Shown in pieces: positions 1 to 64,000 of a stretch of DNA of 64,000 bases; within the stretch, counting starts at the first letter, position 1, and the number at the start of each line of letters is the position of its first letter. The stretch lies in contig CACBMB010000008.1 of assembly GCA_902540275.1 (NCBI GenBank), positions 9,623 to 73,622 on the forward strand, given 5' to 3'. The notes under the pieces were generated by a model. It was not told where the DNA came from, ran no database searches, and saw only the letters and a program-made list of their open reading frames with translations. Made by a program: the position numbers and the translations under genes. This stretch comes from an uncultured Pelagibacteraceae bacterium. GTDB lineage: Bacteria > Pseudomonadota > Alphaproteobacteria > Pelagibacterales > Pelagibacteraceae.

Positions 1-2594
1 ATCAACATTTCATTACTTGTTTCTTTAATTTCCTCAGATTTCCCTTTCCAAGTAATTTGATTTTTTGGAGCGAGGATTGCCATCTCTTTTTCAAAAAATT
101 TTATTGCTTCAGTTAAAGTATAGTTTTCACTTATATTTGCAGAAATCGTTATTGCTCTTTGTCTATTATATCTAGCCAACTCCTTAGCTGAACCCTCTTC
201 TTTAAAACTTATCAAATTAGCTAATGAAATGAGTTTACCACTAGTTTCTGATCGTACAAAAATTTTTGAAATTCCTTCTTTATTTCTTCTATCTGACAGA
301 TATTGTTGAACAACTATTGGATATTCTTTACCCAACCTATTGAAGGTCGTAATTTTCTTACCACCATAGAGAGTTTCGATAGTTTCACCTATAGATTTAG
401 TAGATATTCCAAGATCTTTAGCCTTATTTTTATTTATTATTAATTTAACCTCAGGTTTGTTTCGATTGTAATCTGATTCTACTCTCGAAAGATTTTTGTT
501 TGATCTGATTCTTTGAATTACTTTTTTTTGAATTTCTTCAAGTTCCTCATATGTATTTCCATAAATCACCATTTGAACTGGTTTATTGTAATTTGATACT
601 CTTATTGATTGAGGAGATATTGGAAACGCTAAGGCTTGAGGCAAAGTAACAATTTTACCTATAGCCTCTCTTAAAACAACTTGTTGCCCTTTACTTCTAT
701 TTTTCCAGTCATCTAAAAGGGCAATTATTATAAAACTATTGTAGGAATTAGCAGAACTTCCAAAGCCAGGTACTCTCATTATAAATCTCGAATAAGGACT
801 ATCCTCTGCTTGTAAAAGAGGTATCAATCTTGCTTCAACTTTTTGAGCTTGTTCTTGCGTATATTCAAAAGAACTTCCTTCATCTGTCGCTCCAATAATT
901 AAATATGCACCACGATCTTCTAAAGGTAATAATTCTTTTTTCGAAAAACTAAATAAAAATACAGATATGGCAATAATAAAAAAAATGAAAAAAATTACTG
1001 CCCTAGTTTTATGTATTACTATGCTTAACGTCTCTTTATAAAAATTAGCAAAAATTAAAAAAATTTTTTCGAATTTTTCTATTAGGCTTTTCTTAGATGA
1101 TGTTTTGTTCAAAAATTTACTTGCTAGCATTGGCGACAGGGTAAGGGCAACAAATGAAGATACTACAATAGAAAATGATAATGCAATTGCTGTTTCTCTG
1201 AATAAAGTTCCTGAAATTCCTTCAATAAAAATTAATGGTAGAAAAACTGCAATTAAAATTAAGGTAGTTGCAATAATTGCAAATGAAATTTGTTTTGATC
1301 CCTTGTATGCAGCAACTAGAGGTTTTTCACCATTTTCTATCCTTCTGTATATTGCATCGGTCATTATTACTGAGTCGTCTGTAATTATTCCAATAGCTAA
1401 AATAAAACTTAAAAGAACAAAAATATTTATTGATAGTCCAAATATATAAAGACCCAAAAATGATGCTATTAAACTTACAGGAAGAGCTATTGCTGGTACA
1501 ATAACTGCTTTAAGATTCCCTAAAAATAAATAAATTATCAAAACAACCAATATAAAAGCAATTATTAAAGTTTTATAGACTTCTTCTATTGCAGCTTCAA
1601 CATAGTTTGCCCTATTGAAAGAGACTCTTAAATCTAATTCTTCAGGTAAAGTTTTTCTGACTTCAATTAATCTTTTCTTGATATCATTTGAAAGCTCGAC
1701 AGTTGAGGCGCCACTTCTTGCATAAATTCCAATTCCAACAGTTCTTAAATTTATTTGATCTTTTGTTTGTGCTTTAAAAAGAGTTTTTTCAGAGACTGGA
1801 CCGAATTCAACATTTGCAACATCGGATAGTAATATAACTTTATTTTTAGTTTTTTTAATTGGTAACTGTTTAATTGTTTCTATATCATTATACGATTTAT
1901 CTAGATTAAGCGTTAGATCGATATTATCTGCTTCGAGTGTCCCTGCTGGAAGACTTATATTTTCTCCAAGCATAGCAAGTTCTACTTCTTTGATAGTTAA
2001 ATCATTAGCGGCAAGTTTAATTGGATCAATCCAAACTCTTATACTTAATTCTCTTAGTCCTCCAACTAATATACGACCAACATTTTTAATACTTGAAAAT
2101 TGATCAATTAAATATCTTTCAGCATAATCACCTAACTCAAGGTCACTCCAAGTGGAAGAAGATAGAGATAACCACATAGTGGTTGTAAAACCAGCTGCTC
2201 TTTTTAATATTTGAGGAGGATCAGATTCAGATGGTAAATTATCTACTACCCTGGCGACTCTTTCTCTTATGTCGTTGGCAGCATTATCTAAGTTAATACT
2301 AGTATCAAATTCAACATTAATTGTGCTTCTTCCATTTTCAGATTTGGAGTCGATATTTTTTATGCCTTCAGCACCCCCAATAACATCTTCAACAACTTGA
2401 GTCACCTCTTGGTCTACTATTGATGCTGCGGCAGATTTATAGTTTACTTGAACTTGAACAACAGGTGGCTGTATTCCATCTGGTAGTTCTCTAACAGGTA
2501 ATTTCCAAAAAACAAATAAACCAAAAATTATTAAAATTAGAGACATTACCCAAGAGACTGTTGGTCTTTTAATGCTTAATTCAGTAATAAACAT
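1..2594 (-). CDS. RND (AcrB/HAE1-like) efflux permease, first ~864 codons; 3' end runs off the window
   Basis: Absent from the ORF track because no stop lies in the window. Hand translation of the minus strand from ATG 2594-2592 gives MFITELSIKRPTVSWVMSLILIIFGLFVFWKLPVRELPDG..., open to position 1. It contains AcrB-like stretches (AIGIITDDSVIM; GTLFRETAIALSFSIVVSSFVALTLSPMLAS). The ATG directly abuts the adaptor gene stop. Confidence 0.85.
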   Translation of the reverse strand, partial: MFITELSIKRPTVSWVMSLILIIFGLFVFWKLPVRELPDGIQPPVVQVQVNYKSAAASIVDQEVTQVVEDVIGGAEGIKNIDSKSENGRSTINVEFDTSINLDNAANDIRERVARVVDNLPSESDPPQILKRAAGFTTTMWLSLSSSTWSDLELGDYAERYLIDQFSSIKNVGRILVGGLRELSIRVWIDPIKLAANDLTIKEVELAMLGENISLPAGTLEADNIDLTLNLDKSYNDIETIKQLPIKKTKNKVILLSDVANVEFGPVSEKTLFKAQTKDQINLRTVGIGIYARSGASTVELSNDIKKRLIEVRKTLPEELDLRVSFNRANYVEAAIEEVYKTLIIAFILVVLIIYLFLGNLKAVIVPAIALPVSLIASFLGLYIFGLSINIFVLLSFILAIGIITDDSVIMTDAIYRRIENGEKPLVAAYKGSKQISFAIIATTLILIAVFLPLIFIEGISGTLFRETAIALSFSIVVSSFVALTLSPMLASKFLNKTSSKKSLIEKFEKIFLIFANFYKETLSIVIHKTRAVIFFIFFIIAISVFLFSFSKKELLPLEDRGAYLIIGATDEGSSFEYTQEQAQKVEARLIPLLQAEDSPYSRFIMRVPGFGSSANSYNSFIIIALLDDWKNRSKGQQVVLREAIGKIVTLPQALAFPISPQSIRVSNYNKPVQMVIYGNTYEELEEIQKKVIQRIRSNKNLSRVESDYNRNKPEVKLIINKNKAKDLGISTKSIGETIETLYGGKKITTFNRLGKEYPIVVQQYLSDRRNKEGISKIFVRSETSGKLISLANLISFKEEGSAKELARYNRQRAITISANISENYTLTEAIKFFEKEMAILAPKNQITWKGKSEEIKETSNEML

Positions 2595-3470
2595 TTATTT
2601 TTTAATTGGTTTTATTTTGCCATTAGGTCTCACTTTTTTTAAACCTTCAGCAACAACAATATCTTGTAGGTTTAATCCAGAGATTATTTCAATATTTTTA
2701 TCATCTCTAAGACCAGTTTTAACCTCAGTTTTTAAGGCAAGATTTTCATCATTAATTTTATACACAAAGGATTTTTCACCTTCTATCATTACGCTTGTGT
2801 CAGGAACACTCAAAGAGTTTCTTAAATTGAATTTAACGCTTACCTCTAATAATGACCCTGAAATCATATCTTGTTGTTGATTTTCAACTTTTATTCTAGA
2901 TAATAAACTTCTAGTATCAGCATTAATTCTACTTGAAACAAAATCCACCTCACCTTGAAAAAATTTATTTTTGTGGCTTGATATTTTAATTTCAACTGGG
3001 AGCCCTTTTTTTATAAACGCAGAGTAATTTTCAGGTATTTTTATGTCAGAATAAATAACAGAGTTATCGTCGAGTGTAATAATGAAAATATTATCAGATA
3101 CTAAAATATCTTCTGTTATGCCTGTATAACCTAGAACACCTGAGAATGGGGCAATTATATCTCCACTTTTTAACTTAATTAGAACTTCACCTTTTTTAAT
3201 ATTACTTTTAAGTTTTAAATCCTCCAGAAGATCACTTTTTTTTATTTTAAAACTTTTAGATTTATTTGAAATGGCGGTACCAAAAGTTTCAATTTTATTT
3301 GAAAATTCTTTATTAACAACTTCGGTTACTATTATTCCTGGAGGCGGCTGTTTACTAAATTTTTTTTTGAAATGATTTCCAATCATTGTTCGACCAATAA
3401 TCACTATTGCAATTATTAAAAAAAAGGTGGTAATTATGTAAATTGTTTTTGTTGATCTTTTCATTTTCAA
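2595..3470 (-). CDS. RND efflux periplasmic adaptor (membrane fusion protein, HlyD/AcrA family)
   Basis: 291 aa with an N-terminal anchor helix (IYIITTFFLIIAIVIIG) and beta-rich adaptor-like sequence. Its stop abuts the RND pump start. Confidence 0.75.
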   Translation of the reverse strand: MKMKRSTKTIYIITTFFLIIAIVIIGRTMIGNHFKKKFSKQPPPGIIVTEVVNKEFSNKIETFGTAISNKSKSFKIKKSDLLEDLKLKSNIKKGEVLIKLKSGDIIAPFSGVLGYTGITEDILVSDNIFIITLDDNSVIYSDIKIPENYSAFIKKGLPVEIKISSHKNKFFQGEVDFVSSRINADTRSLLSRIKVENQQQDMISGSLLEVSVKFNLRNSLSVPDTSVMIEGEKSFVYKINDENLALKTEVKTGLRDDKNIEIISGLNLQDIVVAEGLKKVRPNGKIKPIKK

Positions 3471-3471
3471 T

Positions 3472-4287
3472 TCAAATTATGCCGTATTCAGCCCAGGAGC
3501 CATCATAAATACAGGGTTGATATTTATCATTTATTAAAGAATAAGCTAGTGCCAAAACACACGCAGTAACTCCAGATCCACATGAAAAAACAATATCTTT
3601 TTCATTTAAATCTTTTATGAATGGTTTAAATACATTTTTAAGTTCATCTTTATTTTTAAAAGTTTTATCTTTGTTAAGACAATGATTAAAAGGAATACAA
3701 AAAGAATTTTTTATAGATCCACTTCTCAAACCTTTTCTGGGCTCAGGTACTTTCCCTTCAAATCTTTCTTTACTCCTACCATCAATAACTTTGAATTTCT
3801 GAGATTTAATATTTTCTTCAATTGAAATTTTGTTTTTAACAAGTTCTTTTTTTTCATTACTTTTGTAATCTGAAATTTTAACTTTGGGAATATCATTAGT
3901 AACATTTCTATTTTCATTGATCCACTTCTTCAAACCTCCATTTAGTATATGAACTAAATTAGGATTATGTCCAAAATAAATAAAATTAAACCAACAACGA
4001 CAGGAACTTACTACATCCGAGTTATCATAAATTATGATTTTATCTGATTGGTTAATTCCCATTTGTGAAACTATTTTTTCCCAATTATTCTTATCTGTAA
4101 GCATATGAGGAAGGGCTGTATTTTTTTGGGAATTTTTATCTAGATCAAAAAATAAAGAACCAGAAATATGTTCCTTAATATATTCTTCATATCCATTTCT
4201 TTTCGTTTGAGGCATATGCCAGGAACAATCAATTATTTTTACATCATTGAAATTTTTTTCTAACCATTCTGTTTCAACTAATGACAT
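3472..4287 (-). CDS. sseA: 3-mercaptopyruvate/thiosulfate sulfurtransferase (tandem rhodanese)
   Basis: 271 aa. N-terminus LVETEWLEKN..VKIIDCSWHMP and active-site loop FSCGSGVTACV are typical of SseA-type rhodaneses. Confidence 0.8.
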   Translation of the reverse strand: MSLVETEWLEKNFNDVKIIDCSWHMPQTKRNGYEEYIKEHISGSLFFDLDKNSQKNTALPHMLTDKNNWEKIVSQMGINQSDKIIIYDNSDVVSSCRCWFNFIYFGHNPNLVHILNGGLKKWINENRNVTNDIPKVKISDYKSNEKKELVKNKISIEENIKSQKFKVIDGRSKERFEGKVPEPRKGLRSGSIKNSFCIPFNHCLNKDKTFKNKDELKNVFKPFIKDLNEKDIVFSCGSGVTACVLALAYSLINDKYQPCIYDGSWAEYGII

Positions 4288-4731
4288 TTATCTTTTTTCT
4301 AAATATTTTTGATGATATTCCTCAGCTGGACAATAATTTTTAATTAATGAAATTTTAGTGACAACTTTCCCAGATAATCTCTCATTAGTATCCTTCAAAA
4401 TTTTTTCAGCTGTTTTTTTTTGATTATCATTTAAATAAAATATTTCACTTCTATATTGAGTTCCAAAATCTGGCCCTTGAGAATTTAAAGTAGTAGGATC
4501 ATGAATTTGAAAAAAAATTTTTAAAATTTTTTCATAAGTTATAATTTTTTCATCAAAATCAAGTTTAACTACCTCAGCATGATTAGTATTACCAGTGCAT
4601 ACTTCTTTATACGTTACTTTTGGACTTTCACCTCCACAGTATCCAACTTCTGTTTTTATGATCCCTTCAATTTTGCTAAACTTTATTTCAGGTCCCCAAA
4701 AACATCCAAGAGCTAAAACTGCTATTTCCAT
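4288..4731 (-). CDS. msrA: peptide methionine-S-sulfoxide reductase
   Basis: GCFWGPE active-site motif plus YHQKYL near the C-terminus. The stop directly abuts the sseA ATG. Confidence 0.9.
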   Translation of the reverse strand: MEIAVLALGCFWGPEIKFSKIEGIIKTEVGYCGGESPKVTYKEVCTGNTNHAEVVKLDFDEKIITYEKILKIFFQIHDPTTLNSQGPDFGTQYRSEIFYLNDNQKKTAEKILKDTNERLSGKVVTKISLIKNYCPAEEYHQKYLEKR

Positions 4732-4766
4732 TGATTATAACTTAAATTAATTTACAAATTATTCAT

Positions 4767-5651
4767 ATGCTAAGTAAAAATCAATTAGGATTTTTGTACA
4801 TGTTTTTGTCTATTTGTGCATTTTCAATAATGGATGTGATTGTAAAATGGTCTGTAGATTATCCAATTGGACAAGTGCTTTTTTTTAGGGGCTTTTTTGG
4901 AATTGTGTTTTATTTTTTTATTATACCAAAAAATAGATTACATGATTTTTATATTACGAAAAGAGCTGGCTTACATTTTTTAAGATGTTTTTCGGGTTTA
5001 ATAGCCTTAGTTGCCATATTTATTGCTTTAAGAAGTTTACCACTGGCAACAGTGGTAAGTATTTCTTTTGCAGCACCAATTTTCACTACGATTTTTTCAA
5101 TTTTTTTATTGAGTGAGAGAGTTGGAATATATAGATGGTTAGCAGTGATTATAGGATTTATTGGTATTTTGATTATTACAGAGCCAGGTATTACCAATCT
5201 AAATATTTATTATATTTTTCCAATTATTTTTTGTTTAGGTCTTTCTTATGTTGCTATAACAATAAGACAATTGTCTACATCCGAACCAGTTTGGTTAATT
5301 TCATTTTACTTTTCTTTGTCAATAACTCTTCTGAGTTTTTTTACTATTCCACAGGGATGGATAATGCCAGATTTTAAAGACTTTGTAATTTTATCAATGA
5401 TAGGAATTTTTGGTGGTGTTGCTAATTTATGGTTATCTCAATCATATAAATATTCAGAGGTTTCTTTAGTTACTCCTTTAAAATATTTAGCTTTAGTATT
5501 TGCGATTATATTTGGGTATTTTATTTGGAATGAAATCCCAACAATCAAAACATTAATAGGGGCATTATTAGTAATTGTTTCTACAATGATTATCTTCAGA
5601 AGAGAGATTTATAACAAGAACATTATTACTTCAAAAACTGTCAATGACTAA
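4767..5651 (+). CDS. EamA/DMT-family permease
   Basis: 294 aa, about 10 predicted TM helices arranged as two EamA-like halves. Confidence 0.7.
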   Translation: MLSKNQLGFLYMFLSICAFSIMDVIVKWSVDYPIGQVLFFRGFFGIVFYFFIIPKNRLHDFYITKRAGLHFLRCFSGLIALVAIFIALRSLPLATVVSISFAAPIFTTIFSIFLLSERVGIYRWLAVIIGFIGILIITEPGITNLNIYYIFPIIFCLGLSYVAITIRQLSTSEPVWLISFYFSLSITLLSFFTIPQGWIMPDFKDFVILSMIGIFGGVANLWLSQSYKYSEVSLVTPLKYLALVFAIIFGYFIWNEIPTIKTLIGALLVIVSTMIIFRREIYNKNIITSKTVND

Positions 5652-6279
5652 AGTCCCCAAATATTGGAATAAAGCTAAATTGCATCTTTCAAAAAAAGAT
5701 AAAATAATGAAGAATTTGATTTTAAAATATAAATCTCCATCTGAAAAAATTTTAACAACTCGAAAAGATATTTTTTATTCATTGTGTAAAAGTATTATTG
5801 GCCAACAAATCAGCGTAGCAGCTGCAGATTCAGTTTTTAAAAGGTTTAAATTATTATGCAAAAATAAGATTAATTCAAAAGTAGTTATAAAAATTAAGAA
5901 TTCTAATTTAAAAAAGTGTGGCTTAAGTAAACAAAAAGTAAACGGAATAAAGAATTTAGCACTACAAATTTCAAATAATACTTTCAATCCTAAATTGATT
6001 AATAAAATGGATGATGAAGAGGCTATTTTATATCTATCGAATTTAAAACAAATAGGCAGATGGTCAGCTGAAATGATTTTACTTTTTACTTACAATAGAC
6101 CAAATATTTGGCCTATCCAGGATATAGGTCTTTTAAGGGCAATATCTAAAAATTATAAAAAAAAGTATTTACCCCCTGAAAAATTTGTTGAAATATTAAA
6201 AAAAAGGTTTTCACCTTATTGCTCAGTAGCTACATGGTATTTGTGGAGAAGTATAGATCCAGAGCCTATTCAGTACTAA
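5644..6279 (+). CDS. HhH-GPD base-excision glycosylase (3-methyladenine DNA glycosylase II-like)
   Basis: IIGQQISVAAA, helix-hairpin-helix LKQIGRWSAEMILLF and catalytic-Asp context WPIQDIGL. Confidence 0.7.
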   Translation: MTKVPKYWNKAKLHLSKKDKIMKNLILKYKSPSEKILTTRKDIFYSLCKSIIGQQISVAAADSVFKRFKLLCKNKINSKVVIKIKNSNLKKCGLSKQKVNGIKNLALQISNNTFNPKLINKMDDEEAILYLSNLKQIGRWSAEMILLFTYNRPNIWPIQDIGLLRAISKNYKKKYLPPEKFVEILKKRFSPYCSVATWYLWRSIDPEPIQY

Positions 6280-6565
6280 ATCCTTCAACTACCTGCATAT
6301 GTCTCCTGGTTGTGTCTTTAGCAAGATCCCAACCTGCCTGATATGCCTCTGATTTTTGACATTCAATAGCTTTTTCATAACTTGGAAATTCCCATACAAC
6401 AGTTCTAATAAAATTATCTCCCTCAAAGTTTTGATAATTACCACCTCTTATTAAGGGTTTTCCACCAAAACTTTTAATTATTGGCGTGACAGTTTCTGCA
6501 TATCTTTTTAAATTTTCTTGATTATCTATTTTAAAATATAAACTGATCCAATATCCTTTTTTCAT
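6266..6565 (-). CDS. DUF1330-family small protein
   Basis: 99 aa with a dimeric alpha/beta-barrel-like pattern (GG..L.RGG......G.......V..EFPS...A..........Y). Family call is from memory. Confidence 0.55.
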   Translation of the reverse strand: MKKGYWISLYFKIDNQENLKRYAETVTPIIKSFGGKPLIRGGNYQNFEGDNFIRTVVWEFPSYEKAIECQKSEAYQAGWDLAKDTTRRHMQVVEGFSTE

Positions 6566-6569
6566 AATT

Positions 6570-7064
6570 CTATTTTAATATTTCTTCTAATCTAATTGAA
6601 GCAATTTTTTTAACTTGAAGTTTTGCTTCTTCAAATTCAATAATATAATTATTTTTAATTCTTTCTTTAAAATTTTTAAGAACTTCAATTTTTGTTTTAC
6701 CTTTTACGGCGATAATAAAGGGAAATCCAAATTTTTCTTGATAATCTAAATTAAGTTTCTCAAATTCCATTAATTCCTCTTTTGTACATGAATTTAATTT
6801 TGCATCAGCTTGTTCTTTGGATGAAAAGGATGTTAGTTTTTTTTCAATAGCTAATTGAGGATGTAAATTAAAGATATTGATTATTTTTTTATCAGGGCTT
6901 TTGTCATATATATTCATCATTTTTACAATTAAATCATTTGAGTCTTTAAAGGGTTTTAGGTTAAAAGCTTCATCTGCGATCCATTCTGACTTTTCAAATA
7001 TATTTCCAAAAATTGATAAGAATTCTTTTTTTGGCAATAGATTTATATCTTCAGCTAATTTCAT
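6570..7064 (-). CDS. uraD: 2-oxo-4-hydroxy-4-carboxy-5-ureidoimidazoline (OHCU) decarboxylase
   Basis: 164 aa with the NLHPQLA and FGFPFIIAVKGKTK motifs characteristic of OHCU decarboxylases. Divergent from the HIU hydrolase gene. Confidence 0.75.
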   Translation of the reverse strand: MKLAEDINLLPKKEFLSIFGNIFEKSEWIADEAFNLKPFKDSNDLIVKMMNIYDKSPDKKIINIFNLHPQLAIEKKLTSFSSKEQADAKLNSCTKEELMEFEKLNLDYQEKFGFPFIIAVKGKTKIEVLKNFKERIKNNYIIEFEEAKLQVKKIASIRLEEILK

Positions 7065-7129
7065 TAGTGTTCAATTATAAGATTTAATATATTTATTATG
7101 AAATTTTTGTATAGTATATACCTAATTGT

Positions 7130-7480
7130 ATGACTAAACTTACAACACACGTTCTCGATATTTATTCTGGAAAACCAGGAAAAGGGATAAAGGTAGATTT
7201 GTATTCTATCTCTGGAGAAAATAAAAAGAAGCTTAAAAGTGTTATTTTGAATAATGATGGTCGCTCTGACGAACCTTTAGCAGAAAAAGATGAATTTAAA
7301 GTAGGTAAATACGAACTTATATTTTTTGTTGGGGAATATTTTAAAAATATAACAAATAGAAATGATTTAAAATTTTTAGATGATGTAGTTATAAGATTTG
7401 GAATCTCAGATAATAAAGAGCATTACCATGTTCCATTATTAGTTTCCCCTTGGAGTTATTCAACGTATAGAGGAAGCTAA
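7130..7480 (+). CDS. uraH: 5-hydroxyisourate hydrolase (transthyretin-like)
   Basis: LTTHVLD start, HYHVPLLVSPWSYSTYRGS C-terminus (diagnostic YRGS tail). Confidence 0.9.
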   Translation: MTKLTTHVLDIYSGKPGKGIKVDLYSISGENKKKLKSVILNNDGRSDEPLAEKDEFKVGKYELIFFVGEYFKNITNRNDLKFLDDVVIRFGISDNKEHYHVPLLVSPWSYSTYRGS

Positions 7481-8916
7481 TGGTTTCCGATACAATCCAA
7501 TTTTTATTAAATGATAAAATTTATAAAATAAGAAATCCTGATCCTAATAAAACAATTTTAAATTATGTTCGTAATGATCTAAAAAAAACTGGTACAAAGG
7601 AAGGCTGTGCTGAAGGTGGCTGTGGAGCTTGTACAGTTGTGCTCGGTGAATTAAATTATAACAAAGTAATTTACAAATCTATTAATGCTTGCATAAGTTT
7701 TTTACCAATTTTAAATGGTAAACAATTAATTTTAATAGAGGATTTAGTTTATAAAAATAAGCCTCATATAGTTCAGGAAGCTTTAATTAAATTTCATGGA
7801 TCGCAATGTGGATTTTGTACCCCAGGTTTTACGATGTCATTATTTTCAATGCGAAAAAATTATAAATCAATAAATAATGAAATTATTGAAGAAGCTTTAT
7901 CTGGAAATTTATGCAGGTGCACAGGTTATAGACCAATAATTGATGCTGCAAAAAGTTTAAAAAATAAAAAAGATCAAGATCACTTTAAAAAAAATCAAAA
8001 TAAAACTATTCACTTATTAAAAAAAATTAAAAATATTGATATTGAAATCAATCATCATGGTAAAAAATACTTTGCTCCAAAAACAATTTTAAATTTAAGG
8101 AGAATATTAAAAAAATATCCTAATTCAAAAATCTTAAGTGGAGGAACTGATCTATCTCTTGAAGTAACTAAATTTAGAAAAGATATTAAAACAATTATTT
8201 CGTTAAATTCTGTTAAAAAACTAAATTTTATTAAGAAAAACAAAAAATTAGTGGAAATTGGAGCCACATCATCTCTTTTTGAATTTCAAAATCTTATCAA
8301 AAAATATTTTTTAGATTTTTATAATGTTCTTAAAAGATATGGGTCAGTCCAAATCAGAAATGTAGGAACAATAGCAGGAAATATAGCCACTGCTTCTCCC
8401 ATTGGAGATACGCTTCCTTTATTATTATCATTAGATGCAAAAGTTGTTATTCAAGGAACAAACAAAAAAAAAACCTTACCCTTAAACCAATTTTTTATAT
8501 CTTATAGAAAAACAAAATTAAAAAAAGGTGAATTCATCTATTCAATAAAAATACCTTTAAATAAAAAAAATATATTTAAAGCTTATAAAATTTCTAAAAG
8601 ATTTGATGACGATATTTCATCTGTGTGTGGGTCATTCAGTTTTTTTATAAAAAAAAATATAATTACAAAAGCTTCAATAGCATATGGGGGTATGTCTGAA
8701 ATACCAAAAAGAGCATTAACAATAGAGAAAGATTTAATAAATTCTGAATTTTCTGAAAATACATTTAGTAGAGCGGCTAACCTTATTGATAAAGATTTTT
8801 CTCCATTAGATGACATGCGAGCTAGTAGAAATTACAGATTAACAGTTGCAAAAAATTTATTATTAAAAGCTTTTTACGAAATTAAAGATAAAAAAAATAT
8901 TAGGATACACTCATGA
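7480..8916 (+). CDS. xdhA: xanthine dehydrogenase small subunit (2x[2Fe-2S] + FAD domain)
   Basis: CAEGGCGACTV, CGFCTPGF, CRCTGYRPI and the FAD-domain motif ILSGGTDLSLEV. Confidence 0.85.
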   Translation: MVSDTIQFLLNDKIYKIRNPDPNKTILNYVRNDLKKTGTKEGCAEGGCGACTVVLGELNYNKVIYKSINACISFLPILNGKQLILIEDLVYKNKPHIVQEALIKFHGSQCGFCTPGFTMSLFSMRKNYKSINNEIIEEALSGNLCRCTGYRPIIDAAKSLKNKKDQDHFKKNQNKTIHLLKKIKNIDIEINHHGKKYFAPKTILNLRRILKKYPNSKILSGGTDLSLEVTKFRKDIKTIISLNSVKKLNFIKKNKKLVEIGATSSLFEFQNLIKKYFLDFYNVLKRYGSVQIRNVGTIAGNIATASPIGDTLPLLLSLDAKVVIQGTNKKKTLPLNQFFISYRKTKLKKGEFIYSIKIPLNKKNIFKAYKISKRFDDDISSVCGSFSFFIKKNIITKASIAYGGMSEIPKRALTIEKDLINSEFSENTFSRAANLIDKDFSPLDDMRASRNYRLTVAKNLLLKAFYEIKDKKNIRIHS

Positions 8917-11216
8917 AAAATGAGCAGTTATTAAAAGGACAAAGTATACCACACGATAGTGCAGATAAGCATGTGACTGGTTTAGCTCAATATACAGATG
9001 ATGTTAGTGAGCCATTAAATACTCTCCATGGAGCTATTGGATGGAGCAAAAAAGCTCATGCAAAAATAAAAAAGATTGATTTAAAAGATGTTAGAGAAAG
9101 TGAAGGAGTGATATCCATCGTCACTTATAAAGATATTCCGGGAAGAAATGATGTTGGCCCAGTCTTTGACGGAGATCCAATATTTCCAAAAACAAAAATT
9201 GAATACTTTGGTCAGCCTTTATTTGCTGTTGCAGCAATTTCGACTGAATTAGCAAGAAAAGCTGTTTTAAAGGCAAAAGTCACCTATGAGGAATTAAAAC
9301 CAATTGCTACCATAGAGGATGCATTGAAAAAAAATAATCTTCTATTTGAACCTAGAATTATTAAAAAGGGCGATCCTCAAAATAAAATAATTAGATCAAA
9401 AAATAAATTAAAAGGTAAATTTAATACCGGTAGCCAAGAACATTTTTATTTAGAAGGACAAGTTTGCCTAGTCATTCCCCAAGAAGATAATAATTTAACA
9501 GTTTACAGCTCAACACAACATCCCTCTGAAACGCAACAGATTGTTGCTAAGATGTTAAAACAAAAAAGTAATTCTATTACAGTACTGGTAAGAAGAATTG
9601 GTGGTGGATTTGGTGGTAAAGAAACAAACTTTATGACAGCTGCAATTTGTGCATTATTATCACATAAAACTGGTAAACCAATTAAATTAAGATTGGATAG
9701 AGATGACGATATTATAATTACTGGTAAGAGACACGACTTTTATTCTGAATACGAAGTTGGATTTAATGACAATGGTAAAATAGAAGGGTTGAAGCTGAAA
9801 CTTGCATCTAGATGCGGAATGTCACCAGATTTATCTTATGCTATTAATGAGAGAGCTTTGTTACATTTAGATAATGCTTATTATTTATCAGATTTAGAAG
9901 TTAAAAATTATCTTTGTAAAACTAATACCTCATCTTCAACTGCATTCAGAGGATTTGGTGGTAATCAAGGTATGATGGCTATAGAAAATATAATCGATAA
10001 CATAGCCAGATTTTTAAAAAAGGATCCTAGCGAAGTAAGAAAAAATAATTTTTATGGTTTAAAAGAGAGAAACATTACTCATTATGGGATGAAAATTAAT
10101 GATAATGTAATTCATGATATTTTTAAAAATTTATTAGATAAATCAAATTATAAAAAAAGATATGAGGATATTAAAAATTTTAATTTAAAAAATAATTATA
10201 AAAAAAAAGGTATAGCTTTAACACCTGTAAAATTTGGTATTTCTTTTACAACCATTCACTTAAATCAAGCTGGGGCGTTAGTACATATTTATACAGATGG
10301 TAGTGTTTACTTGAATCATGGGGGTATAGAAATGGGTCAAGGAACTCATACTAAAATTGCACAGCTTGTAGCTAATACGTTTGGTTTACCTTTTGAAAAA
10401 GTGAAAATTTCATCAACAAATACCTCTAAAGTTCCAAATACATCTGCTAGCGCTGCATCTTCCACAACAGATTTAAATGGTGCCGCCACTTTAAACGCAG
10501 CTGGAAAAATTAAAAAAAATATAAATAATTTTATAAGAGATAAGTATAAGATTTATTCAAAAATTGAACCTACTTATAAAAATCAAAATATTTATTTTGG
10601 AAATAGAATATTTAATTTTAAAAAGATAATAGAAGAAGCTTACTTAAATAGAATATCTCTTTCTTCATCGGGATTTTATTCAACACCAAAAATTAATTTT
10701 GACAAAAAAAAATTTCATGGAAGACCATTTTATTATTTTTGTTATGGTGCTGCAGTATCGGAAGTTACAATTGATACACTTACAGGAGAGAATAAAGTTG
10801 ATAGGGTCGATATAGTTCATGATGCGGGAAATGCAATTAATCCAGCATTAGAACTTGGTCAAATTGAAGGTGGTTTTGTTCAAGGCCAAGGCTGGTTAAC
10901 AATGGAAGAAGTAGTTTGGGATAAATCTGGTAAATTAAAAACCTTTTCACCATCCACATATAAAATACCCGCAGTCACTGATACACCTGATAAGTTTAAT
11001 GTAGAGATTTTTGAGAAAGGATCTAATGTTGAAAATGTTGTAAATAAACAAAAAACTACTGGAGAACCTCCTTTAATGCTTGCGATGAGTGTTTTTTTTG
11101 CAATTAAAGATGCAATAGCATCTGTGGTAGACTACAAAAAAACACCAAAGTTAGATGCGCCAGCAACTCCCGAAAAAATATTAATGAGTATAAGTGAACT
11201 GAAAAGCAAAATTTAG
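8913..11216 (+). CDS. xdhB: xanthine dehydrogenase molybdopterin-binding large subunit
   Basis: 767 aa with RRIGGGFGGKE, AFRGFGG and TGEPPL motifs. The start overlaps the xdhA stop by 4 nt. Confidence 0.9.
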   Translation: MKNEQLLKGQSIPHDSADKHVTGLAQYTDDVSEPLNTLHGAIGWSKKAHAKIKKIDLKDVRESEGVISIVTYKDIPGRNDVGPVFDGDPIFPKTKIEYFGQPLFAVAAISTELARKAVLKAKVTYEELKPIATIEDALKKNNLLFEPRIIKKGDPQNKIIRSKNKLKGKFNTGSQEHFYLEGQVCLVIPQEDNNLTVYSSTQHPSETQQIVAKMLKQKSNSITVLVRRIGGGFGGKETNFMTAAICALLSHKTGKPIKLRLDRDDDIIITGKRHDFYSEYEVGFNDNGKIEGLKLKLASRCGMSPDLSYAINERALLHLDNAYYLSDLEVKNYLCKTNTSSSTAFRGFGGNQGMMAIENIIDNIARFLKKDPSEVRKNNFYGLKERNITHYGMKINDNVIHDIFKNLLDKSNYKKRYEDIKNFNLKNNYKKKGIALTPVKFGISFTTIHLNQAGALVHIYTDGSVYLNHGGIEMGQGTHTKIAQLVANTFGLPFEKVKISSTNTSKVPNTSASAASSTTDLNGAATLNAAGKIKKNINNFIRDKYKIYSKIEPTYKNQNIYFGNRIFNFKKIIEEAYLNRISLSSSGFYSTPKINFDKKKFHGRPFYYFCYGAAVSEVTIDTLTGENKVDRVDIVHDAGNAINPALELGQIEGGFVQGQGWLTMEEVVWDKSGKLKTFSPSTYKIPAVTDTPDKFNVEIFEKGSNVENVVNKQKTTGEPPLMLAMSVFFAIKDAIASVVDYKKTPKLDAPATPEKILMSISELKSKI

Positions 11217-11220
11217 TTAT

Positions 11221-11691
11221 ATGAAAGATAAATCAAAATTTATGTTAAGAGCAATTGATTTATCAATTCAAAGTGCAAAAACTAAAGGTGGGCCATTTGG
11301 CTGTGTAATAGTCAAAGAAAACAAAATTATAGCGGAAGGTTTTAATCAAGTTACCTCAAATAAAGACCCAACTGCTCATGCAGAAATTGTAGCAATTAGA
11401 AATGCATGTAAAAATTTAAATGATTTTTTTTTAAAAGGATGTGATCTATATTCAACTTGTGAGCCGTGTCCTATGTGTTTGTCAGCGATATATTGGGCTC
11501 ATATTGATAACATCTTTTTTGCTAATACTAGAATGGATGCTAAGAATATAGACTTTGATGATTCATTTATTTACTCTGAAATAAATAAAGAGATTAATGA
11601 CAGAAAAATTAAAATGACACAAATGCATAGAGATGAAGCTTTAGAGGCATTTGAAATTTGGAAAAATAAAGAAGACAAAATAAAATACTAA
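11221..11691 (+). CDS. guaD: guanine deaminase (CDA-fold, GuaD type)
   Basis: Close by eye to B. subtilis GuaD: GGPFGCVIVK, DPTAHAEIVAIR, CEPCPMCLSAIYWA, DFDDSFIYSEI. Confidence 0.8.
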   Translation: MKDKSKFMLRAIDLSIQSAKTKGGPFGCVIVKENKIIAEGFNQVTSNKDPTAHAEIVAIRNACKNLNDFFLKGCDLYSTCEPCPMCLSAIYWAHIDNIFFANTRMDAKNIDFDDSFIYSEINKEINDRKIKMTQMHRDEALEAFEIWKNKEDKIKY

Positions 11692-12597
11692 ATGGAAATA
11701 CTTAGCTATACACTTAAATGGTCTGAGGCAATTTTAAGATGGGGACATGTACTATTTGCAATTCTATGGGTAGGGAATAGTTTTTTATTCAATTATCTAG
11801 ATAACAAACTTAACAAAGATCTTAAATCCGAAGAAATAGACGGTGAAGGTTATTTAATGCATTCAGGTTTTTATTATAAATTACAAAGACTTAAAACATC
11901 ACCTAATAAAATTTTTTTGAATCAATTAGTAATATTTAAATGGCAAAGCTACCTAACATTTATAACTGGAATACTGTTACTTGCAGTAATTTATTATTAC
12001 AATGCTGGTATTTTAATGGTTGATAAAAGAGTAATGACTTTGACTCCATCTACAGCAATTATATATTCAATTTTATCTATATTTATTTCTTGGTTAATTT
12101 ATGATTTTTTATGCAAATCACGTCTGATTAGAAATAATTTTTTATTCTTATTAACAATGTTTATTCTATTATGTATTTTATCTTTTGTTTTAACAAAAAT
12201 TTTTGGACCAAAATTTGCTATCTTAAGTGTTGGTTTGATAATAGGAACAAATATGTTTGCAAACGTTTTAACAGTTATTATTCCAAACCAAATGAATATT
12301 ATTAACAGCAGTAAAGAAAATAAAGAAGTTGATATAAGCCTATCCTTAGCAGCTAAACAAAGATCAATTCACAATAATTATTCAACATTTCTAGTTTTAT
12401 TCATAATGTTATCAGGACATTATAGTTTTTTAGTATATCATAAATATAATTGGTTAATTCTATGTTTAATTGGAATTATTTCTGTAATGGCAAGACACTA
12501 TTTTAATCTAAGGGGAAGAAATATTAATAAACCAAGTATTTTGTTTGGATCAATCATTGCTTTAATATTACTTGCTGGTATTATTTTTTATATTTAA
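11692..12597 (+). CDS. PuuD-like (DUF989/Urate_ox_N) integral membrane protein, no cytochrome c domain
   Basis: N-terminus ILRWGHVLFAILWVGNSFLFNYLDNKL resembles the membrane domain of urate hydroxylase PuuD. Multi-TM protein of 301 aa. No CxxCH motif anywhere. Confidence 0.6.
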   Translation: MEILSYTLKWSEAILRWGHVLFAILWVGNSFLFNYLDNKLNKDLKSEEIDGEGYLMHSGFYYKLQRLKTSPNKIFLNQLVIFKWQSYLTFITGILLLAVIYYYNAGILMVDKRVMTLTPSTAIIYSILSIFISWLIYDFLCKSRLIRNNFLFLLTMFILLCILSFVLTKIFGPKFAILSVGLIIGTNMFANVLTVIIPNQMNIINSSKENKEVDISLSLAAKQRSIHNNYSTFLVLFIMLSGHYSFLVYHKYNWLILCLIGIISVMARHYFNLRGRNINKPSILFGSIIALILLAGIIFYI

Positions 12598-12611
12598 AAC
12601 ATAATCTAGAA

Positions 12612-13136
12612 ATGTCAGAAAAATTAATTGTTAGCTGGGATGACTATAATAAGACGGTAGAAAAATTAGCTATCATGATTGATGAAAGTGGTTACAAGCC
12701 TGACATATTGATTGGTATTATGAGAGGTGCTGCTCCTATGATCGATGTATTAAGCAGAATATTTAAATTGAAATGTGCTTATTTAGCAGTTGAGTCATAT
12801 AGTGGAAAAGGTGTTGAGGACGAACAGGGTGATATAGTTTTTTCAAGAGAAATGAGTTCAATTGCTCCAAACATGGGTGGCAGAATACTTCTTTGTGATG
12901 ATTTATCGGATACCGGGATAACATTTAACAAAAGTATTGATTGGTTAAAAAAATATGAGCCGATTAAAGGTAAAATAGATGATATCAAAACAGCAACTCT
13001 TTGGAAAAAACAAAAATCTACATTTGAACCTGATTTTTGCTCAACGAGATTAAAAGACAATCCTTGGATAGTTCAACCTTTTGAAATTTATGAGGAAATA
13101 AGGATTGAAGAAATTAAAAAAAAACACCAAAAATAA
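12612..13136 (+). CDS. gpt: purine phosphoribosyltransferase, Gpt-like
   Basis: MSEKLIVSWDD start and PRPP loop ILLCDDLSDTGITF; C-terminal W..QPFE. Resembles E. coli Gpt by eye. Confidence 0.65.
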   Translation: MSEKLIVSWDDYNKTVEKLAIMIDESGYKPDILIGIMRGAAPMIDVLSRIFKLKCAYLAVESYSGKGVEDEQGDIVFSREMSSIAPNMGGRILLCDDLSDTGITFNKSIDWLKKYEPIKGKIDDIKTATLWKKQKSTFEPDFCSTRLKDNPWIVQPFEIYEEIRIEEIKKKHQK

Positions 13137-13169
13137 AAAAGGCGATCTAAAATTTAGACCGCCTTTTTT
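13135..13169. terminator. bidirectional rho-independent terminator between convergent gpt-like and permease genes
   Basis: AAAAAA-GGCGATCTA-aaatt-TAGACCGCC-TTTTTT: 9-bp stem with one mismatch, flanked by an A-run and a T-run. Confidence 0.7.
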
Positions 13170-13182
13170 AAAAATTATCTCT

Positions 13183-14469
13183 TTAAGCTACTGCAAAACT
13201 TACAACACTAAGTGCTGCAATTACCCAAATAGCTGGGCTTACATCAAATTTACCAGTAAGAATTTTGATTGCAGCATAAGCTATAAAAGCTAAAGCTATT
13301 CCATGAGAAATAGAATAAGTAAATGGCATAGCCAACATAGCAAGGACAGCAGGTCCTGACTCAGCAATATCGTCCCATTCAATATCTGTAATATTTCTAA
13401 CAAATAGTGTAGCAATATAAATCAATGCAGCACCATCAATTTCTTTAGGTAAACTAGTAGCTAATGGACTGAAAAACAAACATAGCAAGAAAAGCACACC
13501 TATTACTAAAGATGTCATTCCAGTTTTACCACCAGCTTTAACTCCAGCCGCTGACTCAACATATGTTGTTACAGTAGATGTTCCCATCATTGCACCAGCA
13601 ACTGTTGAAACACTGTCTGAAAGCATAGCTTTGTCAATGTCTTGAATTTTACCATCTTTACCAATTTTTCCGGCTACATTAGCAACACTCGTAAGTGTTC
13701 CCGCTGTATCAAAAAAGTCTATAAAGAATAAAGTAAAAACAACAGTAACCATTGATGCAGATAGAGCAGCACCAAGATCAAACTCAAATAAGTAAGTCAT
13801 TGGTGGTGGTGAAGACACAACACCATTAAATTTACCAACTCCAGTTAACCAAGCTATTGCACTAAATACAAGTATACCTATGATTATGTTTCCTTTAATT
13901 CCTTTTTTCTCCATAACTATCATAGAGACAAAAGCTCCAGCACCAAGTAAAAGAAGTGGATTTGATAAATCCCCCAATTGAACTAAAGTTACAGGATTAT
14001 CCGCTGTTAATCCCATAATTTCAAATCCAATAATTGCAAGAAACATTCCTATTCCTGCTCCAATACCAAGCTTTAAACTCTTTGGAATTGAGTTAATTAA
14101 CCAAGCTCTGATTGGTGTAAGTGAAATTATTAAGAACACTACACCGGCTACCAATACAGCTCCTAAAGCTTCTGCAGGAGTATATTCCATTCCAAGACAA
14201 ACACCGTATGCAATAAATGCATTTATTCCCATACCAGGTGCAAGTCCAACAGGCCAGGTCTTCGCATAAAAAGCAGCAATGAAACATGCAAGTGCCGTCG
14301 CACATGCTGTAGCAGTAAATACACCACCAAAATCAAAGCCACCATCAGCTAATATGACTGGATTTAAAAACATTATGTATGCCATTGTTAAGAAAGTAGA
14401 AACTCCGGCAACGACTTCTGTTTTAAAATCAGTCTTATGTTTTTTATAGTTAAAGTAGTTATCTAACAT
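13183..14469 (-). CDS. NCS2/AzgA-family purine (adenine/guanine/hypoxanthine) permease
   Basis: 428 aa. The N-terminus FKTEVVAGVSTFLTMAYIMFLNPVILA is typical of the family. Strong GGAGG RBS 5 nt upstream of the ATG. Confidence 0.85.
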   Translation of the reverse strand: MLDNYFNYKKHKTDFKTEVVAGVSTFLTMAYIMFLNPVILADGGFDFGGVFTATACATALACFIAAFYAKTWPVGLAPGMGINAFIAYGVCLGMEYTPAEALGAVLVAGVVFLIISLTPIRAWLINSIPKSLKLGIGAGIGMFLAIIGFEIMGLTADNPVTLVQLGDLSNPLLLLGAGAFVSMIVMEKKGIKGNIIIGILVFSAIAWLTGVGKFNGVVSSPPPMTYLFEFDLGAALSASMVTVVFTLFFIDFFDTAGTLTSVANVAGKIGKDGKIQDIDKAMLSDSVSTVAGAMMGTSTVTTYVESAAGVKAGGKTGMTSLVIGVLFLLCLFFSPLATSLPKEIDGAALIYIATLFVRNITDIEWDDIAESGPAVLAMLAMPFTYSISHGIALAFIAYAAIKILTGKFDVSPAIWVIAALSVVSFAVA

Positions 14470-14615
14470 TAGACCTCCATTTTTCAGTACAGTATTTGAT
14501 TCGAATTGAAAAATCCTTTTACAGTTAGTTCAATTTAGTTAATTTGTTGTTAAGTTAATAATTTTTACAACCTGAGGTTAATTATTATATTTACTTTATA
14601 TGATATTATAAATTG

Positions 14616-14918
14616 ATGAATTTAAAAAAATTAATAATTGTTTTCTTCATTTCTTTTTTATTTGTTGGTTGTCAAACAATAAAAGAAAAATCCGATGCAG
14701 TAGCTGAAAAAGAAAATAAAGAGTATGGAAGTTTAGTTGGTAAAACTCTAAATGAATTAAAAATAGAATTAGGAAATCCAACAGAAGATTTTTTGAATGA
14801 AGCTGGGAATAAAGTTTTGATTTACAAATCAAAAAAATTTGGAATCCCTTGTGATAGAAAATTTGAACTAGATAGCAATAATACTATTATTAGCTTTTCA
14901 TCAAGTGGGTGTATTTAA
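14616..14918 (+). CDS. small lipoprotein, function unknown
   Basis: Signal peptide with lipobox LFVGC. The track starts at TTG 14613; ATG 14616 is more likely. Confidence 0.5.
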   Translation: MNLKKLIIVFFISFLFVGCQTIKEKSDAVAEKENKEYGSLVGKTLNELKIELGNPTEDFLNEAGNKVLIYKSKKFGIPCDRKFELDSNNTIISFSSSGCI

Positions 14919-14934
14919 AATGTTATAGATTTTA

Positions 14935-14956
14935 CTTGTGGGGAAATCCCCACAAG
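14935..14956. terminator. hairpin between convergent lipoprotein and hsp20 genes
   Basis: CTTGTGGGG-aaat-CCCCACAAG, a perfect 9-bp stem. The U-tracts are poor, so terminator function is tentative. Confidence 0.5.
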
Positions 14957-14968
14957 CAAGGTTTGCAC

Positions 14969-15415
14969 TTATTTAATTTCAATAAGTCTTTTTTTCTTAT
15001 GATCTGGTAAAATTCTTTCACAAGCTACTGTTAAAAGACCATCTTTTAACTGTGCGCTATTTACTTTTACATCATCTGCAATTGTAAATGACCTAGCAAA
15101 TTGCCTTTGTGAAATACCTCTATGAATAACTTCACCATCTTCATTTTTGTTTTCAGAATTTTTGACCTGTTTAGTTCTAACGGTCAATAAATTATCCTCA
15201 AACTCAACTTCAACATCATCTTTATTAAAACCGGCAAGAGCAACTTCTATTGCATAATTGTCCTTTCCTGTTTTTCTAATGTTGTATGGTGGATAATTTG
15301 ACTGCATAGTCAAACCTCCATTACCCAACATATTTTCAAATTGATCAAACATATCGTCAAAACCAATTGAAAAGGGCCTTAATGAGTTGAATATAGATAG
15401 ATCCTTACTTGTCAT
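14969..15415 (-). CDS. small heat-shock protein (Hsp20/alpha-crystallin, IbpA-like)
   Basis: 148 aa with PPYNI...Y.IEVALAGF and GLL.V alpha-crystallin core wording. Confidence 0.85.
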   Translation of the reverse strand: MTSKDLSIFNSLRPFSIGFDDMFDQFENMLGNGGLTMQSNYPPYNIRKTGKDNYAIEVALAGFNKDDVEVEFEDNLLTVRTKQVKNSENKNEDGEVIHRGISQRQFARSFTIADDVKVNSAQLKDGLLTVACERILPDHKKKRLIEIK

Positions 15416-15471
15416 ATATATCCTCCTTTTTAAGCAAGTTTATTTATGTAAGCCCCAATAGGCGACTTACC
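15416..15471 (-). promoter_or_regulatory. ROSE-like RNA-thermometer candidate in the hsp20 5'UTR
   Basis: The minus-strand RNA reads ...AAACUUGCUUAAAAAGGAGGAUAUAUAUG. CUUGCUU can pair with the SD GGAGG, leaving the G bulged (15422-15438), which is the ROSE UYGCU/SD arrangement. A second hairpin, GTAAG...CTTAC, lies at 15448-15470. Confidence 0.45.
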
Positions 15472-15477
15472 TAATTT

Positions 15478-15505
15478 AGATAAGAATTAATTAAATTTTT
15501 TCAAG
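15478..15505 (-). promoter_or_regulatory. RpoH (sigma32)-type promoter of hsp20
   Basis: The minus strand reads CTTG-N17-CTTATCT, matching the alphaproteobacterial RpoH consensus CTTG-N17-CYTATNT. Confidence 0.5.
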
Positions 15506-15514
15506 ATGGAAAAA

Positions 15515-17590
15515 TTAAATTTTTTCAGAAATTTTTAGAGCAAATGCATAATCAAAAGCTATTTCCTCGATAGCACCATCACGACCTGATTTACCACCAT
15601 GACCTGCGTTCATTTCTGTCTTAAGAAGAAGTAAATTATAATCTGTTTTAAAATCTCTAAGCTTAGCAGTGAATTTTGTTGGCTCATCAAACAATACTCT
15701 ATTATCACTTAGACTTGTAGTAATTAGCATGTGTGGGTAATCCATTTTTTTAATATTGTTATATGGAGCGTAAGAAAAAATATATTTAAAATGTTCCTCA
15801 TTATCTTTTGCATTACCAAACTCATCGAATTCACCAACTGTCAATGGTAAAGAATGATCAAGATTTGTTGTTAAAGAATCAACAAATGGTACAGCCATGA
15901 TTACTCCCAAAAAAAATTCAGGTGATTGATTGACAACTGCTCCCATTAATAAACCTCCAGCTGATCCACCCATACCAATTATTTTTCCTTTAGATGAATA
16001 TTTCTTTTCAATCAAATATTTTGCAACAAAGATATAGTCTTCAAAAGTATTTTTTTTATTTAAAAGTTTTCCTTCTTTCCACCATTTCATTCCTCTTTCC
16101 ATTCCGCCTCTAATATGAGCAGTCACCCAAATAATATCTCTATCAACTAAACTAAACTTAGTTGAGGAAAAATCTGGAGTCATAGAGCTTCCATAAGATC
16201 CATAACCGTATAAAAGTAAATTAGCCGATCCATCAATTTTTGTTTTTTTATGTCTTGTTATTGTAATTGGAACGAGTCTTCCATCATGAGATGGACATTC
16301 TAATCTTTCCACAATGTAATCATCTGGATTATGACCTGATGGAATTTCTTGTTCCTTAATTAATTTTTTATCTTTCGTTTTTAAGTTGTACAAATAAGTT
16401 TTATTGGGTGTTTTTGGAGAAGAGTAAGAAAGATAAACTAAATCAGTATTTCTATCTCTTTGTATTAATGAAACATTTGGAACAATCACTTTTTCATCTG
16501 TAAAATTTAATTCCTCCTCAATTTCTGTTTGATTATTTTTTACAAATAATTTTCCAAGAGCATTTGATTTTTCACCTCTAATGATCCAATTATTTAAGAA
16601 AATTAGACCACCAATGAGGGTTTCATTTTTAGGGGCAATGTATATTTCCCAATTTTGTTTTGATAAATCATTGCATTTTTCAATTTTAAAATCTTCTGCA
16701 TTTTCATTAGTATGACAATAAAATAGACCATTCCAAGAATTTACAGAATAAATTATGCCCTTTTTTCTTTTTTTAATTAATTTTGGTTTTGGTTTATTTT
16801 CATTAACATCAAAATAGTACTGCTCAGACGTATTATGATCGGAAGTGGTAATAAAAAAAAATTTTTCGTCTGAACTTAAGCTTATTCCGACAGTAAAAGC
16901 ATCACTTTTTTCCTCAAAAATTAGTTCATCATTTTCAGGAGACGATCCTATTTTGTGTCTAAAAATCTTTCTAGGTCTATGAAATTCATCCAGTTTTGAG
17001 TAAAAAAAATATTTATCATCTAAACTAAAGGTAATACTTCCACTTGTATCGTCTATTTTTTCAGTAATTAATTTTTCAGAGGAAATATCTCTTAAATATA
17101 TTGTATAATATTCCGAACCTTTTAAATCTAAAGAATAACCTAAATATTTATCATTGTAGCTAACCTCCAAATCTCCTACACCAAAATATTCAGTTTTTAA
17201 TTTCTCTTTTTCTTTATCTCCATTCCAAATTTCTTCAACATTATCAGAATTAAATTTTTTTCTGAGTTTTATGGAATAATTTCCTTCAGCAGTTGTTTTC
17301 GTCCAATATTCATATTGAGTGTCTTTGAATTTTAAAGACTCATCATTTAATTTTATTCTACCTTTTATTTCTTCAAATAATTTTTTTTGATACTCTTTGG
17401 TATCTTTTAAATTATATTCTGTATAACTATTTTCCTCTTCTAGATATTTTTTAACTTCTGGAAGTAGTTTTGAACTATCTTTTAAAACTTCTAGAATATT
17501 TTTTTGATGTACCCAACTATAATCATCCTCCCATGTGATATTGTGACAAGATTTTAACTCTGGTATTTTTTTAAGTTGTGGTATTTTCAT
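15515..17590 (-). CDS. ptrB: oligopeptidase B / prolyl oligopeptidase family S9A serine protease
   Basis: About 690 aa: beta-propeller N-domain plus peptidase domain with GGSAGGLLMGAV (nucleophile Ser) and GHGG. The track starts at TTG 17599; ATG 17590 (MKIPQL) is preferred. Confidence 0.85.
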   Translation of the reverse strand: MKIPQLKKIPELKSCHNITWEDDYSWVHQKNILEVLKDSSKLLPEVKKYLEEENSYTEYNLKDTKEYQKKLFEEIKGRIKLNDESLKFKDTQYEYWTKTTAEGNYSIKLRKKFNSDNVEEIWNGDKEKEKLKTEYFGVGDLEVSYNDKYLGYSLDLKGSEYYTIYLRDISSEKLITEKIDDTSGSITFSLDDKYFFYSKLDEFHRPRKIFRHKIGSSPENDELIFEEKSDAFTVGISLSSDEKFFFITTSDHNTSEQYYFDVNENKPKPKLIKKRKKGIIYSVNSWNGLFYCHTNENAEDFKIEKCNDLSKQNWEIYIAPKNETLIGGLIFLNNWIIRGEKSNALGKLFVKNNQTEIEEELNFTDEKVIVPNVSLIQRDRNTDLVYLSYSSPKTPNKTYLYNLKTKDKKLIKEQEIPSGHNPDDYIVERLECPSHDGRLVPITITRHKKTKIDGSANLLLYGYGSYGSSMTPDFSSTKFSLVDRDIIWVTAHIRGGMERGMKWWKEGKLLNKKNTFEDYIFVAKYLIEKKYSSKGKIIGMGGSAGGLLMGAVVNQSPEFFLGVIMAVPFVDSLTTNLDHSLPLTVGEFDEFGNAKDNEEHFKYIFSYAPYNNIKKMDYPHMLITTSLSDNRVLFDEPTKFTAKLRDFKTDYNLLLLKTEMNAGHGGKSGRDGAIEEIAFDYAFALKISEKI

Positions 17591-17591
17591 A

Positions 17592-18107
17592 ATGTACAAA
17601 TATATGAATATAATAATTTATACAGTATTAATATTGACTATTTTTTATTTTTTGTTGAAGTTTGTAAGCAATATTTCATCAAAAAAAATATCTAAAACTT
17701 TAAGAATTTTGATAATAATTGGTTTAATATTTCTAGCAATTTTATTTGCTATCGGTGGCAGATTCTTATTAACTTTACCTCTTACTTTAGCAAGCCTTGC
17801 TTTATTAAAGTTAAAAGGTTTGTCAATTTTTCAATTGATATCACTTTTTAGGTTAATCCAAACTTTAAGAAGGTCAGGAAGATTTTCTTTTAACCAAACA
17901 AATACAAACAATCAATCATCTATTTCTGTTTCAGAAGCATATAAAATTTTAAATTTAGATATGAATAAAAAAGTTACTAAAGATGATGTAAATAAGGCTT
18001 ATGTAAAGATACAAAAAAAAATTCATCCTGATATTTCTCCTGAAACATCTAGACTTTCTTCAATAGTTAATGAGGCCAAAGATATAGTTTTAAATGATAT
18101 TTCTTAA
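17592..18107 (+). CDS. membrane-anchored J-domain protein (DjlA/Tim14-like)
   Basis: Two or three N-terminal TM helices, then a J-domain AYKILNLD...AYVKIQKKIHPD with the HPD motif. Confidence 0.7.
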   Translation: MYKYMNIIIYTVLILTIFYFLLKFVSNISSKKISKTLRILIIIGLIFLAILFAIGGRFLLTLPLTLASLALLKLKGLSIFQLISLFRLIQTLRRSGRFSFNQTNTNNQSSISVSEAYKILNLDMNKKVTKDDVNKAYVKIQKKIHPDISPETSRLSSIVNEAKDIVLNDIS

Positions 18108-19066
18108 TTTATTATTTCAATTATTTTGTCAAAAATTTTTTGTGGATTAATTTTTTCTTTACCTAAAGTATTATGACTAACTGTTTTTTCTCCATCAGGT
18201 ATTATAGGAAACATTTTTGAGTTATAACTTCCATAAATCAAAGGAGTATCTGCCATTAAAGTAATGGTTTTAACATCTAAAGCAGCAGACAGATGACTAA
18301 AGCTTGAGTCATTGCAAATTGATAAATCACAACTTTTAATGATCGGCAAAGTTTCTTTAATTGAAAATTCATCTAAAGGAACACAAAAATCCTTAAATCT
18401 TGAATTAAGTATTTCATTTAACAGAATCTTTTCTTCATTTGCTTTACCTGTGGCAAGGAAAAACTTACATTTTTTAATTTTAGAAATTTTTTCAATAACA
18501 TCTAAAAACACTCTTGAGGGAATTCTTTTTGTGGGTCCAGATCCACCTATACCTAAAAGTATATTTAATTCATTATTGTCCATTTTAAATTGTTCTTTTG
18601 TTTTGTTAATAGATAAATTACTGATTTGTATATTAGGATCTTCATTTACTTCTAAATTTAATTTATCTTTTAAAAATTTTTTTGGAGTATTTGTAATATG
18701 CTGCTTGTGTTTGCTAAATAGTGGGTATTGGTAAATTTCAGGAATATTTGAAAATCGTGCAATTAGATTAAATCTAAGAGAAGAATTAAAGATAAAAACT
18801 TTTTCAAAATTATATCTTTTTAAATCTTTAATTAAATTTAAACTTCCAAAAAAACCATCATGAGTGTTGTCATTTTTACTATCTCTTTTTAAAATAAGAA
18901 TTTCATCTATATATTCAGTTTCAAATAAATATTGATTAGCTTTTGAGCTATCTTTTACAAGTAAACTAATAGGTGAATTATATTTTTTGTACAGAGCCTT
19001 GATAAAAGGTAAAAAAATAACAGTATCTCCAATGCCCATTCTATTCTGAATCGCTAATATTTTCAT
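18104..19066 (-). CDS. glycosyltransferase family 9 (LPS heptosyltransferase-like)
   Basis: RMGIGDTVIFLPFIKAL N-terminus and GGSGPTKRIP motif are typical of GT9. Confidence 0.7.
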   Translation of the reverse strand: MKILAIQNRMGIGDTVIFLPFIKALYKKYNSPISLLVKDSSKANQYLFETEYIDEILILKRDSKNDNTHDGFFGSLNLIKDLKRYNFEKVFIFNSSLRFNLIARFSNIPEIYQYPLFSKHKQHITNTPKKFLKDKLNLEVNEDPNIQISNLSINKTKEQFKMDNNELNILLGIGGSGPTKRIPSRVFLDVIEKISKIKKCKFFLATGKANEEKILLNEILNSRFKDFCVPLDEFSIKETLPIIKSCDLSICNDSSFSHLSAALDVKTITLMADTPLIYGSYNSKMFPIIPDGEKTVSHNTLGKEKINPQKIFDKIIEIIN

Positions 19067-19115
19067 ATGGTATTTATAAACTTTACTAAGTATATTTTTT
19101 ATATAAATTTTTATT

Positions 19116-20000
19116 ATGACAAAAATAAGTGGAATTTATGCAGCTACAATGTCAGTTTTAAATCCTGATTTGAGTTTAAATGTAAAAAAAACAATAGAGC
19201 ATGCTGAAAAGTTAATAGATGAGGGTTGTCATGGAACGGCAATTTTCGGCAGTACAGGCCAGTCTCAATTAATATCAGTCTCAGAAAAAATTAAACTATT
19301 GAATGAATTGTCAAAAAGTAAATATAAAAGTAAACATTTAATAGGCACTGGTTTAAATTCATTAGGTGAAACAATCAATTTTATGAAAATAGCCTGTACA
19401 TTAAGTTTTGATAAATTTCTGATAATGCCCCCAGCGTATTATAAATATGATGATGCTGAAGTAATAGAATTTTACACAAAAATATTAGAGTCAGTACCAG
19501 ATTGTAAAATAATTCTTTATAATTTTGAAAAATTAAGTGGATATAAATTTAGTATAGAATGTATCAACGATCTTGTAAAAAAATTTCCTGACCAAATTGT
19601 AGGTGTAAAAGATAGCACTTATAATTTATATGAAAAATTAAATTTAGAAAATTTTTCAGTATTCCCAGGATCAGAATTAAAATTATTAAAAGGTTTAGAA
19701 TTAGGGTGTTCTGGTATAATTACTGCAACTTGTAACGTGACAGCTCAAATGTCTAGAAAAGTGTATGATGATTTTTTTTCGGGTACAGATCAATCTTTGA
19801 ATCAAAAATTATGTGATGTTAGAAAAGTTTTTGATAAATATAATTTAATTTCTGGATTACATACTTTTTGCTCTCATGAAAATCAAATTTATAAAAATAT
19901 TTTACCTCCACTAAGACTTTTAAACAAATCAGAAGAAATAAATTTAATGGAATCTTTAAAAAATTTAAATTTTACAATTAAATCATCAAAGGCAGCTTAA
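19116..20000 (+). CDS. DapA/NAL-family class I aldolase (dihydrodipicolinate synthase-like)
   Basis: GTAIFGSTGQSQ (family GxTGE motif, with Q for E) and Schiff-base lysine context IVGVKDST. Confidence 0.65.
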   Translation: MTKISGIYAATMSVLNPDLSLNVKKTIEHAEKLIDEGCHGTAIFGSTGQSQLISVSEKIKLLNELSKSKYKSKHLIGTGLNSLGETINFMKIACTLSFDKFLIMPPAYYKYDDAEVIEFYTKILESVPDCKIILYNFEKLSGYKFSIECINDLVKKFPDQIVGVKDSTYNLYEKLNLENFSVFPGSELKLLKGLELGCSGIITATCNVTAQMSRKVYDDFFSGTDQSLNQKLCDVRKVFDKYNLISGLHTFCSHENQIYKNILPPLRLLNKSEEINLMESLKNLNFTIKSSKAA

Positions 20001-20001
20001 T

Positions 20002-21189
20002 ATGCAACTAGCAAGATTTCTTAACAATGTTTTTAAACAAGGTGGTTTTATTTTGATTGATGCCAACTCAAAAGAGTACATAATCGGTAAACCTGCAACG
20101 AATCCAATTAAATTAAGAATTCTGAATAAAAGCCTTCATTACAAATTATTACTTCATCCTGATTTATATTTTGGTGAAGCATACACTAATAGAGAAATTA
20201 TAATTGAAAATGGTACTTTAACAGATTTTTTAGATTTAGCTTTAATGAATTTTGGTAGAGGTGAGTTAAATTTTTTTAGTTATTTAATCAATAGATTAAG
20301 AGGGTCTTACAGATATCTAACAAACTTTAATTTTATAAAAAAATCCAAAATGAACGTATCACATCATTATGACATTAAAGATGACTTATATGATTTATTT
20401 TTAGATCCAAAGCGACAGTATTCATGTGCTTATTTCAAAAATGATACTGATAGTCTTGAAACTGCACAAAACAATAAAATTCAGCACATAATTAAAAAAT
20501 TAAATATAAAACCAAATCAAAAAGTTTTAGATATTGGATGTGGTTGGGGCTCATTAGCTATTGATATTGCTAAAAGTGCTGAGTGTGAAGTTACAGGTAT
20601 TACATTATCTAATAATCAATTTAATTATTGTAATCAAAAAGCAAAAGAAATGAATTTGGAAAATCAGATAAAATTTAAACTAATGGATTATAGGGAGTTA
20701 AAGGAAAAATTTGATAGAATAGTAAGTGTTGGAATGTTTGAACATGTTGGAAGAAAATTTTATAAAAAATTTTTCAATCAGATAGAAAATTTATTAAATG
20801 ATGATGGTATTTCTCTAATTCATACAATCGGATCTGTTAATCCACCTAGAGACCCACATCCATGGATAACAAAATATATTTTTCCTGGTGGATACACCCC
20901 AAGCTTGAGTGAAGTAACTACGCCAATAGAAAAAGCAGGTTTAATTGTTACTGACATTGAAGTATTAAGACTTCACTATTCACACACATTAAGACATTGG
21001 AAAGAAAATTGTATCAAAAATAAAGAAAAAATTGTGAAAATGTTTGATGATAAGTTTTTTAGAATGTGGGAATTTTATCTTGCTGGTTGTGAAATGGCAT
21101 TTAAGTGGGGTGATCAAGTTGTTTATCAATTTCAACTTACAAAAAATTATAAATCAACACCTGTCACTAGGGACTATATTTATCAATAA
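20002..21189 (+). CDS. cfa: cyclopropane-fatty-acyl-phospholipid synthase-family SAM methyltransferase
   Basis: HYDIKDDLYDLFLD, SAM motif VLDIGCGWGSLA, FEHVG, MWEFYLAGCE. Confidence 0.8.
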   Translation: MQLARFLNNVFKQGGFILIDANSKEYIIGKPATNPIKLRILNKSLHYKLLLHPDLYFGEAYTNREIIIENGTLTDFLDLALMNFGRGELNFFSYLINRLRGSYRYLTNFNFIKKSKMNVSHHYDIKDDLYDLFLDPKRQYSCAYFKNDTDSLETAQNNKIQHIIKKLNIKPNQKVLDIGCGWGSLAIDIAKSAECEVTGITLSNNQFNYCNQKAKEMNLENQIKFKLMDYRELKEKFDRIVSVGMFEHVGRKFYKKFFNQIENLLNDDGISLIHTIGSVNPPRDPHPWITKYIFPGGYTPSLSEVTTPIEKAGLIVTDIEVLRLHYSHTLRHWKENCIKNKEKIVKMFDDKFFRMWEFYLAGCEMAFKWGDQVVYQFQLTKNYKSTPVTRDYIYQ

Positions 21190-21218
21190 ATTATTGATAG
21201 AATTCAACTTTCTCAATA

Positions 21219-22409
21219 ATGAAAAAAAAACAAAAAAAATCTAAAAAGATTAGGAAAAAAACCTCAAAAATTAAAAAGATCAAAAGATTAAAAAAACCAA
21301 GAAAAAAAACAAAAAAAAAACATGTAAAACCATCAAAGAAAAAATTTAAAAGACTTAAGTTAAAAAGAATAAATAAAAGAAAATATGATCAAAATGCAAC
21401 AAATGCAAAAAAAGATAGTTTAGCTTTAAAATTAGTCAAATTACAGATAGCTCTTAAGCCAGAATTTAATTTTAAGATTAACTTTAATCTAGAAAAATAT
21501 ATTCAAGGTTTTTTTGATAAAATTTCTGAAACAATTTCTAATTATAAAATTTTAAAAAAAGATGAAAAAAGAAGATTGAAACTGGAAAAAATTGAAAATG
21601 AGAGAAAAATAAAATTAGAATTAGAGAGAAAAAAACAAGAAGAAAACGCTTTAAGACTTAAACTAAAAGAACAAGAACTAAAAGAAGAAGCTAGAATAGA
21701 AAAACAAAGAACAAAAGACATAAAACTTTTTTTACGAAAAGAACAAGCTCTTTTAAGAATAGAGCAAGCTGAAAAACAAAAACAATTTTTAAAGCAATTA
21801 AAATTAGATAAGCAGATAGAAAAATTTAGAATAAGAGAGGTTAAAGAATTAGAGAAGTTAGAAAAAATTTCACTTCAAGAAAAAAGGGAAGATTATACTG
21901 GATTACAAGATAGAATCGATAAACTTAAAGAAAAATATAGAATTATAAGAGATCAAAAAATTAAAGAAAGAGTTGAAGCTCTTGGAATTAAGCTTCAAGG
22001 AGATGAAGATAGAGAAACCTTATTAACAAAAGAGAAAGAATATACTATAGCAAGACAGAAAATTGAATTTGCATTAGAAAGTTTTTATAGAAGTGCAAGC
22101 AGTTTAGTATTTCAACTTAATAAAAGACACATAACAAGAAATATGTCTATCTTTCGATGTATTGACAGAAGATTTGAAACTGGTGAAGTGTTCATTAAAT
22201 GGGACGAATCTGAGGATGAAGAATGGTTATTACTTATTTATATAAAAGATAACTCACCAGATAAAGGCATAATAATTGAGGATAAAACAAATCCAGAAAA
22301 AAATATTTCTCATGAATTTAGAAGTGTTGATATATTTAAAGCCTCAGACACAATGGTTGACTCTTTAACTCAATTAATTGCAAGAAAAAGAGAAAAAAAT
22401 ATTAATTAA
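21219..22409 (+). CDS. hypothetical protein: poly-Lys N-terminal tail + E/K coiled coil + C-terminal globular domain
   Basis: 396 aa. Residues 1-57 are about 70% K/R. They are followed by about 200 aa of E/K heptad-like sequence, then a non-repetitive C-terminal domain. Confidence 0.6.
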   Translation: MKKKQKKSKKIRKKTSKIKKIKRLKKPRKKTKKKHVKPSKKKFKRLKLKRINKRKYDQNATNAKKDSLALKLVKLQIALKPEFNFKINFNLEKYIQGFFDKISETISNYKILKKDEKRRLKLEKIENERKIKLELERKKQEENALRLKLKEQELKEEARIEKQRTKDIKLFLRKEQALLRIEQAEKQKQFLKQLKLDKQIEKFRIREVKELEKLEKISLQEKREDYTGLQDRIDKLKEKYRIIRDQKIKERVEALGIKLQGDEDRETLLTKEKEYTIARQKIEFALESFYRSASSLVFQLNKRHITRNMSIFRCIDRRFETGEVFIKWDESEDEEWLLLIYIKDNSPDKGIIIEDKTNPEKNISHEFRSVDIFKASDTMVDSLTQLIARKREKNIN

Positions 22410-22437
22410 TTTTTTTTTTAATTATGTATTATCTTGA

Positions 22438-22731
22438 ATGATTTTAGGTACAATTTTTTTAATAATCCTTTATTTGATATTGAAATATACATTAGCTTGG
22501 ATTTCATATTATAATAATTTGGACCCTAGACTTGGAGATAGCACTTGGAGATTTACTTACGACTATCCTGTGATAGGGGAGAGAGACATCTCTGATTTAG
22601 ATGATAAAGATTTTGTAAGACTTAGAAGAAAAAAAAATAAGATTGTTTTAATAATGTACTCAATAGTTTTAATTATGTTTATAGCCTCTATGTCAGTCTT
22701 AAGTAAATTTTTATTATTTTTTTTTGATTAA
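22438..22731 (+). CDS. small two-TM membrane protein, unknown function
   Basis: 97 aa ORF with hydrophobic helices at both ends; no recognisable motif. Confidence 0.4.
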   Translation: MILGTIFLIILYLILKYTLAWISYYNNLDPRLGDSTWRFTYDYPVIGERDISDLDDKDFVRLRRKKNKIVLIMYSIVLIMFIASMSVLSKFLLFFFD

Positions 22732-23075
22732 TTTTTTAATTGTTTTTTATTTTTAATGTAAAGAAAGAAAGCAACTATTTCATAAATTATTGAAAATAAA
22801 TTAAAAATAATTGGCAATTTAAAAAAATTATAAAGAAATTTATATTTTGGCATTTTTTTCCATAATAATAAAAATGCTTCTGCACCACCCAAAACTTTTT
22901 CACCATCTTTGACATGAAGTCTTCTTAAAAGTTCTTTACTGTCCTTTAAGGTTTCCTTTTCAGCTAACTCATTATTTGTAATATCAATCCAATCAATTTC
23001 ATCTATTTTTTCTTTTTTATAAAGATCAATTTCGGCCTTACAAATTTTACATGAATTATTAAAATAAACTTTCAT
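22728..23075 (-). CDS. DCC-family thiol-disulfide oxidoreductase (DUF393)
   Basis: N-terminal VYFNNSCKICKAEI (CxxC) and a length of about 115 aa fit the DCC1-like family. Confidence 0.6.
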   Translation of the reverse strand: MKVYFNNSCKICKAEIDLYKKEKIDEIDWIDITNNELAEKETLKDSKELLRRLHVKDGEKVLGGAEAFLLLWKKMPKYKFLYNFFKLPIIFNLFSIIYEIVAFFLYIKNKKQLKN

Positions 23076-23160
23076 AATAAGAGAATTTATTACAAATTTG
23101 TGTCATATATGTACATGCGTAAAATACTCTAGTTGAAAATTCTATAAAACAAACTATTTA

Positions 23161-24582
23161 ATGTCATTCATGAGTAATTTCTTTGAAAAATCTGATTTGT
23201 CCAGAAGTGAAGCTGAAAACATTATTTCTGAGACCTTGCAAAAATGTGATGATGGTGAATTATACTTAGAAAATTCGAAATCTGAGTCTATCTTATTAGA
23301 TGATAATAAAATTAAAAATTCCAGTTATAATTCTGACCTAGGATTTGGATTTCGAGCCATTTCTGATGAAGTGGTTGCTTATTCTCACTCCAATGAAATT
23401 TCAAAGAATTCCTTGAAACAATCTTCAGAAAATTTAAAGTCAACACTAAAATCAGTCAAAGGTACTTATAATTACGAAATTCCAAAATCTAATAAAAAAT
23501 ACTACAAAAATATAAATCCTATTGAACAAAAGTCTCTGAATGAAAAAATTAAAATACTCAGTGATGTAAACAACTATTTAAGATCTAAAAGTGATAAGGT
23601 TAAACAAGTTACTGCTAATTTTTTGGGAGAACAAAAGTCTGTAGAAATAATAAGATCTGGTGGAGAAACTTTATCAGATGTTCGTCCTTTAATAAGATTT
23701 AATGTATCAGTTATGCTTGAGAAAAATGGTAGAAAGGAAACAGGTGTATATGGTGTTGGTGGTAGACAATCTTACGACATGTATTTAAAAGATGATAATT
23801 GGAAAAAAGTTTGTGATGAGGCTTTAAGGATAGCATCAGTAAATTTAGAGAGCAAACCAGCACCAGCTGGTGAAATGAAGGTTGTACTAGGGCCTGGTTG
23901 GCCAGCAATATTAATTCATGAAGCTGTTGGCCATGGTCTAGAAGGAGATTTCAACAGAAAGAAAACTTCAGCTTTTCATAATTTGATGGGTCAAAAAGTT
24001 GCAAGCGAGGGAGTTACAATTATTGACGATGGTACTATTGATAATAGAAGAGGCAGTCTTACAATTGATGATGAGGGGACACCAACAGAAAAAACTGTTT
24101 TAATTGAAAATGGAATTTTAAAAAATTTTATGCAAGACAGACTAAATGCACGTTTAATGAAAACGAGGTCTACTGGTAGTGGAAGAAGAGAAAACTACAG
24201 ACATATAGTACTACCAAGAATGAGAAATACGATGATGCTTAGCGGTAATCACACTCAAGAAGAAATGATTAAATCTGTTGATAAAGGTATTTTCGCAGTA
24301 AGTTTTGGTGGTGGACAAGTTGATATAACATCTGGAAAATTTGTATTCAATTGCACTGAAGCTTATGAAATTGTTAACGGCAAAATTGGATCACCGATTA
24401 AAGGTGCAACGCTAATTGGAGATGGTCCTTCAATTTTAAAAGAAGTTTCTATGGTTGGGAATGATATGATGATGGATCCTGGTATTGGAACATGTGGCAA
24501 AGCCGGACAAGGTGTTCCGGTAGGTGTTGCGCAACCATCCATATTAATCAACAAGATGACTGTGGGTGGCACTAAACTTTAA
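23161..24582 (+). CDS. tldD: metalloprotease TldD
   Basis: HEAVGHGLEGD zinc motif and conserved C-terminal GGG.VD...G.F wording. Confidence 0.9.
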   Translation: MSFMSNFFEKSDLSRSEAENIISETLQKCDDGELYLENSKSESILLDDNKIKNSSYNSDLGFGFRAISDEVVAYSHSNEISKNSLKQSSENLKSTLKSVKGTYNYEIPKSNKKYYKNINPIEQKSLNEKIKILSDVNNYLRSKSDKVKQVTANFLGEQKSVEIIRSGGETLSDVRPLIRFNVSVMLEKNGRKETGVYGVGGRQSYDMYLKDDNWKKVCDEALRIASVNLESKPAPAGEMKVVLGPGWPAILIHEAVGHGLEGDFNRKKTSAFHNLMGQKVASEGVTIIDDGTIDNRRGSLTIDDEGTPTEKTVLIENGILKNFMQDRLNARLMKTRSTGSGRRENYRHIVLPRMRNTMMLSGNHTQEEMIKSVDKGIFAVSFGGGQVDITSGKFVFNCTEAYEIVNGKIGSPIKGATLIGDGPSILKEVSMVGNDMMMDPGIGTCGKAGQGVPVGVAQPSILINKMTVGGTKL

Positions 24583-25899
24583 ATGGTTAAAGATCAAGAA
24601 TTTTTAAAGAAAAAAGCGGCATATTGTTTAGATTTAGCTAAAAAATTGGGTGCAACTGATTCAAGTGTCGTTGTAAAGAACTCGGTTTCTGAAACTGTTA
24701 ATTTTAGAAATAAAAAATTAGATGAGTCTAATAGGTCAGATGATCTAGGTATAAGTATTACGACATACATTGGTAAAAAAAAATCATCAATATCTTCCTC
24801 TAATTTGCTTAATGAAAATCTAAATGTTTTAATAGAGAAATGTGTTGAGACTACAAAAAATACTCCTGAGGATGAATTCAATTCTTTACCAGATAGAGAT
24901 TTATTAGCACAAGAAGTGAAAGATTTAGATTTATATGATGACACTCAAATAGAGAATGATCAAAAAATAAATTACTTAAAAAAATTAGAAGACGCTGCTT
25001 CCAATGATAAAAAAATTGTCAATACCGAGTCTAGTTTCACTCAAAATAAGTCTAATTTTATTTTAGCTAACACTGATGGTTTTTGTAATGGTCACAAAAC
25101 ATCTTCATTCACAGCTTCAAGTGTAACTGTCGCAAAAGATGAAAAAAGTATGGAAAGAGATTATGAATACTCTAGTAAATGTTTTCTTAAAGACCTGGAT
25201 GATGCAAATGAATTAGGTAAACTAGCTGCAAATCAAACTATTAGAAAATTAAGTCCAAAAAAAATTGGAAGTGAAAAAATTGCTATAATTTTTGATAAAA
25301 GGATAGCCAAGGGAATTTTAAGTACTTTTGCAAGCGCTATTTCTTCATCAGCGATATCAAGAGGAACTTCTTTTTTAAAGGATAAAGTTAATCAAAAAAT
25401 ATTTTCAGATAAGATTAATATATTTGACAAACCCGATATGCTTAAAGGTTTAGGCTCAAGAAATTTTGATAGTGAAGGAGTAAAGACTGATACACTTAAA
25501 CTAGTGGATCAAGGAATTTTGAAACATTATCTGATTGACACCTATAATGGAAAAAAATTAAACCTTAAATCTAATGGAAGATGTGGTGGAACAAGTAATC
25601 TTTATTTTGAAAATGGAAATATTAGTTTTAAAGATTTATTGAATTCGAATTCAAAAAGTCTCTATATTACAGAAACCATAGGTCATGGAAGTAATATTGT
25701 AACTGGAGATTATTCAGTAGGAGCAACTGGTTTTTTAGTAGAAAACGGAGAGTTTAAGTTTCCAATAAATGAAATTACCATAGCTGGTAATTTTAAAGAC
25801 ATGTTTCAAAATATTATTTTAGCAAATGACCTGGAATTAAAATATGCAACTAACTCACCAACCATGCTTATAGAGGGAATGGTTGTTGCTGGTAAATGA
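24583..25899 (+). CDS. pmbA: TldD partner PmbA/TldE
   Basis: 438 aa paralog-like sequence immediately after tldD, with C-terminus GDYSVGATGFLVENGE. Confidence 0.85.
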   Translation: MVKDQEFLKKKAAYCLDLAKKLGATDSSVVVKNSVSETVNFRNKKLDESNRSDDLGISITTYIGKKKSSISSSNLLNENLNVLIEKCVETTKNTPEDEFNSLPDRDLLAQEVKDLDLYDDTQIENDQKINYLKKLEDAASNDKKIVNTESSFTQNKSNFILANTDGFCNGHKTSSFTASSVTVAKDEKSMERDYEYSSKCFLKDLDDANELGKLAANQTIRKLSPKKIGSEKIAIIFDKRIAKGILSTFASAISSSAISRGTSFLKDKVNQKIFSDKINIFDKPDMLKGLGSRNFDSEGVKTDTLKLVDQGILKHYLIDTYNGKKLNLKSNGRCGGTSNLYFENGNISFKDLLNSNSKSLYITETIGHGSNIVTGDYSVGATGFLVENGEFKFPINEITIAGNFKDMFQNIILANDLELKYATNSPTMLIEGMVVAGK

Positions 25900-26867
25900 G
25901 TGAATTTTGTATAATTGGTTCTGGAATTTCTGGAGCCACAATTGCAAATCTTCTTAACAAAAAATATTCGGTAATCCTTTTTGATAAAGCAAGAGGCCCA
26001 GGAGGTCGCGCATCTTTTAAAAGAATAAAAGGCAAAACAGGTTTTGATCATGGCACTCAATATATTTCACCAAAAACTGAAGAATTTAAAAAATTTACTA
26101 AGAATTTAATTAAAAAAAGAATTTTAAAAGTATGGGGTGGTAAACATATTTTTCTTAATACAAAAAAAAAAGAAGATAAAAAACATCTGAAGATAATTGG
26201 TAAAAACGGAAACAATGATATCTGCAAATATTTACTTAAAAAAATTAACTGTAACTATCACAGTGAATTAAAAAAAATCTATTATAAAAATAAACTCTGG
26301 TATTTGTTATTTGATGGTGGAAGATTAAGATCTTTTAAAAACCTAATTTTAACTTGCCCTTTTCCACAATTAAAAAAACTTTCTAAAAAATTTATAAGTA
26401 ATACTTTTTTAAGTAAATCTATAAAGATGGATGCAAATATCACTACTATGATTGCTATAAAAAAAACTAAGAATTCAAATAGTAGTTATCTTTTTGAAGA
26501 TCCAATTCTTGGTTGGGCAGGAAATGAAAACTCAAAAAAAAGATTTAAATCAAAATACGATTTATGGACCCTTCAAAGTACATTTAAGTGGGCAAATAAA
26601 AGGATTAATAAAAACAAGAATAATAAAAAAGAAAACTCAAAAATTATGATTGATAAATTTTTTAAACTTTCAAATATCAAAAAAACAAAAATTTATTATT
26701 CATTAAATCATGGTTGGAAATACTCCTCAAATTTAAAATCATTTAAGATAAAAAGTTATTGGGATCCAAAGAAAAAATTAGGTGTTTGTGCTGATTGGTT
26801 TGTAGGACCTAGATTAGAGTCAGGATGGATAAGTGCGCATGATTTATACAAAAAAATTTCGAAATAA
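25896..26867 (+). CDS. NAD/FAD-dependent oxidoreductase (renalase/COG3380-like)
   Basis: Rossmann motif IIGSGISGATIA...FDKARGPGGRAS; ATGA overlap with pmbA. Confidence 0.6.
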   Translation: MSEFCIIGSGISGATIANLLNKKYSVILFDKARGPGGRASFKRIKGKTGFDHGTQYISPKTEEFKKFTKNLIKKRILKVWGGKHIFLNTKKKEDKKHLKIIGKNGNNDICKYLLKKINCNYHSELKKIYYKNKLWYLLFDGGRLRSFKNLILTCPFPQLKKLSKKFISNTFLSKSIKMDANITTMIAIKKTKNSNSSYLFEDPILGWAGNENSKKRFKSKYDLWTLQSTFKWANKRINKNKNNKKENSKIMIDKFFKLSNIKKTKIYYSLNHGWKYSSNLKSFKIKSYWDPKKKLGVCADWFVGPRLESGWISAHDLYKKISK

Positions 26868-26868
26868 A

Positions 26869-27549
26869 TTATTCAAAATTTTTTAATTTATATTCCCAAT
26901 TACCCATTCTTGAATAGGATATTTTTAATATCATTAAATTTTTACGATCATACCAAATATTAAAATCTAATCTTTTATCTTTAGATATACTCATATCTTT
27001 AGATTTCAGTGTAAAATGATCAACATCGTAAATTTTTCCATAAAGATCTATTTTTTCTTTACCTAAAAAAGTTACTACTTGATCCTTAATGCTCCCGGAG
27101 ATAGGACTTATTTGGGAACTTGCTTGTAAAATTTTGTGATTCCACCAATTTCCAATCACTTTATCAGCAGTGGCTTCTCCATTATATGAAGAGCCTTTAA
27201 TATCAAATTTTTTATTTTTTTGATTAAATGTTAAATTTACAAACTTTTTTTTATCATTTTGTAGAGTTTTAGAATTATATGAAACTAATTGATCTTTGTG
27301 ATATTTTTCCTCACTATAACCCTCAACTTTGAAAACTGTTGCTCCTAAAATTTTTACTACAAACTTTATTTGATTAGTAACAATAGTTTCTGCTCCATTT
27401 TTATTAAAAAAATAATGATTATAGCCAATAAGCTCTCCATTTCGAAAAATCTCCATCTCAATTTTCTTGTATTTAATGTAATGTCCAATGTGAGCGATTG
27501 AATTTGTTGGATAAATTAAGAGAAATAAAATGACTATAATTTTTTTCAT
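26869..27549 (-). CDS. secreted beta-rich hypothetical protein
   Basis: Signal peptide MKKIIVILFLLIYPTNSIA; no catalytic motif recognised. Confidence 0.5.
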   Translation of the reverse strand: MKKIIVILFLLIYPTNSIAHIGHYIKYKKIEMEIFRNGELIGYNHYFFNKNGAETIVTNQIKFVVKILGATVFKVEGYSEEKYHKDQLVSYNSKTLQNDKKKFVNLTFNQKNKKFDIKGSSYNGEATADKVIGNWWNHKILQASSQISPISGSIKDQVVTFLGKEKIDLYGKIYDVDHFTLKSKDMSISKDKRLDFNIWYDRKNLMILKISYSRMGNWEYKLKNFE

Positions 27550-27599
27550 TTAACAATTAGTTTAATAGACTTTATTAACAATAGAAATAACTTATTAAG

Positions 27600-28247
27600 A
27601 TGTTTTTAAAAATTAAGAAAATACCTAAAGTCAATTGGAGCTCTCATAAGCCTTATAATTTTAGACCAAAATTCTCTACTTTCTTTTTTTTATGTTTTGG
27701 TCTGATGTTATTTGGACTTGGAGAAGGTTTATTAATTGTATCTTTTACTGGTGCTTCTCCATGGAGTGTTTTAGCTCAAGGTATTTCTCTTAAAGTTAAT
27801 TTATCAATAGGTACAATTACTTTGTTAATCAGTATTGCAGTTTTAATCTTGTGGATACCTTTAGGTCAAAAGCCTGGAATGGGAACAATCTTTAATGCAT
27901 TGATAATTGCATTAATGATTGATCTTTGTATTAAATTTGTTCCAACCCCATCTAATTATTTAAATCAATTAATCTTAGCAGTCATATCAGTAATTACAGT
28001 TGGTATTGGTGGAGGCATATATTTAGTTTCTAACTTAGGAGCAGGTCCAAGAGATGGATTGATGATTGGTTTACAAAAAGTCACAAATTTACCTATAGCA
28101 GCTGTTAGAGCAACTTTAGAAATTTCAGTTGTAAGTATTGGGTGGTACTTAGGTGGAACTGTTGGAGTTGGTACTTTATTATTTGCTTTTGGTATAGGAC
28201 CTTGTGTTGCCTTAGGACTTTATCTAGTTGATAAAATTTTTAATTAA
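27600..28247 (+). CDS. integral membrane protein (YczE/YitT-like, tentative)
   Basis: 215 aa, 5-6 TM helices, GLGEGLLIVSFTGASPWSVLAQG wording. Confidence 0.5.
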   Translation: MFLKIKKIPKVNWSSHKPYNFRPKFSTFFFLCFGLMLFGLGEGLLIVSFTGASPWSVLAQGISLKVNLSIGTITLLISIAVLILWIPLGQKPGMGTIFNALIIALMIDLCIKFVPTPSNYLNQLILAVISVITVGIGGGIYLVSNLGAGPRDGLMIGLQKVTNLPIAAVRATLEISVVSIGWYLGGTVGVGTLLFAFGIGPCVALGLYLVDKIFN

Positions 28248-30070
28248 GCTGCTGCTCCAGCTTTTTCACTTTTTTTTCTTTCATGAGGATCTAGAATAGC
28301 TTTTCTCAATCTACAAGACTCTGGGGTAATTTCTAAAGCTTCATCAGTATTTAACATACTTAATTGTTCAGCAATCGACATTTTTCTTACTGGAGTAAGA
28401 ACAACATTTTCATCTGTTCCTTGAGTTCTCATATTCGTTAATTTTTTACCTTTCATGACATTGATAATCATATCTCCTGGTTTAGGGGCCAAACCGACAA
28501 TCATACCAGGATAAACAGGATCATTGTGAGTCACAAACATTTCACCTCTTGCCTGTAGATTGAATATTGCGAAAGCAACAGCTTTGCCTTGTTCCATTGA
28601 AATTAACGCACCGTTCCTTCTTCCTTCCATATCTCCTTCAAACGGGCCATAAGTATGAAAAATTCTGTTAATTACCCCGTTACCTTTTGTTAATGTTAGA
28701 AATCTACTTGTGTATCCCATTAAACCTCTTGTTGGAGCATGGAATATAAGCCTTTTTTTATTTTTTCCAGTGTCTTTTAATTCAATTAATTTACCTTTTC
28801 TTCTATTCATAGAGTCAATAATTTTTGAAGAGTGTTCTTCGTCAAGATCCATAGTAATTTCCTCTATAGGCTCAAGTTTGTTTCCATTTTCATCTTTCTT
28901 ATACAAAACTTTTGGAGGGCTTACTGTCATTTCAAATCCTTCTCTTCTCATTTGAGTAAGTAAGATTTCTAACATTAGCTCTCCTCGACCACTTACTACA
29001 AAAGAGTCATTGCCACTATTTTCAGAAAATGTAATTCCAACATTATTTTGGGCTTCTTGTATTAATCTGTCTCTTATTTGTGTACTTGTAAGTTTTTTTC
29101 CTTCAGTTCCAGCTAATGGAGAAGTATTTACAGTAATTGTAATTGACATGGTTGGAGGGTCAATTGGAGTAGCTTCAATTGGCTCATTTACCTCAAGATT
29201 ACATATAGTATCTGCCACGTTAGCTTTTTCTAATCCGGCAACAACAACAATATCTCCCGCTTCACCAACCTCAATTGGAACTTTTTTGGTTCCTTCGTAT
29301 CTAAAAATTTTAGTTAATCTACCTTCATCAACTTTTTCTCCCTTTAAATTGATTGCCTTAATAGCTTGATTAGCTTTTGCCGTTCCTTGTGAAATTCTAC
29401 CCACTAAACTTCTTCCTAAAAAGCTATCAGCATAAAGAAGTGTAGAAAGCATAGCGAAAGGTTTTGATTTATCTAATTCAGCTGGTTTAACATGCTCGAC
29501 GATCTTATCTAAAAGTGGATTAAGATTTTCTCTTGGACCATCTACTTCAAGATCAGCCCATCCAGATCTTCCACTGGCATATAAAACTGGGAAATCTAGC
29601 TGCTCTTCATTAGCATCTAAACTTACAAATAAGTCGAATGTTTCATCTAGAACTTCGTTTGCTCTCTGATCTGATTTATCTAGTTTATTTATAACTACAA
29701 TTGGTTTTAAGCCCTGTTTTAATGCTTTCGCTAAAACGAATTTTGTTTGGGGCATTACACCTTCAGCAGAATCTATAAGCAATAAAGCTCCATCTGCCAT
29801 ACTAAGTACTCTTTCAACTTCTGCAGCAAAATCTCTGTGGCCAGGTGTATCTATTATATTTATTCTTGAATTTTTCCAATTTATCGAGGCAGGTTTAGCT
29901 AATATAGTTATTCCTCTCTCTTTTTCTAATTCCCCAGAGTCCATTAACCTTTCATCTACAACCTCATTTTCTCTAAATGAGCCACTTTGTTTCATTAGAT
30001 TATCTATCAGGGTCGTTTTGCCATGATCAACATGGGCGATTATAGTGATGTTTCTTATATTATTATTCAT
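28244..30070 (-). CDS. typA: translational GTPase TypA/BipA
   Basis: IRNITIIAHVDHGKTTL, DTPGHRDF and NKLD motifs; 608 aa. Confidence 0.95.
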   Translation of the reverse strand: MNNNIRNITIIAHVDHGKTTLIDNLMKQSGSFRENEVVDERLMDSGELEKERGITILAKPASINWKNSRINIIDTPGHRDFAAEVERVLSMADGALLLIDSAEGVMPQTKFVLAKALKQGLKPIVVINKLDKSDQRANEVLDETFDLFVSLDANEEQLDFPVLYASGRSGWADLEVDGPRENLNPLLDKIVEHVKPAELDKSKPFAMLSTLLYADSFLGRSLVGRISQGTAKANQAIKAINLKGEKVDEGRLTKIFRYEGTKKVPIEVGEAGDIVVVAGLEKANVADTICNLEVNEPIEATPIDPPTMSITITVNTSPLAGTEGKKLTSTQIRDRLIQEAQNNVGITFSENSGNDSFVVSGRGELMLEILLTQMRREGFEMTVSPPKVLYKKDENGNKLEPIEEITMDLDEEHSSKIIDSMNRRKGKLIELKDTGKNKKRLIFHAPTRGLMGYTSRFLTLTKGNGVINRIFHTYGPFEGDMEGRRNGALISMEQGKAVAFAIFNLQARGEMFVTHNDPVYPGMIVGLAPKPGDMIINVMKGKKLTNMRTQGTDENVVLTPVRKMSIAEQLSMLNTDEALEITPESCRLRKAILDPHERKKSEKAGAAA

Positions 30071-30140
30071 AATTCCGGGTTCTTATACATATTTAATCGC
30101 TTTTGAAAACTTAAAAAAAACTACACTAGGCTTGAATAAA

Positions 30141-30254
30141 TTAAGTATTTTTTCGCTTTTCTCGTTTAAGTTTCCTTTTTTCTTTGAAACTAAATTTAGG
30201 TTTTTTTTTTACACTAGAGTCTTTAAATGATTTTCCACTATATCGTTTTGACAT
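30141..30254 (-). CDS. candidate 37-aa highly basic micro-ORF (unverified)
   Basis: Hand translation: MSKRYSGKSFKDSSVKKKPKFSFKEKRKLKREKRKNT*. It lies between the groEL terminator and typA. No clear SD, and it is below the ORF-track length cutoff. Confidence 0.25.
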   Translation of the reverse strand: MSKRYSGKSFKDSSVKKKPKFSFKEKRKLKREKRKNT

Positions 30255-30269
30255 ATCTGTTTATTCAAT

Positions 30270-30301
30270 AAAAAAAAAGGGCAGTAAAAACTGCCCTTTT
30301 T
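30270..30301. terminator. rho-independent terminator of groESL (bidirectional architecture)
   Basis: A9-GGGCAG-taaaaa-CTGCCC-T5. On the minus strand the stem is followed by U9. Confidence 0.8.
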
Positions 30302-30327
30302 GAATTTTTGTTTGAGAACGATGGGGG

Positions 30328-32303
<1,976 letters not shown>

Positions 32304-32330
32304 AAATTCTCCTTTATAAATATGAGCTTC

Positions 32331-32358
32331 ATATAGAGATTGGTCCATCTATTTCAAG
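32331..32358 (-). promoter_or_regulatory. RpoH (sigma32)-type promoter of groESL
   Basis: The minus strand reads CTTGAAA...(CTTG-N17)-TCTATAT, a 6/7 match to CYTATNT with correct spacing. Confidence 0.45.
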
Positions 32359-32428
32359 ATAAAGATTAAAATAAGTTAACTAAAAAACTGAGGGAATTTA
32401 GGGTTTTTTTGGTTTATAGATTGTTTTG

Positions 32429-33247
32429 ATGACAAAAAATTTAGATAAAGATGGACTAAGTTCGATCGCCAACAATTATCAGTTATTTTATATCGACTTG
32501 TGGGGAGTTGTTCATAATGGCATTAAATTACACAATGAGGCTATTAACGCTTTAAAACAGATTTCTAATATCAATAAAGATTATGTCCTTCTAACAAATG
32601 CACCTAGACCAAATGAGGCTGTTAAAAATTTTTTAGAAAAAATGGGTATGGAAAAAGAGATTAGAGATCATGTTTTTACATCTGGTGAAGCAGCATTAAA
32701 CTATTTGAAAAAAAATTTTTTAAATCAAAAATTTTTTCATGTTGGGCCAGAAAGAGATTTTGATTTATTAAGAAATTTTGAAAAGAATAAATCATCAGAT
32801 ATTCATAAAAGTGAGTATATTTTATGTACAGGGTTATTTGATAATCATGATGATGACTTAATATTTTATAAAAATTTGTTTGAAAAAAATTTAAATAAAA
32901 AAATGATTTGTACTAATCCTGATTTAATTGTTGATAGGGGAAAAATAAGAGAATTATGTGCAGGATCTGTTGCAATGGTTTTTGAGAAGATGGGTGGACA
33001 AGTAATATATTTTGGAAAACCTTACCCAGAGGTGTATAACCAATCGATAAATAATAAGAATAAAAAAATACTTTCGATAGGTGATAACTTCAATACCGAT
33101 ATTAAAGGTGCTAATTTATTAAATTACGACTCTTTAATAATTTCAAATGGTATTCATAAAAACGAAATAAGCAAAAACGGAATTGAAAAAACAGCAAAGT
33201 CATATGAAACTATTTGTAACTTTATTCAATCAGAGCTAAAATGGTAA
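32429..33247 (+). CDS. HAD-superfamily IIA hydrolase (conserved upstream of ribF in alphaproteobacteria)
   Basis: FYIDLWGVVHNG (DxxG nucleophile region), LLTNAPR, GDNFNTDIKGA. Confidence 0.7.
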   Translation: MTKNLDKDGLSSIANNYQLFYIDLWGVVHNGIKLHNEAINALKQISNINKDYVLLTNAPRPNEAVKNFLEKMGMEKEIRDHVFTSGEAALNYLKKNFLNQKFFHVGPERDFDLLRNFEKNKSSDIHKSEYILCTGLFDNHDDDLIFYKNLFEKNLNKKMICTNPDLIVDRGKIRELCAGSVAMVFEKMGGQVIYFGKPYPEVYNQSINNKNKKILSIGDNFNTDIKGANLLNYDSLIISNGIHKNEISKNGIEKTAKSYETICNFIQSELKW

Positions 33248-34167
33248 GATTAATAAAAATATATAAAAATTTTAATATTATAAAACATCACAAAAGATCA
33301 ATAATATTAATTGGTAATTTTGATGGTCTACATTTGGGTCACCAAAAATTATTTAAATTAGCAAAAAATTTTAAAAAAAAATACTCTCTTAATATTGGTG
33401 TATTAACTTTTGAGCCAATGCCGAAAATGTTTTTTAATAACAACCTAAGCAATTTTAGAATTTCAAATCAAAAACAAAAAATTAATTTATTAAAAAAACA
33501 TAATGTAGATTTTGTTATAATAAAAAGATTTAATAAAAAATTTTCAAAAGTTAAGTCTACAAACTTTATTAAGAATATTCTTGTTTCAAAATTGCAAGCA
33601 AAATTTATCTTTGTAAGTAATAATTTCAGATTTGGAAATAGGAGAGAGGGAGATGTAAAACAATTAATTAAGTATGAAAAAATATTTAATTATAAAATAG
33701 TTAAACCCAAACCATTATCTAAAAATAAAAAAATTATATCATCCTCATTAATTCGAAAATTATTAATGAAAGGTAAAATTAAGAAAGCCAATGAATTTTT
33801 AAATAGGGAGTGGTCGATAGAAGGAATGGTAAAAAAAGGAAGACAGCTTGGAAAAAAAATTGGATTTCCAACTGCTAATATTGATATCAAAGATTATATT
33901 ATAGCAAAAACCGGAGTCTATGCAGTTAAAGTAAAAAAATATGGTACTAATAAATTTATTAGAGGAATAGCAAATTTAGGGTATAGGCCAACTTTTAATC
34001 AAAAAAAAATATTATTAGAAGTTCATCTGTTTAATTTTTCAAAAAATTTATATAATAAGTATTTGACGGTTAATTTTTTAAAATTTATTAGAAAAGAAAA
34101 AAAATTCAAAAATGTAAGTGAATTAAAAAAACAAATTAAAATAGATATATCTAAAGCAAAAAAATAA
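33241..34167 (+). CDS. ribF: bifunctional riboflavin kinase / FMN adenylyltransferase
   Basis: GNFDGLHLGHQKL, GFPTANI, and the LR-E-KF wording at the C-terminus. Confidence 0.9.
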   Translation: MVRLIKIYKNFNIIKHHKRSIILIGNFDGLHLGHQKLFKLAKNFKKKYSLNIGVLTFEPMPKMFFNNNLSNFRISNQKQKINLLKKHNVDFVIIKRFNKKFSKVKSTNFIKNILVSKLQAKFIFVSNNFRFGNRREGDVKQLIKYEKIFNYKIVKPKPLSKNKKIISSSLIRKLLMKGKIKKANEFLNREWSIEGMVKKGRQLGKKIGFPTANIDIKDYIIAKTGVYAVKVKKYGTNKFIRGIANLGYRPTFNQKKILLEVHLFNFSKNLYNKYLTVNFLKFIRKEKKFKNVSELKKQIKIDISKAKK

Positions 34168-34169
34168 TA

Positions 34170-36902
34170 ATGAGCAAATTTCAAATTAATTTACCCAAAA
34201 CATCTTTTTCAATGAGGGCAAACTTGCCTTCAAAAGAGCCAGAGTTTTTAAAATTCTGGGAAAAAATAAATTTATATAAAGAGTTAAGAAACTCTAGAAA
34301 AGGTAAAGAAAAATTTGTTTTACATGATGGCCCCCCTTATGCGAATGGAAATATACATATGGGAACAGCGCTAAATAAAATCTTAAAAGATATAATTGTG
34401 AAATTTCATCAAATGGATGGTAAAGACTCAGTGTATGTTCCAGGTTGGGATTGTCATGGCTTACCAATAGAGTGGAAAATTGAAGAACAATATAAAAAAA
34501 ATAAAAAAAATAAAAATGAAGTCCCTGTGATTGAATTTAGAAAAGAGTGTAGAGTTTTTGCTGAAAAATGGATCGAGATCCATAAAGATCAATTTAAAAG
34601 ATTAGGTGTAGTAGGAGATTGGGAAAATTACTATTCAACAATGAGTTATGATGCTGAAGCTCAAATTGTAAGAGAGCTTGGAAAGTTTTTAAAAGAAGGA
34701 AGTTTGTATAGAGGTTTTAAACCAGTGCTGTGGTCAACTGTAGAAAAAACAGCACTGGCAGATGCTGAAGTAGAATATCAGGATCACAAATCAGATACTA
34801 TTTATGCATCATTTCCAGTAAAAAAATCTGAAGTAAGTGAAATTAATGATAGTGAAATAGTTATTTGGACAACTACACCATGGACAATACCTGCCAACAA
34901 AGCTTTAGCTTATAATGAAAGCTTAACTTACTTATTAGTAAAAATACATGATGAAGGAGATTATAAAAATAAGAAAATTGTTATAGCAGAGGCATTATTA
35001 GAATCAGTAATTAAAGATTGCAATGTTGAAAAGTATGAAGTTTTAAAAAATTTCAAAGGAAAAGAACTGAAAGAAACAATTTGTAGACATCCCTTTTTTG
35101 ATTTAGGTTTCGATTATGATATCCCACTTTTAGAGGCACGTTTTGTTACTACCGAACAAGGAACAGGTATAGTTCATTGTGCCCCAAGTCATGGACCTGA
35201 TGATTTTAACCTTTGTTTAAATAACGGAATTAAGGCAATTGAAACAGTTGATGGAGATGGAAAGTATACAAATAACGTAATGTTATTTGAAGGAATTCAT
35301 ATTTTCAAAGCCAATCCCATAGTGATTGAAAAATTAAAAGAGCAAAAAAAATTATTATCTAGTGGTGAGCTTGTCCATTCTTATCCTCATTCTTGGAGAT
35401 CAAAAGCTCCACTAGTTCATAGAGCTACACCACAGTGGTTTATTTCAATGGAAAGTCATAAATTAAGAGAGAAAGCTCTAAAGGCTATAGATGAAACAAC
35501 TTTCTATCCTAACAAAGGTAAAGAAAGATTAAAGTCAATGATAGAAACAAGACCAGATTGGTGCGTATCTAGACAAAGAGTTTGGGGCGTTCCTTTGCCA
35601 ATTTTTGTAAATAAAAAAAATAACGAAATTTTAGTAGATGACGAAGTGTTTGAAAATATCGCTAAAATTTATGAGAAAGAAGGTTCAGATTGTTGGTTTT
35701 CTGATAATCCTCAGAAGTTTCTTGGAAGCAAATATAAAGCAGATGACTTTGAAAAATTACAAGATATTGTTGAAGTTTGGTTTGATAGTGGTTCGACTCA
35801 TTCGTTTGTACTAGAAAAAAGAGAAGATTTGAAATGGCCAGCATCAATGTATCTTGAAGGATCCGATCAACATAGAGGTTGGTTTCATTCATCTTTATTA
35901 GAATCATGTGGAACCAGGGGGAAAGCTCCATTTGAATCAATTCTCTCTCATGGATTTGTTGTTGATGGAAAAGGGCTAAAAATGTCAAAATCTTTAGGTA
36001 ACGTGATTGCCCCAGAGGATATTTTAAAAAAATATGGAGCTGATATTCTAAGAATCTGGGTTGCTTCCTCAAATTATGCAGAAGATTTAAGAATAGACTA
36101 CTCAATTTTGGATCAACATTCTGAGTCTTATAGAAAAATCAGAAATACTTTTAGATATTTACTTGGAAATTTAAACGATAACTTTAAGGAAATTGATTTA
36201 AAAAGTATTGATATAAAAAATTTACCTGAATTAGAACAATTTATGCTTCATAAGATTTATGATTTAAATCTTAATTTTCATAAATATTTTAAAAATTATG
36301 ATTTTCATAACTTGTATAAGGAATTATTAAATTTTTGCACAGTTGATTTATCATCTTTTTATTTTGATATAAGAAAAGACACTTTATATTGTGATGAGGT
36401 TGGTTCAGAAAAAAGAAAAGCCTGTATTACCATATTGAATATTATTCTTAATTTATTAATAAGATGGTTTGCTCCTATATTATCATTTACCACTGAAGAA
36501 ATTTATCAACTAATTTTTAAAGATAATAAAAGTGTTCATTTAAAAAATTTTTTGATAATTCCAGAAAATTTTAAAAATGAAGAATTAAACACAAAATGGA
36601 TTGAATTAATAAGTATAAGGAATATCTGCAATATTAGTATCGAAGAAAAAAGAGCAAGCAAAGAAATTGGTTCAAGTCTTGAAGCAGATCTTGATATTAA
36701 ACTTGATAGTAAACTTAAAAATATAACTGAAAACATAGATTTTTCAGAATTATGTATAACTTCTAATGCCAAAGTCTCTTACGATAATAATGCTGAAACA
36801 ATAGTTATTACAAAAAAGGCAAAAGGGGAAAAATGTCCAATGTGTTGGAAAATTAATCTAGAAAAATGCCATAGAAATACTTGCCCAAGACAGATTAAAT
36901 GA
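34170..36902 (+). CDS. ileS: isoleucyl-tRNA synthetase
   Basis: PPYANGNIHMGTALNK (HIGH), KMSKSLGN, C-terminal Cys cluster CPMCWK...C. Confidence 0.97.
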   Translation: MSKFQINLPKTSFSMRANLPSKEPEFLKFWEKINLYKELRNSRKGKEKFVLHDGPPYANGNIHMGTALNKILKDIIVKFHQMDGKDSVYVPGWDCHGLPIEWKIEEQYKKNKKNKNEVPVIEFRKECRVFAEKWIEIHKDQFKRLGVVGDWENYYSTMSYDAEAQIVRELGKFLKEGSLYRGFKPVLWSTVEKTALADAEVEYQDHKSDTIYASFPVKKSEVSEINDSEIVIWTTTPWTIPANKALAYNESLTYLLVKIHDEGDYKNKKIVIAEALLESVIKDCNVEKYEVLKNFKGKELKETICRHPFFDLGFDYDIPLLEARFVTTEQGTGIVHCAPSHGPDDFNLCLNNGIKAIETVDGDGKYTNNVMLFEGIHIFKANPIVIEKLKEQKKLLSSGELVHSYPHSWRSKAPLVHRATPQWFISMESHKLREKALKAIDETTFYPNKGKERLKSMIETRPDWCVSRQRVWGVPLPIFVNKKNNEILVDDEVFENIAKIYEKEGSDCWFSDNPQKFLGSKYKADDFEKLQDIVEVWFDSGSTHSFVLEKREDLKWPASMYLEGSDQHRGWFHSSLLESCGTRGKAPFESILSHGFVVDGKGLKMSKSLGNVIAPEDILKKYGADILRIWVASSNYAEDLRIDYSILDQHSESYRKIRNTFRYLLGNLNDNFKEIDLKSIDIKNLPELEQFMLHKIYDLNLNFHKYFKNYDFHNLYKELLNFCTVDLSSFYFDIRKDTLYCDEVGSEKRKACITILNIILNLLIRWFAPILSFTTEEIYQLIFKDNKSVHLKNFLIIPENFKNEELNTKWIELISIRNICNISIEEKRASKEIGSSLEADLDIKLDSKLKNITENIDFSELCITSNAKVSYDNNAETIVITKKAKGEKCPMCWKINLEKCHRNTCPRQIK

Positions 36903-37390
36903 TCATAAAACATCTATCTAAAAATTTTTACATAAGTTTATTAATAGTTATTTCTATATTCATCTTAGATCGAATTACAAAAATTTATGTTATTTCTTTA
37001 GATGAAAAATTAATTGAAACTGATTTATTTAATTCAACCTTTTTAAACATAACTTTGATATGGAATAGTGGAATTGCATTTGGACTTTTTTCACTAAGTG
37101 AAAGTTTTTATTATGATTTAATAACTTTATTAATTATTATAATAATATTGATTTTATTAATCATGGTATCAAAGGCGGAAAAATTTCAAAAATATTCTTA
37201 TCTAATAATAGTGGGAGGTGGTTTGGGAAATTTATTTGATAGGATATTCTACAAAGCCGTTCCTGACTTCATAGATATACATTACAACGGATTTCATTGG
37301 TTTATTTTCAATATTGCAGATATATTTATAACAATCGGCATTATTTGCCTTATTTATGATGAAGTTTTTTTACAAAAAAGAAAAACATGA
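36899..37390 (+). CDS. lspA: lipoprotein signal peptidase II
   Basis: NSGIAFG and FNIADIFITIG motifs; 4-nt overlap with ileS. Confidence 0.9.
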   Translation: MIIKHLSKNFYISLLIVISIFILDRITKIYVISLDEKLIETDLFNSTFLNITLIWNSGIAFGLFSLSESFYYDLITLLIIIIILILLIMVSKAEKFQKYSYLIIVGGGLGNLFDRIFYKAVPDFIDIHYNGFHWFIFNIADIFITIGIICLIYDEVFLQKRKT

Positions 37391-37716
37391 AAAATATATA
37401 TAAATTTATTTTTGTTATCATATTAACATTTAATTTCTTAAATGGTTGCCAGTCTTTGAAAGATGGCCTTGAGGGAAACAAAAAATCTAAAAATGCTGAA
37501 GAATTTTTGATAAATAAAAAAAATGCTTTAACTATACCACCAGATTTTTCTAAGTTACCCACACCTGAGGCTGAAAAGAGAACTGAAATAAATGAAAGTG
37601 ATTTTGATATTGAAAATATTTTACAAGTAAATTCAGAAAATCAAAATTATGAGGGAAATTCCAAATCAAACAATTCATTGGAGGAATCAATCTTAGAAAA
37701 AATAAAACAAGATTAA
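37387..37716 (+). CDS. small lipoprotein (DUF3035-like)
   Basis: Lipobox FLNGC; the position after lspA is conserved in alphaproteobacteria. Family call is from memory. Confidence 0.55.
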   Translation: MKNIYKFIFVIILTFNFLNGCQSLKDGLEGNKKSKNAEEFLINKKNALTIPPDFSKLPTPEAEKRTEINESDFDIENILQVNSENQNYEGNSKSNNSLEESILEKIKQD

Positions 37717-38873
37717 TGCTTACAAAATCAATAGAACTAAAAAATTTTAAGTATAAAAAAAATAATAAAAATATCTTTAATAAATTAAAACTTATTTTAA
37801 ATAATAAAAGTGAAACTATAAGATCTTTATCAAAAGATTATAAAGATAATTACAAATATAAAAAAATAAGCCAAATAACAAGAAATAAAGATATAAGATT
37901 AATTGGAATGGGTGGATCTATTTTAGGTTCAAAAGCCATATTTAATTTTTTAAAAGAAAAAAGTAAAAAAAATTTTGTATTTGTAGATAATTTAATTTCA
38001 AAAAAAAGAAAATATAAAAATAATCAAATAAATTTAATAATATCTAAGTCAGGAAATACTCTTGAAACAATTACAAATGTAAATTTATTAATAAAAAAAA
38101 ATGATAAAAATATATTCATAACAGAAAAAAAACCTAGTTATTTATATAATCTTGCAAAAAAATTAAAGTCAGAGGTGATAGAGCATAATAATTTTATTGG
38201 TGGAAGATTTTCAGTTTTATCTGAAGTAGGCATGCTGCCTGCAGAATTGATGGGTTTAAGTCCAAAAAAATTTAGACAATTTGATAATTTAGTAAAAAGT
38301 AAAAAATTTATAAATCAATTGGTGTGTAGTACAGGGGCAATATTACATTTACATAAAAAAAAAAAATTTAATTCAATCATTTTGAATTATGATGAAAAAT
38401 CTTATTATCTTTTTGAATGGTATCAGCAATTAATTGCTGAAAGTTTGGGTAAGAAAGGCAAGGGTATACTTCCGGTTATATCTGAAATGCCAAAAGACAA
38501 TCATAGCATGATGCAGTTATATCTAGATGGACTTAAAAATAATTTTTTTACTTTTTTTAGTTTTAATGAAAAAAACTTTGATCAATTAAATAGTAAAATA
38601 CTTTTACCAAGTCATAAATATCTAAAATTTTACTCATCTAATAAAATAATATTAAAACAAAAAAAAGCTACAGAGATTGTCTTTTCTAAAAAAAATATTC
38701 CGTTTAGAAGTTTTGAAATTAACAAAAGAGATGAAAAGACTTTGGGAGAATTATTCTGCTACTTTATATTAGAAACGATCCTTTTAGGAAGAGCAATGAA
38801 CGTAAATCCGTTTGATCAACCATCTGTAGAATTGATAAAACAAGAGACTAAAAAACAGTTTAGTTTAAGATAG
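37716..38873 (+). CDS. pgi: glucose-6-phosphate isomerase (short form)
   Basis: IGMGGSILGSKA and PGI signature FIGGRFSVLSEVG. Confidence 0.7.
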   Translation: MLTKSIELKNFKYKKNNKNIFNKLKLILNNKSETIRSLSKDYKDNYKYKKISQITRNKDIRLIGMGGSILGSKAIFNFLKEKSKKNFVFVDNLISKKRKYKNNQINLIISKSGNTLETITNVNLLIKKNDKNIFITEKKPSYLYNLAKKLKSEVIEHNNFIGGRFSVLSEVGMLPAELMGLSPKKFRQFDNLVKSKKFINQLVCSTGAILHLHKKKKFNSIILNYDEKSYYLFEWYQQLIAESLGKKGKGILPVISEMPKDNHSMMQLYLDGLKNNFFTFFSFNEKNFDQLNSKILLPSHKYLKFYSSNKIILKQKKATEIVFSKKNIPFRSFEINKRDEKTLGELFCYFILETILLGRAMNVNPFDQPSVELIKQETKKQFSLR

Positions 38874-39426
38874 TACCGAAAATTATTTTAGAAATTCCAT
38901 ATTTTTTTTCTTCCAAAATTTTAAATTCTTTAAAATAAACTTCTTTTTGTTCACTATTTCTATGAATTATTATAAGTCCATCTTTTTTTAAAATATTTGA
39001 ATTTTTAATTTCTGATAGAATTAATGATATTTTTTTTTCTTTAAAGGGAGGATCAATAAAGATCAAATCAAAATTATTACTTAATTCTTTAAAAAAATTA
39101 CTTTGAAAAATATCTTTTTCAATAATTTTACTTTTTTCATTTAGATTGAGATTTTGAATATTTTTTTTTAAAATATTTAAAACACCTTGATAGTTTTCAA
39201 CAAATGTAACAAATTTTGCTCCTCTTGATATTGCCTCAAGACCAAAAGATCCCACGCCAGAAAATAAATCTAATATATTTGCATTTTCTATATTAGAATT
39301 AAATTTATTTGAATGTTTAACAACATTAAAAATAGATTCTTTAGCGAGATCTTTTAAAGGTCTTGTATTTTGATCCTGTGGTTCAAAAATTTTTTTTCCT
39401 TTAAATTTACCTGCAATAATTCTCAT
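38860..39426 (-). CDS. rsmD: 16S rRNA (guanine966-N2)-methyltransferase
   Basis: MRIIAGKFKGKKI, DLFSGVGSFGLEAISRGA, IFIDPPF. Confidence 0.8.
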   Translation of the reverse strand: MRIIAGKFKGKKIFEPQDQNTRPLKDLAKESIFNVVKHSNKFNSNIENANILDLFSGVGSFGLEAISRGAKFVTFVENYQGVLNILKKNIQNLNLNEKSKIIEKDIFQSNFFKELSNNFDLIFIDPPFKEKKISLILSEIKNSNILKKDGLIIIHRNSEQKEVYFKEFKILEEKKYGISKIIFGTILN

Positions 39427-40688
39427 TTATCAATGACTTTGTATCCAATATCTTTACGATAAAAACCTTCATTCCAGTTTAAATTATTTAAGCTATCAAA
39501 TATTTTTTTTCTAGCTTCAGAAAAATTTGATGATAATGATACAAAATTTAAAACTCTTCCACCAACAGCGTATGTTTTCTTGTCTATAATATTAGTGCCT
39601 GCATGGAAGCAATAATTTTTATCATCTGTATTAATCTTTTCTAAATTTTTGATTAATACATTTTTTTTATATTTTTCTGGATAACCATCAGAGCACAAAA
39701 CAATACAAATGGAATTGTCTTTCTTCCATTTTATCTCGATTTCATTTAATTTTTTTTCGCAACACGCTAAAATAATATTTGTTAAGTCTGACTCTAACCT
39801 AGGTAAAATTGTTTGGCATTCTGGATCTCCCATTCTAACATTATATTCGATCAAATAGGGGTTATCATTTTTAATCATAAGACCAGCATAAAGAAAACCC
39901 GAATATTCAATTTTCATTTCCTTAAGGCCTTCAAGAGTTGGATGAATTATTTGATTAATTATTTTGTTTTCAAGATCTATATTAATCAATCTTGATGGTG
40001 AATAAGCACCCATACCTCCAGTATTTTTACCCTTATCACCTTCAAGAACCCTTTTATGGTCCTGAGCAGTGTTAAATAATTTAATATCATTACCATCAGT
40101 AACAATAAAAAAACTCATTTCTTCACCAGTCAAAAATTCCTCTATCAGCACATTTTTTGCTTCTCCAAATTTTCCTGCAAAGATTTCATCTATGGCTATT
40201 AAGGCATCTTTCTTGTTTTCACATATGTAAACCCCTTTTCCCGAGGCAAGTCCATCGGCTTTTATAACGATAGGATAATTTGTTTTTTTTAAAAAAATTT
40301 TTGACTCATTAGGGTTTTGAAATATGCCAAAGTTTGCAGTTGGTATATTATATTTTTCACAAAGTTTTTTTGTAAAAATTTTTGAACCTTCGAGTTGAGA
40401 AGCTGCTTGATTAGGACCAAATATTTTAACTTTTGTATCTAAAAAAAAATCAACTATGCCGTCCACTAATGGTTTTTCAGGACCAACAATTAAAAGATCA
40501 ATTTTTTTTTCCTCAGTAAATTTTTTAATTGCATGGAAATCACTCATATCTATTTGTATGTTTTCAGCTATAGTTGAAGTTCCAGCATTTCCAGGGAGGC
40601 AATATATATTTTTTACATTTTTTGATTTTTTGATGCAAAAACAAATTGCATGTTCTCTACCGCCACTTCCTAAAATCCCAACATTCAT
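39423..40688 (-). CDS. purD: phosphoribosylamine-glycine ligase
   Basis: MNVGILGSGGREHA, ATP-grasp, GGMGAYSP, GDPE. Confidence 0.95.
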   Translation of the reverse strand: MNVGILGSGGREHAICFCIKKSKNVKNIYCLPGNAGTSTIAENIQIDMSDFHAIKKFTEEKKIDLLIVGPEKPLVDGIVDFFLDTKVKIFGPNQAASQLEGSKIFTKKLCEKYNIPTANFGIFQNPNESKIFLKKTNYPIVIKADGLASGKGVYICENKKDALIAIDEIFAGKFGEAKNVLIEEFLTGEEMSFFIVTDGNDIKLFNTAQDHKRVLEGDKGKNTGGMGAYSPSRLINIDLENKIINQIIHPTLEGLKEMKIEYSGFLYAGLMIKNDNPYLIEYNVRMGDPECQTILPRLESDLTNIILACCEKKLNEIEIKWKKDNSICIVLCSDGYPEKYKKNVLIKNLEKINTDDKNYCFHAGTNIIDKKTYAVGGRVLNFVSLSSNFSEARKKIFDSLNNLNWNEGFYRKDIGYKVIDK

Positions 40689-40709
40689 GTATAAATATAT
40701 AAACTAAAA

Positions 40710-40898
40710 ATGTATAAAAAATTAGCAAAAATAAAATATTTACCAAATAATTTTGAAATTATTGAAAATGGAGATCATGTAATTTGTGCCATATCAGGTA
40801 AACCAATTAAATTAGAAAAATTACAATATTGGAATGTCGAACTTCAGGAACCATATTACTCCTACATAGAAGCTGCAAAGAAAAGAGAAGAAAAATAA
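40710..40898 (+). CDS. DUF2093-family small protein
   Basis: 62 aa with CAISGKPIKLEKLQYWNVELQEPY wording as in alphaproteobacterial DUF2093. Family call is from memory. Confidence 0.5.
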   Translation: MYKKLAKIKYLPNNFEIIENGDHVICAISGKPIKLEKLQYWNVELQEPYYSYIEAAKKREEK

Positions 40899-40899
40899 T

Positions 40900-41769
40900 T
40901 TATTTCCACCTATTATGAGACCAAATCCATTTTGACGGATTAAGTAATATCATTTGCTCAAGATTTTTATTTAGTTTTTGAGTGATCTCACTGATGGTTT
41001 CTTTTTCCTCAAAATTTAAAGGTTTATAAACTGTGACCTCAAAATTTACATTATCTTTTCTCTCAATGTAAATTGGTACAACTTTACATTTAAATTTTTT
41101 TACAAATTGTGCTGGAATAGTAGTCGTATATGCATCTTTTCCAAAAAAAGGAGATTGAATTGACTCACTTACTCTTTGATCAATCATTAAAGCTATAGAG
41201 TGTCCGTCATTAAATAATTTTAATAAATTTCGAATATTTGATCTACCTTTTTTAATTTGATTTTTGCAAATATATTTTTTTCTTAAAATTTCTATTATTT
41301 TATTCATAAAAAGATTGTTTAACGGACGATAAATTGCGGCAAGTTTAATGCCTGATTTCTCTAAAGTCATTGCCATCAATTCAAAATTGTCAAAATGACC
41401 AGAAACAAAAATTACGTTTTCATTATTCTTTATAATATTATCAAGAATTTCTTTTCCCTTAATTTTAATCATTTCAGTCTTAGAATTATTTCGAAAATTA
41501 TTCAAGAATGAATATTCGGCTAAAATTCTTCCATAATAATTCCACATTTCACTAATATGATTTTTGATTTCATTCGCACTAGCATGTGGTAAAGCAATTT
41601 TAAAATTGTTTAAGATAGTTTTTTTTGGTCTTAAAAGCGGTCCAATTAAACGAAAAACTTTTCCAGATACGTAAGATGAAATTTTTACTCCTATTATTTT
41701 AAATATTAAAAATAATATCATGATAATGAAAAATTCAATTAAATATCTGAAAAATTTAATTAACTTCAT
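40900..41769 (-). CDS. lipid A late acyltransferase (LpxL/HtrB family)
   Basis: 289 aa, N-terminal TM helix, HX4(D/E) motif GHFDNFEL. Confidence 0.8.
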   Translation of the reverse strand: MKLIKFFRYLIEFFIIMILFLIFKIIGVKISSYVSGKVFRLIGPLLRPKKTILNNFKIALPHASANEIKNHISEMWNYYGRILAEYSFLNNFRNNSKTEMIKIKGKEILDNIIKNNENVIFVSGHFDNFELMAMTLEKSGIKLAAIYRPLNNLFMNKIIEILRKKYICKNQIKKGRSNIRNLLKLFNDGHSIALMIDQRVSESIQSPFFGKDAYTTTIPAQFVKKFKCKVVPIYIERKDNVNFEVTVYKPLNFEEKETISEITQKLNKNLEQMILLNPSKWIWSHNRWK

Positions 41770-42700
41770 TTTTAATTTTTAATTTTTCTTTTAATTTTTC
41801 TATTTCGATAATTTCTAAACTAATTTTAGTAAATTTTATATTTTTTTTGTCTTCATTTTTCAATCTTACAAAATCTTTTTCTGTAGTTAAAATCTTTGAA
41901 TTACTTTTTTTTGCAATTTTATATATCTTTTCAACATCTCGACTCGAATAATTGTAATGATCTGGAAATTCTATATCTTTTATAATCTTAAATTTATTTT
42001 CAATTAACATATTCAAGAATGTACTATGATTTCCAATACCTGAAAAAACTACGAAATTGTCATTAATGTTAAATTCGTCTAAATTAAGTAATTTATAGTT
42101 AGTCTCATAAAAATTAAGATCTGGAAATTTTTTTAACAATTTTATCTTAAAATTCTCATTATTTTCATTAGTCCCATTCAAAAAAACATTTTTATATCTA
42201 TTAAGACTTTTGAGATTTTCTCTTAATGGACCTGCCGGAATTAAAAATCCATTTCCAATCAAATTTTTTTTATTAAAACATACAAAAGAAAGGTCATACG
42301 AAATACTTTTATCTTGAAGACCATCATCAAAAATAGCAATTTCATATTTTTCTAAGATAGCTTTTTTGAGAGCTTCTACACGACTATTGTGAACAAAAGT
42401 TTTTCCAAATTTGCTTAAAAGTATTTGTTCATCTATCTGATCTGGATAATTTTTTTTGATAAAACAACTTTTAATATTTTTTTTATCTAAAATTTTTTTA
42501 ATTTCAATTGCTAGAGAAGTTTTTCCAGTTCCTCCTAAATATATGTTGCCAATACATATACATTTTATATTTTCAAAATTTTTCTTTTTCTTTATTTTAA
42601 TTAGTGTGATAAATTCAAACAATTTTGATAAGGGAAAAAGAATATAGGATAGTAAACTTGGCTTTTTATAATCCCAAAATTTAGGTTTTTTTAATTTCAT
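41756..42700 (-). CDS. lpxK: tetraacyldisaccharide 4'-kinase
   Basis: P-loop GNIYLGGTGKTS, DDGLQD. Confidence 0.85.
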   Translation of the reverse strand: MKLKKPKFWDYKKPSLLSYILFPLSKLFEFITLIKIKKKKNFENIKCICIGNIYLGGTGKTSLAIEIKKILDKKNIKSCFIKKNYPDQIDEQILLSKFGKTFVHNSRVEALKKAILEKYEIAIFDDGLQDKSISYDLSFVCFNKKNLIGNGFLIPAGPLRENLKSLNRYKNVFLNGTNENNENFKIKLLKKFPDLNFYETNYKLLNLDEFNINDNFVVFSGIGNHSTFLNMLIENKFKIIKDIEFPDHYNYSSRDVEKIYKIAKKSNSKILTTEKDFVRLKNEDKKNIKFTKISLEIIEIEKLKEKLKIKNEVN

Positions 42701-43937
42701 CTTTAAATATTTTTAGGATTTCTGCTTCACTTTTTTTCAAAATTAAATTACCCATATTTGAGAAATTTATTTTTTTCTTTTTTTTCCCTTTTAATAATTT
42801 AAGAGAAATTTTTTTTAATTCACTAATGTTTTTTATTTTAAAAGCGGCTTTTTTCTCATCAAAAAGTCTATAGATATCTTTAAAGTTATCAATATTCGGA
42901 CCATGAATTATGTTAAGGTTAAATCTTGCTGGTTCAATAGGATTTTGACCGCCATGATTTACTATGGAGCCACCAATAAATGCAACTTTAGATATATTAA
43001 AAAATTTTTTTGTTTCTCCGTAGGTATCAACTAAATAAATATCTGTTTCTTTTTCAATTTTTTCATTCGCTGATCTAACGATTGTTCTTAATCCCAATGA
43101 CTTAATTTCCTCGTTAATTTCTTTTATTCTTTGAACGTGTCTTGGAATAATAATTGTAAGTAAATTATTAATTTTACTTTTAAGATGTGAATGAACATTT
43201 GCAATAATTTTTTCTTCTGACGGATGAGTACTTGATGCACAAAGAATCAATCTATTTTTTATTTGTTTTAGAAAAGAAATTGGAAGTTTTATATTTTTTT
43301 TATTTGAAATTTCTGAAAATTTTAAATTACCAATATTCTTTATTTTTTTTACATTTAGTTTTTTTAAATATTTGTTTGTATCAGAATTAGATGGAAATGC
43401 TATTTTGATACTCTCAAATATATTTCCAGCAAATTGATTAAAAAGTTTCCACCTCCTAAAAGATTTATTAGTAATCCTCGCATTCATTAGTAATAAGGGA
43501 ATAGATTTTCTTTCTAGTTCTTTATACATACTAGGCCATATTTCAGAGTCTATAAATACAGCTAGTGTTGGTTTCCAATATTTCAAAAATTTTGAACTAA
43601 AATAAAAAAAATCTATTGGAAAAAATTGATGGATAGTTTTTTTGAATTTATAGTTTTTAATTATTCTAGAAGAACTTAATGTTGAAGTTGTAATTAAAAT
43701 GGTTTTAATTTTATTTTCTGTTTCTAATTTTTTAATTAATGGAATTACACTCATCAATTCCCCAACACTTGCAGCATGGAACCAAATAAGATTCCCATTT
43801 GTTCTTTTCTTTGAAATAATACAGAATTTCTCAATAAACCGTTTTGTATCCTCTTTATCCTTAATAAATCTAATGACTAAAATTATTGGAGATAGAATTA
43901 AAATTAAAATGATTAATAATTGATAAATTAAAAACAT
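42681..43937 (-). CDS. waaA: 3-deoxy-D-manno-octulosonic acid (Kdo) transferase
   Basis: WFHAASVGE near the N-terminus, GGS...HGGQNPIEPA near the C-terminus. Confidence 0.85.
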   Translation of the reverse strand: MFLIYQLLIILILILSPIILVIRFIKDKEDTKRFIEKFCIISKKRTNGNLIWFHAASVGELMSVIPLIKKLETENKIKTILITTSTLSSSRIIKNYKFKKTIHQFFPIDFFYFSSKFLKYWKPTLAVFIDSEIWPSMYKELERKSIPLLLMNARITNKSFRRWKLFNQFAGNIFESIKIAFPSNSDTNKYLKKLNVKKIKNIGNLKFSEISNKKNIKLPISFLKQIKNRLILCASSTHPSEEKIIANVHSHLKSKINNLLTIIIPRHVQRIKEINEEIKSLGLRTIVRSANEKIEKETDIYLVDTYGETKKFFNISKVAFIGGSIVNHGGQNPIEPARFNLNIIHGPNIDNFKDIYRLFDEKKAAFKIKNISELKKISLKLLKGKKKKKINFSNMGNLILKKSEAEILKIFKDEIKKT

Positions 43938-45676
43938 TATTTCTTTTTAATTTGTTTTTCATAAAAATTTTTATATTGCATTGAATCTTTTAAAAGATTC
44001 TCATGTTTTCCAGAGGCAATTATTTCTCCATTTTCTACAACAAATATTTTATCAGAGTTAAGTATTGTTGATAGTCTATGTGCAATCACAATTGTAGTTC
44101 GATTTTTAGTAAGAATATTTAAAGCATTCTGAATTTTTTCCTCAGTTTCAGAGTCTAATGATGAGGTAGCCTCATCAAGTAAAATTATTGGGCTTTTCTT
44201 CAGCATAGCTCTTGCAATTGATATTCTTTGTTTTTCACCCCCTGATAGTCGTACTCCATTCTCACCAATTAATGTTTCATATTTTTTGGGAAGTTCATTA
44301 ATAAATTCTTCACAATAAGAAAGTTTAGCAGCTTCTTTAATTTCGGTATCTGATGCGTCAATATTTGCATAAGCTATATTATTTTTAATCGTGTCATCAA
44401 ATAGAGTTGTGTCTTGGCTTACTAAGGATATCTTTTGTCTAAGAGATTTTATTTTTGTTTGATAGATTGATTGATTATCAATAAATATATCACCAGAATC
44501 AACATTATAAAAACGAGGTATCAAGTTCAATATTGTAGATTTTCCGGATCCACTATGACCAACTAAAGCAGACATTTTGTTCCCATTAATCTCAAGGCTT
44601 ATATTTTTTAAAACATTTTCGTTTTCATCATGATATTTGAAATAAACATTTTGGAATTTAATACTTCCACTTCTTATTGAAATATCAGAAGCACTTTGAT
44701 TGTCTTTTATATCATTTATATTATCAACAATTGGTAATATTCTCTTAGCTGCAGTAAGACCTTGATTGATTGCCATGTTTATTGTTGCCAAAGATCGCAC
44801 TGGTTGATAAGCGAGCATCATAGCTGCTAGAAATGAAAAAAAATTATTAATATCAATCTCATTTCTAATTATTAATTTTCCAGAGTAAAAAATTAATATT
44901 GCTATCATTATACCTGTAAAAGTTTCCATAATAGGAGAAACTCGCACATAAACAGTTCTAATTTTTGCAGTTTTATTTTTTAATTTTTCTAAATGATCGT
45001 GAGATCGTTTGATCTCATAATTTTCTTTTTGAAATATTTTAATAAGTTTATGATTTTTAAATAACTCAATTAAGTATGAATTTAAAAACCCTGATCTCTC
45101 TTGTGCTTCGGTTGCAACTTTACTAACTCTTTTTCCAAGCGTTTTTGCAGCCATACTCGCTAGAGGAATCATTATAATTGATATTAATGAAAGTTTCCAA
45201 TTTTGATAAAACATAACAATCAAAAGACCGATAAGAGTAAGACTGTCTTTAAACAATGCTAAGATAGCATCGCTAAGCATATTAGTAATATGTGTCACAT
45301 CATAAGTAAGATTAGATATAAATTTTCCAGAGTGTTTTGCATCAATTAATTTTGTGTCTGCATTTATTAATGAAGAAATCATATCAAATTGTAATAATTT
45401 TTTGATTTCTTCACCAACATAAATCATCGTTGCTTTAGCAAAATAAAGAGAAATACCTTTTGCAGCAAATGTAATAATTATTAATCCTGGAATTAAAAAT
45501 ATTAAAGTTTCATCTTTATCTATAAAGATTTTTTTTATAGCAGGGTCCAACAACCAAGCAATCGCAGATGTACTCGTAGCGACAATTATTGAAAATAACC
45601 CAGCAAGAAATATTTTTTTTAGGAATTTTTTTGAGTAATCTTTATAGAGTCTTTTCAAAATATCACTTGAATTCAT
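43937..45676 (-). CDS. msbA: lipid A export ABC transporter (permease + ATPase)
   Basis: 6-TM domain, then GHSGSGKST, LSGGEKQR, ILLDEATS. Confidence 0.85.
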   Translation of the reverse strand: MNSSDILKRLYKDYSKKFLKKIFLAGLFSIIVATSTSAIAWLLDPAIKKIFIDKDETLIFLIPGLIIITFAAKGISLYFAKATMIYVGEEIKKLLQFDMISSLINADTKLIDAKHSGKFISNLTYDVTHITNMLSDAILALFKDSLTLIGLLIVMFYQNWKLSLISIIMIPLASMAAKTLGKRVSKVATEAQERSGFLNSYLIELFKNHKLIKIFQKENYEIKRSHDHLEKLKNKTAKIRTVYVRVSPIMETFTGIMIAILIFYSGKLIIRNEIDINNFFSFLAAMMLAYQPVRSLATINMAINQGLTAAKRILPIVDNINDIKDNQSASDISIRSGSIKFQNVYFKYHDENENVLKNISLEINGNKMSALVGHSGSGKSTILNLIPRFYNVDSGDIFIDNQSIYQTKIKSLRQKISLVSQDTTLFDDTIKNNIAYANIDASDTEIKEAAKLSYCEEFINELPKKYETLIGENGVRLSGGEKQRISIARAMLKKSPIILLDEATSSLDSETEEKIQNALNILTKNRTTIVIAHRLSTILNSDKIFVVENGEIIASGKHENLLKDSMQYKNFYEKQIKKK

Positions 45677-46542
45677 ATACTAATTTTTCCTAAAAAAATA
45701 AATGCTAAAACAATAAAACCAAAAAAATTATTACTTTTAAAAATTTTTAAACATTTTTGTATATTTGTTTGATCAAATAATCTTATTTGAAAAAAAAACA
45801 GATGGGAGCTCATGATAATAATGCCTAAGTATAGAAAAAAATTAAAATTCATATAAATACCTACAAAAATATAGGATAGAATTGTGATTGAGTAACATAT
45901 AAACAAAAACTTCTTTGGATTATCTTTAAATTTTATAGACGTTGATTTAACTCCTATTATTTCGTCATCTGTAATATCTTGATATCCATAGATAGTGTCG
46001 TATCCAAGTGTCCAAAATATGGCTCCAAAATAAAGAATAATTGGTATTAAATTTATTGAGTTTTCAATTGAGGTCCAACCTAACAATAAACCATAATTAA
46101 AAGTTATTCCCAAAAATAATTGTGGCCAATAAGTGTATCTTTTCATCAACGGATAAGTAAACGCTAATGGCATTGAGCAAAAAGCCAAAATAATTGTTAG
46201 GTAGTTAAAATTAATCAAAACTAATAATGCAAGAAAACATAAAATAGTTGCATAAATCAATCCGAGTCTCACTGATATTTTACCTGATGCTATAGGTCTA
46301 TCTTTAGTTCTTGAAACCTTTTTATCAAATTCCCTATCTACAATATCATTTATAATGCATCCAGCAGATCTCATTAATACAGAGCCTGAGAAAAAAAGAA
46401 TTAGATAGAAAAGATATAGTTTAAGATCATTAGAAAAATCATAAGCCAAAGTTAAACCCCAAGCACAAGGCCAAAATAGCAACATGTATCCAATAGGTCT
46501 TTTAAATCTTGTAAGTTCTAAAAATAATTTTATTTGGTCCAT
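45673..46542 (-). CDS. ubiA: 4-hydroxybenzoate polyprenyltransferase
   Basis: NDIVDREFDKKVSRTKDRP and YGYQDITDD motifs; multi-TM. Confidence 0.85.
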   Translation of the reverse strand: MDQIKLFLELTRFKRPIGYMLLFWPCAWGLTLAYDFSNDLKLYLFYLILFFSGSVLMRSAGCIINDIVDREFDKKVSRTKDRPIASGKISVRLGLIYATILCFLALLVLINFNYLTIILAFCSMPLAFTYPLMKRYTYWPQLFLGITFNYGLLLGWTSIENSINLIPIILYFGAIFWTLGYDTIYGYQDITDDEIIGVKSTSIKFKDNPKKFLFICYSITILSYIFVGIYMNFNFFLYLGIIIMSSHLFFFQIRLFDQTNIQKCLKIFKSNNFFGFIVLAFIFLGKISI

Positions 46543-46572
46543 AAAATTTACTTGTAAATAACAAAGGCAAGA

Positions 46573-46998
46573 TTGATAATCAAACTGATTCGTATGAATA
46601 TAGATTATACAGTAACAGCATTAATGTTTCCTGCTATTCCTTTGATAATGGGAGTGTATAGTAATAGATTTCATTCCTTAAGTGCTTTAATTAGAGAACT
46701 TCATGATGAGCATGTTTATGAAAAACATGTTCCACCTGAATGGAAAAAACAGTTCATAAATTTAAGCGGAAGAATTACTTTGCTCAGATGGTCGATTATG
46801 TTTGGTGCATTTGGTTTTTTATTTAATATGCTTACAGTGTTAGGTCTGTACTTGAATGAGGTTTTTATAGCAAGATTAATTTTCGGATCCTGTTGTTTAT
46901 CAATGATGATTTCAATAATTTTTTTTATAAGAGAAATTCATGTTTCAACAAATGCCCTTAGATTACATATGTCAGATATGGATGTGAAGGTTGATTAA
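46573..46998 (+). CDS. DUF2721-family membrane protein
   Basis: FPAIPLIMGVYSNRFHSLSALIREL wording. The track start is TTG; ATG at 46594 is an alternative. Confidence 0.5.
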   Translation: MIIKLIRMNIDYTVTALMFPAIPLIMGVYSNRFHSLSALIRELHDEHVYEKHVPPEWKKQFINLSGRITLLRWSIMFGAFGFLFNMLTVLGLYLNEVFIARLIFGSCCLSMMISIIFFIREIHVSTNALRLHMSDMDVKVD

Positions 46999-47966
46999 GG
47001 AATTATTACTGCAGGGCCAGTTATTACTCTTGCCTCTAAATCTTTGTGTGCTTGAGCAGCGTCTTGAAGAGAATATTTTTTTGAGATATCAACTTTGAAT
47101 TTAGCAGATAAAATAGCCTCAAAAACTTTTTTTGCTGACTCAACTAATTCTTTCCTAGTAACAGTGTAATGCGCGATAGACGGTCGAGTAAAAAATAATC
47201 CTTTGGCATTTATATCTTTTTTAACATCAATTGTATCTACATACCCTGAAGCATTTCCAAATGCTACCATCATTCCTCTAATCTTTAATGTTTCAATTGA
47301 TCCTTTGAATGTTTTGATACCAACACCATCATAGACTACGTCAATACTATTTTTACCTACAATTTTTTCTACTTCTTCTACAAAATTTTTTTCAGTATAA
47401 TTAATTACATGATGGCAACCATTTTTTTTCGCTATCGCCTCTTTAGCTTTTGAACCTACAGTGCCAATCACTTGTGCACCTAAGGCATTTGCCCATTGGC
47501 ATAAAATTTGACCAAGTCCACCAGCAGCAGCATGATACAAAATTTTGTCACCTTTTTTTAATGGATATGCCCTATGTAATAAATATTCTGCAGTAATTCC
47601 TTTTAAAGTAATACAAGACGCTACCTCATCAGAAATACCATCAGGGACGGATACTAATTTTTCTTCAGGCATTATTTGTTTTTCTGAATATGCTCCAATT
47701 GGCATTGATGCATGAGTAACTCTATCACCAGCTTTAAATAAATTCACTTCAGATCCAACTTCTTCGATAACACCACTGGCTTCAAGACCAATACCACTAG
47801 GTAGTGGAATAGGGTAAAGACCTGTTCGATGATAAACGTCTATAAAATTTAAACCGATTGATAAATTTTTAATTAAAACCTCTTTTGGTCCAGGTTTTCC
47901 AATTTCTACATCCTTATAAACAAGAACCTCAGGTCCACCAAATTTTTCAATTTGTATTGATTTCAT
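46995..47966 (-). CDS. qor: NADPH:quinone oxidoreductase (zeta-crystallin MDR family)
   Basis: GLNFIDVY.R.G.YP, AAAGGLGQ nucleotide motif. Confidence 0.85.
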   Translation of the reverse strand: MKSIQIEKFGGPEVLVYKDVEIGKPGPKEVLIKNLSIGLNFIDVYHRTGLYPIPLPSGIGLEASGVIEEVGSEVNLFKAGDRVTHASMPIGAYSEKQIMPEEKLVSVPDGISDEVASCITLKGITAEYLLHRAYPLKKGDKILYHAAAGGLGQILCQWANALGAQVIGTVGSKAKEAIAKKNGCHHVINYTEKNFVEEVEKIVGKNSIDVVYDGVGIKTFKGSIETLKIRGMMVAFGNASGYVDTIDVKKDINAKGLFFTRPSIAHYTVTRKELVESAKKVFEAILSAKFKVDISKKYSLQDAAQAHKDLEARVITGPAVIIP

Positions 47967-47968
47967 AT

Positions 47969-48805
47969 CTATTTTACAAACGTACCATTATGATAATCTT
48001 GAACAGCTTGTAAGATCTCTGCTTTGGTATTCATTACAAAAGGGCCACCTCTTGCAATTTCTTCATTTATTGGTTTACCAGATATCACTAAAAATTTTGC
48101 TTTTGATTTAGCTCTAATTTTTAATACTTCACCTTTTGTAAGTAGTATTAAGGTGCTATTTTTTACATTATCATGTTTTTTACTGCCGATTTCTATTTCA
48201 CCATTAATTAAATAAATGAAAGTGTTGTGAGTGGATGGTAAATTGAAATTAAATTCTTTATTTATATTTAATTCAACATCAAAATAAACAGGCTCAACAT
48301 TATGTTTTTTTACAGGACCTTCAGCTTTTTCAAATTTACCAGCAATAACTTTTACACGCTTATCATCATCTTCGTGAACACTCATTTTATCAGCATCAAT
48401 ATAAATATACTCAGGTTTGCTCATCTTCAATTTTGCAGGCATATTGATCCATAATTGAAAACCGTGAAGTTTGCCTTCTTTCATAGCGGGCATTTCTGAA
48501 TGGATAATCCCACTTCCGGTTTTCATCCACTGAACATCTCCAGCGGTCATTCTTCCCTCACCACCAGTGCTATCTTTATGCTCAAAATCTCCAGCCAACA
48601 TATAGGTAACTGTTTCAATACCTCTATGAGGGTGAGGGGGAAAACCTGCAATATAATCCTCACTATTTTCTGAACCAAATTCATCTAGCATTAAAAAAGG
48701 ATCAAAATAATTTGGCTCAACTCCAATGCTCCTTTTTAATTTTACACCAGCACCGTCAGATGCAGGGATTGGATCTATAATTTGTTTAACTTCAATATTT
48801 TTCAT
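47969..48805 (-). CDS. pirin-family protein
   Basis: FPPHPHRGIETVTYML and GDVQWM cupin motifs. Confidence 0.9.
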   Translation of the reverse strand: MKNIEVKQIIDPIPASDGAGVKLKRSIGVEPNYFDPFLMLDEFGSENSEDYIAGFPPHPHRGIETVTYMLAGDFEHKDSTGGEGRMTAGDVQWMKTGSGIIHSEMPAMKEGKLHGFQLWINMPAKLKMSKPEYIYIDADKMSVHEDDDKRVKVIAGKFEKAEGPVKKHNVEPVYFDVELNINKEFNFNLPSTHNTFIYLINGEIEIGSKKHDNVKNSTLILLTKGEVLKIRAKSKAKFLVISGKPINEEIARGGPFVMNTKAEILQAVQDYHNGTFVK

Positions 48806-48841
48806 TAGTGTTTAATAATATGTTTAATATTTGATTCAAGG

Positions 48842-49225
48842 TTACTTTTTGTCTAAACAATATCCTTTAGCACCATTTGCAACCAAGAATAAAAAACCAC
48901 CAGCTAAAGCAATATTTTTCATAAATGCTATTATTTGCATTTGGTCAGAAAAATCATTGTGAAAGATAAAAGCTGTGGCTATACAAAATAAACTTAAAGC
49001 AGCCGCAGCTATTTTTGTTTGATAACCAACAATAATTAATATTGGTGCAACTATTTCTAAAACAATTGCAGGTATTAATAAAAAACCAGGTAGACCAAAA
49101 CTTTCCATCCAACCAATTGTTCCATCGTAATTACCAATTTTATTAAAACCACTTAAAAGAAAAATACCTGATATAAAAACTCTTCCTATTAAGTCAAAAA
49201 TTTTAATCATAATTTTTACCCGCAC
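48842..49225 (-). CDS. DoxX-family membrane protein
   Basis: GRVFISGIFLLSGFNKI and four TM helices. Alternative start at ATG 49210. Confidence 0.8.
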   Translation of the reverse strand: MRVKIMIKIFDLIGRVFISGIFLLSGFNKIGNYDGTIGWMESFGLPGFLLIPAIVLEIVAPILIIVGYQTKIAAAALSLFCIATAFIFHNDFSDQMQIIAFMKNIALAGGFLFLVANGAKGYCLDKK

Positions 49226-49404
49226 CTATTACATCTTACTGTTGCAAACATATCATCCCAATCAGACTCTTTTTCTTCTACATAATCTAGTAAACATCTT
49301 AAAGCTTTTGACTTATCAGGAAGATCATATTTATCAGTAATTTGATCTAACATTTTTTCTGAGTCTGAATAAATTTCGAAAGACACATCTTTTTTTTCAC
49401 TCAT
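49216..49404 (-). CDS. 62-aa acidic hypothetical protein with C-terminal CxxC
   Basis: MSEKKDVSFEIYSDSEKMLDQI...KALRCLLDY...VRCNRCG. Possible ribbon-helix-helix-like N-terminus. Heads the doxX-pirin-qor string. Confidence 0.45.
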   Translation of the reverse strand: MSEKKDVSFEIYSDSEKMLDQITDKYDLPDKSKALRCLLDYVEEKESDWDDMFATVRCNRCG

Positions 49405-49452
49405 ATTTTTTCCTTTTAATTTATGTTATGTCTCCAATTAACAATTTATATA

Positions 49453-50115
49453 TTAAATCTTACTAAATAATCCAGATAAATCTTTAATTTCAAAATTAGG
49501 TTTATAATCTAATTTGTCAAAAATATTATTGTTTCTATTCACCCATATAGCTTGATAACCATAATTCCCACCACCAGAAACATCCCAGGTGTTTGAACTT
49601 AAAAAAACAACTTCATTTTTTTTAATTTTATATTTTTTTATGGGCATATCATAAACTTCAGGGTTTGGTTTATATACACCTACTTCTTCAATTGAAAAAA
49701 TATCATCAAATAAATTTTCTAAATTATTACTTTTAACTAACTCCTTAAGCAAAGATGGAGTTCCATTTGAAAGAATTGCTAATTTAAATTTTTTTTCTTT
49801 TAATTTTTTTAAAGTTTCGTGTACTTCTTTAAAAGTAGAGAGAACTTTGTAGAGATTTAAAAGCTCATCTCTCATTGAAGGGTTTATTTTAAAAACTTTC
49901 ATAGATTTATCTAAACTATCCTCAGTAATTTGCCAAAAATCTTTGTGTCTTCCCATTAAACTTCGAAGCCAAGTATATTCTAATTGAGTAGTTCTCCAAA
50001 AATTTGAAAAAGGCTCCCATTTCTCTCCAATTTTATCTTTGCATTTCTCTGCAGCAGAATTGACATCAAACAATGTGCCATAAGCATCAAAAATTATTGC
50101 TTTAATATTTTTCAT
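49453..50115 (-). CDS. haloacid dehalogenase type II (HAD superfamily)
   Basis: IIFDAYGTLFDV nucleophile motif, ILSNG, SSNTWDVSG. Confidence 0.8.
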   Translation of the reverse strand: MKNIKAIIFDAYGTLFDVNSAAEKCKDKIGEKWEPFSNFWRTTQLEYTWLRSLMGRHKDFWQITEDSLDKSMKVFKINPSMRDELLNLYKVLSTFKEVHETLKKLKEKKFKLAILSNGTPSLLKELVKSNNLENLFDDIFSIEEVGVYKPNPEVYDMPIKKYKIKKNEVVFLSSNTWDVSGGGNYGYQAIWVNRNNNIFDKLDYKPNFEIKDLSGLFSKI

Positions 50116-50132
50116 AAATTAACTTAACATAA

Positions 50133-50834
50133 ATGAGTAATATTAGATTATTTTTTTCAAATACAATATCAGCAAATATGACTGATAGATTAGATAAGTC
50201 TCAATCACATTATCTAACTAAAGTGATGAGAGTTAAAGAAAATGAAGTTTTTTCGATATTTAATAAAAATGGAGAATGGCAAGCAAAAGTTTTAGGAATT
50301 CTAAAAGGTATTGTCGAATTTAAAACAGTTAAACAATTAAGAAAAAAAGAAAGTTCAAAAGAATTGTACTTAGCATTCTCTCCAATCAAATCAAACTATC
50401 AAAATTTTATGATACAAAAAGCAACAGAATTAGGAGTTACAAGATTTTTACCAATTATTTTTGAGCGAACAGTAGTTAGAAAGATTAACAATGAACGTTT
50501 AATAAAAATAGTTATTGAGGCAAGCGAACAGTCAAATCGTCTTAATATTCCTGTTGTGGAGAAGGCTCAAAATTTAAAAAATTTTTTGAAATCAAATTCA
50601 ATGGATTTAATATTTACTGATTTAAATTCTGATAAAAAAAAAATTGATAAATCAAAGTTAACAAATAAACCAATTTGTATTATAATTGGTCCAGAAGGTG
50701 ATTTTTCAGAGACTGAAAGAGAGGAGATTCTCTCTTTTAAAAGTGTTCAGTCTATAAAAATTAATGAGAACATTTTAAGATCAGAAACTGCAGTGATATC
50801 AGCGATTTCGATCTTAAATTACGTGATTAATTGA
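50133..50834 (+). CDS. rsmE: 16S rRNA (uracil1498-N3)-methyltransferase
   Basis: SHYLTKVMRVKENE, IIIGPEGDFSE.E, LRSETA. Confidence 0.8.
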   Translation: MSNIRLFFSNTISANMTDRLDKSQSHYLTKVMRVKENEVFSIFNKNGEWQAKVLGILKGIVEFKTVKQLRKKESSKELYLAFSPIKSNYQNFMIQKATELGVTRFLPIIFERTVVRKINNERLIKIVIEASEQSNRLNIPVVEKAQNLKNFLKSNSMDLIFTDLNSDKKKIDKSKLTNKPICIIIGPEGDFSETEREEILSFKSVQSIKINENILRSETAVISAISILNYVIN

Positions 50835-50894
50835 TAAATTGTCGCGAAAACTAAAGTGTAATTTTTATAAAAGGGCTTTATATAGCTATTAAAA

Positions 50895-53344
<2,450 letters not shown>

Positions 53345-53362
53345 AACAAAAGTTAAAAATTG

Positions 53363-54274
53363 ATGGATAGTTCAAAATTAAAAAAAAGAAGTTTATCTCA
53401 AGAAGATTTATTTAATTTATCTGAATTATTTAAATTGATGAAGCCTAGAGTTATGTCTCTGGTAATTTTTACTTGTGCTGTTGGTTTATTAACAGCACCA
53501 AATGCAGTTTCTACAAAAGATGCAATAATTGGAATTTTATTAGTCTCTTTAGGTGCAGGAGCTGCTGGTGCATTAAATATGTGGTACGAGTCTGATCTTG
53601 ATGCATTGATGACAAGAACTTGTTTAAGACCAATACCGACTGGAAAAGTCAATAAAAATCAAGCACTGATTTTTGGAGTAACCTTATCAATAATTTCTGT
53701 AGTAACATTAGATTATTTTACGAATAGAATTTCTGCATCCATATTACTTCTCACAATTTTGTTTTATGTTTTTGTGTATACAATTTGGTTAAAAAGAAGA
53801 ACGCCACAAAACATAGTTATTGGTGGGGCAGCAGGAGCTTTTCCTCCTGTTATTGGATGGACTATTGCAACAGGCTCTCTCTCAATTGAACCGTTAACTT
53901 TTTTTCTAATTATATTTTTTTGGACACCTTCACATTTTTGGGCTTTGAGTTTGTATAAATCAGATGATTATAAAAAAGCTAATATACCCATGCTTCCATT
54001 GACAAATGGAGTTGAAAGTACAAAAATTAATATATTTGTTTATTCTTTATTAATGTTACCAGTTATTATATTTCCGTATTTGATTAATTTTGTGGGATTA
54101 ACATTCTTAATTCCATCATTATTATTAACTTTTTACTACAATTTTTTATGTTACGAACTTTATAATTTTAAGAAAAATAAGTTTAACCCAAAAAAAGCAA
54201 AATCTATATTTGGATATTCGATACTTTATTTATTTTTAGTTTTTGTTCTTTTTCTGATAGATAAGATTTTATGA
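53363..54274 (+). CDS. ctaB: protoheme IX farnesyltransferase (heme O synthase)
   Basis: NMWYESDLDALMTRTCLRPIP motif; UbiA-fold TM protein. ATG at 53363 follows the track's TTG at 53360. Confidence 0.9.
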   Translation: MDSSKLKKRSLSQEDLFNLSELFKLMKPRVMSLVIFTCAVGLLTAPNAVSTKDAIIGILLVSLGAGAAGALNMWYESDLDALMTRTCLRPIPTGKVNKNQALIFGVTLSIISVVTLDYFTNRISASILLLTILFYVFVYTIWLKRRTPQNIVIGGAAGAFPPVIGWTIATGSLSIEPLTFFLIIFFWTPSHFWALSLYKSDDYKKANIPMLPLTNGVESTKINIFVYSLLMLPVIIFPYLINFVGLTFLIPSLLLTFYYNFLCYELYNFKKNKFNPKKAKSIFGYSILYLFLVFVLFLIDKIL

Positions 54275-54396
54275 TAACTCCTGATAAAAAAACAAAGAAA
54301 AAAAACATTCTTACCGCTTTGGCAATTATTGCTTTCATGGTTTTTCTTTTCTTTTTTACTTTATATAACACCGGGGTATTTGATAGAGCAATATGA
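54271..54396 (+). CDS. 41-aa single-TM micro-protein between ctaB and ctaG (CoxF-like position)
   Basis: Hand translation: MITPDKKTKKKNILTALAIIAFMVFLFFFTLYNTGVFDRAI*. ATGA overlaps at both ends (ctaB stop and ctaG start). Confidence 0.45.
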   Translation: MITPDKKTKKKNILTALAIIAFMVFLFFFTLYNTGVFDRAI

Positions 54397-54926
54397 TTGA
54401 AAAAAAGAAATTAACACCATTGTTATTAGCTGGAATTTTTGTTTTAATGTTAGGTTTATCCTATGCAGCAGTGCCATTGTATGATCTTTTTTGTAGAGTG
54501 ACTGGTTTTGGAGGGACTACACAAGTATCAAACAATGCTCCGAAAATAGTTTTAGATAAAGTAGTAAGTGTAAGATTTGATACTAACGTAAACAATCTTC
54601 CATGGGATTTTAAGGTTAAATCAAATGTAATTGATGTAAAAGTTGGCCAAGTTAGTAAAATAGAATTTGAGGTAACAAATTATAGTGAGGAGCCTACAGC
54701 TGGAGTGGCAAGCTTTAATGTTTCACCTGCAAGTTTCGGAAAATACTACAGTAAATTAGGATGTTTTTGTTTTGAAAAACAAGAACTTAAAGCTGGTGAA
54801 AAAGCTACATATGTAATGACTTTTTATTTAGATCCTGAAATGGTGAATGATCCAACAGTGAAAAACCTACAGGATGTAACTATGTCGTATACTTTTTTCT
54901 CGACAGATTACTATAAACAATCATAA
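54393..54926 (+). CDS. ctaG: cytochrome c oxidase copper chaperone CtaG/Cox11
   Basis: PLYDLFCRVTGFGGT and the CFCF copper-binding motif. Confidence 0.9.
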   Translation: MIEKKKLTPLLLAGIFVLMLGLSYAAVPLYDLFCRVTGFGGTTQVSNNAPKIVLDKVVSVRFDTNVNNLPWDFKVKSNVIDVKVGQVSKIEFEVTNYSEEPTAGVASFNVSPASFGKYYSKLGCFCFEKQELKAGEKATYVMTFYLDPEMVNDPTVKNLQDVTMSYTFFSTDYYKQS

Positions 54927-54935
54927 TCCAAAAAA

Positions 54936-55724
54936 ATGTCAGCTGAAAAAAAACACGATTATCACTTAGTAGACCCAAGCCCTTGGCCAATATATGTTTC
55001 TTTCTCATGTTTAGTATTAGCTTTGGGAGCAGTTTATTATATGCACTCGGATGTATCATGGGGAATGTATTTAGGTTTTGCTTTGTTAATTTATGGTGCG
55101 TATATGTGGTTTAGAGATGTCGTAATTGAAGCCGAGCATCAAGGTCATCATACTCCTGTAGTACAAATTCACCATCGTTATGGGATGACATTGTTTATCG
55201 CATCTGAGGTAATGTTTTTTGTTGCATGGTTTTGGGCTTATTTTGATGTAAGTCTTTTTCCTAATGAATTTGTGGGAAATGTATGGCCGCCAAAAGACAT
55301 TGAAACTTTTGATCCTTGGGATATTCCACTTATTAACACATTAGTGTTATTGTTGTCAGGCACTACTGTGACTTGGTCACATCATGCTCTTCTTGAAGAC
55401 GATAGAAAAGGGTTTATCAATGGTTTGATTTTAACAGTAATTCTTGGAGTATGTTTTACAGCACTGCAAGCGTATGAATATCATCACGCAACATTTGCAT
55501 TTTCCGATCATATATATGGTTCAGTTTTTTATATGGCTACGGGTTTCCATGGCTTTCATGTGATTGTAGGAACAATTTTTTTAGCAGTGTGCTTGTGGAG
55601 AGGAAAATTAGGCCATTTTAATAAAGATCATCATTTTGGTTTTGAAGCTGCGGCCTGGTATTGGCATTTTGTCGATGTTGTATGGTTATTTTTGTTTGCA
55701 GCTATATATATTTGGGGAAGTTAA
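54936..55724 (+). CDS. ctaE: cytochrome c oxidase subunit III
   Basis: HDYHLVDPSPWP, GFHGFHVIVGT, WYWHFVDVVW. Confidence 0.95.
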   Translation: MSAEKKHDYHLVDPSPWPIYVSFSCLVLALGAVYYMHSDVSWGMYLGFALLIYGAYMWFRDVVIEAEHQGHHTPVVQIHHRYGMTLFIASEVMFFVAWFWAYFDVSLFPNEFVGNVWPPKDIETFDPWDIPLINTLVLLLSGTTVTWSHHALLEDDRKGFINGLILTVILGVCFTALQAYEYHHATFAFSDHIYGSVFYMATGFHGFHVIVGTIFLAVCLWRGKLGHFNKDHHFGFEAAAWYWHFVDVVWLFLFAAIYIWGS

Positions 55725-55733
55725 TTTCAGTCT

Positions 55734-56387
55734 TTGAAACATAAGTTTTTATTTTCTGTTTTTATAATTTTTTTTATATTTGTTTTTATTGCATTAGGTA
55801 CTTGGCAAATAATTCGATTAAATTGGAAAAATAACCTTATCTTAGAAATCGAAAATTCATTAAAAAATCCTCCAGTTGAACTTTCTCAATCTAATAAAGA
55901 AAATTTTCTAAAGATCAAAACATCGGGCACTATTGATTTTGAAAAACAAATATATTTATATAATTTAGACGATTCTGGCACTCCAGGATTTGAAGTTATT
56001 AATCCAATTTTAATTGATAATGAAAATTATTTAATTAATCGAGGCTGGATACCGTTTGAAAAAAAAGATACTCCAGAAATAAATATATTTGATCAAAATA
56101 ACATAATAGGAACTCTCAAAACTCAGGGAAGAAAAAATATTTTTAAACCAGATAATGATATTAAAGAAAATTACTGGTTTAGCTTAAACAGAGAAGATAT
56201 CTTAAAATTTACTGGTAAAAAATTTTCGAAATACATAATTTACTTGGATGGAAACTATCAATTTCCTAAGCCAAAAAAAATTACTGCCAATATTTCAAAT
56301 AATCATAAAAAATACGCAATGACATGGTTTTCATTAGCGATTTCAATTCTTTTGCTATATCTATATTTTAGAAAAAAGAATTATTGA
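55734..56387 (+). CDS. SURF1-family cytochrome oxidase assembly protein
   Basis: N- and C-terminal TM helices, ALGTWQIIRL..K and INRGWIP motifs. TTG start is the only in-frame start available. Confidence 0.75.
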   Translation: MKHKFLFSVFIIFFIFVFIALGTWQIIRLNWKNNLILEIENSLKNPPVELSQSNKENFLKIKTSGTIDFEKQIYLYNLDDSGTPGFEVINPILIDNENYLINRGWIPFEKKDTPEINIFDQNNIIGTLKTQGRKNIFKPDNDIKENYWFSLNREDILKFTGKKFSKYIIYLDGNYQFPKPKKITANISNNHKKYAMTWFSLAISILLLYLYFRKKNY

Positions 56388-57761
56388 ATGAATTATATTA
56401 GTACAAGAAATAATCAGAAAAACTTTACTTTTAAAGATGTTTTCCTCAAAGGTTTGGCAGATGATGGGGGGCTATTTGTGCCTCAATCAATCAAACCATT
56501 TAAAAAAGAGGAATTAGAAAATTTTAAAAACCTTAGTTACAATGATTTAGCGGCTGAAATAATTTATCCATTCATAGGAGATTTCATGTCTAAAGATGAC
56601 CTAATCTCTTTGATTTCAAAATCATACTCAAATTTCAGATGTGATGATGTTGTAAAAATTTCAGATCTGGGAAATTTAAAAGTTCTAGAACTATTTCATG
56701 GCCCCACTCTTGCATTTAAGGATATTGCAATGCAATTAATAGGTAATTTTTATCAATATCATTTAGGACGTGATCAAAAAAAAATAAATATAATTGTTGC
56801 AACTTCAGGTGACACTGGTGCAGCTGCTATAGATGCTTTAAAAGGAAAAAATAATTTAAATGTTTTTGTATTTCACCCTAATAATAAAATTTCACCGGTA
56901 CAAAGAAGACTTATGACAATTCACGAAGAGAGTAACGTATTCAACATTGCAATTAAGGGTAATTTTGATGATTGTCAAAATTTAGTAAAAGCAATGTTCA
57001 ATGATGAAGAATTTTCTAAAGAAATTAATATGTCGGGTGTAAACTCAATTAATTGGGCAAGAATTGTTGCACAATCAGTATATTATTTTTACGCTTACTT
57101 CAAAGTTGGAAACGATCAACCTTTATCCTTCTCTGTTCCAACAGGAAACTTTGGTGATATTTATGCTGGTTATTTAGCAAAAAAATTAGGTCTCCCAATT
57201 GATAAACTAATCGTAGCTACAAATAAAAACGACATACTACACAGAGCTATATCTGGCGGTGACTACAGTCAAAAAAAAGTTGAGGAAACAAATACACCAA
57301 GTATGGATATACAAATAGCGAGTAATTTTGAAAGGCTTTTATATGATGTAAAAGATTGTAACTCAGACGTTACAAAAAATGTAATGGCTGAAATAAAAAA
57401 AAATACTTATAAAATTGATAAAAATGATCTAGATAAAATTAAAAAGAATTTTATATCTGAAATGCTTGATGAAAACGAAACTGTTGAAATGATAAAAACT
57501 ATCAATGATGAACATCAGATGGTAATTGATCCTCATACAGCGGTGGGGATTGGTGCTGTGAGAAAATTAGGATTGGAAAAAAATTGTGTTGTATTATCTA
57601 CTGCTCACCCGTGTAAATTTCCAAAAGCAATAGAAGATGCAATTTCAAAAACTGAAAATTTACCAGATAGTCTTAAATATATTAATGATAGAAAAGAAAA
57701 ATTTGAACTTCTCTCAAATGATATTGAAAAAGTTAAAAAATATGTAATGAATTCGATATGA
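56388..57761 (+). CDS. thrC: threonine synthase
   Basis: YISTRN start, PLP-lysine context FHGPTLAFKD, SGDTGAA. Confidence 0.9.
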   Translation: MNYISTRNNQKNFTFKDVFLKGLADDGGLFVPQSIKPFKKEELENFKNLSYNDLAAEIIYPFIGDFMSKDDLISLISKSYSNFRCDDVVKISDLGNLKVLELFHGPTLAFKDIAMQLIGNFYQYHLGRDQKKINIIVATSGDTGAAAIDALKGKNNLNVFVFHPNNKISPVQRRLMTIHEESNVFNIAIKGNFDDCQNLVKAMFNDEEFSKEINMSGVNSINWARIVAQSVYYFYAYFKVGNDQPLSFSVPTGNFGDIYAGYLAKKLGLPIDKLIVATNKNDILHRAISGGDYSQKKVEETNTPSMDIQIASNFERLLYDVKDCNSDVTKNVMAEIKKNTYKIDKNDLDKIKKNFISEMLDENETVEMIKTINDEHQMVIDPHTAVGIGAVRKLGLEKNCVVLSTAHPCKFPKAIEDAISKTENLPDSLKYINDRKEKFELLSNDIEKVKKYVMNSI

Positions 57762-58246
57762 AACTTAAAATAAAAGATCAACTACCAGATACAGAGATTT
57801 TTCAACTTATCGATGGAGAACCACAAAAAAGCAAATTAAGAGAGACCATTGGTAATGGTAAAGCTGTTTTATTTGGTTTACCTGGGGCATTTACATCTAC
57901 TTGCTCCAAATTTCACCTACCAGGCTTTGTAGCCAATGCTGATAAAATTAAAGCAAAAGGGATAGAAAATATATTTTGTTTATCAGTAAATGATCCTTAT
58001 GTGATGAATGGCTGGGGTGAGATTAATAATACAGGAGATAAAATTAAAATGTTATCTGACCCATATTTATTATTTACGAAAGCAATTGGAGCAGAAGTTG
58101 ATCGGAATGCAAAAGGAATGGGAATTAGATCAAATCGTTATTTGATGGTAATTGAAAATTTCACAGTCGTTAATATTCACGTTGAAAAAGAAACCAAAGA
58201 ATGTGGTTTAACTTCAGCAGAGAACCTATTAAATAATCTTATCTAG
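57758..58246 (+). CDS. Prx5-type peroxiredoxin
   Basis: LFGLPGAFTSTCS peroxidatic-Cys motif; 162 aa. Confidence 0.85.
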   Translation: MKLKIKDQLPDTEIFQLIDGEPQKSKLRETIGNGKAVLFGLPGAFTSTCSKFHLPGFVANADKIKAKGIENIFCLSVNDPYVMNGWGEINNTGDKIKMLSDPYLLFTKAIGAEVDRNAKGMGIRSNRYLMVIENFTVVNIHVEKETKECGLTSAENLLNNLI

Positions 58247-58254
58247 GTAGGGCA

Positions 58255-58274
58255 GTTCTGTTGCCAGGTGCCCC
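58255..58274 (+). repeat. direct repeat copy 1 (candidate attL core)
   Basis: GTTCTGTTGCCAGGTGCCCC, starting 8 nt after the prx stop and identical to 60166-60185. Similarity continues as (G)AACT downstream and TAGGG upstream. Confidence 0.9.
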
Positions 58275-58286
58275 GAACTTTGTACC

Positions 58287-58302
58287 ATTATTCGCGAATA
58301 AT
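58287..58302. repeat. perfect 16-bp palindrome ATTATTCGCGAATAAT
   Basis: Self-complementary over all 16 nt. Lies between the repeat core and the tandem GTGCGGA motifs, upstream of the islet operon. Confidence 0.85.
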
Positions 58303-58333
58303 TTGAATTGAAAAGTGAGATTTTGCAACCCAA

Positions 58334-58358
58334 GTGCGGATATAGTGCGGACAGAATT
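58334..58358 (+). repeat. tandem GTGCGGA motifs, 11-nt register (left inner flank)
   Basis: GTGCGGAtataGTGCGGAcagaatt, 21/25 identical to 60096-60120 in the same orientation. Confidence 0.85.
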
Positions 58359-58379
58359 TCCGTGCTAGGATCTCTGATT

Positions 58380-58844
58380 ATGAATTTATTTAATGACAAA
58401 GATGGAAAGTTCAAAAGACTTGAAAAAATTATTTTGGATATAGAAAAAGAAAAACACACAATAAGCTGGGCTCACACAACAATACAAAGTTGCCTTTGGA
58501 ATCTTGAGAAGAGTCCAAACCTAACAAAATTTGATTTAGAATTGATTGCTAAAGATTTAAGAGAAAATTTAAATAAAAAAGAAGAAGCCCAAGCCAAAAT
58601 AATGGAATTGCAATATAGTACTCTAAAAGTTGAAATGGGTATCCTTAATCTAGGAAATCAAACCCATGCACTTTTAAGACAGGTAGAGGAAATGAAAGAG
58701 AAAGCTGGTATTAATAACTTATGGAAACATGAGGAGGATAAAAGGTTAAATGAACATTTTAAAAAACATCCTGAAGATGTTGGAACACTTCATATTACAG
58801 AAAATTCGTGGACATTTGATTTTAGCAAAAAGAAAAAAAAATGA
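58380..58844 (+). CDS. 154-aa all-helical hypothetical protein, translationally coupled to the downstream nuclease gene
   Basis: ATG 58380 is preceded by TAGGA at -13 to -9. The track's TTG start at 58308 would run through the repeat motifs. The stop overlaps the next ATG (ATGA at 58841-58844). No motif recognised. Confidence 0.6.
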   Translation: MNLFNDKDGKFKRLEKIILDIEKEKHTISWAHTTIQSCLWNLEKSPNLTKFDLELIAKDLRENLNKKEEAQAKIMELQYSTLKVEMGILNLGNQTHALLRQVEEMKEKAGINNLWKHEEDKRLNEHFKKHPEDVGTLHITENSWTFDFSKKKKK

Positions 58845-59761
58845 ATAGCCTAAATGAAATACTGAATGCTTTTATAATCCAGTCAAAAACTGGCAACCTT
58901 AAAGTATCTCACTATCCAAAAGAATATTTAGATTTGAAAATGAAAGTTTCATTTGGCATGGGAGCTTCTGCAAAAATACCTTGGATATCATTTACTGGTA
59001 AAGAAATGCAAACTAGCAATGGTTTTTACCCGGTATATTTATATTATAAGTCATCAGGAAAATTAATTTTATCTTATGGAATTAGTGAAACTAAAGAATT
59101 TAAGATAAGCTGGCCTGAAGATATAATTGCTAATAAGCAAAAGATTAAAGATTACATAGATGATCCTTTTAGATATGGCGACTCATGGGTCTATAAATCA
59201 TACATACCTAGCACTTCAAGTAGTAGTGAAGATGTTAAATGGTTTGCTGGAGACAATAGACCTTTAAATCCAAATGAACTTGAAACAAACCTAAAAGAAA
59301 TAATCGATCAATATAAAACAGCTGCATCAATTCAAATAGATGATGTTAGCTCACCTCTTAACCAGGGGATGTTTTATTTAGAGTCTCAACTAGAAGAATT
59401 CATAATTGAAAATTGGGATCAAACAGAGTTAGGTCAAAAATACGATTTAATAAAAGAAGACGGAGAATTAGTAAGTCAACAGTATCACACAGATGTTGGT
59501 ATTATAGATATATTAGCTAAGGATAAAGTTAATAAGAATCATGTAGTAATAGAGTTAAAGAAAGGTCAGACTAGCGATAAAACAATAGGACAGTTAACCA
59601 AGTATATGGGCTGGATAAAAAAACATAAAAACGATGAAAAAGTAAAAGGAATTATAATAGCTGGAAAGTATGATGAAAAATTATTTTATGCAGCCAAAAT
59701 GGTACCTAATGCTGAAGTGTTTTTGTACGAGGTGCTTTTTAGATTAAAAGAATTTAAATAA
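58841..59761 (+). CDS. fusion of an MrcB-N (DUF3578)-like DNA-reader domain and a NucS/DUF91-like PD-(D/E)xK nuclease domain (candidate type IV restriction enzyme)
   Basis: N-terminal half: KVSFGMGASAKIPWISFTGKE..SNGFYPVYLYY..GKLILSYG, resembling the McrB-related N-terminal domain pattern. C-terminal half: ESQLEEFIIENW...DVGIIDILAKD...HVVIELKKGQ...IGQLTKYMGW, a D-x14-ExK nuclease core. Assigned by eye. Confidence 0.6.
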   Translation: MNSLNEILNAFIIQSKTGNLKVSHYPKEYLDLKMKVSFGMGASAKIPWISFTGKEMQTSNGFYPVYLYYKSSGKLILSYGISETKEFKISWPEDIIANKQKIKDYIDDPFRYGDSWVYKSYIPSTSSSSEDVKWFAGDNRPLNPNELETNLKEIIDQYKTAASIQIDDVSSPLNQGMFYLESQLEEFIIENWDQTELGQKYDLIKEDGELVSQQYHTDVGIIDILAKDKVNKNHVVIELKKGQTSDKTIGQLTKYMGWIKKHKNDEKVKGIIIAGKYDEKLFYAAKMVPNAEVFLYEVLFRLKEFK

Positions 59762-59766
59762 AAATT

Positions 59767-60096
59767 ATGAAAAAACTTTTAGGGATCGTGGTTCTGGGTT
59801 TGTTGTGGCCAAGTTTAGTTAATGCAACAACCTATGCAGTGGAGTTTACTGAAAGTTCTCTTTATGCAGATTTTACAATAGAAGTTTCAACCAGCTCTCT
59901 TTATGCTGACGAGACTTGGAACATTGTTGGAAGTTGTAGAAATGAATTTAACTATTCTACGATTGAAATATCAGAAAATTCTCTTTATGCAGATAAAACA
60001 ATAGATATTACAACCAGCTCTCTTTATGCTGACAGAGATATTTGTATTAAAAATCCTGACTCTCTACCAGAATGGTTTTTGGAGATGTTAGATTAG
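59767..60096 (+). CDS. small secreted protein with four SLYAD motifs (internal 41-aa duplication)
   Basis: Signal peptide MKKLLGIVVLGLLWPSLVNA, then (E/N/S)SLYAD four times. The DNA repeats are in frame at 59856, 59894, 59979 and 60017. Two Cys residues. Confidence 0.6.
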   Translation: MKKLLGIVVLGLLWPSLVNATTYAVEFTESSLYADFTIEVSTSSLYADETWNIVGSCRNEFNYSTIEISENSLYADKTIDITTSSLYADRDICIKNPDSLPEWFLEMLD

Positions 60097-60120
60097 TGCG
60101 GACACAGAGCGGATAGAATT
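60096..60120 (+). repeat. tandem G(T/A)GCGGA motifs, 11-nt register (right inner flank)
   Basis: GTGCGGAcacaGAGCGGAtagaatt. Overlaps the stop codon of the SLYAD gene and lies 45 nt before repeat copy 2. Confidence 0.85.
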
Positions 60121-60165
60121 AAATTTAACAAAATAATTGTTGATAAATATAAGATGCTAGGGGGC

Positions 60166-60185
60166 GTTCTGTTGCCAGGTGCCCC
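60166..60185 (+). repeat. direct repeat copy 2 (candidate attR core)
   Basis: GTTCTGTTGCCAGGTGCCCC, ending 2 nt before the rnhA stop codon. Confidence 0.9.
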
Positions 60186-60187
60186 AA

Positions 60188-60610
60188 CTAAAAATTTGCA
60201 GCATTTTTAGCGAGTAAATCTACTTCATTATTTAATTCATCAGTTGAATGGGCTTTTACCCAATTCCAACTAATTTCAAACTCATTACTTAGTTGATCTA
60301 ATTCTGTCCAAAGTTCTTTATTGCTTACTTCTTTTTTGTTTACAGTTTTCCATCCATTTTTTTTCCAATTGTGAATCCACTCCGTTATTCCAGACTTTAC
60401 ATATTTAGAGTCTGTAAAAATTTGAACTTTGCTTCCTTTTGGAATTTTTTTAAGAGCCTCTATAGGCGCTAATAATTCCATTTGATTATTTGTAGTATCT
60501 TTTTTACTTCCTTTTATTCCGGTTTTTTTTCCATCGTTTAATATTATTGCTGCCCAACCACCTCTACCTGGATTTCCAATACATGAACCATCAGTGTATA
60601 TTTTAATCAT
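60188..60610 (-). CDS. rnhA: ribonuclease HI
   Basis: IKIYTDGSCIGNPGRGGWA, MELLAPIEAL, TDSKYV, WNWVKAHS. Confidence 0.95.
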   Translation of the reverse strand: MIKIYTDGSCIGNPGRGGWAAIILNDGKKTGIKGSKKDTTNNQMELLAPIEALKKIPKGSKVQIFTDSKYVKSGITEWIHNWKKNGWKTVNKKEVSNKELWTELDQLSNEFEISWNWVKAHSTDELNNEVDLLAKNAANF

Positions 60611-61575
60611 TTACTTAGATAATCTTTGTAGGTTTTTAAATTATTATGTATTACAAGCTTTTGATAATATTCTCTTGGATCTTTGATTTTTATCAAAGCT
60701 GTTTTTGGGGTATTAGTATAATCATAGAGTCTAGTCAGAAAGTACCTCATTGCAGCTCCACGACATAAAATGTTTAATGACTTTTTTTCTTTTTGTGAGA
60801 TCTTTTTTATACTTTCATATCCTTTTATTAAATTTTTAACTTTATTTTTGTTAATACTAAATTTTGATTTATTTTTATCAAAACACAAAGCATTTACACA
60901 TATAGCAATCTCGTACATATAGAAATCATTGGCTGCAAAATAAAAATCAATTACACCAGATAGTTTATTATTTTTAAAAAAAATATTGTCAATAAAAAGA
61001 TCCCCATGAATTATTCCATTAGGTAATTTTTTTGGCCATCTCTTTTTAATATTTATAAAATTTCTTTTTAAAAATTTTTCAATATTTGTAAATTTTTTTG
61101 ATTTAAATTTTATGCTATTAAATAAAGAGTTTAAATTTTTAATTCCCATTGAGTTTTTTCTATAAAGTTTTATTTTTTTAGTAGCGGAGTGCATAGCAGC
61201 TATCATTTTTCCAACATCATAGCAATTTTTTAAGTTTAGAGTTTTTTTATCTTTTCCTTTAAGAAAAGAGACAATACATGCGGTCTTATTTTTTAATTTG
61301 AATATATAGTTTCCCTTTGAGTTTCTTAATGGTTTTGGACAATTAAAATTTAAATTGTTTAATTGATCCATCAATTTCATAAAAAAAGGTATTTCTTTTT
61401 TTAAAACTCGTTTCTCAAAAATTGTCAAAATAAACTTTTCATTTTTCGATTTAAGTAAATAATTTGTATTTTCTATACCTTGTTTGATACCTTTGAAGCT
61501 TATAAATTTGTGAGTTTTAAATTTACTATTAATAACAGAAAGATCTTTTTTATTTATATTTGTATAAACAGCCAT
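60607..61575 (-). CDS. thrB: homoserine kinase, type II (APH/kinase fold)
   Basis: GIENTNYLL and IIHGDLFIDNIFF...VIDFYFA motifs. Sits in the conserved ispH-thrB-rnhA context. Confidence 0.8.
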   Translation of the reverse strand: MAVYTNINKKDLSVINSKFKTHKFISFKGIKQGIENTNYLLKSKNEKFILTIFEKRVLKKEIPFFMKLMDQLNNLNFNCPKPLRNSKGNYIFKLKNKTACIVSFLKGKDKKTLNLKNCYDVGKMIAAMHSATKKIKLYRKNSMGIKNLNSLFNSIKFKSKKFTNIEKFLKRNFINIKKRWPKKLPNGIIHGDLFIDNIFFKNNKLSGVIDFYFAANDFYMYEIAICVNALCFDKNKSKFSINKNKVKNLIKGYESIKKISQKEKKSLNILCRGAAMRYFLTRLYDYTNTPKTALIKIKDPREYYQKLVIHNNLKTYKDYLSK

Positions 61576-62520
61576 TTAATTTAGTTTTTTAGGAATCTTA
61601 AAAACAACGTTTTCTTTGATTGCTTCTACTTCATCTATCTTGACTGTAAATCTTTTTTTTAAGTCATTAATAAAATTATTTACTAAAACTTCGGGGGCTG
61701 AAGCACCAGAAGATATTCCAATGGTATTTGATTTTTCAATTAGTTCATACGGAATTTCACTTTGCGAATGGATCAATTGTGAATTAGGACAACCAGACTT
61801 TTTAGCAACTTCAACCAATCTAACTGAATTAGAAGAATTTCTACTCCCAATAACAAAAAATAAGTCACATTTCTTTGCAATATTCTTTACAGCCATTTGC
61901 CTATTTGTTGTTGCATAACAAATATCTTCTTTCATCGGCTCTTTAATATTTGGAAATTTTTCTTTTAAAATTTTTATAATATCTTTTGTGTCATCCACAG
62001 AAAGAGTTGTTTGAGTGACATAAGAAATCTTATCTGAATTTTTTGGTGTATATTTTTTTGCTTCATTTTCATTTTGAATAAGATCTATAGATCCATCCGG
62101 TAATTGGCCCATTGTGCCAATAACTTCTGGATGATTTTGGTGACCAATTAATATTAAATGATATCCAGCTTTATGAAGATTTTCTGCTTCTCTATGTACT
62201 TTTGAAACCAAAGGGCAAGTAGCATCCACATAAGTCATATTATAATTTTTGGCATCTTCAGGTATTTTTTTTGGAACACCATGAGCAGAAAAAATCACTG
62301 GTCTTGATTTATCTTTTATTTCTTCAAGCTCCTCAACAAAAATGGCTCCTTTGTTTTTCAAATTATCAACAACGTACTTGTTATGAACTATTTCATGTCT
62401 AACATAAACGGGACTTCCATATTTTTGAATTGATTTTTCTACAATTTCAATTGCTCGTTCGACACCCGCACAAAAACCTCTAGGAGCAGATAATAAAATT
62501 TTAATTTCTTTGTTTTTCAT
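61576..62520 (-). CDS. ispH: 4-hydroxy-3-methylbut-2-enyl diphosphate reductase
   Basis: PRGFCAGVERAI, HEIVHNKYVV, SAHGV, TNRQ, SSNS. Confidence 0.95.
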   Translation of the reverse strand: MKNKEIKILLSAPRGFCAGVERAIEIVEKSIQKYGSPVYVRHEIVHNKYVVDNLKNKGAIFVEELEEIKDKSRPVIFSAHGVPKKIPEDAKNYNMTYVDATCPLVSKVHREAENLHKAGYHLILIGHQNHPEVIGTMGQLPDGSIDLIQNENEAKKYTPKNSDKISYVTQTTLSVDDTKDIIKILKEKFPNIKEPMKEDICYATTNRQMAVKNIAKKCDLFFVIGSRNSSNSVRLVEVAKKSGCPNSQLIHSQSEIPYELIEKSNTIGISSGASAPEVLVNNFINDLKKRFTVKIDEVEAIKENVVFKIPKKLN

Positions 62521-63445
62521 ATTTTTCCAAAAGATATTCCAACAATATATGTGGAAAGGTCAAAGACGCCAAACCTATAAATATAATTTTGAGAATTGAA
62601 CTATCAAAACTGTAAGTATTATTTAAAAAATATAGACTAATTAAACAAAAAATTGCTGTCAGAATTGTTAAAGGTAATGCTTTTTTAAAAAAAATTTTGA
62701 TACCTAGGCTTAAGTCTTCTCTATTTAGTTCAAATATTAGAGTAATACCGTGTCTTATTGAATGCAAAAAACAAAAGTAAAATGTAAAAGCAATTAGTGG
62801 AGAAAAATAATAGTTAATAATTATTATTGAAAAGTAATCTAAAAAAATAGTGAACTTTTTTAATTCAAAATTTTTCACAAATAGTAAAATATTTGATAGG
62901 GTGCTTAAAATTATACCAAAAAGTAAAATTTTACTTGTTTCTACAAAATCTAAAAAATTATAAAAAGCTTCATTTTCAATTAATAAAAATTTAAAAATAT
63001 TGATTGTTTCATCAAAATGAAAATACATGGGCGCTAAAACAATCAAGGAACCTTTTAAGAAAAATAATAATGAATCATAAAACGACTCATTGTTTATCAA
63101 AAAAGAAGTATCTTCTTTCCCAAAATGATATGATGCTACTATCAAAAAAAGAGTTAGTGAGATTGAGGGAAATATTACCCAAAAAAAAATTATTAAAATA
63201 GCTAATGAGACATACGATAAGTAAAAGATAAAAAAATTATTAATTTTGAACATTTCAAAAAGTTTTCTTCCTTTCATATTATCAAGGGAACCATGAGACA
63301 CACCAATACTCAAAATTAATAAGAAGCATATTAATGGTGATATTGTGAGGTTATTATTAACAAATGTTATTAATGAAAAAATATTGCAAAATAAAAAGAA
63401 AATAAAGGAGTGATTAAAATTTATTCTTTTAATTTGATTTCTCAT
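62501..63445 (-). CDS. blh: Brp/Blh-family beta-carotene 15,15'-dioxygenase (retinal synthesis)
   Basis: Multi-TM protein with four His motifs: GVSHGSLD, YHFGKED, LHSIRHG, FPHILLE. Overlaps the ispH start by 20 nt. Confidence 0.75.
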   Translation of the reverse strand: MRNQIKRINFNHSFIFFLFCNIFSLITFVNNNLTISPLICFLLILSIGVSHGSLDNMKGRKLFEMFKINNFFIFYLSYVSLAILIIFFWVIFPSISLTLFLIVASYHFGKEDTSFLINNESFYDSLLFFLKGSLIVLAPMYFHFDETINIFKFLLIENEAFYNFLDFVETSKILLFGIILSTLSNILLFVKNFELKKFTIFLDYFSIIIINYYFSPLIAFTFYFCFLHSIRHGITLIFELNREDLSLGIKIFFKKALPLTILTAIFCLISLYFLNNTYSFDSSILKIIFIGLASLTFPHILLEYLLEKYEKQRN

Positions 63446-63448
63446 TGG

Positions 63449-64000
63449 CTAATAAAATAATGCTTTAATAAAAGTCCATTTAGGCATTCTTAAAATTATA
63501 CTTACATCCTCTAAATAATTACTTTTATTAGACAAAAATTTTATAACAGTCTTTGGCGAGGTCTTAAACATATTAAAAAAAATATCTGACATTTTTTCTG
63601 GGTGTTTGTTTAAAACTCTTAAAAAAATATCATCTAAAAATTGGTATTTTTTACTAATTTCAAATCTACTGACATTAGAAATGTTTTCAAAATTCTCTCT
63701 TATAAACTTGCAATGATCCTGAATATTCAAAAAAGTATAACCAGTGCTTAATCTTGTCATACCACCAGCGGTACCAATGTTAATTTTATTTTTTTCTTTT
63801 TTATATAATGGATAAAATAGAGGTATTGCTCCTTCTTCTTTATAGATAATTTCATAATCTTTTTCTTTAATTTTTAGATGATTTTCAATATAAAGTTTAA
63901 TTTGTTGCTCATAGTCTTTTTGAGAATTATCATTCATTTTTGATAACCAAGTCGTTTCAACTAAAGCTTTATTTTTTGAGTATGGAAGTGTGTAGAAGAA
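63449..64000 (-). CDS. crtY: lycopene beta-cyclase CrtY, C-terminal part (5' end off window)
   Basis: The frame stays open upstream of the track's Met to the window edge (FFYTLPYSKNKALVETTWLSKMNDN...). IGTAGGMTRLSTGYTF wording is typical of CrtY/CrtL. Confidence 0.7.
   Translation of the reverse strand, partial: FFYTLPYSKNKALVETTWLSKMNDNSQKDYEQQIKLYIENHLKIKEKDYEIIYKEEGAIPLFYPLYKKEKNKINIGTAGGMTRLSTGYTFLNIQDHCKFIRENFENISNVSRFEISKKYQFLDDIFLRVLNKHPEKMSDIFFNMFKTSPKTVIKFLSNKSNYLEDVSIILRMPKWTFIKALFY

Follow-up and report, generated by a model that had tools for sequence, protein, structure and literature searches.

A probable mobile gene cassette without its own recombinase gene at a tmRNA-hairpin site between prx and rnhA in a SAR11 genome

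Genes and repeats at the prx-rnhA junction

The analyzed stretch of DNA, hereafter the window, comprises 64,000 nucleotides of contig CACBMB010000008.1 (positions 9,623 to 73,622; assembly GCA_902540275.1) from an uncultured Pelagibacteraceae bacterium. In this window, the peroxiredoxin gene prx and the RNase HI gene rnhA are separated by a 1.9-kb islet of three genes bracketed by a perfect 20-nt direct repeat. The features of the locus are as follows.

57758-58246, plus strand: prx, the left chromosomal flank (Pfam Redoxin, Redoxin/AhpC, E = 6.4e-26).
58250-58274, minus strand: core copy A, distal in ssrA sense (P-O-B'), GGGGCACCTGGCAACAGAAC followed by TGCCC; the exact 20-mer is 58255-58274.
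58275-58314, minus strand: conserved 40-nt P arm, TTTTCAATTCAAATTATTCGCGAATAATGGTACAAAGTTC in ssrA sense, present once in the window, with the perfect 16-bp palindrome ATTATTCGCGAATAAT at 58287-58302.
58333-58358, minus strand: P-side tandem repeats, two TCCGCAC(T) units 11 nt apart in ssrA sense.
58380-58844, plus strand: ORF1, 154 aa, of unknown function, overlapping the start of ORF2 by 4 nt.
58841-59761, plus strand: ORF2, 306 aa, a McrB-type N-terminal DNA-reading domain fused to a PD-(D/E)xK nuclease, a candidate type IV restriction enzyme.
59767-60096, plus strand: ORF3, 109 aa, with a signal-peptide-like N-terminus and four SSLYAD-type repeats.
60095-60160, minus strand: P' arm, with tandem repeats at 60095-60120 (GTCCGCACT / ATCCGCTCT, 11 nt apart) and then a 40-nt spacer up to the core.
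60161-60185, minus strand: core copy A', proximal in ssrA sense (B-O-P'), GGGGCACCTGGCAACAGAAC followed by GCCCC; the exact 20-mer is 60166-60185.
58275-60185, unstranded: the 1911 bp absent from the empty-site relative; the boundaries can be shifted by up to 20 nt within the repeat.
60188-60610, minus strand: rnhA, the right chromosomal flank (Pfam RNase_H, 8.3e-47).

The 20-mer GTTCTGTTGCCAGGTGCCCC occurs exactly twice in the window, both times on the plus strand, and none of 100 shuffles gave two matches. The first copy starts 8 nt after the prx stop and the second ends 2 nt before the rnhA ORF. The 20-mer is 13/20 G+C (65%), and the repeat extends to 25 nt at 92% identity. Thus, the original prediction, which described this repeat and its placement, is confirmed. 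It did not include a second repeat pair, 58333-58358 and 60095-60120 (26 nt at 85% identity), in which each copy consists of two AGWGCGGA units 11 nt apart; these are the only four such units in the window. The palindrome was also not noted. There is no GC break at the islet, so the DNA is native to the SAR11 gene pool, and promoter and terminator scans were at background level.

No Pfam, NCBIfam or PADLOC family was found for ORF1, but a homolog at 38% identity lies in another cassette (locus L152). ORF2 matches Pfam MrcB_N (9.1e-08) and NucS_C (2.8e-14), PADLOC PDC-S02 (2.9e-44), the N-terminal part of McrB in NCBIfam (3.6e-19), and the EcoKMcrB N-terminal domain in PDB 3ssc (3.5e-18). The defence-like label of the original prediction therefore holds for ORF2. 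ORF3 contains an internal 60-nt direct repeat (59851-59910 and 59974-60033) and matches no family.

Identity of the repeat

The 20-mer is the reverse complement of the 3' end of the Rfam alpha_tmRNA model (RF01849), that is, of the terminal 3' hairpin of the alphaproteobacterial two-piece tmRNA gene ssrA. Neither Rfam at gathering thresholds nor ARAGORN found an RNA gene in the window, and the lead came from a permissive Rfam search, in which the window copy gave a sub-threshold match of 26.9 bits resting on the same motif. A resemblance of the 20-mer to SRP RNA, considered by eye, was rejected because Rfam gave no such hit. In relatives L018 and L068 the model scores 225.7 and 223.4 bits (gathering score 50), and the hairpin aligns to the 3' end of the model. 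ARAGORN calls a permuted tmRNA in 96 of 120 Pelagibacter loci that hold the 20-mer, and by flank 90 of 127 copies lie in ssrA. Thus, the 20-mer is not unique to variable DNA, and most copies in relatives lie inside a housekeeping RNA gene. In these 90-96 loci the terminal hairpin is the 20-mer plus GCCCC.

The core folds as a hairpin with a 5-bp outer stem, a 3-bp inner stem and a GCAA loop, although neither the hairpin nor the module is unusually stable (z about -0.3 to -1.1). Natural polymorphisms of the core include CCGGGTAAC versus CCTGGCAAC, and GCCCC versus TGCCC. Identity to ssrA is limited to the 25-nt terminal hairpin: an alignment of the P arm with ssrA upstream of the hairpin scored no better than shuffles.

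Empty sites, alternative cargo and other locations

Empty sites exist. In a single-cell genome (L249/L251) with flanks 99.90-99.97% identical to the window, the prx and rnhA proteins are identical to those of the window and their genes lie 30 nt apart with one 20-mer between them. The window differs by a precise 1911-bp insertion. The flanks carry 1 SNP in 6.5 kb and 1 SNP in 3.8 kb (57378 and 61357). The bases beside the 20-mer sort as B-O-P' and P-O-B': the TGCCC tail and prx-side flank of copy A and the rnhA-side flank of copy A' equal the empty site, whereas the GCCCC tail of copy A' and what follows are of the element type. The empty attB junction reads ATCTAGGTAGGGCA-GTTCTGTTGCCAGGTGCCCC-AACTAAAAATTTGCAG. 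Metagenome contigs L250 and L253 are also empty, and the RnhA protein is identical in L251, L252 and L253. Other cargo sits between the same repeats at the same junction in L252, L037, L103 and L032.

The same cassette is found in other contexts at 99.8-100% identity. In marine contigs L281 and L282, ORF3, the P' arm and the core (99.8-99.9% identity) are followed directly by ssrA sequence, and L282 extends far enough to show the ANESYAIAA tag ORF and the acceptor end. In L272 the cassette lies after rnhA, and in L270, L280 and L283 it is adjacent to other cassettes. The same P' arm follows the genuine ssrA hairpin in L282 and L041, and follows rnhA in L103. Sister cassettes at the genuine ssrA are seen in L001, L016, L044, L056 and L083.

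An abundant cassette family

The islet is one member of an abundant family and not a rarity, which the original prediction did not include. The shared architecture is a core, about 45 nt, two 11-nt tandem repeats, cargo antisense to ssrA, the same tandem repeats, the conserved 40-nt arm with its palindrome, and a core. The arm lies next to the core in seven genome loci found through the core alone (L001, L037, L056, L077, L083, L088, L103) and occurs in at least 120 marine metagenome contigs. The metagenome sample was drawn with the arm pattern itself, so arm conservation in that set is partly by construction; the sample drawn with the core only shows both conserved and diverged arms. The P-side tandem repeats sit at a fixed position about 20 nt upstream of the P arm in nearly all modules.

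We observed 46 complete cassettes of 387-2545 bp, with ORFs 58:9 antisense to ssrA. The cargo is very diverse (58 clusters among 67 ORFs), and type IV restriction-like nucleases are recurrent. At least 15 tandem-repeat types are present. Tandem type is the same at the two ends of a cassette in 28 of 34 cases and across a core in 0 of 24, which places the breakpoints at the core.

Search for a recombinase and a circular form

No recombinase was found in the islet, the window or 1.37 Mb of related loci with an HMM of five integrases (lambda, HTVC019P, HTVC011P, XerC, XerD), phmmer searches with Int, XerC/D, IntE and PinE, and a box-II regular expression; the best marginal hits were an HNH nuclease and acetolactate synthase. 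A search with the HTVC019P integrase returned only that phage family.

In assembled contigs, without a search of raw reads, no attP or circular junction was seen: no core has the same tandem type on both sides, and the one contig with a terminal overlap, L191, ends in a tRNA fragment. No viral contig carries a cassette-type core or the arm. The 20-mer occurs in 8 IMG/VR contigs, all of them complete phage-borne tmRNA genes, and published pelagiphage att sites are in tRNA genes.

Origin of the islet

SAR11 genomes are the textbook case of streamlining and are described as free of classical mobile elements, yet their populations carry many small flexible islands of unclear origin. The original prediction, in which the repeats were attL/attR cores of a site-specific insertion lacking an integrase, is supported. 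Most probably, the islet is a non-autonomous mobile gene cassette of 1911 bp that entered the chromosome by conservative site-specific recombination with the crossover inside the 20-bp core. On this view ssrA is the primary attachment site of the family, and in the lineage of the window a solo copy of the hairpin between the stop codons of rnhA and prx serves as a secondary attB; the end of an RNA gene can be transplanted to make a new integration hot spot, although how a perfect solo hairpin first reached this spacer is unexplained. The inferred circular form would carry an attP made of the tandem repeats, the 40-nt arm with its palindrome, the core, about 45 nt of spacer, and the tandem repeats again, with the predicted junction ...GATGCTAGGGGGC GTTCTGTTGCCAGGTGCCCC GAACTTTGTACCATTATTCGCGAATAAT... 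This is the geometry of a lambda-type attP with arm-type sites. We infer that the enzyme is a tyrosine-type recombinase supplied in trans, from another element, a phage or the host, and that the tandem repeats and palindrome are its arm and accessory binding sites. Because no recombinase was identified in 1.37 Mb of related sequence, the central enzymatic step remains an inference, and the many integrase specificities that at least 15 tandem-repeat types would imply were not seen. A reading of the arms as IHF-consensus sites did not hold on inspection, nor, without comparison to the SAR11 dif site, did a dif-like reading, and a sigma-54-like reading of TGGCACA-N4-TGGCACA was rejected because other tandem types do not fit and because SAR11 apparently lacks rpoN.

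A less likely explanation is that no dedicated recombinase is involved. Cassettes could be deleted or circularized by RecA-mediated or slippage events between the 20-25-bp direct repeats or the roughly 115-nt modules, re-inserted by short-homology crossover, and spread between cells by homologous recombination in the conserved flanking genes. In agreement with this scenario, no recombinase was found in cis or nearby and no attP junction was seen, the flanking genes are conserved enough to let whole occupied sites be imported, and direct repeats alone can explain the empty allele as a deletion. However, identity between attB and the element is only 20-25 bp, and even so the same cassette is joined precisely to ssrA, to rnhA and to unrelated cassettes. 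The stereotyped arm, the palindrome and the matched tandem repeats at fixed distances have no role in this model, and there are no flanking SNPs near the junction of the kind expected after import from a diverged donor.

Mobilization by a housekeeping recombinase, as XerC/XerD does for IMEX elements and the dif modules of Acinetobacter plasmids, seems still more doubtful. The elements are non-autonomous, small and arranged in arrays, no element-borne or phage-borne integrase was seen, SAR11 isolates seem to have almost no integrases beyond Xer, and one integrase was reported among 61 islands (PMC11796062). On the other hand, element-specific tandem repeats would be unexplained, and by inspection, without comparison to the SAR11 dif site, neither core nor arm has an 11-6-11 dyad, the only symmetry elements being the hairpin stems, 15 nt apart, and a spacer-less palindrome in one arm. 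The possibility that the islet is an immobile, decayed remnant of a larger integrase-bearing island or prophage, with fossil att sites, is strongly disfavored. The islet has no integrase, and remnants flanked by partial tRNAs are described for Prochlorococcus islands, but a relative with only 2 SNPs in 10 kb of flank lacks exactly the 1911 bp, and the same nearly identical cassette sits at ssrA and in other arrays. The cassettes keep one stereotyped P-arm module, both ends are intact and matched in 28 of the 34 complete cassettes that could be scored, and none contains integrase debris.

A more far-reaching scenario, which we consider speculative and rather unlikely, is that SAR11 runs an integron-like system of gene capture without a linked integrase. 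A dedicated but unlinked recombinase, or a recruited housekeeping enzyme, would recognize the tmRNA terminal hairpin together with the 40-nt arm and shuttle thousands of different 0.4-2.5-kb cassettes among ssrA and transplanted solo hairpins downstream of rnhA, pnp and other genes, with the classes of tandem repeats acting as specificity or incompatibility determinants. This would be the main route of gene gain, including restriction-type defence genes, in the most abundant streamlined bacteria.

Comparison with known systems

Genomic islands and prophages that integrate into the 3' end of tRNA/tmRNA genes (Williams 2002, NAR 30:866) are likewise flanked by a copy of the 3' end of ssrA and form arrays downstream of it by successive insertion, and the arm-like repeats on both sides of the core fit a lambda-type attP. 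Here, however, the element contains no integrase or excisionase, the elements are only 0.4-2.5 kb, and the copy in the window is not at ssrA but at a solo hairpin.

The additive flexible genomic islands of streamlined plankton share the ecological setting and the logic: repeated partial RNA-gene ends separate successive small insertions in genomes that lack classical mobile elements, integrases in the islands are rare or absent, and cargo includes defence genes. Tycheposons carry tyrosine or serine recombinases and replication modules, and these cassettes carry neither so far as our searches show. The conserved arm with its palindrome, the matched 11-nt tandem repeats and a secondary site made of a transplanted ssrA hairpin are not described in those papers, as far as we consulted them.

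Integron gene cassettes are also small units of one to three ORFs with uniform orientation, arranged in arrays, with extreme cargo diversity and a recombinase outside the cassette. By inspection, there is no attC-type imperfect inverted repeat here, and the GTTCTGT of the core does not fit the GTTRRRY core. No IntI, attI or Pc was found next to the arrays, which start at ssrA, rnhA or pnp with no tyrosine recombinase in the flanks. The recombination site copies the end of an RNA gene, and the conserved module, a hairpin plus an arm, lies on the 5' side of the cargo. Non-autonomous att-flanked elements, such as the CIMEs of Streptococcus, IMEX elements and the pdif modules of Acinetobacter plasmids, would similarly be flanked by recombination sites, lack their own recombinase and be mobilized in trans; no cognate autonomous element is known for the cassettes.

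For ORF2 alone, the closest systems are single-chain type IV (modification-dependent) restriction enzymes with a McrB-type N-terminal reader domain. ORF2 resembles them in fusing this domain to a PD-(D/E)xK nuclease with the motif GIIDIL...VIELKKG, but it has no McrB GTPase domain and no McrC partner, and its nuclease is of the NucS_C/YhcG type.

Structure and Identity of the Repeat

The 20-mer GTTCTGTTGCCAGGTGCCCC is present exactly twice in the window, both times on the + strand, whereas none of 100 dinucleotide-preserving shuffles gave two matches. The repeat extends to 25 nt at 92% identity. Two further features lie inside the repeats and were absent from the original prediction, namely, a second pair of direct repeats, each copy of which is made of two AGWGCGGA units 11 nt apart, and a perfect palindrome. 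These four units are the only ones in 64 kb. On the + strand the order is core, arm, tandem, three ORFs, tandem, spacer, core, and these features are located as follows:
58255-58274 (+): first copy of the 20-mer, starting 8 nt after the prx stop
58287-58302: perfect 16-bp palindrome
58333-58358: first copy of the second direct-repeat pair
60095-60120: second copy of the second direct-repeat pair
60166-60185 (+): second copy of the 20-mer, ending 2 nt before the rnhA ORF

In addition, visual inspection shows that on the + strand GTGCGGA-CAGAATT-TCCGTGC at 58337-58357, just upstream of ORF1, can form a 7-bp stem (with two G-U pairs) and a 7-nt loop, whereas on the minus strand the stem has A-C mismatches.

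A permissive Rfam scan matched the minus strand of 58246-58371 to alpha_tmRNA (RF01849) at 26.9 bits (E = 1.9e-5), below the gathering score. The match rests on the 3' end of the model, ...GGUUCGGAGgcACCuGGCAACAGAA.acCucC, which is the reverse complement of the 20-mer. The collected loci that hold the 20-mer are all from Pelagibacterales, and in 96 of these loci ARAGORN calls a permuted (two-piece) tmRNA, with tags such as ANESYALAA and ANDKFALAA. The motif GGGGCACCTGGCAACAGAAC+GCCCC is the last hairpin of that gene. Rfam confirms two of these genes at 225.7 and 223.4 bits, with the hairpin at the end of the model. The hairpin folds with a 5-bp outer stem, a 3-bp inner stem, and a GCAA loop. 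The window itself contains no tmRNA or tRNA gene. Thus, the repeat is a transplanted piece of a housekeeping RNA gene, which is the classical kind of integration core.

The same terminal 20-mer was observed in eight viral contigs from IMG/VR, one of them from a 242-kb record. All eight carry complete permuted tmRNA genes; seven have the tag ADENLALAA, and one is called AKTINADENLALAA. These are phage-borne two-piece tmRNAs rather than attP fragments. Viral contigs hold the 20-mer only inside such complete phage tmRNA genes, and they never hold the arm.

Insertion at the prx-rnhA Junction

The exact Prx and RnhA proteins of the window are also encoded on a contig of a single-cell genome (GCA_902596245.1), where the two genes are 30 nt apart. 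The spacer reads ...ATCTAGGTAGGGCA GTTCTGTTGCCAGGTGCCCC AACTAAAAATTTGCAG..., with one core. The window aligns to that contig over 6.5 kb on the left and 3.8 kb on the right, with one SNP on each side (57378 and 61357), both more than 800 nt from the junction, and the two sequences differ by exactly 1911 bp. In ssrA sense (the minus strand), the copy of the core adjacent to rnhA keeps the rnhA-side flank of the empty site, followed by element sequence (GCCCCCTAGCATC...), whereas the copy adjacent to prx has the element arm (...ACAAAGTTC) in front, followed by the prx-side flank of the empty site (TGCCCTACC...). This is the B-O-P' / P-O-B' pattern, with the crossover somewhere inside the 20-mer. 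Two metagenome contigs (L250 and L253) are also empty, and one contig with an identical RnhA (L252) carries a different cassette. These data support the original prediction that the repeats are the attL/attR cores of a site-specific insertion into the prx/rnhA spacer. The repeat is neither a unique att sequence nor a mere dispersed terminator.

In a widespread lineage whose RnhA is 91% identical (P0025, 116 contigs), rnhA and prx overlap by 6 nt in all ten places examined (L260-L269), and the five of those loci that were scanned hold no core-like sequence. Compared with that state, the lineage of the window has a roughly 31-nt insertion carrying the hairpin, placed exactly between the two stop codons. 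The secondary attB is therefore a lineage-specific acquisition.

Other Contexts of the Same Cassette

The exact ORF2 and ORF3 proteins occur on 12 and 7 short marine contigs, respectively, and their contexts differ. In two of these contigs (L281 and L282) the cassette end, consisting of ORF3, the P' arm, and the core (99.8-99.9% identical), is followed directly by ssrA sequence. L281 extends 27 nt beyond the core, whereas L282 extends far enough to show ...CCACCTCCACCA, GGGGGTGAAC..., the tag ORF ANESYAIAA, and ...AAACGGGGTCC before the hairpin. In contig L272 the cassette is followed by rnhA, as in the window, and in contigs L270, L280, and L283 it abuts other cassettes. Thus, one cassette sits in at least four contexts, always joined at the core.

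In the cassette of the window, ORF2 combines an N-terminal domain homologous to the DNA-reading domain of EcoKMcrB (PDB 3ssc, 3.5e-18; NCBIfam 3.6e-19) with a C-terminal PD-(D/E)xK nuclease domain (NucS_C 2.8e-14; PADLOC PDC-S02 2.9e-44), and is a plausible single-chain type IV restriction enzyme. ORF1 has no family, but one homolog at 38% identity lies in another cassette. ORF3 is a small signal-peptide protein with four SSLYAD repeats, encoded by a 60-nt internal direct repeat (59851-59910 and 59974-60033) at 88% identity. The L270 copy of the cassette lacks 59871-60015, which is a repeat-unit deletion. There is no GC break at the cassette.

The Cassette Family

Five of the ssrA loci (L001, L016, L044, L056, and L083) carry a second core 0.7-3.9 kb downstream. 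Eight loci lie at the thrC/prx..rnhA junction; their cargo differs, and they include a three-cassette array (L103) and a perfect one-cassette site (L037). The cassettes share one architecture, which in ssrA sense reads: core, about 45 nt, two tandem units with an 11-nt (sometimes 12-nt) period, cargo, the same two units, about 20 nt, the 40-nt arm TTTTCAATTCAAATTATTCGCGAATAATGKTACAAAGTTC, and core. Nearly all of these show tandem, arm, and core in register.

The tandem units fall into at least 15 sequence types, for example, TGGCACA, TCCGCAC, ATCGCAC, TACGGGA, ATCGGCA, TTCGGAA, and TACGTAA. The type at the two ends of one cassette matches in 28 of 34 cases, whereas the types on the two sides of one core never match (0 of 24). 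This is what is expected if cassettes are units that are joined to each other only at the core.

Forty-six complete cassettes measure 387-2545 bp, and their ORFs run antisense to ssrA 58:9. The 67 ORFs fall into 58 clusters. The Pfam families among the 51 cluster representatives of at least 90 aa include restriction-type nucleases and associated domains, that is, MrcB_N (3 members), NOV_C (2), Mrr, NucS_C, PLDc_2, and GIY-YIG. Others are proteases, cytochromes, and unknown small secreted or membrane proteins. No recombinase or transposase family was observed among these families.

Solo or cassette-associated cores are also found downstream of two other genes. In L006, L008, and L053 the same hairpin lies 6-16 nt after the stop of pnp (polynucleotide phosphorylase), and in L006 it is followed by a sequence that elsewhere follows the core as an element arm (L086 and L088). 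This is a third chromosomal attachment site. In L045, L073, L082, and L109 the core is preceded, in the sense orientation, by a conserved gene for a secreted protein of about 68 aa (MKK...AGSCPM...AQxLRDAGMKAH...), with GGGGTTT before the core as in ssrA; it is an atypical cassette type without the 40-nt arm. A second family of ssrA-adjacent elements, found downstream of ssrA in L011, L042, L080, L091, and L110, has a 12-nt tandem period (units such as TACGAAG or CACGAAG) and a different P' arm. Where the ORFs were examined, its cargo includes a large 669-aa ORF (L091), and L080 carries two ORFs with no Pfam family. Finally, a 1900-bp Tara contig (L191) starts and ends with the same 39-nt tRNA 3' fragment, followed by a tandem GATCGCA repeat, and also contains an ssrA-type module. 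Cassettes with tRNA-type cores seem to share the tandem-arm architecture and to mix with ssrA-type ones.

Candidate Mechanism of Integration

No recombinase was found among 1639 ORFs from 1.37 Mb, comprising the window plus all SAR11 loci. The ORFs were searched with an HMM built from lambda Int, the HTVC019P and HTVC011P integrases, XerC, and XerD; with phmmer using the same proteins, IntE, and PinE; and with a box-II regular expression. All of these searches gave only noise.

The geometry of the site resembles a lambda-type attP, with paired direct arm repeats at about -95/-75 and +45/+65 from the core and a palindromic accessory-like site. For that reason we favor a tyrosine recombinase acting in trans, although this is an inference, and both a recombinase-free route and a host-enzyme (Xer-like) route remain open. 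A geometry similar to that of the P' arms of the cassettes is observed in pelagiphage HTVC011P, where three TGTTGCA units lie about 25 nt after the tRNA-Leu copy of the phage (L257, 5690-5740). These units are possibly arm-type sites or phage promoters.

Relation to Known Integration Systems

Genes for tRNA and tmRNA are known integration hot spots. In Prochlorococcus, islands next to 7 tRNA genes and the tmRNA gene are fed by integrase-bearing tycheposons and contain scattered partial tRNAs. A 2025 study of SAR11 single-cell genomes reports 61 small islands, of which seven are linked to tRNAs and one to a tmRNA; partial tRNA repeats mark cassette insertions, and there is only one integrase. 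The present case fits and sharpens that picture of additive islands targeted to tRNA and tmRNA genes. Here, the ssrA terminal hairpin is used as the core of an abundant family of integrase-less cassettes. To the features described in the passages of those papers that we consulted, our analysis adds the exact core, the stereotyped arm and matched tandem repeats, a transplanted secondary site, and strain-level evidence of recent movement.

Follow-up and report, generated by a model that had tools for sequence, protein, structure and literature searches.

EcoKMcrBC consists of McrB, in which an ADAM/DUF3578 reader is joined to an AAA+ GTPase, and of the nuclease McrC. In EcoKMcrB, the walls of the pocket are formed by Trp49, Leu68, Tyr117, Tyr64, Ala59, and Ser60; Tyr64 and Leu68 discriminate the methyl group, and Ser38 is the phosphate clamp (PMC3424535). 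The EcoKMcrB N-domain also flips unmodified C, and its Tyr41Gln mutant shows poor binding of methylated DNA (PMC3424535). Type IV enzymes with reader and nuclease in a single chain have been described as well, including MspJI, PvuRts1I/AbaSI, SRA/EVE-HNH enzymes such as VcaM4I, wH fusions, and END-Mag (PMC6765204, PMC12191111). Experiments on END-Mag, in which a NucS-like nuclease is combined with another modified-base sensor, showed restriction of modified-G phages (PMC12191111).

In a 64,000-nucleotide stretch of DNA from an uncultured Pelagibacteraceae bacterium (the window), one gene was found to join a McrB-type reader to a NucS-type nuclease. The gene and its parts were as follows.

58841..59761, + strand: fusion gene, McrB-N-type (ADAM/MrcB_N) reader and NucS-type PD-(D/E)xK nuclease, 306 aa, ATG start (ORF, Pfam, NCBIfam, PADLOC, PDB, model, and Foldseek)
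58841..59341, + strand: reader domain, aa 1 to ~165-167 (3ssc alignments, Foldseek)
59354..59731, + strand: nuclease domain, aa ~172-297 (NucS_C, 2vld alignment)
59381-3, 59507-9, 59552-4, and 59558-60, + strand: catalytic codons E181, D223, E238, and K240 (NucS alignment, family conservation)

The ORF was confirmed, and its translation contained the peptide motifs quoted in the first-pass annotation. Its proposal of two domains agreed with Pfam, in which the MrcB_N and NucS_C matches both exceeded the gathering scores, and the AlphaFold and Foldseek check it had suggested returned McrB-N as the top match and NucS/EndoMS as the next. The AlphaFold model of the 306-aa protein had a pLDDT of 81 and a pTM of 0.59, at which the predicted interdomain geometry is uncertain. 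The Ser-rich segment PSTSSSSED (aa 124-132) had been taken as the interdomain linker; it was instead a variable loop within the reader, as the McrB-N profile alignment ran to aa ~141. Just past the profile-aligned part, a helix of aa 146-167 (...EIIDQYK...) resembled the ...NIINDYK... helix of McrB when the quoted sequences were compared by eye, and the junction of reader and nuclease lay at about aa 168-172.

Pfam, NCBIfam, PDB, and Foldseek searches showed that the N-terminus, described at first as MrcB_N-like, is genuinely homologous to the DNA-reading domain of McrB. MrcB_N (PF12102) matched aa 29-85 (E 9.1e-8, above the gathering score), the NCBIfam EcoK McrB model PRK11331 matched aa 1-132 (E 3.6e-19), and the EcoKMcrB N-domain (PDB 3ssc) matched the fusion with an E of 3.5e-18 by sequence and 6e-25 with the family profile. 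Foldseek comparison of the fusion model with McrB-N gave an E of 4e-12 and a TM of 0.79-0.82 on the target; the TM was ~0.8 against six McrB-N/DNA complexes, among them the 5mC, 5hmC, 5fC, and N4mC complexes. The reader shared ~30% identity with the EcoKMcrB N-domain over ~165 structure-aligned columns.

The 3ssc alignment showed that the pocket side chains W48, S59, Y63, L67, and Y112 corresponded to W49, S60, Y64, L68, and Y117 of EcoKMcrB, and S37 to the phosphate clamp S38. Pocket residue Ala59 of EcoKMcrB was replaced by Thr58, and the intercalating Tyr41 by Met40, with Gln at this position in most SAR11 homologues. In the family alignment, W48, S59, Y63, L67, Y112, and S37 were invariant in 34 homologues, and T58 was nearly so. 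Since Tyr41Gln weakens binding by EcoKMcrB-N, affinity or sequence context may differ in readers with Met or Gln at this position, and since EcoKMcrB-N flips unmodified C too, strict modification dependence of the fusion is not guaranteed. In other domain architectures the McrB-type reader was paired with HNH, Mrr_cat, and GmrSD_N; the reader is a module shuffled among nuclease partners.

The C-terminus, annotated earlier as a NucS-style D...ExK domain, was a NucS-type PD-(D/E)xK nuclease with its core intact, according to Pfam and the 2vld alignment. NucS_C (PF01939) matched aa 199-276 (E 2.8e-14, above the gathering score), NucS (PDB 2vld) was matched by the family profile with an E of 6e-6, and Foldseek comparison of the model with NucS/EndoMS gave an E of 5e-6. 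In the 2vld alignment, D223, E238, and K240 aligned with D160, E174, and K176 of NucS. The positions of E181, D223, E238, and K240 were invariant in family alignment A4 and also in 56 divergent relatives of the nuclease with other N-domains. The nuclease module was joined elsewhere to Mrr_N, EVE, and many unrecognised N-domains, and is a shuffled effector. By eye, the C-terminus of the fusion (...YEVLFRLKEFK) had no obvious sliding-clamp-binding motif.

The protein ended at 306 aa with no AAA_5 match in Pfam or NCBIfam, and because PRK11331 was matched only at model positions 1-128 of 459, the GTPase part is absent. The first reading had noted neither GTPase/AAA+ nor McrC, and neither was present in the window or beside any relative examined, including 20+ related loci searched for a McrC-like neighbour. 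No DNA methyltransferase was found in the window, the islet included, or adjoining homologues; the only methyltransferase-family neighbours were the non-DNA Methyltransf_21 and Methyltransf_23, the latter as a faint match only.

The fusion gene was located inside a 1.9-kb insert bounded by a 25-nt repeat, with two copies in the window vs 0.01 expected by chance. The insert had the following features besides the fusion gene.

58250..58274, + strand: left att core, 25 nt, GGGCAGTTCTGTTGCCAGGTGCCCC (repeat search; same sequence as the one copy left at the unoccupied site)
58275..58333, + strand: conserved element arm adjoining the left core, GAACTTTGTACC..., common to many other cassettes
58287-58302, + strand: perfect 16-bp palindrome ATTATTCGCGAATAAT within the left arm (sequence)
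58334..58358, + strand: element-specific tandem 11-nt repeat, left copy, GTGCGGATATA GTGCGGACAGA, 5' of ORF1
58380..58844, + strand: ORF1, 154 aa, ATG at 58380, stop overlapping the start of the fusion gene (ATGA); also called as 154 aa in locus L001
59767..60096, + strand: ORF3, 109 aa, downstream, cassette cargo
60096..60120, + strand: tandem 11-nt repeat, right copy, 45 nt ahead of the right core
60161..60185, + strand: right att core, 25 nt, GGGGCGTTCTGTTGCCAGGTGCCCC (repeat search; reverse complement matching the conserved 3' hairpin of alphaproteobacterial/SAR11 tmRNA)

The att-flanked islet seen in the first-pass annotation is real, as it had 25-nt direct repeats and an empty site was found in a near-identical genome with an identical peroxiredoxin, where one copy of the core was present and the fusion gene was absent. 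The att core was the 3'-terminal hairpin of the tmRNA gene. A weak Rfam alpha_tmRNA match appeared twice in a 3-kb scan and was not reproduced when only 58100-58500 was scanned; the tmRNA origin is settled independently of Rfam, because exact matches to the core fall in complete tmRNA genes. No tRNA or tmRNA gene was found within the window, and a tRNA gene at the islet edge was rejected, the att having proved to be a tmRNA 3' hairpin that is duplicated away from its gene. In AG-404-A03, the same islet was located at a genuine ssrA. Folding of the att-core hairpin gave no gain in stability over shuffled sequence (z -0.2 to -1.2), and a promoter/terminator scan of the islet gave 7 promoter-like sites vs a mean of 10.4 in shuffles.

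The same att core, nearly invariant, bounded many small cassettes in marine metagenomes, and cassette arrays were tandem and in a single orientation. The ORF list and Pfam revealed no recombinase or integrase among the three small ORFs of the islet; integrase-bearing elements sharing the left end of the cassette exist elsewhere (L077). Three variants of the fusion gene, of which two pairs were compared and were ~62% identical, each stood first in a core-flanked cassette, and a variant was cargo of a DUF5906-primase/AAA_25 element. The spread of the gene among SAR11 genomes is best explained as that of accessory cargo of an integrase-less tmRNA-hairpin cassette.

ORF1 and ORF3 had no credible family in Pfam, NCBIfam, PADLOC, or PHROGs, so no partner function can be assigned to them. 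ORF3 had an N-terminus that was signal-peptide-like by eye and an internal SSLYAD repeat, seen in the DNA as a 60-nt internal repeat; in AG-404-A03 the cassette encodes different small proteins in its place. Comparison of related loci showed that ORF1 was not kept beside more distant homologues of the fusion gene. A conserved two-gene operon with ORF1 was ruled out, as the neighbours differed at every more distant locus; the fusion gene itself was the sole gene common to related loci.

The fusion family was common in marine SAR11 metagenomes, with 1510 clusters at 90% identity, domain-only matches included, and the reader and nuclease architecture was found in nearly all of the 120 best of these 1510 clusters. 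Full-length homologues with 54-56% identity were found in archaea, CPR bacteria, and Actinobacteria, and the gene was found at differing chromosomal sites and on mobile elements. No match was found in cultured phages, and plasmids had the nuclease half only. A literature search found no paper describing a McrB-N and NucS-type fusion.

We consider it probable, at about 0.7 and judging from sequence, that the fusion is a type IV-like, modification-dependent restriction endonuclease that consists of one polypeptide and has no motor. As expected of type IV, it had homology to a modified-base reader with a conserved pocket, intact nuclease residues, and no cognate methyltransferase. For this enzyme we infer modified-base dependence, cleavage, dimerisation, and an anti-phage role. 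The reader would recognise 5mC and probably 5hmC or N4mC too, as with EcoKMcrB-N, after which the C-terminal NucS-type PD-(D/E)xK domain would cut nearby DNA, probably with two DNA-bound protomers paired as a dimer. Neither GTP-driven translocation nor McrC would take part, and the enzyme is best read as stand-alone and NTP-independent. The host genome would be spared, because Pelagibacterales are reported with GANTC/GAWTC m6A, not cytosine methylation (PMC8919816). In marine viral MAGs the dominant modification is m4C and the top motif is RGCY (PMC8919816), and cytosine-modified marine viral DNA is a plausible target. The cassette would be mobilised by an integrase acting in trans.

The gene could instead serve the element that carries it, either keeping the cassette stable or attacking rival elements or phages during mobilisation, in the manner of an addiction or exclusion module. 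The three variants that each head a core-flanked cassette, the variant on the DUF5906-primase/AAA_25 element, and the translationally coupled ORF1, which could be a modulator, are consistent with such a role; however, more distant homologues lack ORF1 beside them and share no recurrent antitoxin-like partner. We regard this role as unlikely. Mechanistically it would be the same enzyme, and the explanation overlaps the main one. A modification-independent nuclease or DNA-binder, for example a degenerate remnant or a methyltransferase-less restriction-like nuclease whose targets are unmodified sites or structures, would agree with the non-conservation of Tyr41 and with the weak binding of unmodified DNA by McrB-N. 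The equivalents of Tyr64/Leu68 and the pocket side chains are nevertheless invariant (Ala59 being Thr58), purifying selection on the family is evident, and a cell in which unmodified DNA was cut without regulation would die unless a methyltransferase protected it, and none is linked to the gene; this possibility is quite improbable.

A DNA-repair enzyme of the NucS/EndoMS kind, whose base-flipping N-domain would seek damaged or mismatched host cytosines such as deaminated 5mC, is very improbable, although the closest solved nuclease, NucS/EndoMS, is a mismatch-repair enzyme and base flipping by McrB-N extends to C as well as 5mC. In place of the NucS N-terminal domain the protein has the McrB reader, and the gene is absent where a near-identical genome has the empty site, lies at varied chromosomal sites and on mobile elements, and is scattered over distant phyla at 54-56% identity. 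Empty site, varied locations, and phyletic scatter together form the pattern of accessory defence and not that of a repair gene, and the type IV-like restriction endonuclease is preferred.

If active, the fusion would be the first case found of a McrB-type 5mC reader working without the GTPase motor and McrC, and the McrB reader would be a portable module like the SRA, EVE, and wH domains. It could yield a small enzyme whose cutting depends on 5mC/4mC and needs no NTP, for use in epigenetic mapping. A common defence gene would also be added to SAR11, which is the marine bacterium of highest abundance, is usually regarded as nearly defenceless, and has a debated defence repertoire. A survey of SAR11 defence counted 51 systems in 46/321 genomes, with no mention of McrB or the nuclease (preprint 10.64898/2025.12.11.693642). 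SAR11 defence would then be tied to the cytosine methylation dominant in marine viral methylomes (PMC8919816). The flexible genome of SAR11 was reported to have "no canonical mobile elements" (PMC11796062), and tmRNA-hairpin cassette arrays may account for part of it. More tentatively, SAR11 may widely carry a hitherto uncharacterised GTP-independent methylcytosine-dependent restriction enzyme whose gene is shuttled between genomes and chromosomal sites by undescribed integron-like arrays of tiny integrase-less tmRNA-hairpin cassettes, mobilised in trans by tyrosine-integrase/primase elements with the same att.

Among known mobile elements, the cassette resembled those that target tRNA or tmRNA genes (ssrA islands, tycheposon-like elements, integron cassettes) in its direct repeats equal to the ssrA 3' end, its empty site, its tandem one-orientation arrays, and its integrase-bearing relatives with the same att; it differed in having no integrase and in lying at a hairpin copy outside ssrA. 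Unlike integron attC, its att core was nearly invariant.

The nearest entry in defence databases was the PADLOC candidate PDC-S02, which is PADLOC-predicted only, with no validation found. The two shared the nuclease module (fusion aa 148-303, E 2.9e-44) and a single-gene layout and were almost equal in length (306 aa and ~307 aa), but only aa 148-303 of the fusion matched the models PDLC04824/04799, short of a full-length match, whereas the full-length matches P0228 (model positions 1-306) and P0193 (4-306) carried an unrelated N-terminal domain. The idea that PDC-S02-like proteins contain a diverged McrB reader was rejected, since hhalign aligned the C-terminal half only. Among solved structures, NucS/EndoMS (PDB 2vld, 5gke) was closest to the C-terminal domain, and its D-ExK triad matched residue for residue; only this domain matched, the NucS N-terminal dimerisation/DNA-binding domain was lacking, and the distribution of the fusion gene was accessory and mobile rather than repair-gene-like.

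With EcoKMcrBC, the fusion shared a homologous reader in which five pocket side chains and the clamp Ser38 were kept, and specificity for modified cytosine is probable. It differed in that the nuclease was in the same polypeptide and of a different PD-(D/E)xK family; as the GTPase motor, the hexamer-forming domain, and McrC were absent, long-range two-site translocation is not expected. Most likely the fusion works like the single-chain reader-nuclease type IV enzymes, by analogy with their base-flipping or modified-base sensor fused to a nuclease and their use of neither NTP nor a methyltransferase (PMC6765204, PMC12191111). The reader fold set it apart from these, McrB-N being distinct from SRA (PMC3424535), and the pairing of ADAM with a NucS-like nuclease was not found among the characterised single-chain enzymes. 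McrB-N with a NucS-type nuclease is a new domain combination, and the reader-nuclease design is already known.

The ORF reported in the first-pass annotation was present with the peptide motifs quoted there, and lies in a window with a G+C content of about 29%.

58841-59761, forward strand: fusion gene, ORF encoding a protein of 306 aa

The Pelagibacteraceae single-cell genome AG-404-A03 encodes the fusion protein with one residue difference from the window protein, which indicates that the source organism is a SAR11 bacterium. Pfam analysis confirmed the proposed McrB-N-type reader (MrcB_N: E 9.1e-8, aa 29-85) and NucS-type nuclease (NucS_C: E 2.8e-14, aa 199-276), both above the gathering score. 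Both NucS equivalogs of NCBIfam matched aa 162-276. Of the 459 positions of the E. coli McrB equivalog in NCBIfam, only 1-128 were matched (E 3.6e-19), and no AAA+/GTPase segment was found in the window protein with Pfam or NCBIfam, in agreement with the claim that the GTPase motor is lacking. The top PDB sequence matches were the N-domain of EcoKMcrB (3ssc: E 3.5e-18; 6e-25 with a 34-sequence profile) and NucS/EndoMS (2vld, 5gke).

An AlphaFold2 model of the window protein, built on 34 homologues, had a mean pLDDT of 81 and a pTM of 0.59. In the Foldseek comparison with the PDB, the first 20 matches were McrB-N chains (E ~1e-11; target TM 0.76-0.82), aligned over about 165 columns at about 30% identity and including complexes with 5mC, 5hmC, 5fC and N4mC DNA; these were followed by NucS/EndoMS (E 5e-6) and then by Card1/Can2 nuclease domains. 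The Ser-rich stretch PSTSSSSED (aa 124-132) had been taken as the linker and was found to lie within a variable loop of the reader. The McrB-N profile alignment extended to aa ~141, and helix 146-167 (...EIIDQYK...) resembled by eye the McrB ...NIINDYK... helix just past that alignment; the reader/nuclease junction was therefore placed at about aa 168-172.

In the McrB-N crystal structure, one wall of the pocket is formed by Trp49, Leu68, and Tyr117 and the opposite wall by Tyr64, Ala59, and Ser60; contacts to the methyl group come from Tyr64 and Leu68, the phosphate clamp consists of Ser38 and Trp49, and Tyr41 is a non-conserved intercalating residue (PMC3424535). The family alignment showed that the window-protein equivalents W48, L67, Y112, Y63, S59, and S37 were all invariant (6/6). 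Ala59 corresponded to Thr58, nearly invariant in the family, and Tyr41 to Met40, which is Gln in most SAR11 homologues. The segment GIIDIL...VVIELKK aligned to GIVDVM...VVLELKR of NucS, with D223/E238/K240 falling on D160/E174/K176 (2vld), as expected for the D...ExK core proposed earlier. These positions and an upstream glutamate (E181) did not vary within the family, nor in 56 far more divergent proteins, which had only the nuclease module in common with the window protein.

In the 90%-identity collection, 1510 clusters matched at E <= 1e-3, single-domain matches included; the best 120 of these 1510 were nearly all of about 304 aa with both domains, from marine metagenomes or Pelagibacteraceae. 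Among the 3160 matching representatives of the 50%-identity library, a handful matched at full length and the remainder in one domain or the other. The nuclease module was found behind many other N-terminal regions (Mrr_N, EVE, DUF7669; most unrecognised), while the McrB reader was joined to AAA_5 (13 of 24 sampled), STAND NTPases, GmrSD_N, HNH_2, Mrr_cat, and Schlafen/AlbA_2. In one MrcB_N representative of 346 aa (P0126), the C-terminal part matched Porin_4; this is probably not a real architecture but the result of a gene call that is chimeric or frameshifted. Full-length homologues of 54-56% identity occurred in Woesearchaeota, Bathyarchaeia, Nealsonbacteria, an acI actinobacterium, and Dehalococcoidales, which points to frequent horizontal transfer. 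No homologue was found in cultured phages, and plasmids carried the nuclease module only. The PADLOC check supported the nuclease half alone: models of PDC-S02, a predicted phage-defence candidate, matched aa 148-303, whereas full-length PDC-S02 matches of almost equal size have another N-domain. Public annotation of the family read "PDDEXK nuclease domain-containing protein" or listed the two Pfam domains.

The fusion gene was located in an islet between convergent peroxiredoxin and rnhA genes.

58250-58274 and 60161-60185: att core copies, direct repeat, 25 nt, G+C-rich
58287-58302: 16-bp perfect palindrome ATTATTCGCGAATAAT, in the arm beside the left core
58334-58358 and 60096-60120: tandem repeat copies
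From ATG 58380, forward strand: ORF1, 154 aa, stop overlapping the fusion start
59767-60096, forward strand: ORF3, 109 aa, repeat-containing, N-terminus resembling a signal peptide

The att-flanked islet described earlier was thus supported and could be refined. By chance, 0.01 copies of the core were expected. The SAR11 genome L018, with an identical peroxiredoxin, had a single core copy in a 30-nt intergenic spacer, the exact empty site; the left core of the window was identical to this copy, and the right core differed at two 5' positions. Read as its reverse complement, the core matched the Rfam alpha_tmRNA model at its conserved 3' end. When viral contigs were scanned for exact copies of the 20-nt core, 8 were obtained, and every one of them was close to the 3' end of a tmRNA gene that was complete and permuted. 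The same islet was also present in AG-404-A03 (ORF1 98% identical), where its insertion site is the real ssrA, with fumC/mazG-like genes on one side and thyX on the other. SAR11 genomes without the islet had the tmRNA 3' hairpin as a stray copy in the 30-nt peroxiredoxin/rnhA spacer (L018 5490-5520; L019 542-561); this copy could be a scar of earlier integration or a co-opted terminator.

ORF1 and ORF3 had no family match in Pfam, NCBIfam, PADLOC, or PHROGs. The mechanical ORF list started ORF1 at TTG 58308, inside the tandem-repeat/arm region; ATG 58380 is likelier, since the product is then 154 aa long, as called on metagenome contig L001. ORF3 contained a duplicated 60-nt unit (59851-59910 and 59974-60033, 88% identical) encoding SSLYAD repeats, and AG-404-A03 had two small lipoprotein-like proteins (199 and 149 aa) in its place. 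All-against-all comparison of the ORFs around ten related loci showed that the fusion gene alone was common to them. As had been claimed for the islet, no McrC was present, and neither McrC nor an AAA+ partner was found in 13 further contexts of related genes. The only methyltransferase-family neighbours matched Methyltransf_21 and, faintly, Methyltransf_23, neither of which is a DNA methyltransferase family. With no motor, partner or shared neighbour at related loci, the fusion gene is a stand-alone unit. A weak sigma-70-like match (58261-58288; TTGCCA, 16-nt spacer, TACCAT) pointed into the cassette across the core and arm and may be due to chance, since promoter-like sites were fewer than in shuffles of the region.

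A metagenome scan with the core and adjacent arm matched at least 120 contigs. Among the matches listed, 42 of 120 contigs had 2-4 cores, spaced 90-3112 bp and in one orientation save one reverse-strand copy in contig L099, and the cargo was very diverse (188 ORFs in 169 clusters). One reverse-strand core copy was also seen in locus L149.

Window 58250-60185; L007 5124-7433; L008 (same islet) 5415-8137; contigs L028-L147: core-bounded, integrase-less cassettes of 90 bp to 3.1 kb
L077 124-1218, 2930-4999, 8392-10347 (stored coordinates): tandem integrase-bearing elements

A 20-25-nt copy of the SAR11 tmRNA 3' hairpin, nearly invariant in sequence, bounded these small cassettes, which were often tandem and occurred at ssrA and other intergenic sites; they resemble a cassette system of integron or tycheposon type, of which no description for SAR11 was found in the literature. 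Fusion variants with about 61-62% identity to the window protein were carried by loci L007 and L148-151, where the core-bounded cassettes measured 1.5-1.7 kb; the three cores of L007 delimited two tandem cassettes at a further chromosomal site. The cargo of contig L080 (2578-3744) was a protein of 388 aa whose C-terminal part is a restriction-type nuclease domain, NOV_C (DUF3883-type), and whose N-terminal region is without family; it resembled the McaZI group of modification-dependent enzymes and had no PADLOC match. An integrase for the islet would have to act in trans. Contig L077 contained two tandem elements of about 6 kb, each with a tyrosine integrase, plus DUF5906 primase-helicase-like and AAA_25/DnaB-like proteins; they had the same core and left arm as the integrase-less cassettes and could be helpers mobilising them. 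Another fusion variant was cargo on an element encoding a DUF5906 primase-helicase and an AAA_25 protein.

A conserved arm of about 60 nt adjoined the core, and the palindrome was frequent in it (46 of 111 arms at <=2 mismatches); by eye, it resembled the hairpin that genuine tmRNA genes have ahead of their terminal one. Beyond the arm, about 60 nt inside the left core, each element checked had its own tandem 10-12-nt repeat (GTGCGGAYANA x2, ATCCCGATCA x2, AATGCCGACCA x2, for example; many of L028-L147), closely followed by a TGCTAGGAT-like motif and the first ATG. Two elements, the islet of the window and L008 and the cassette of L007 (~5955-5980 and ~7340-7365), were checked at their right end, and in both the repeat was found again some 45 nt short of the core. 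The repeats may be operators, iterons, or recombinase sites of the arm type.

The first-pass finding was confirmed and its interpretation supported. As type IV enzymes are well known for exchanging domains, the fusion would not surprise a specialist; of interest are the McrB reader without its motor, the abundance of the family in SAR11, and the tmRNA-hairpin cassette arrays carrying the gene. The literature search found no paper describing a fusion of an McrB reader with a NucS nuclease, and wherever DUF3578 came up it was either coupled to the McrB GTPase or given as an alias in censuses of McrBC. Neither McrB nor a nuclease is mentioned in a recent survey of SAR11 defence systems (10.64898/2025.12.11.693642), and the SAR11 pangenome paper noted only one island linked to a tmRNA and the absence of canonical mobile elements (PMC11796062).

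The most economical reading, to which we give a probability of about 70%, is that the fusion is a single-chain type IV-like, modification-dependent restriction enzyme. The same enzyme might serve element-selfish exclusion or addiction, which is considered unlikely; a modification-independent or inactive protein is slightly less likely still, and a repair enzyme is the least probable. In the type IV-like restriction enzyme, the McrB-type domain would flip and verify a modified cytosine, and the NucS-type domain, probably dimerised, would make a cut close to it and hydrolyse no NTP. In a marine methylome study, viral MAGs were dominated by m4C methyltransferases (commonest motif RGCY), whereas Pelagibacterales had GANTC/GAWTC m6A (PMC8919816), a plausible self/non-self contrast. 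The proposed organisation is like that of MspJI, PvuRts1I/AbaSI, and the PUA-HNH enzymes, in which sensor and nuclease form a single chain (PMC6765204). In END-Mag, a NucS-like nuclease is fused to a different modified-base sensor, and restriction of modified phages was shown experimentally (PMC12191111).
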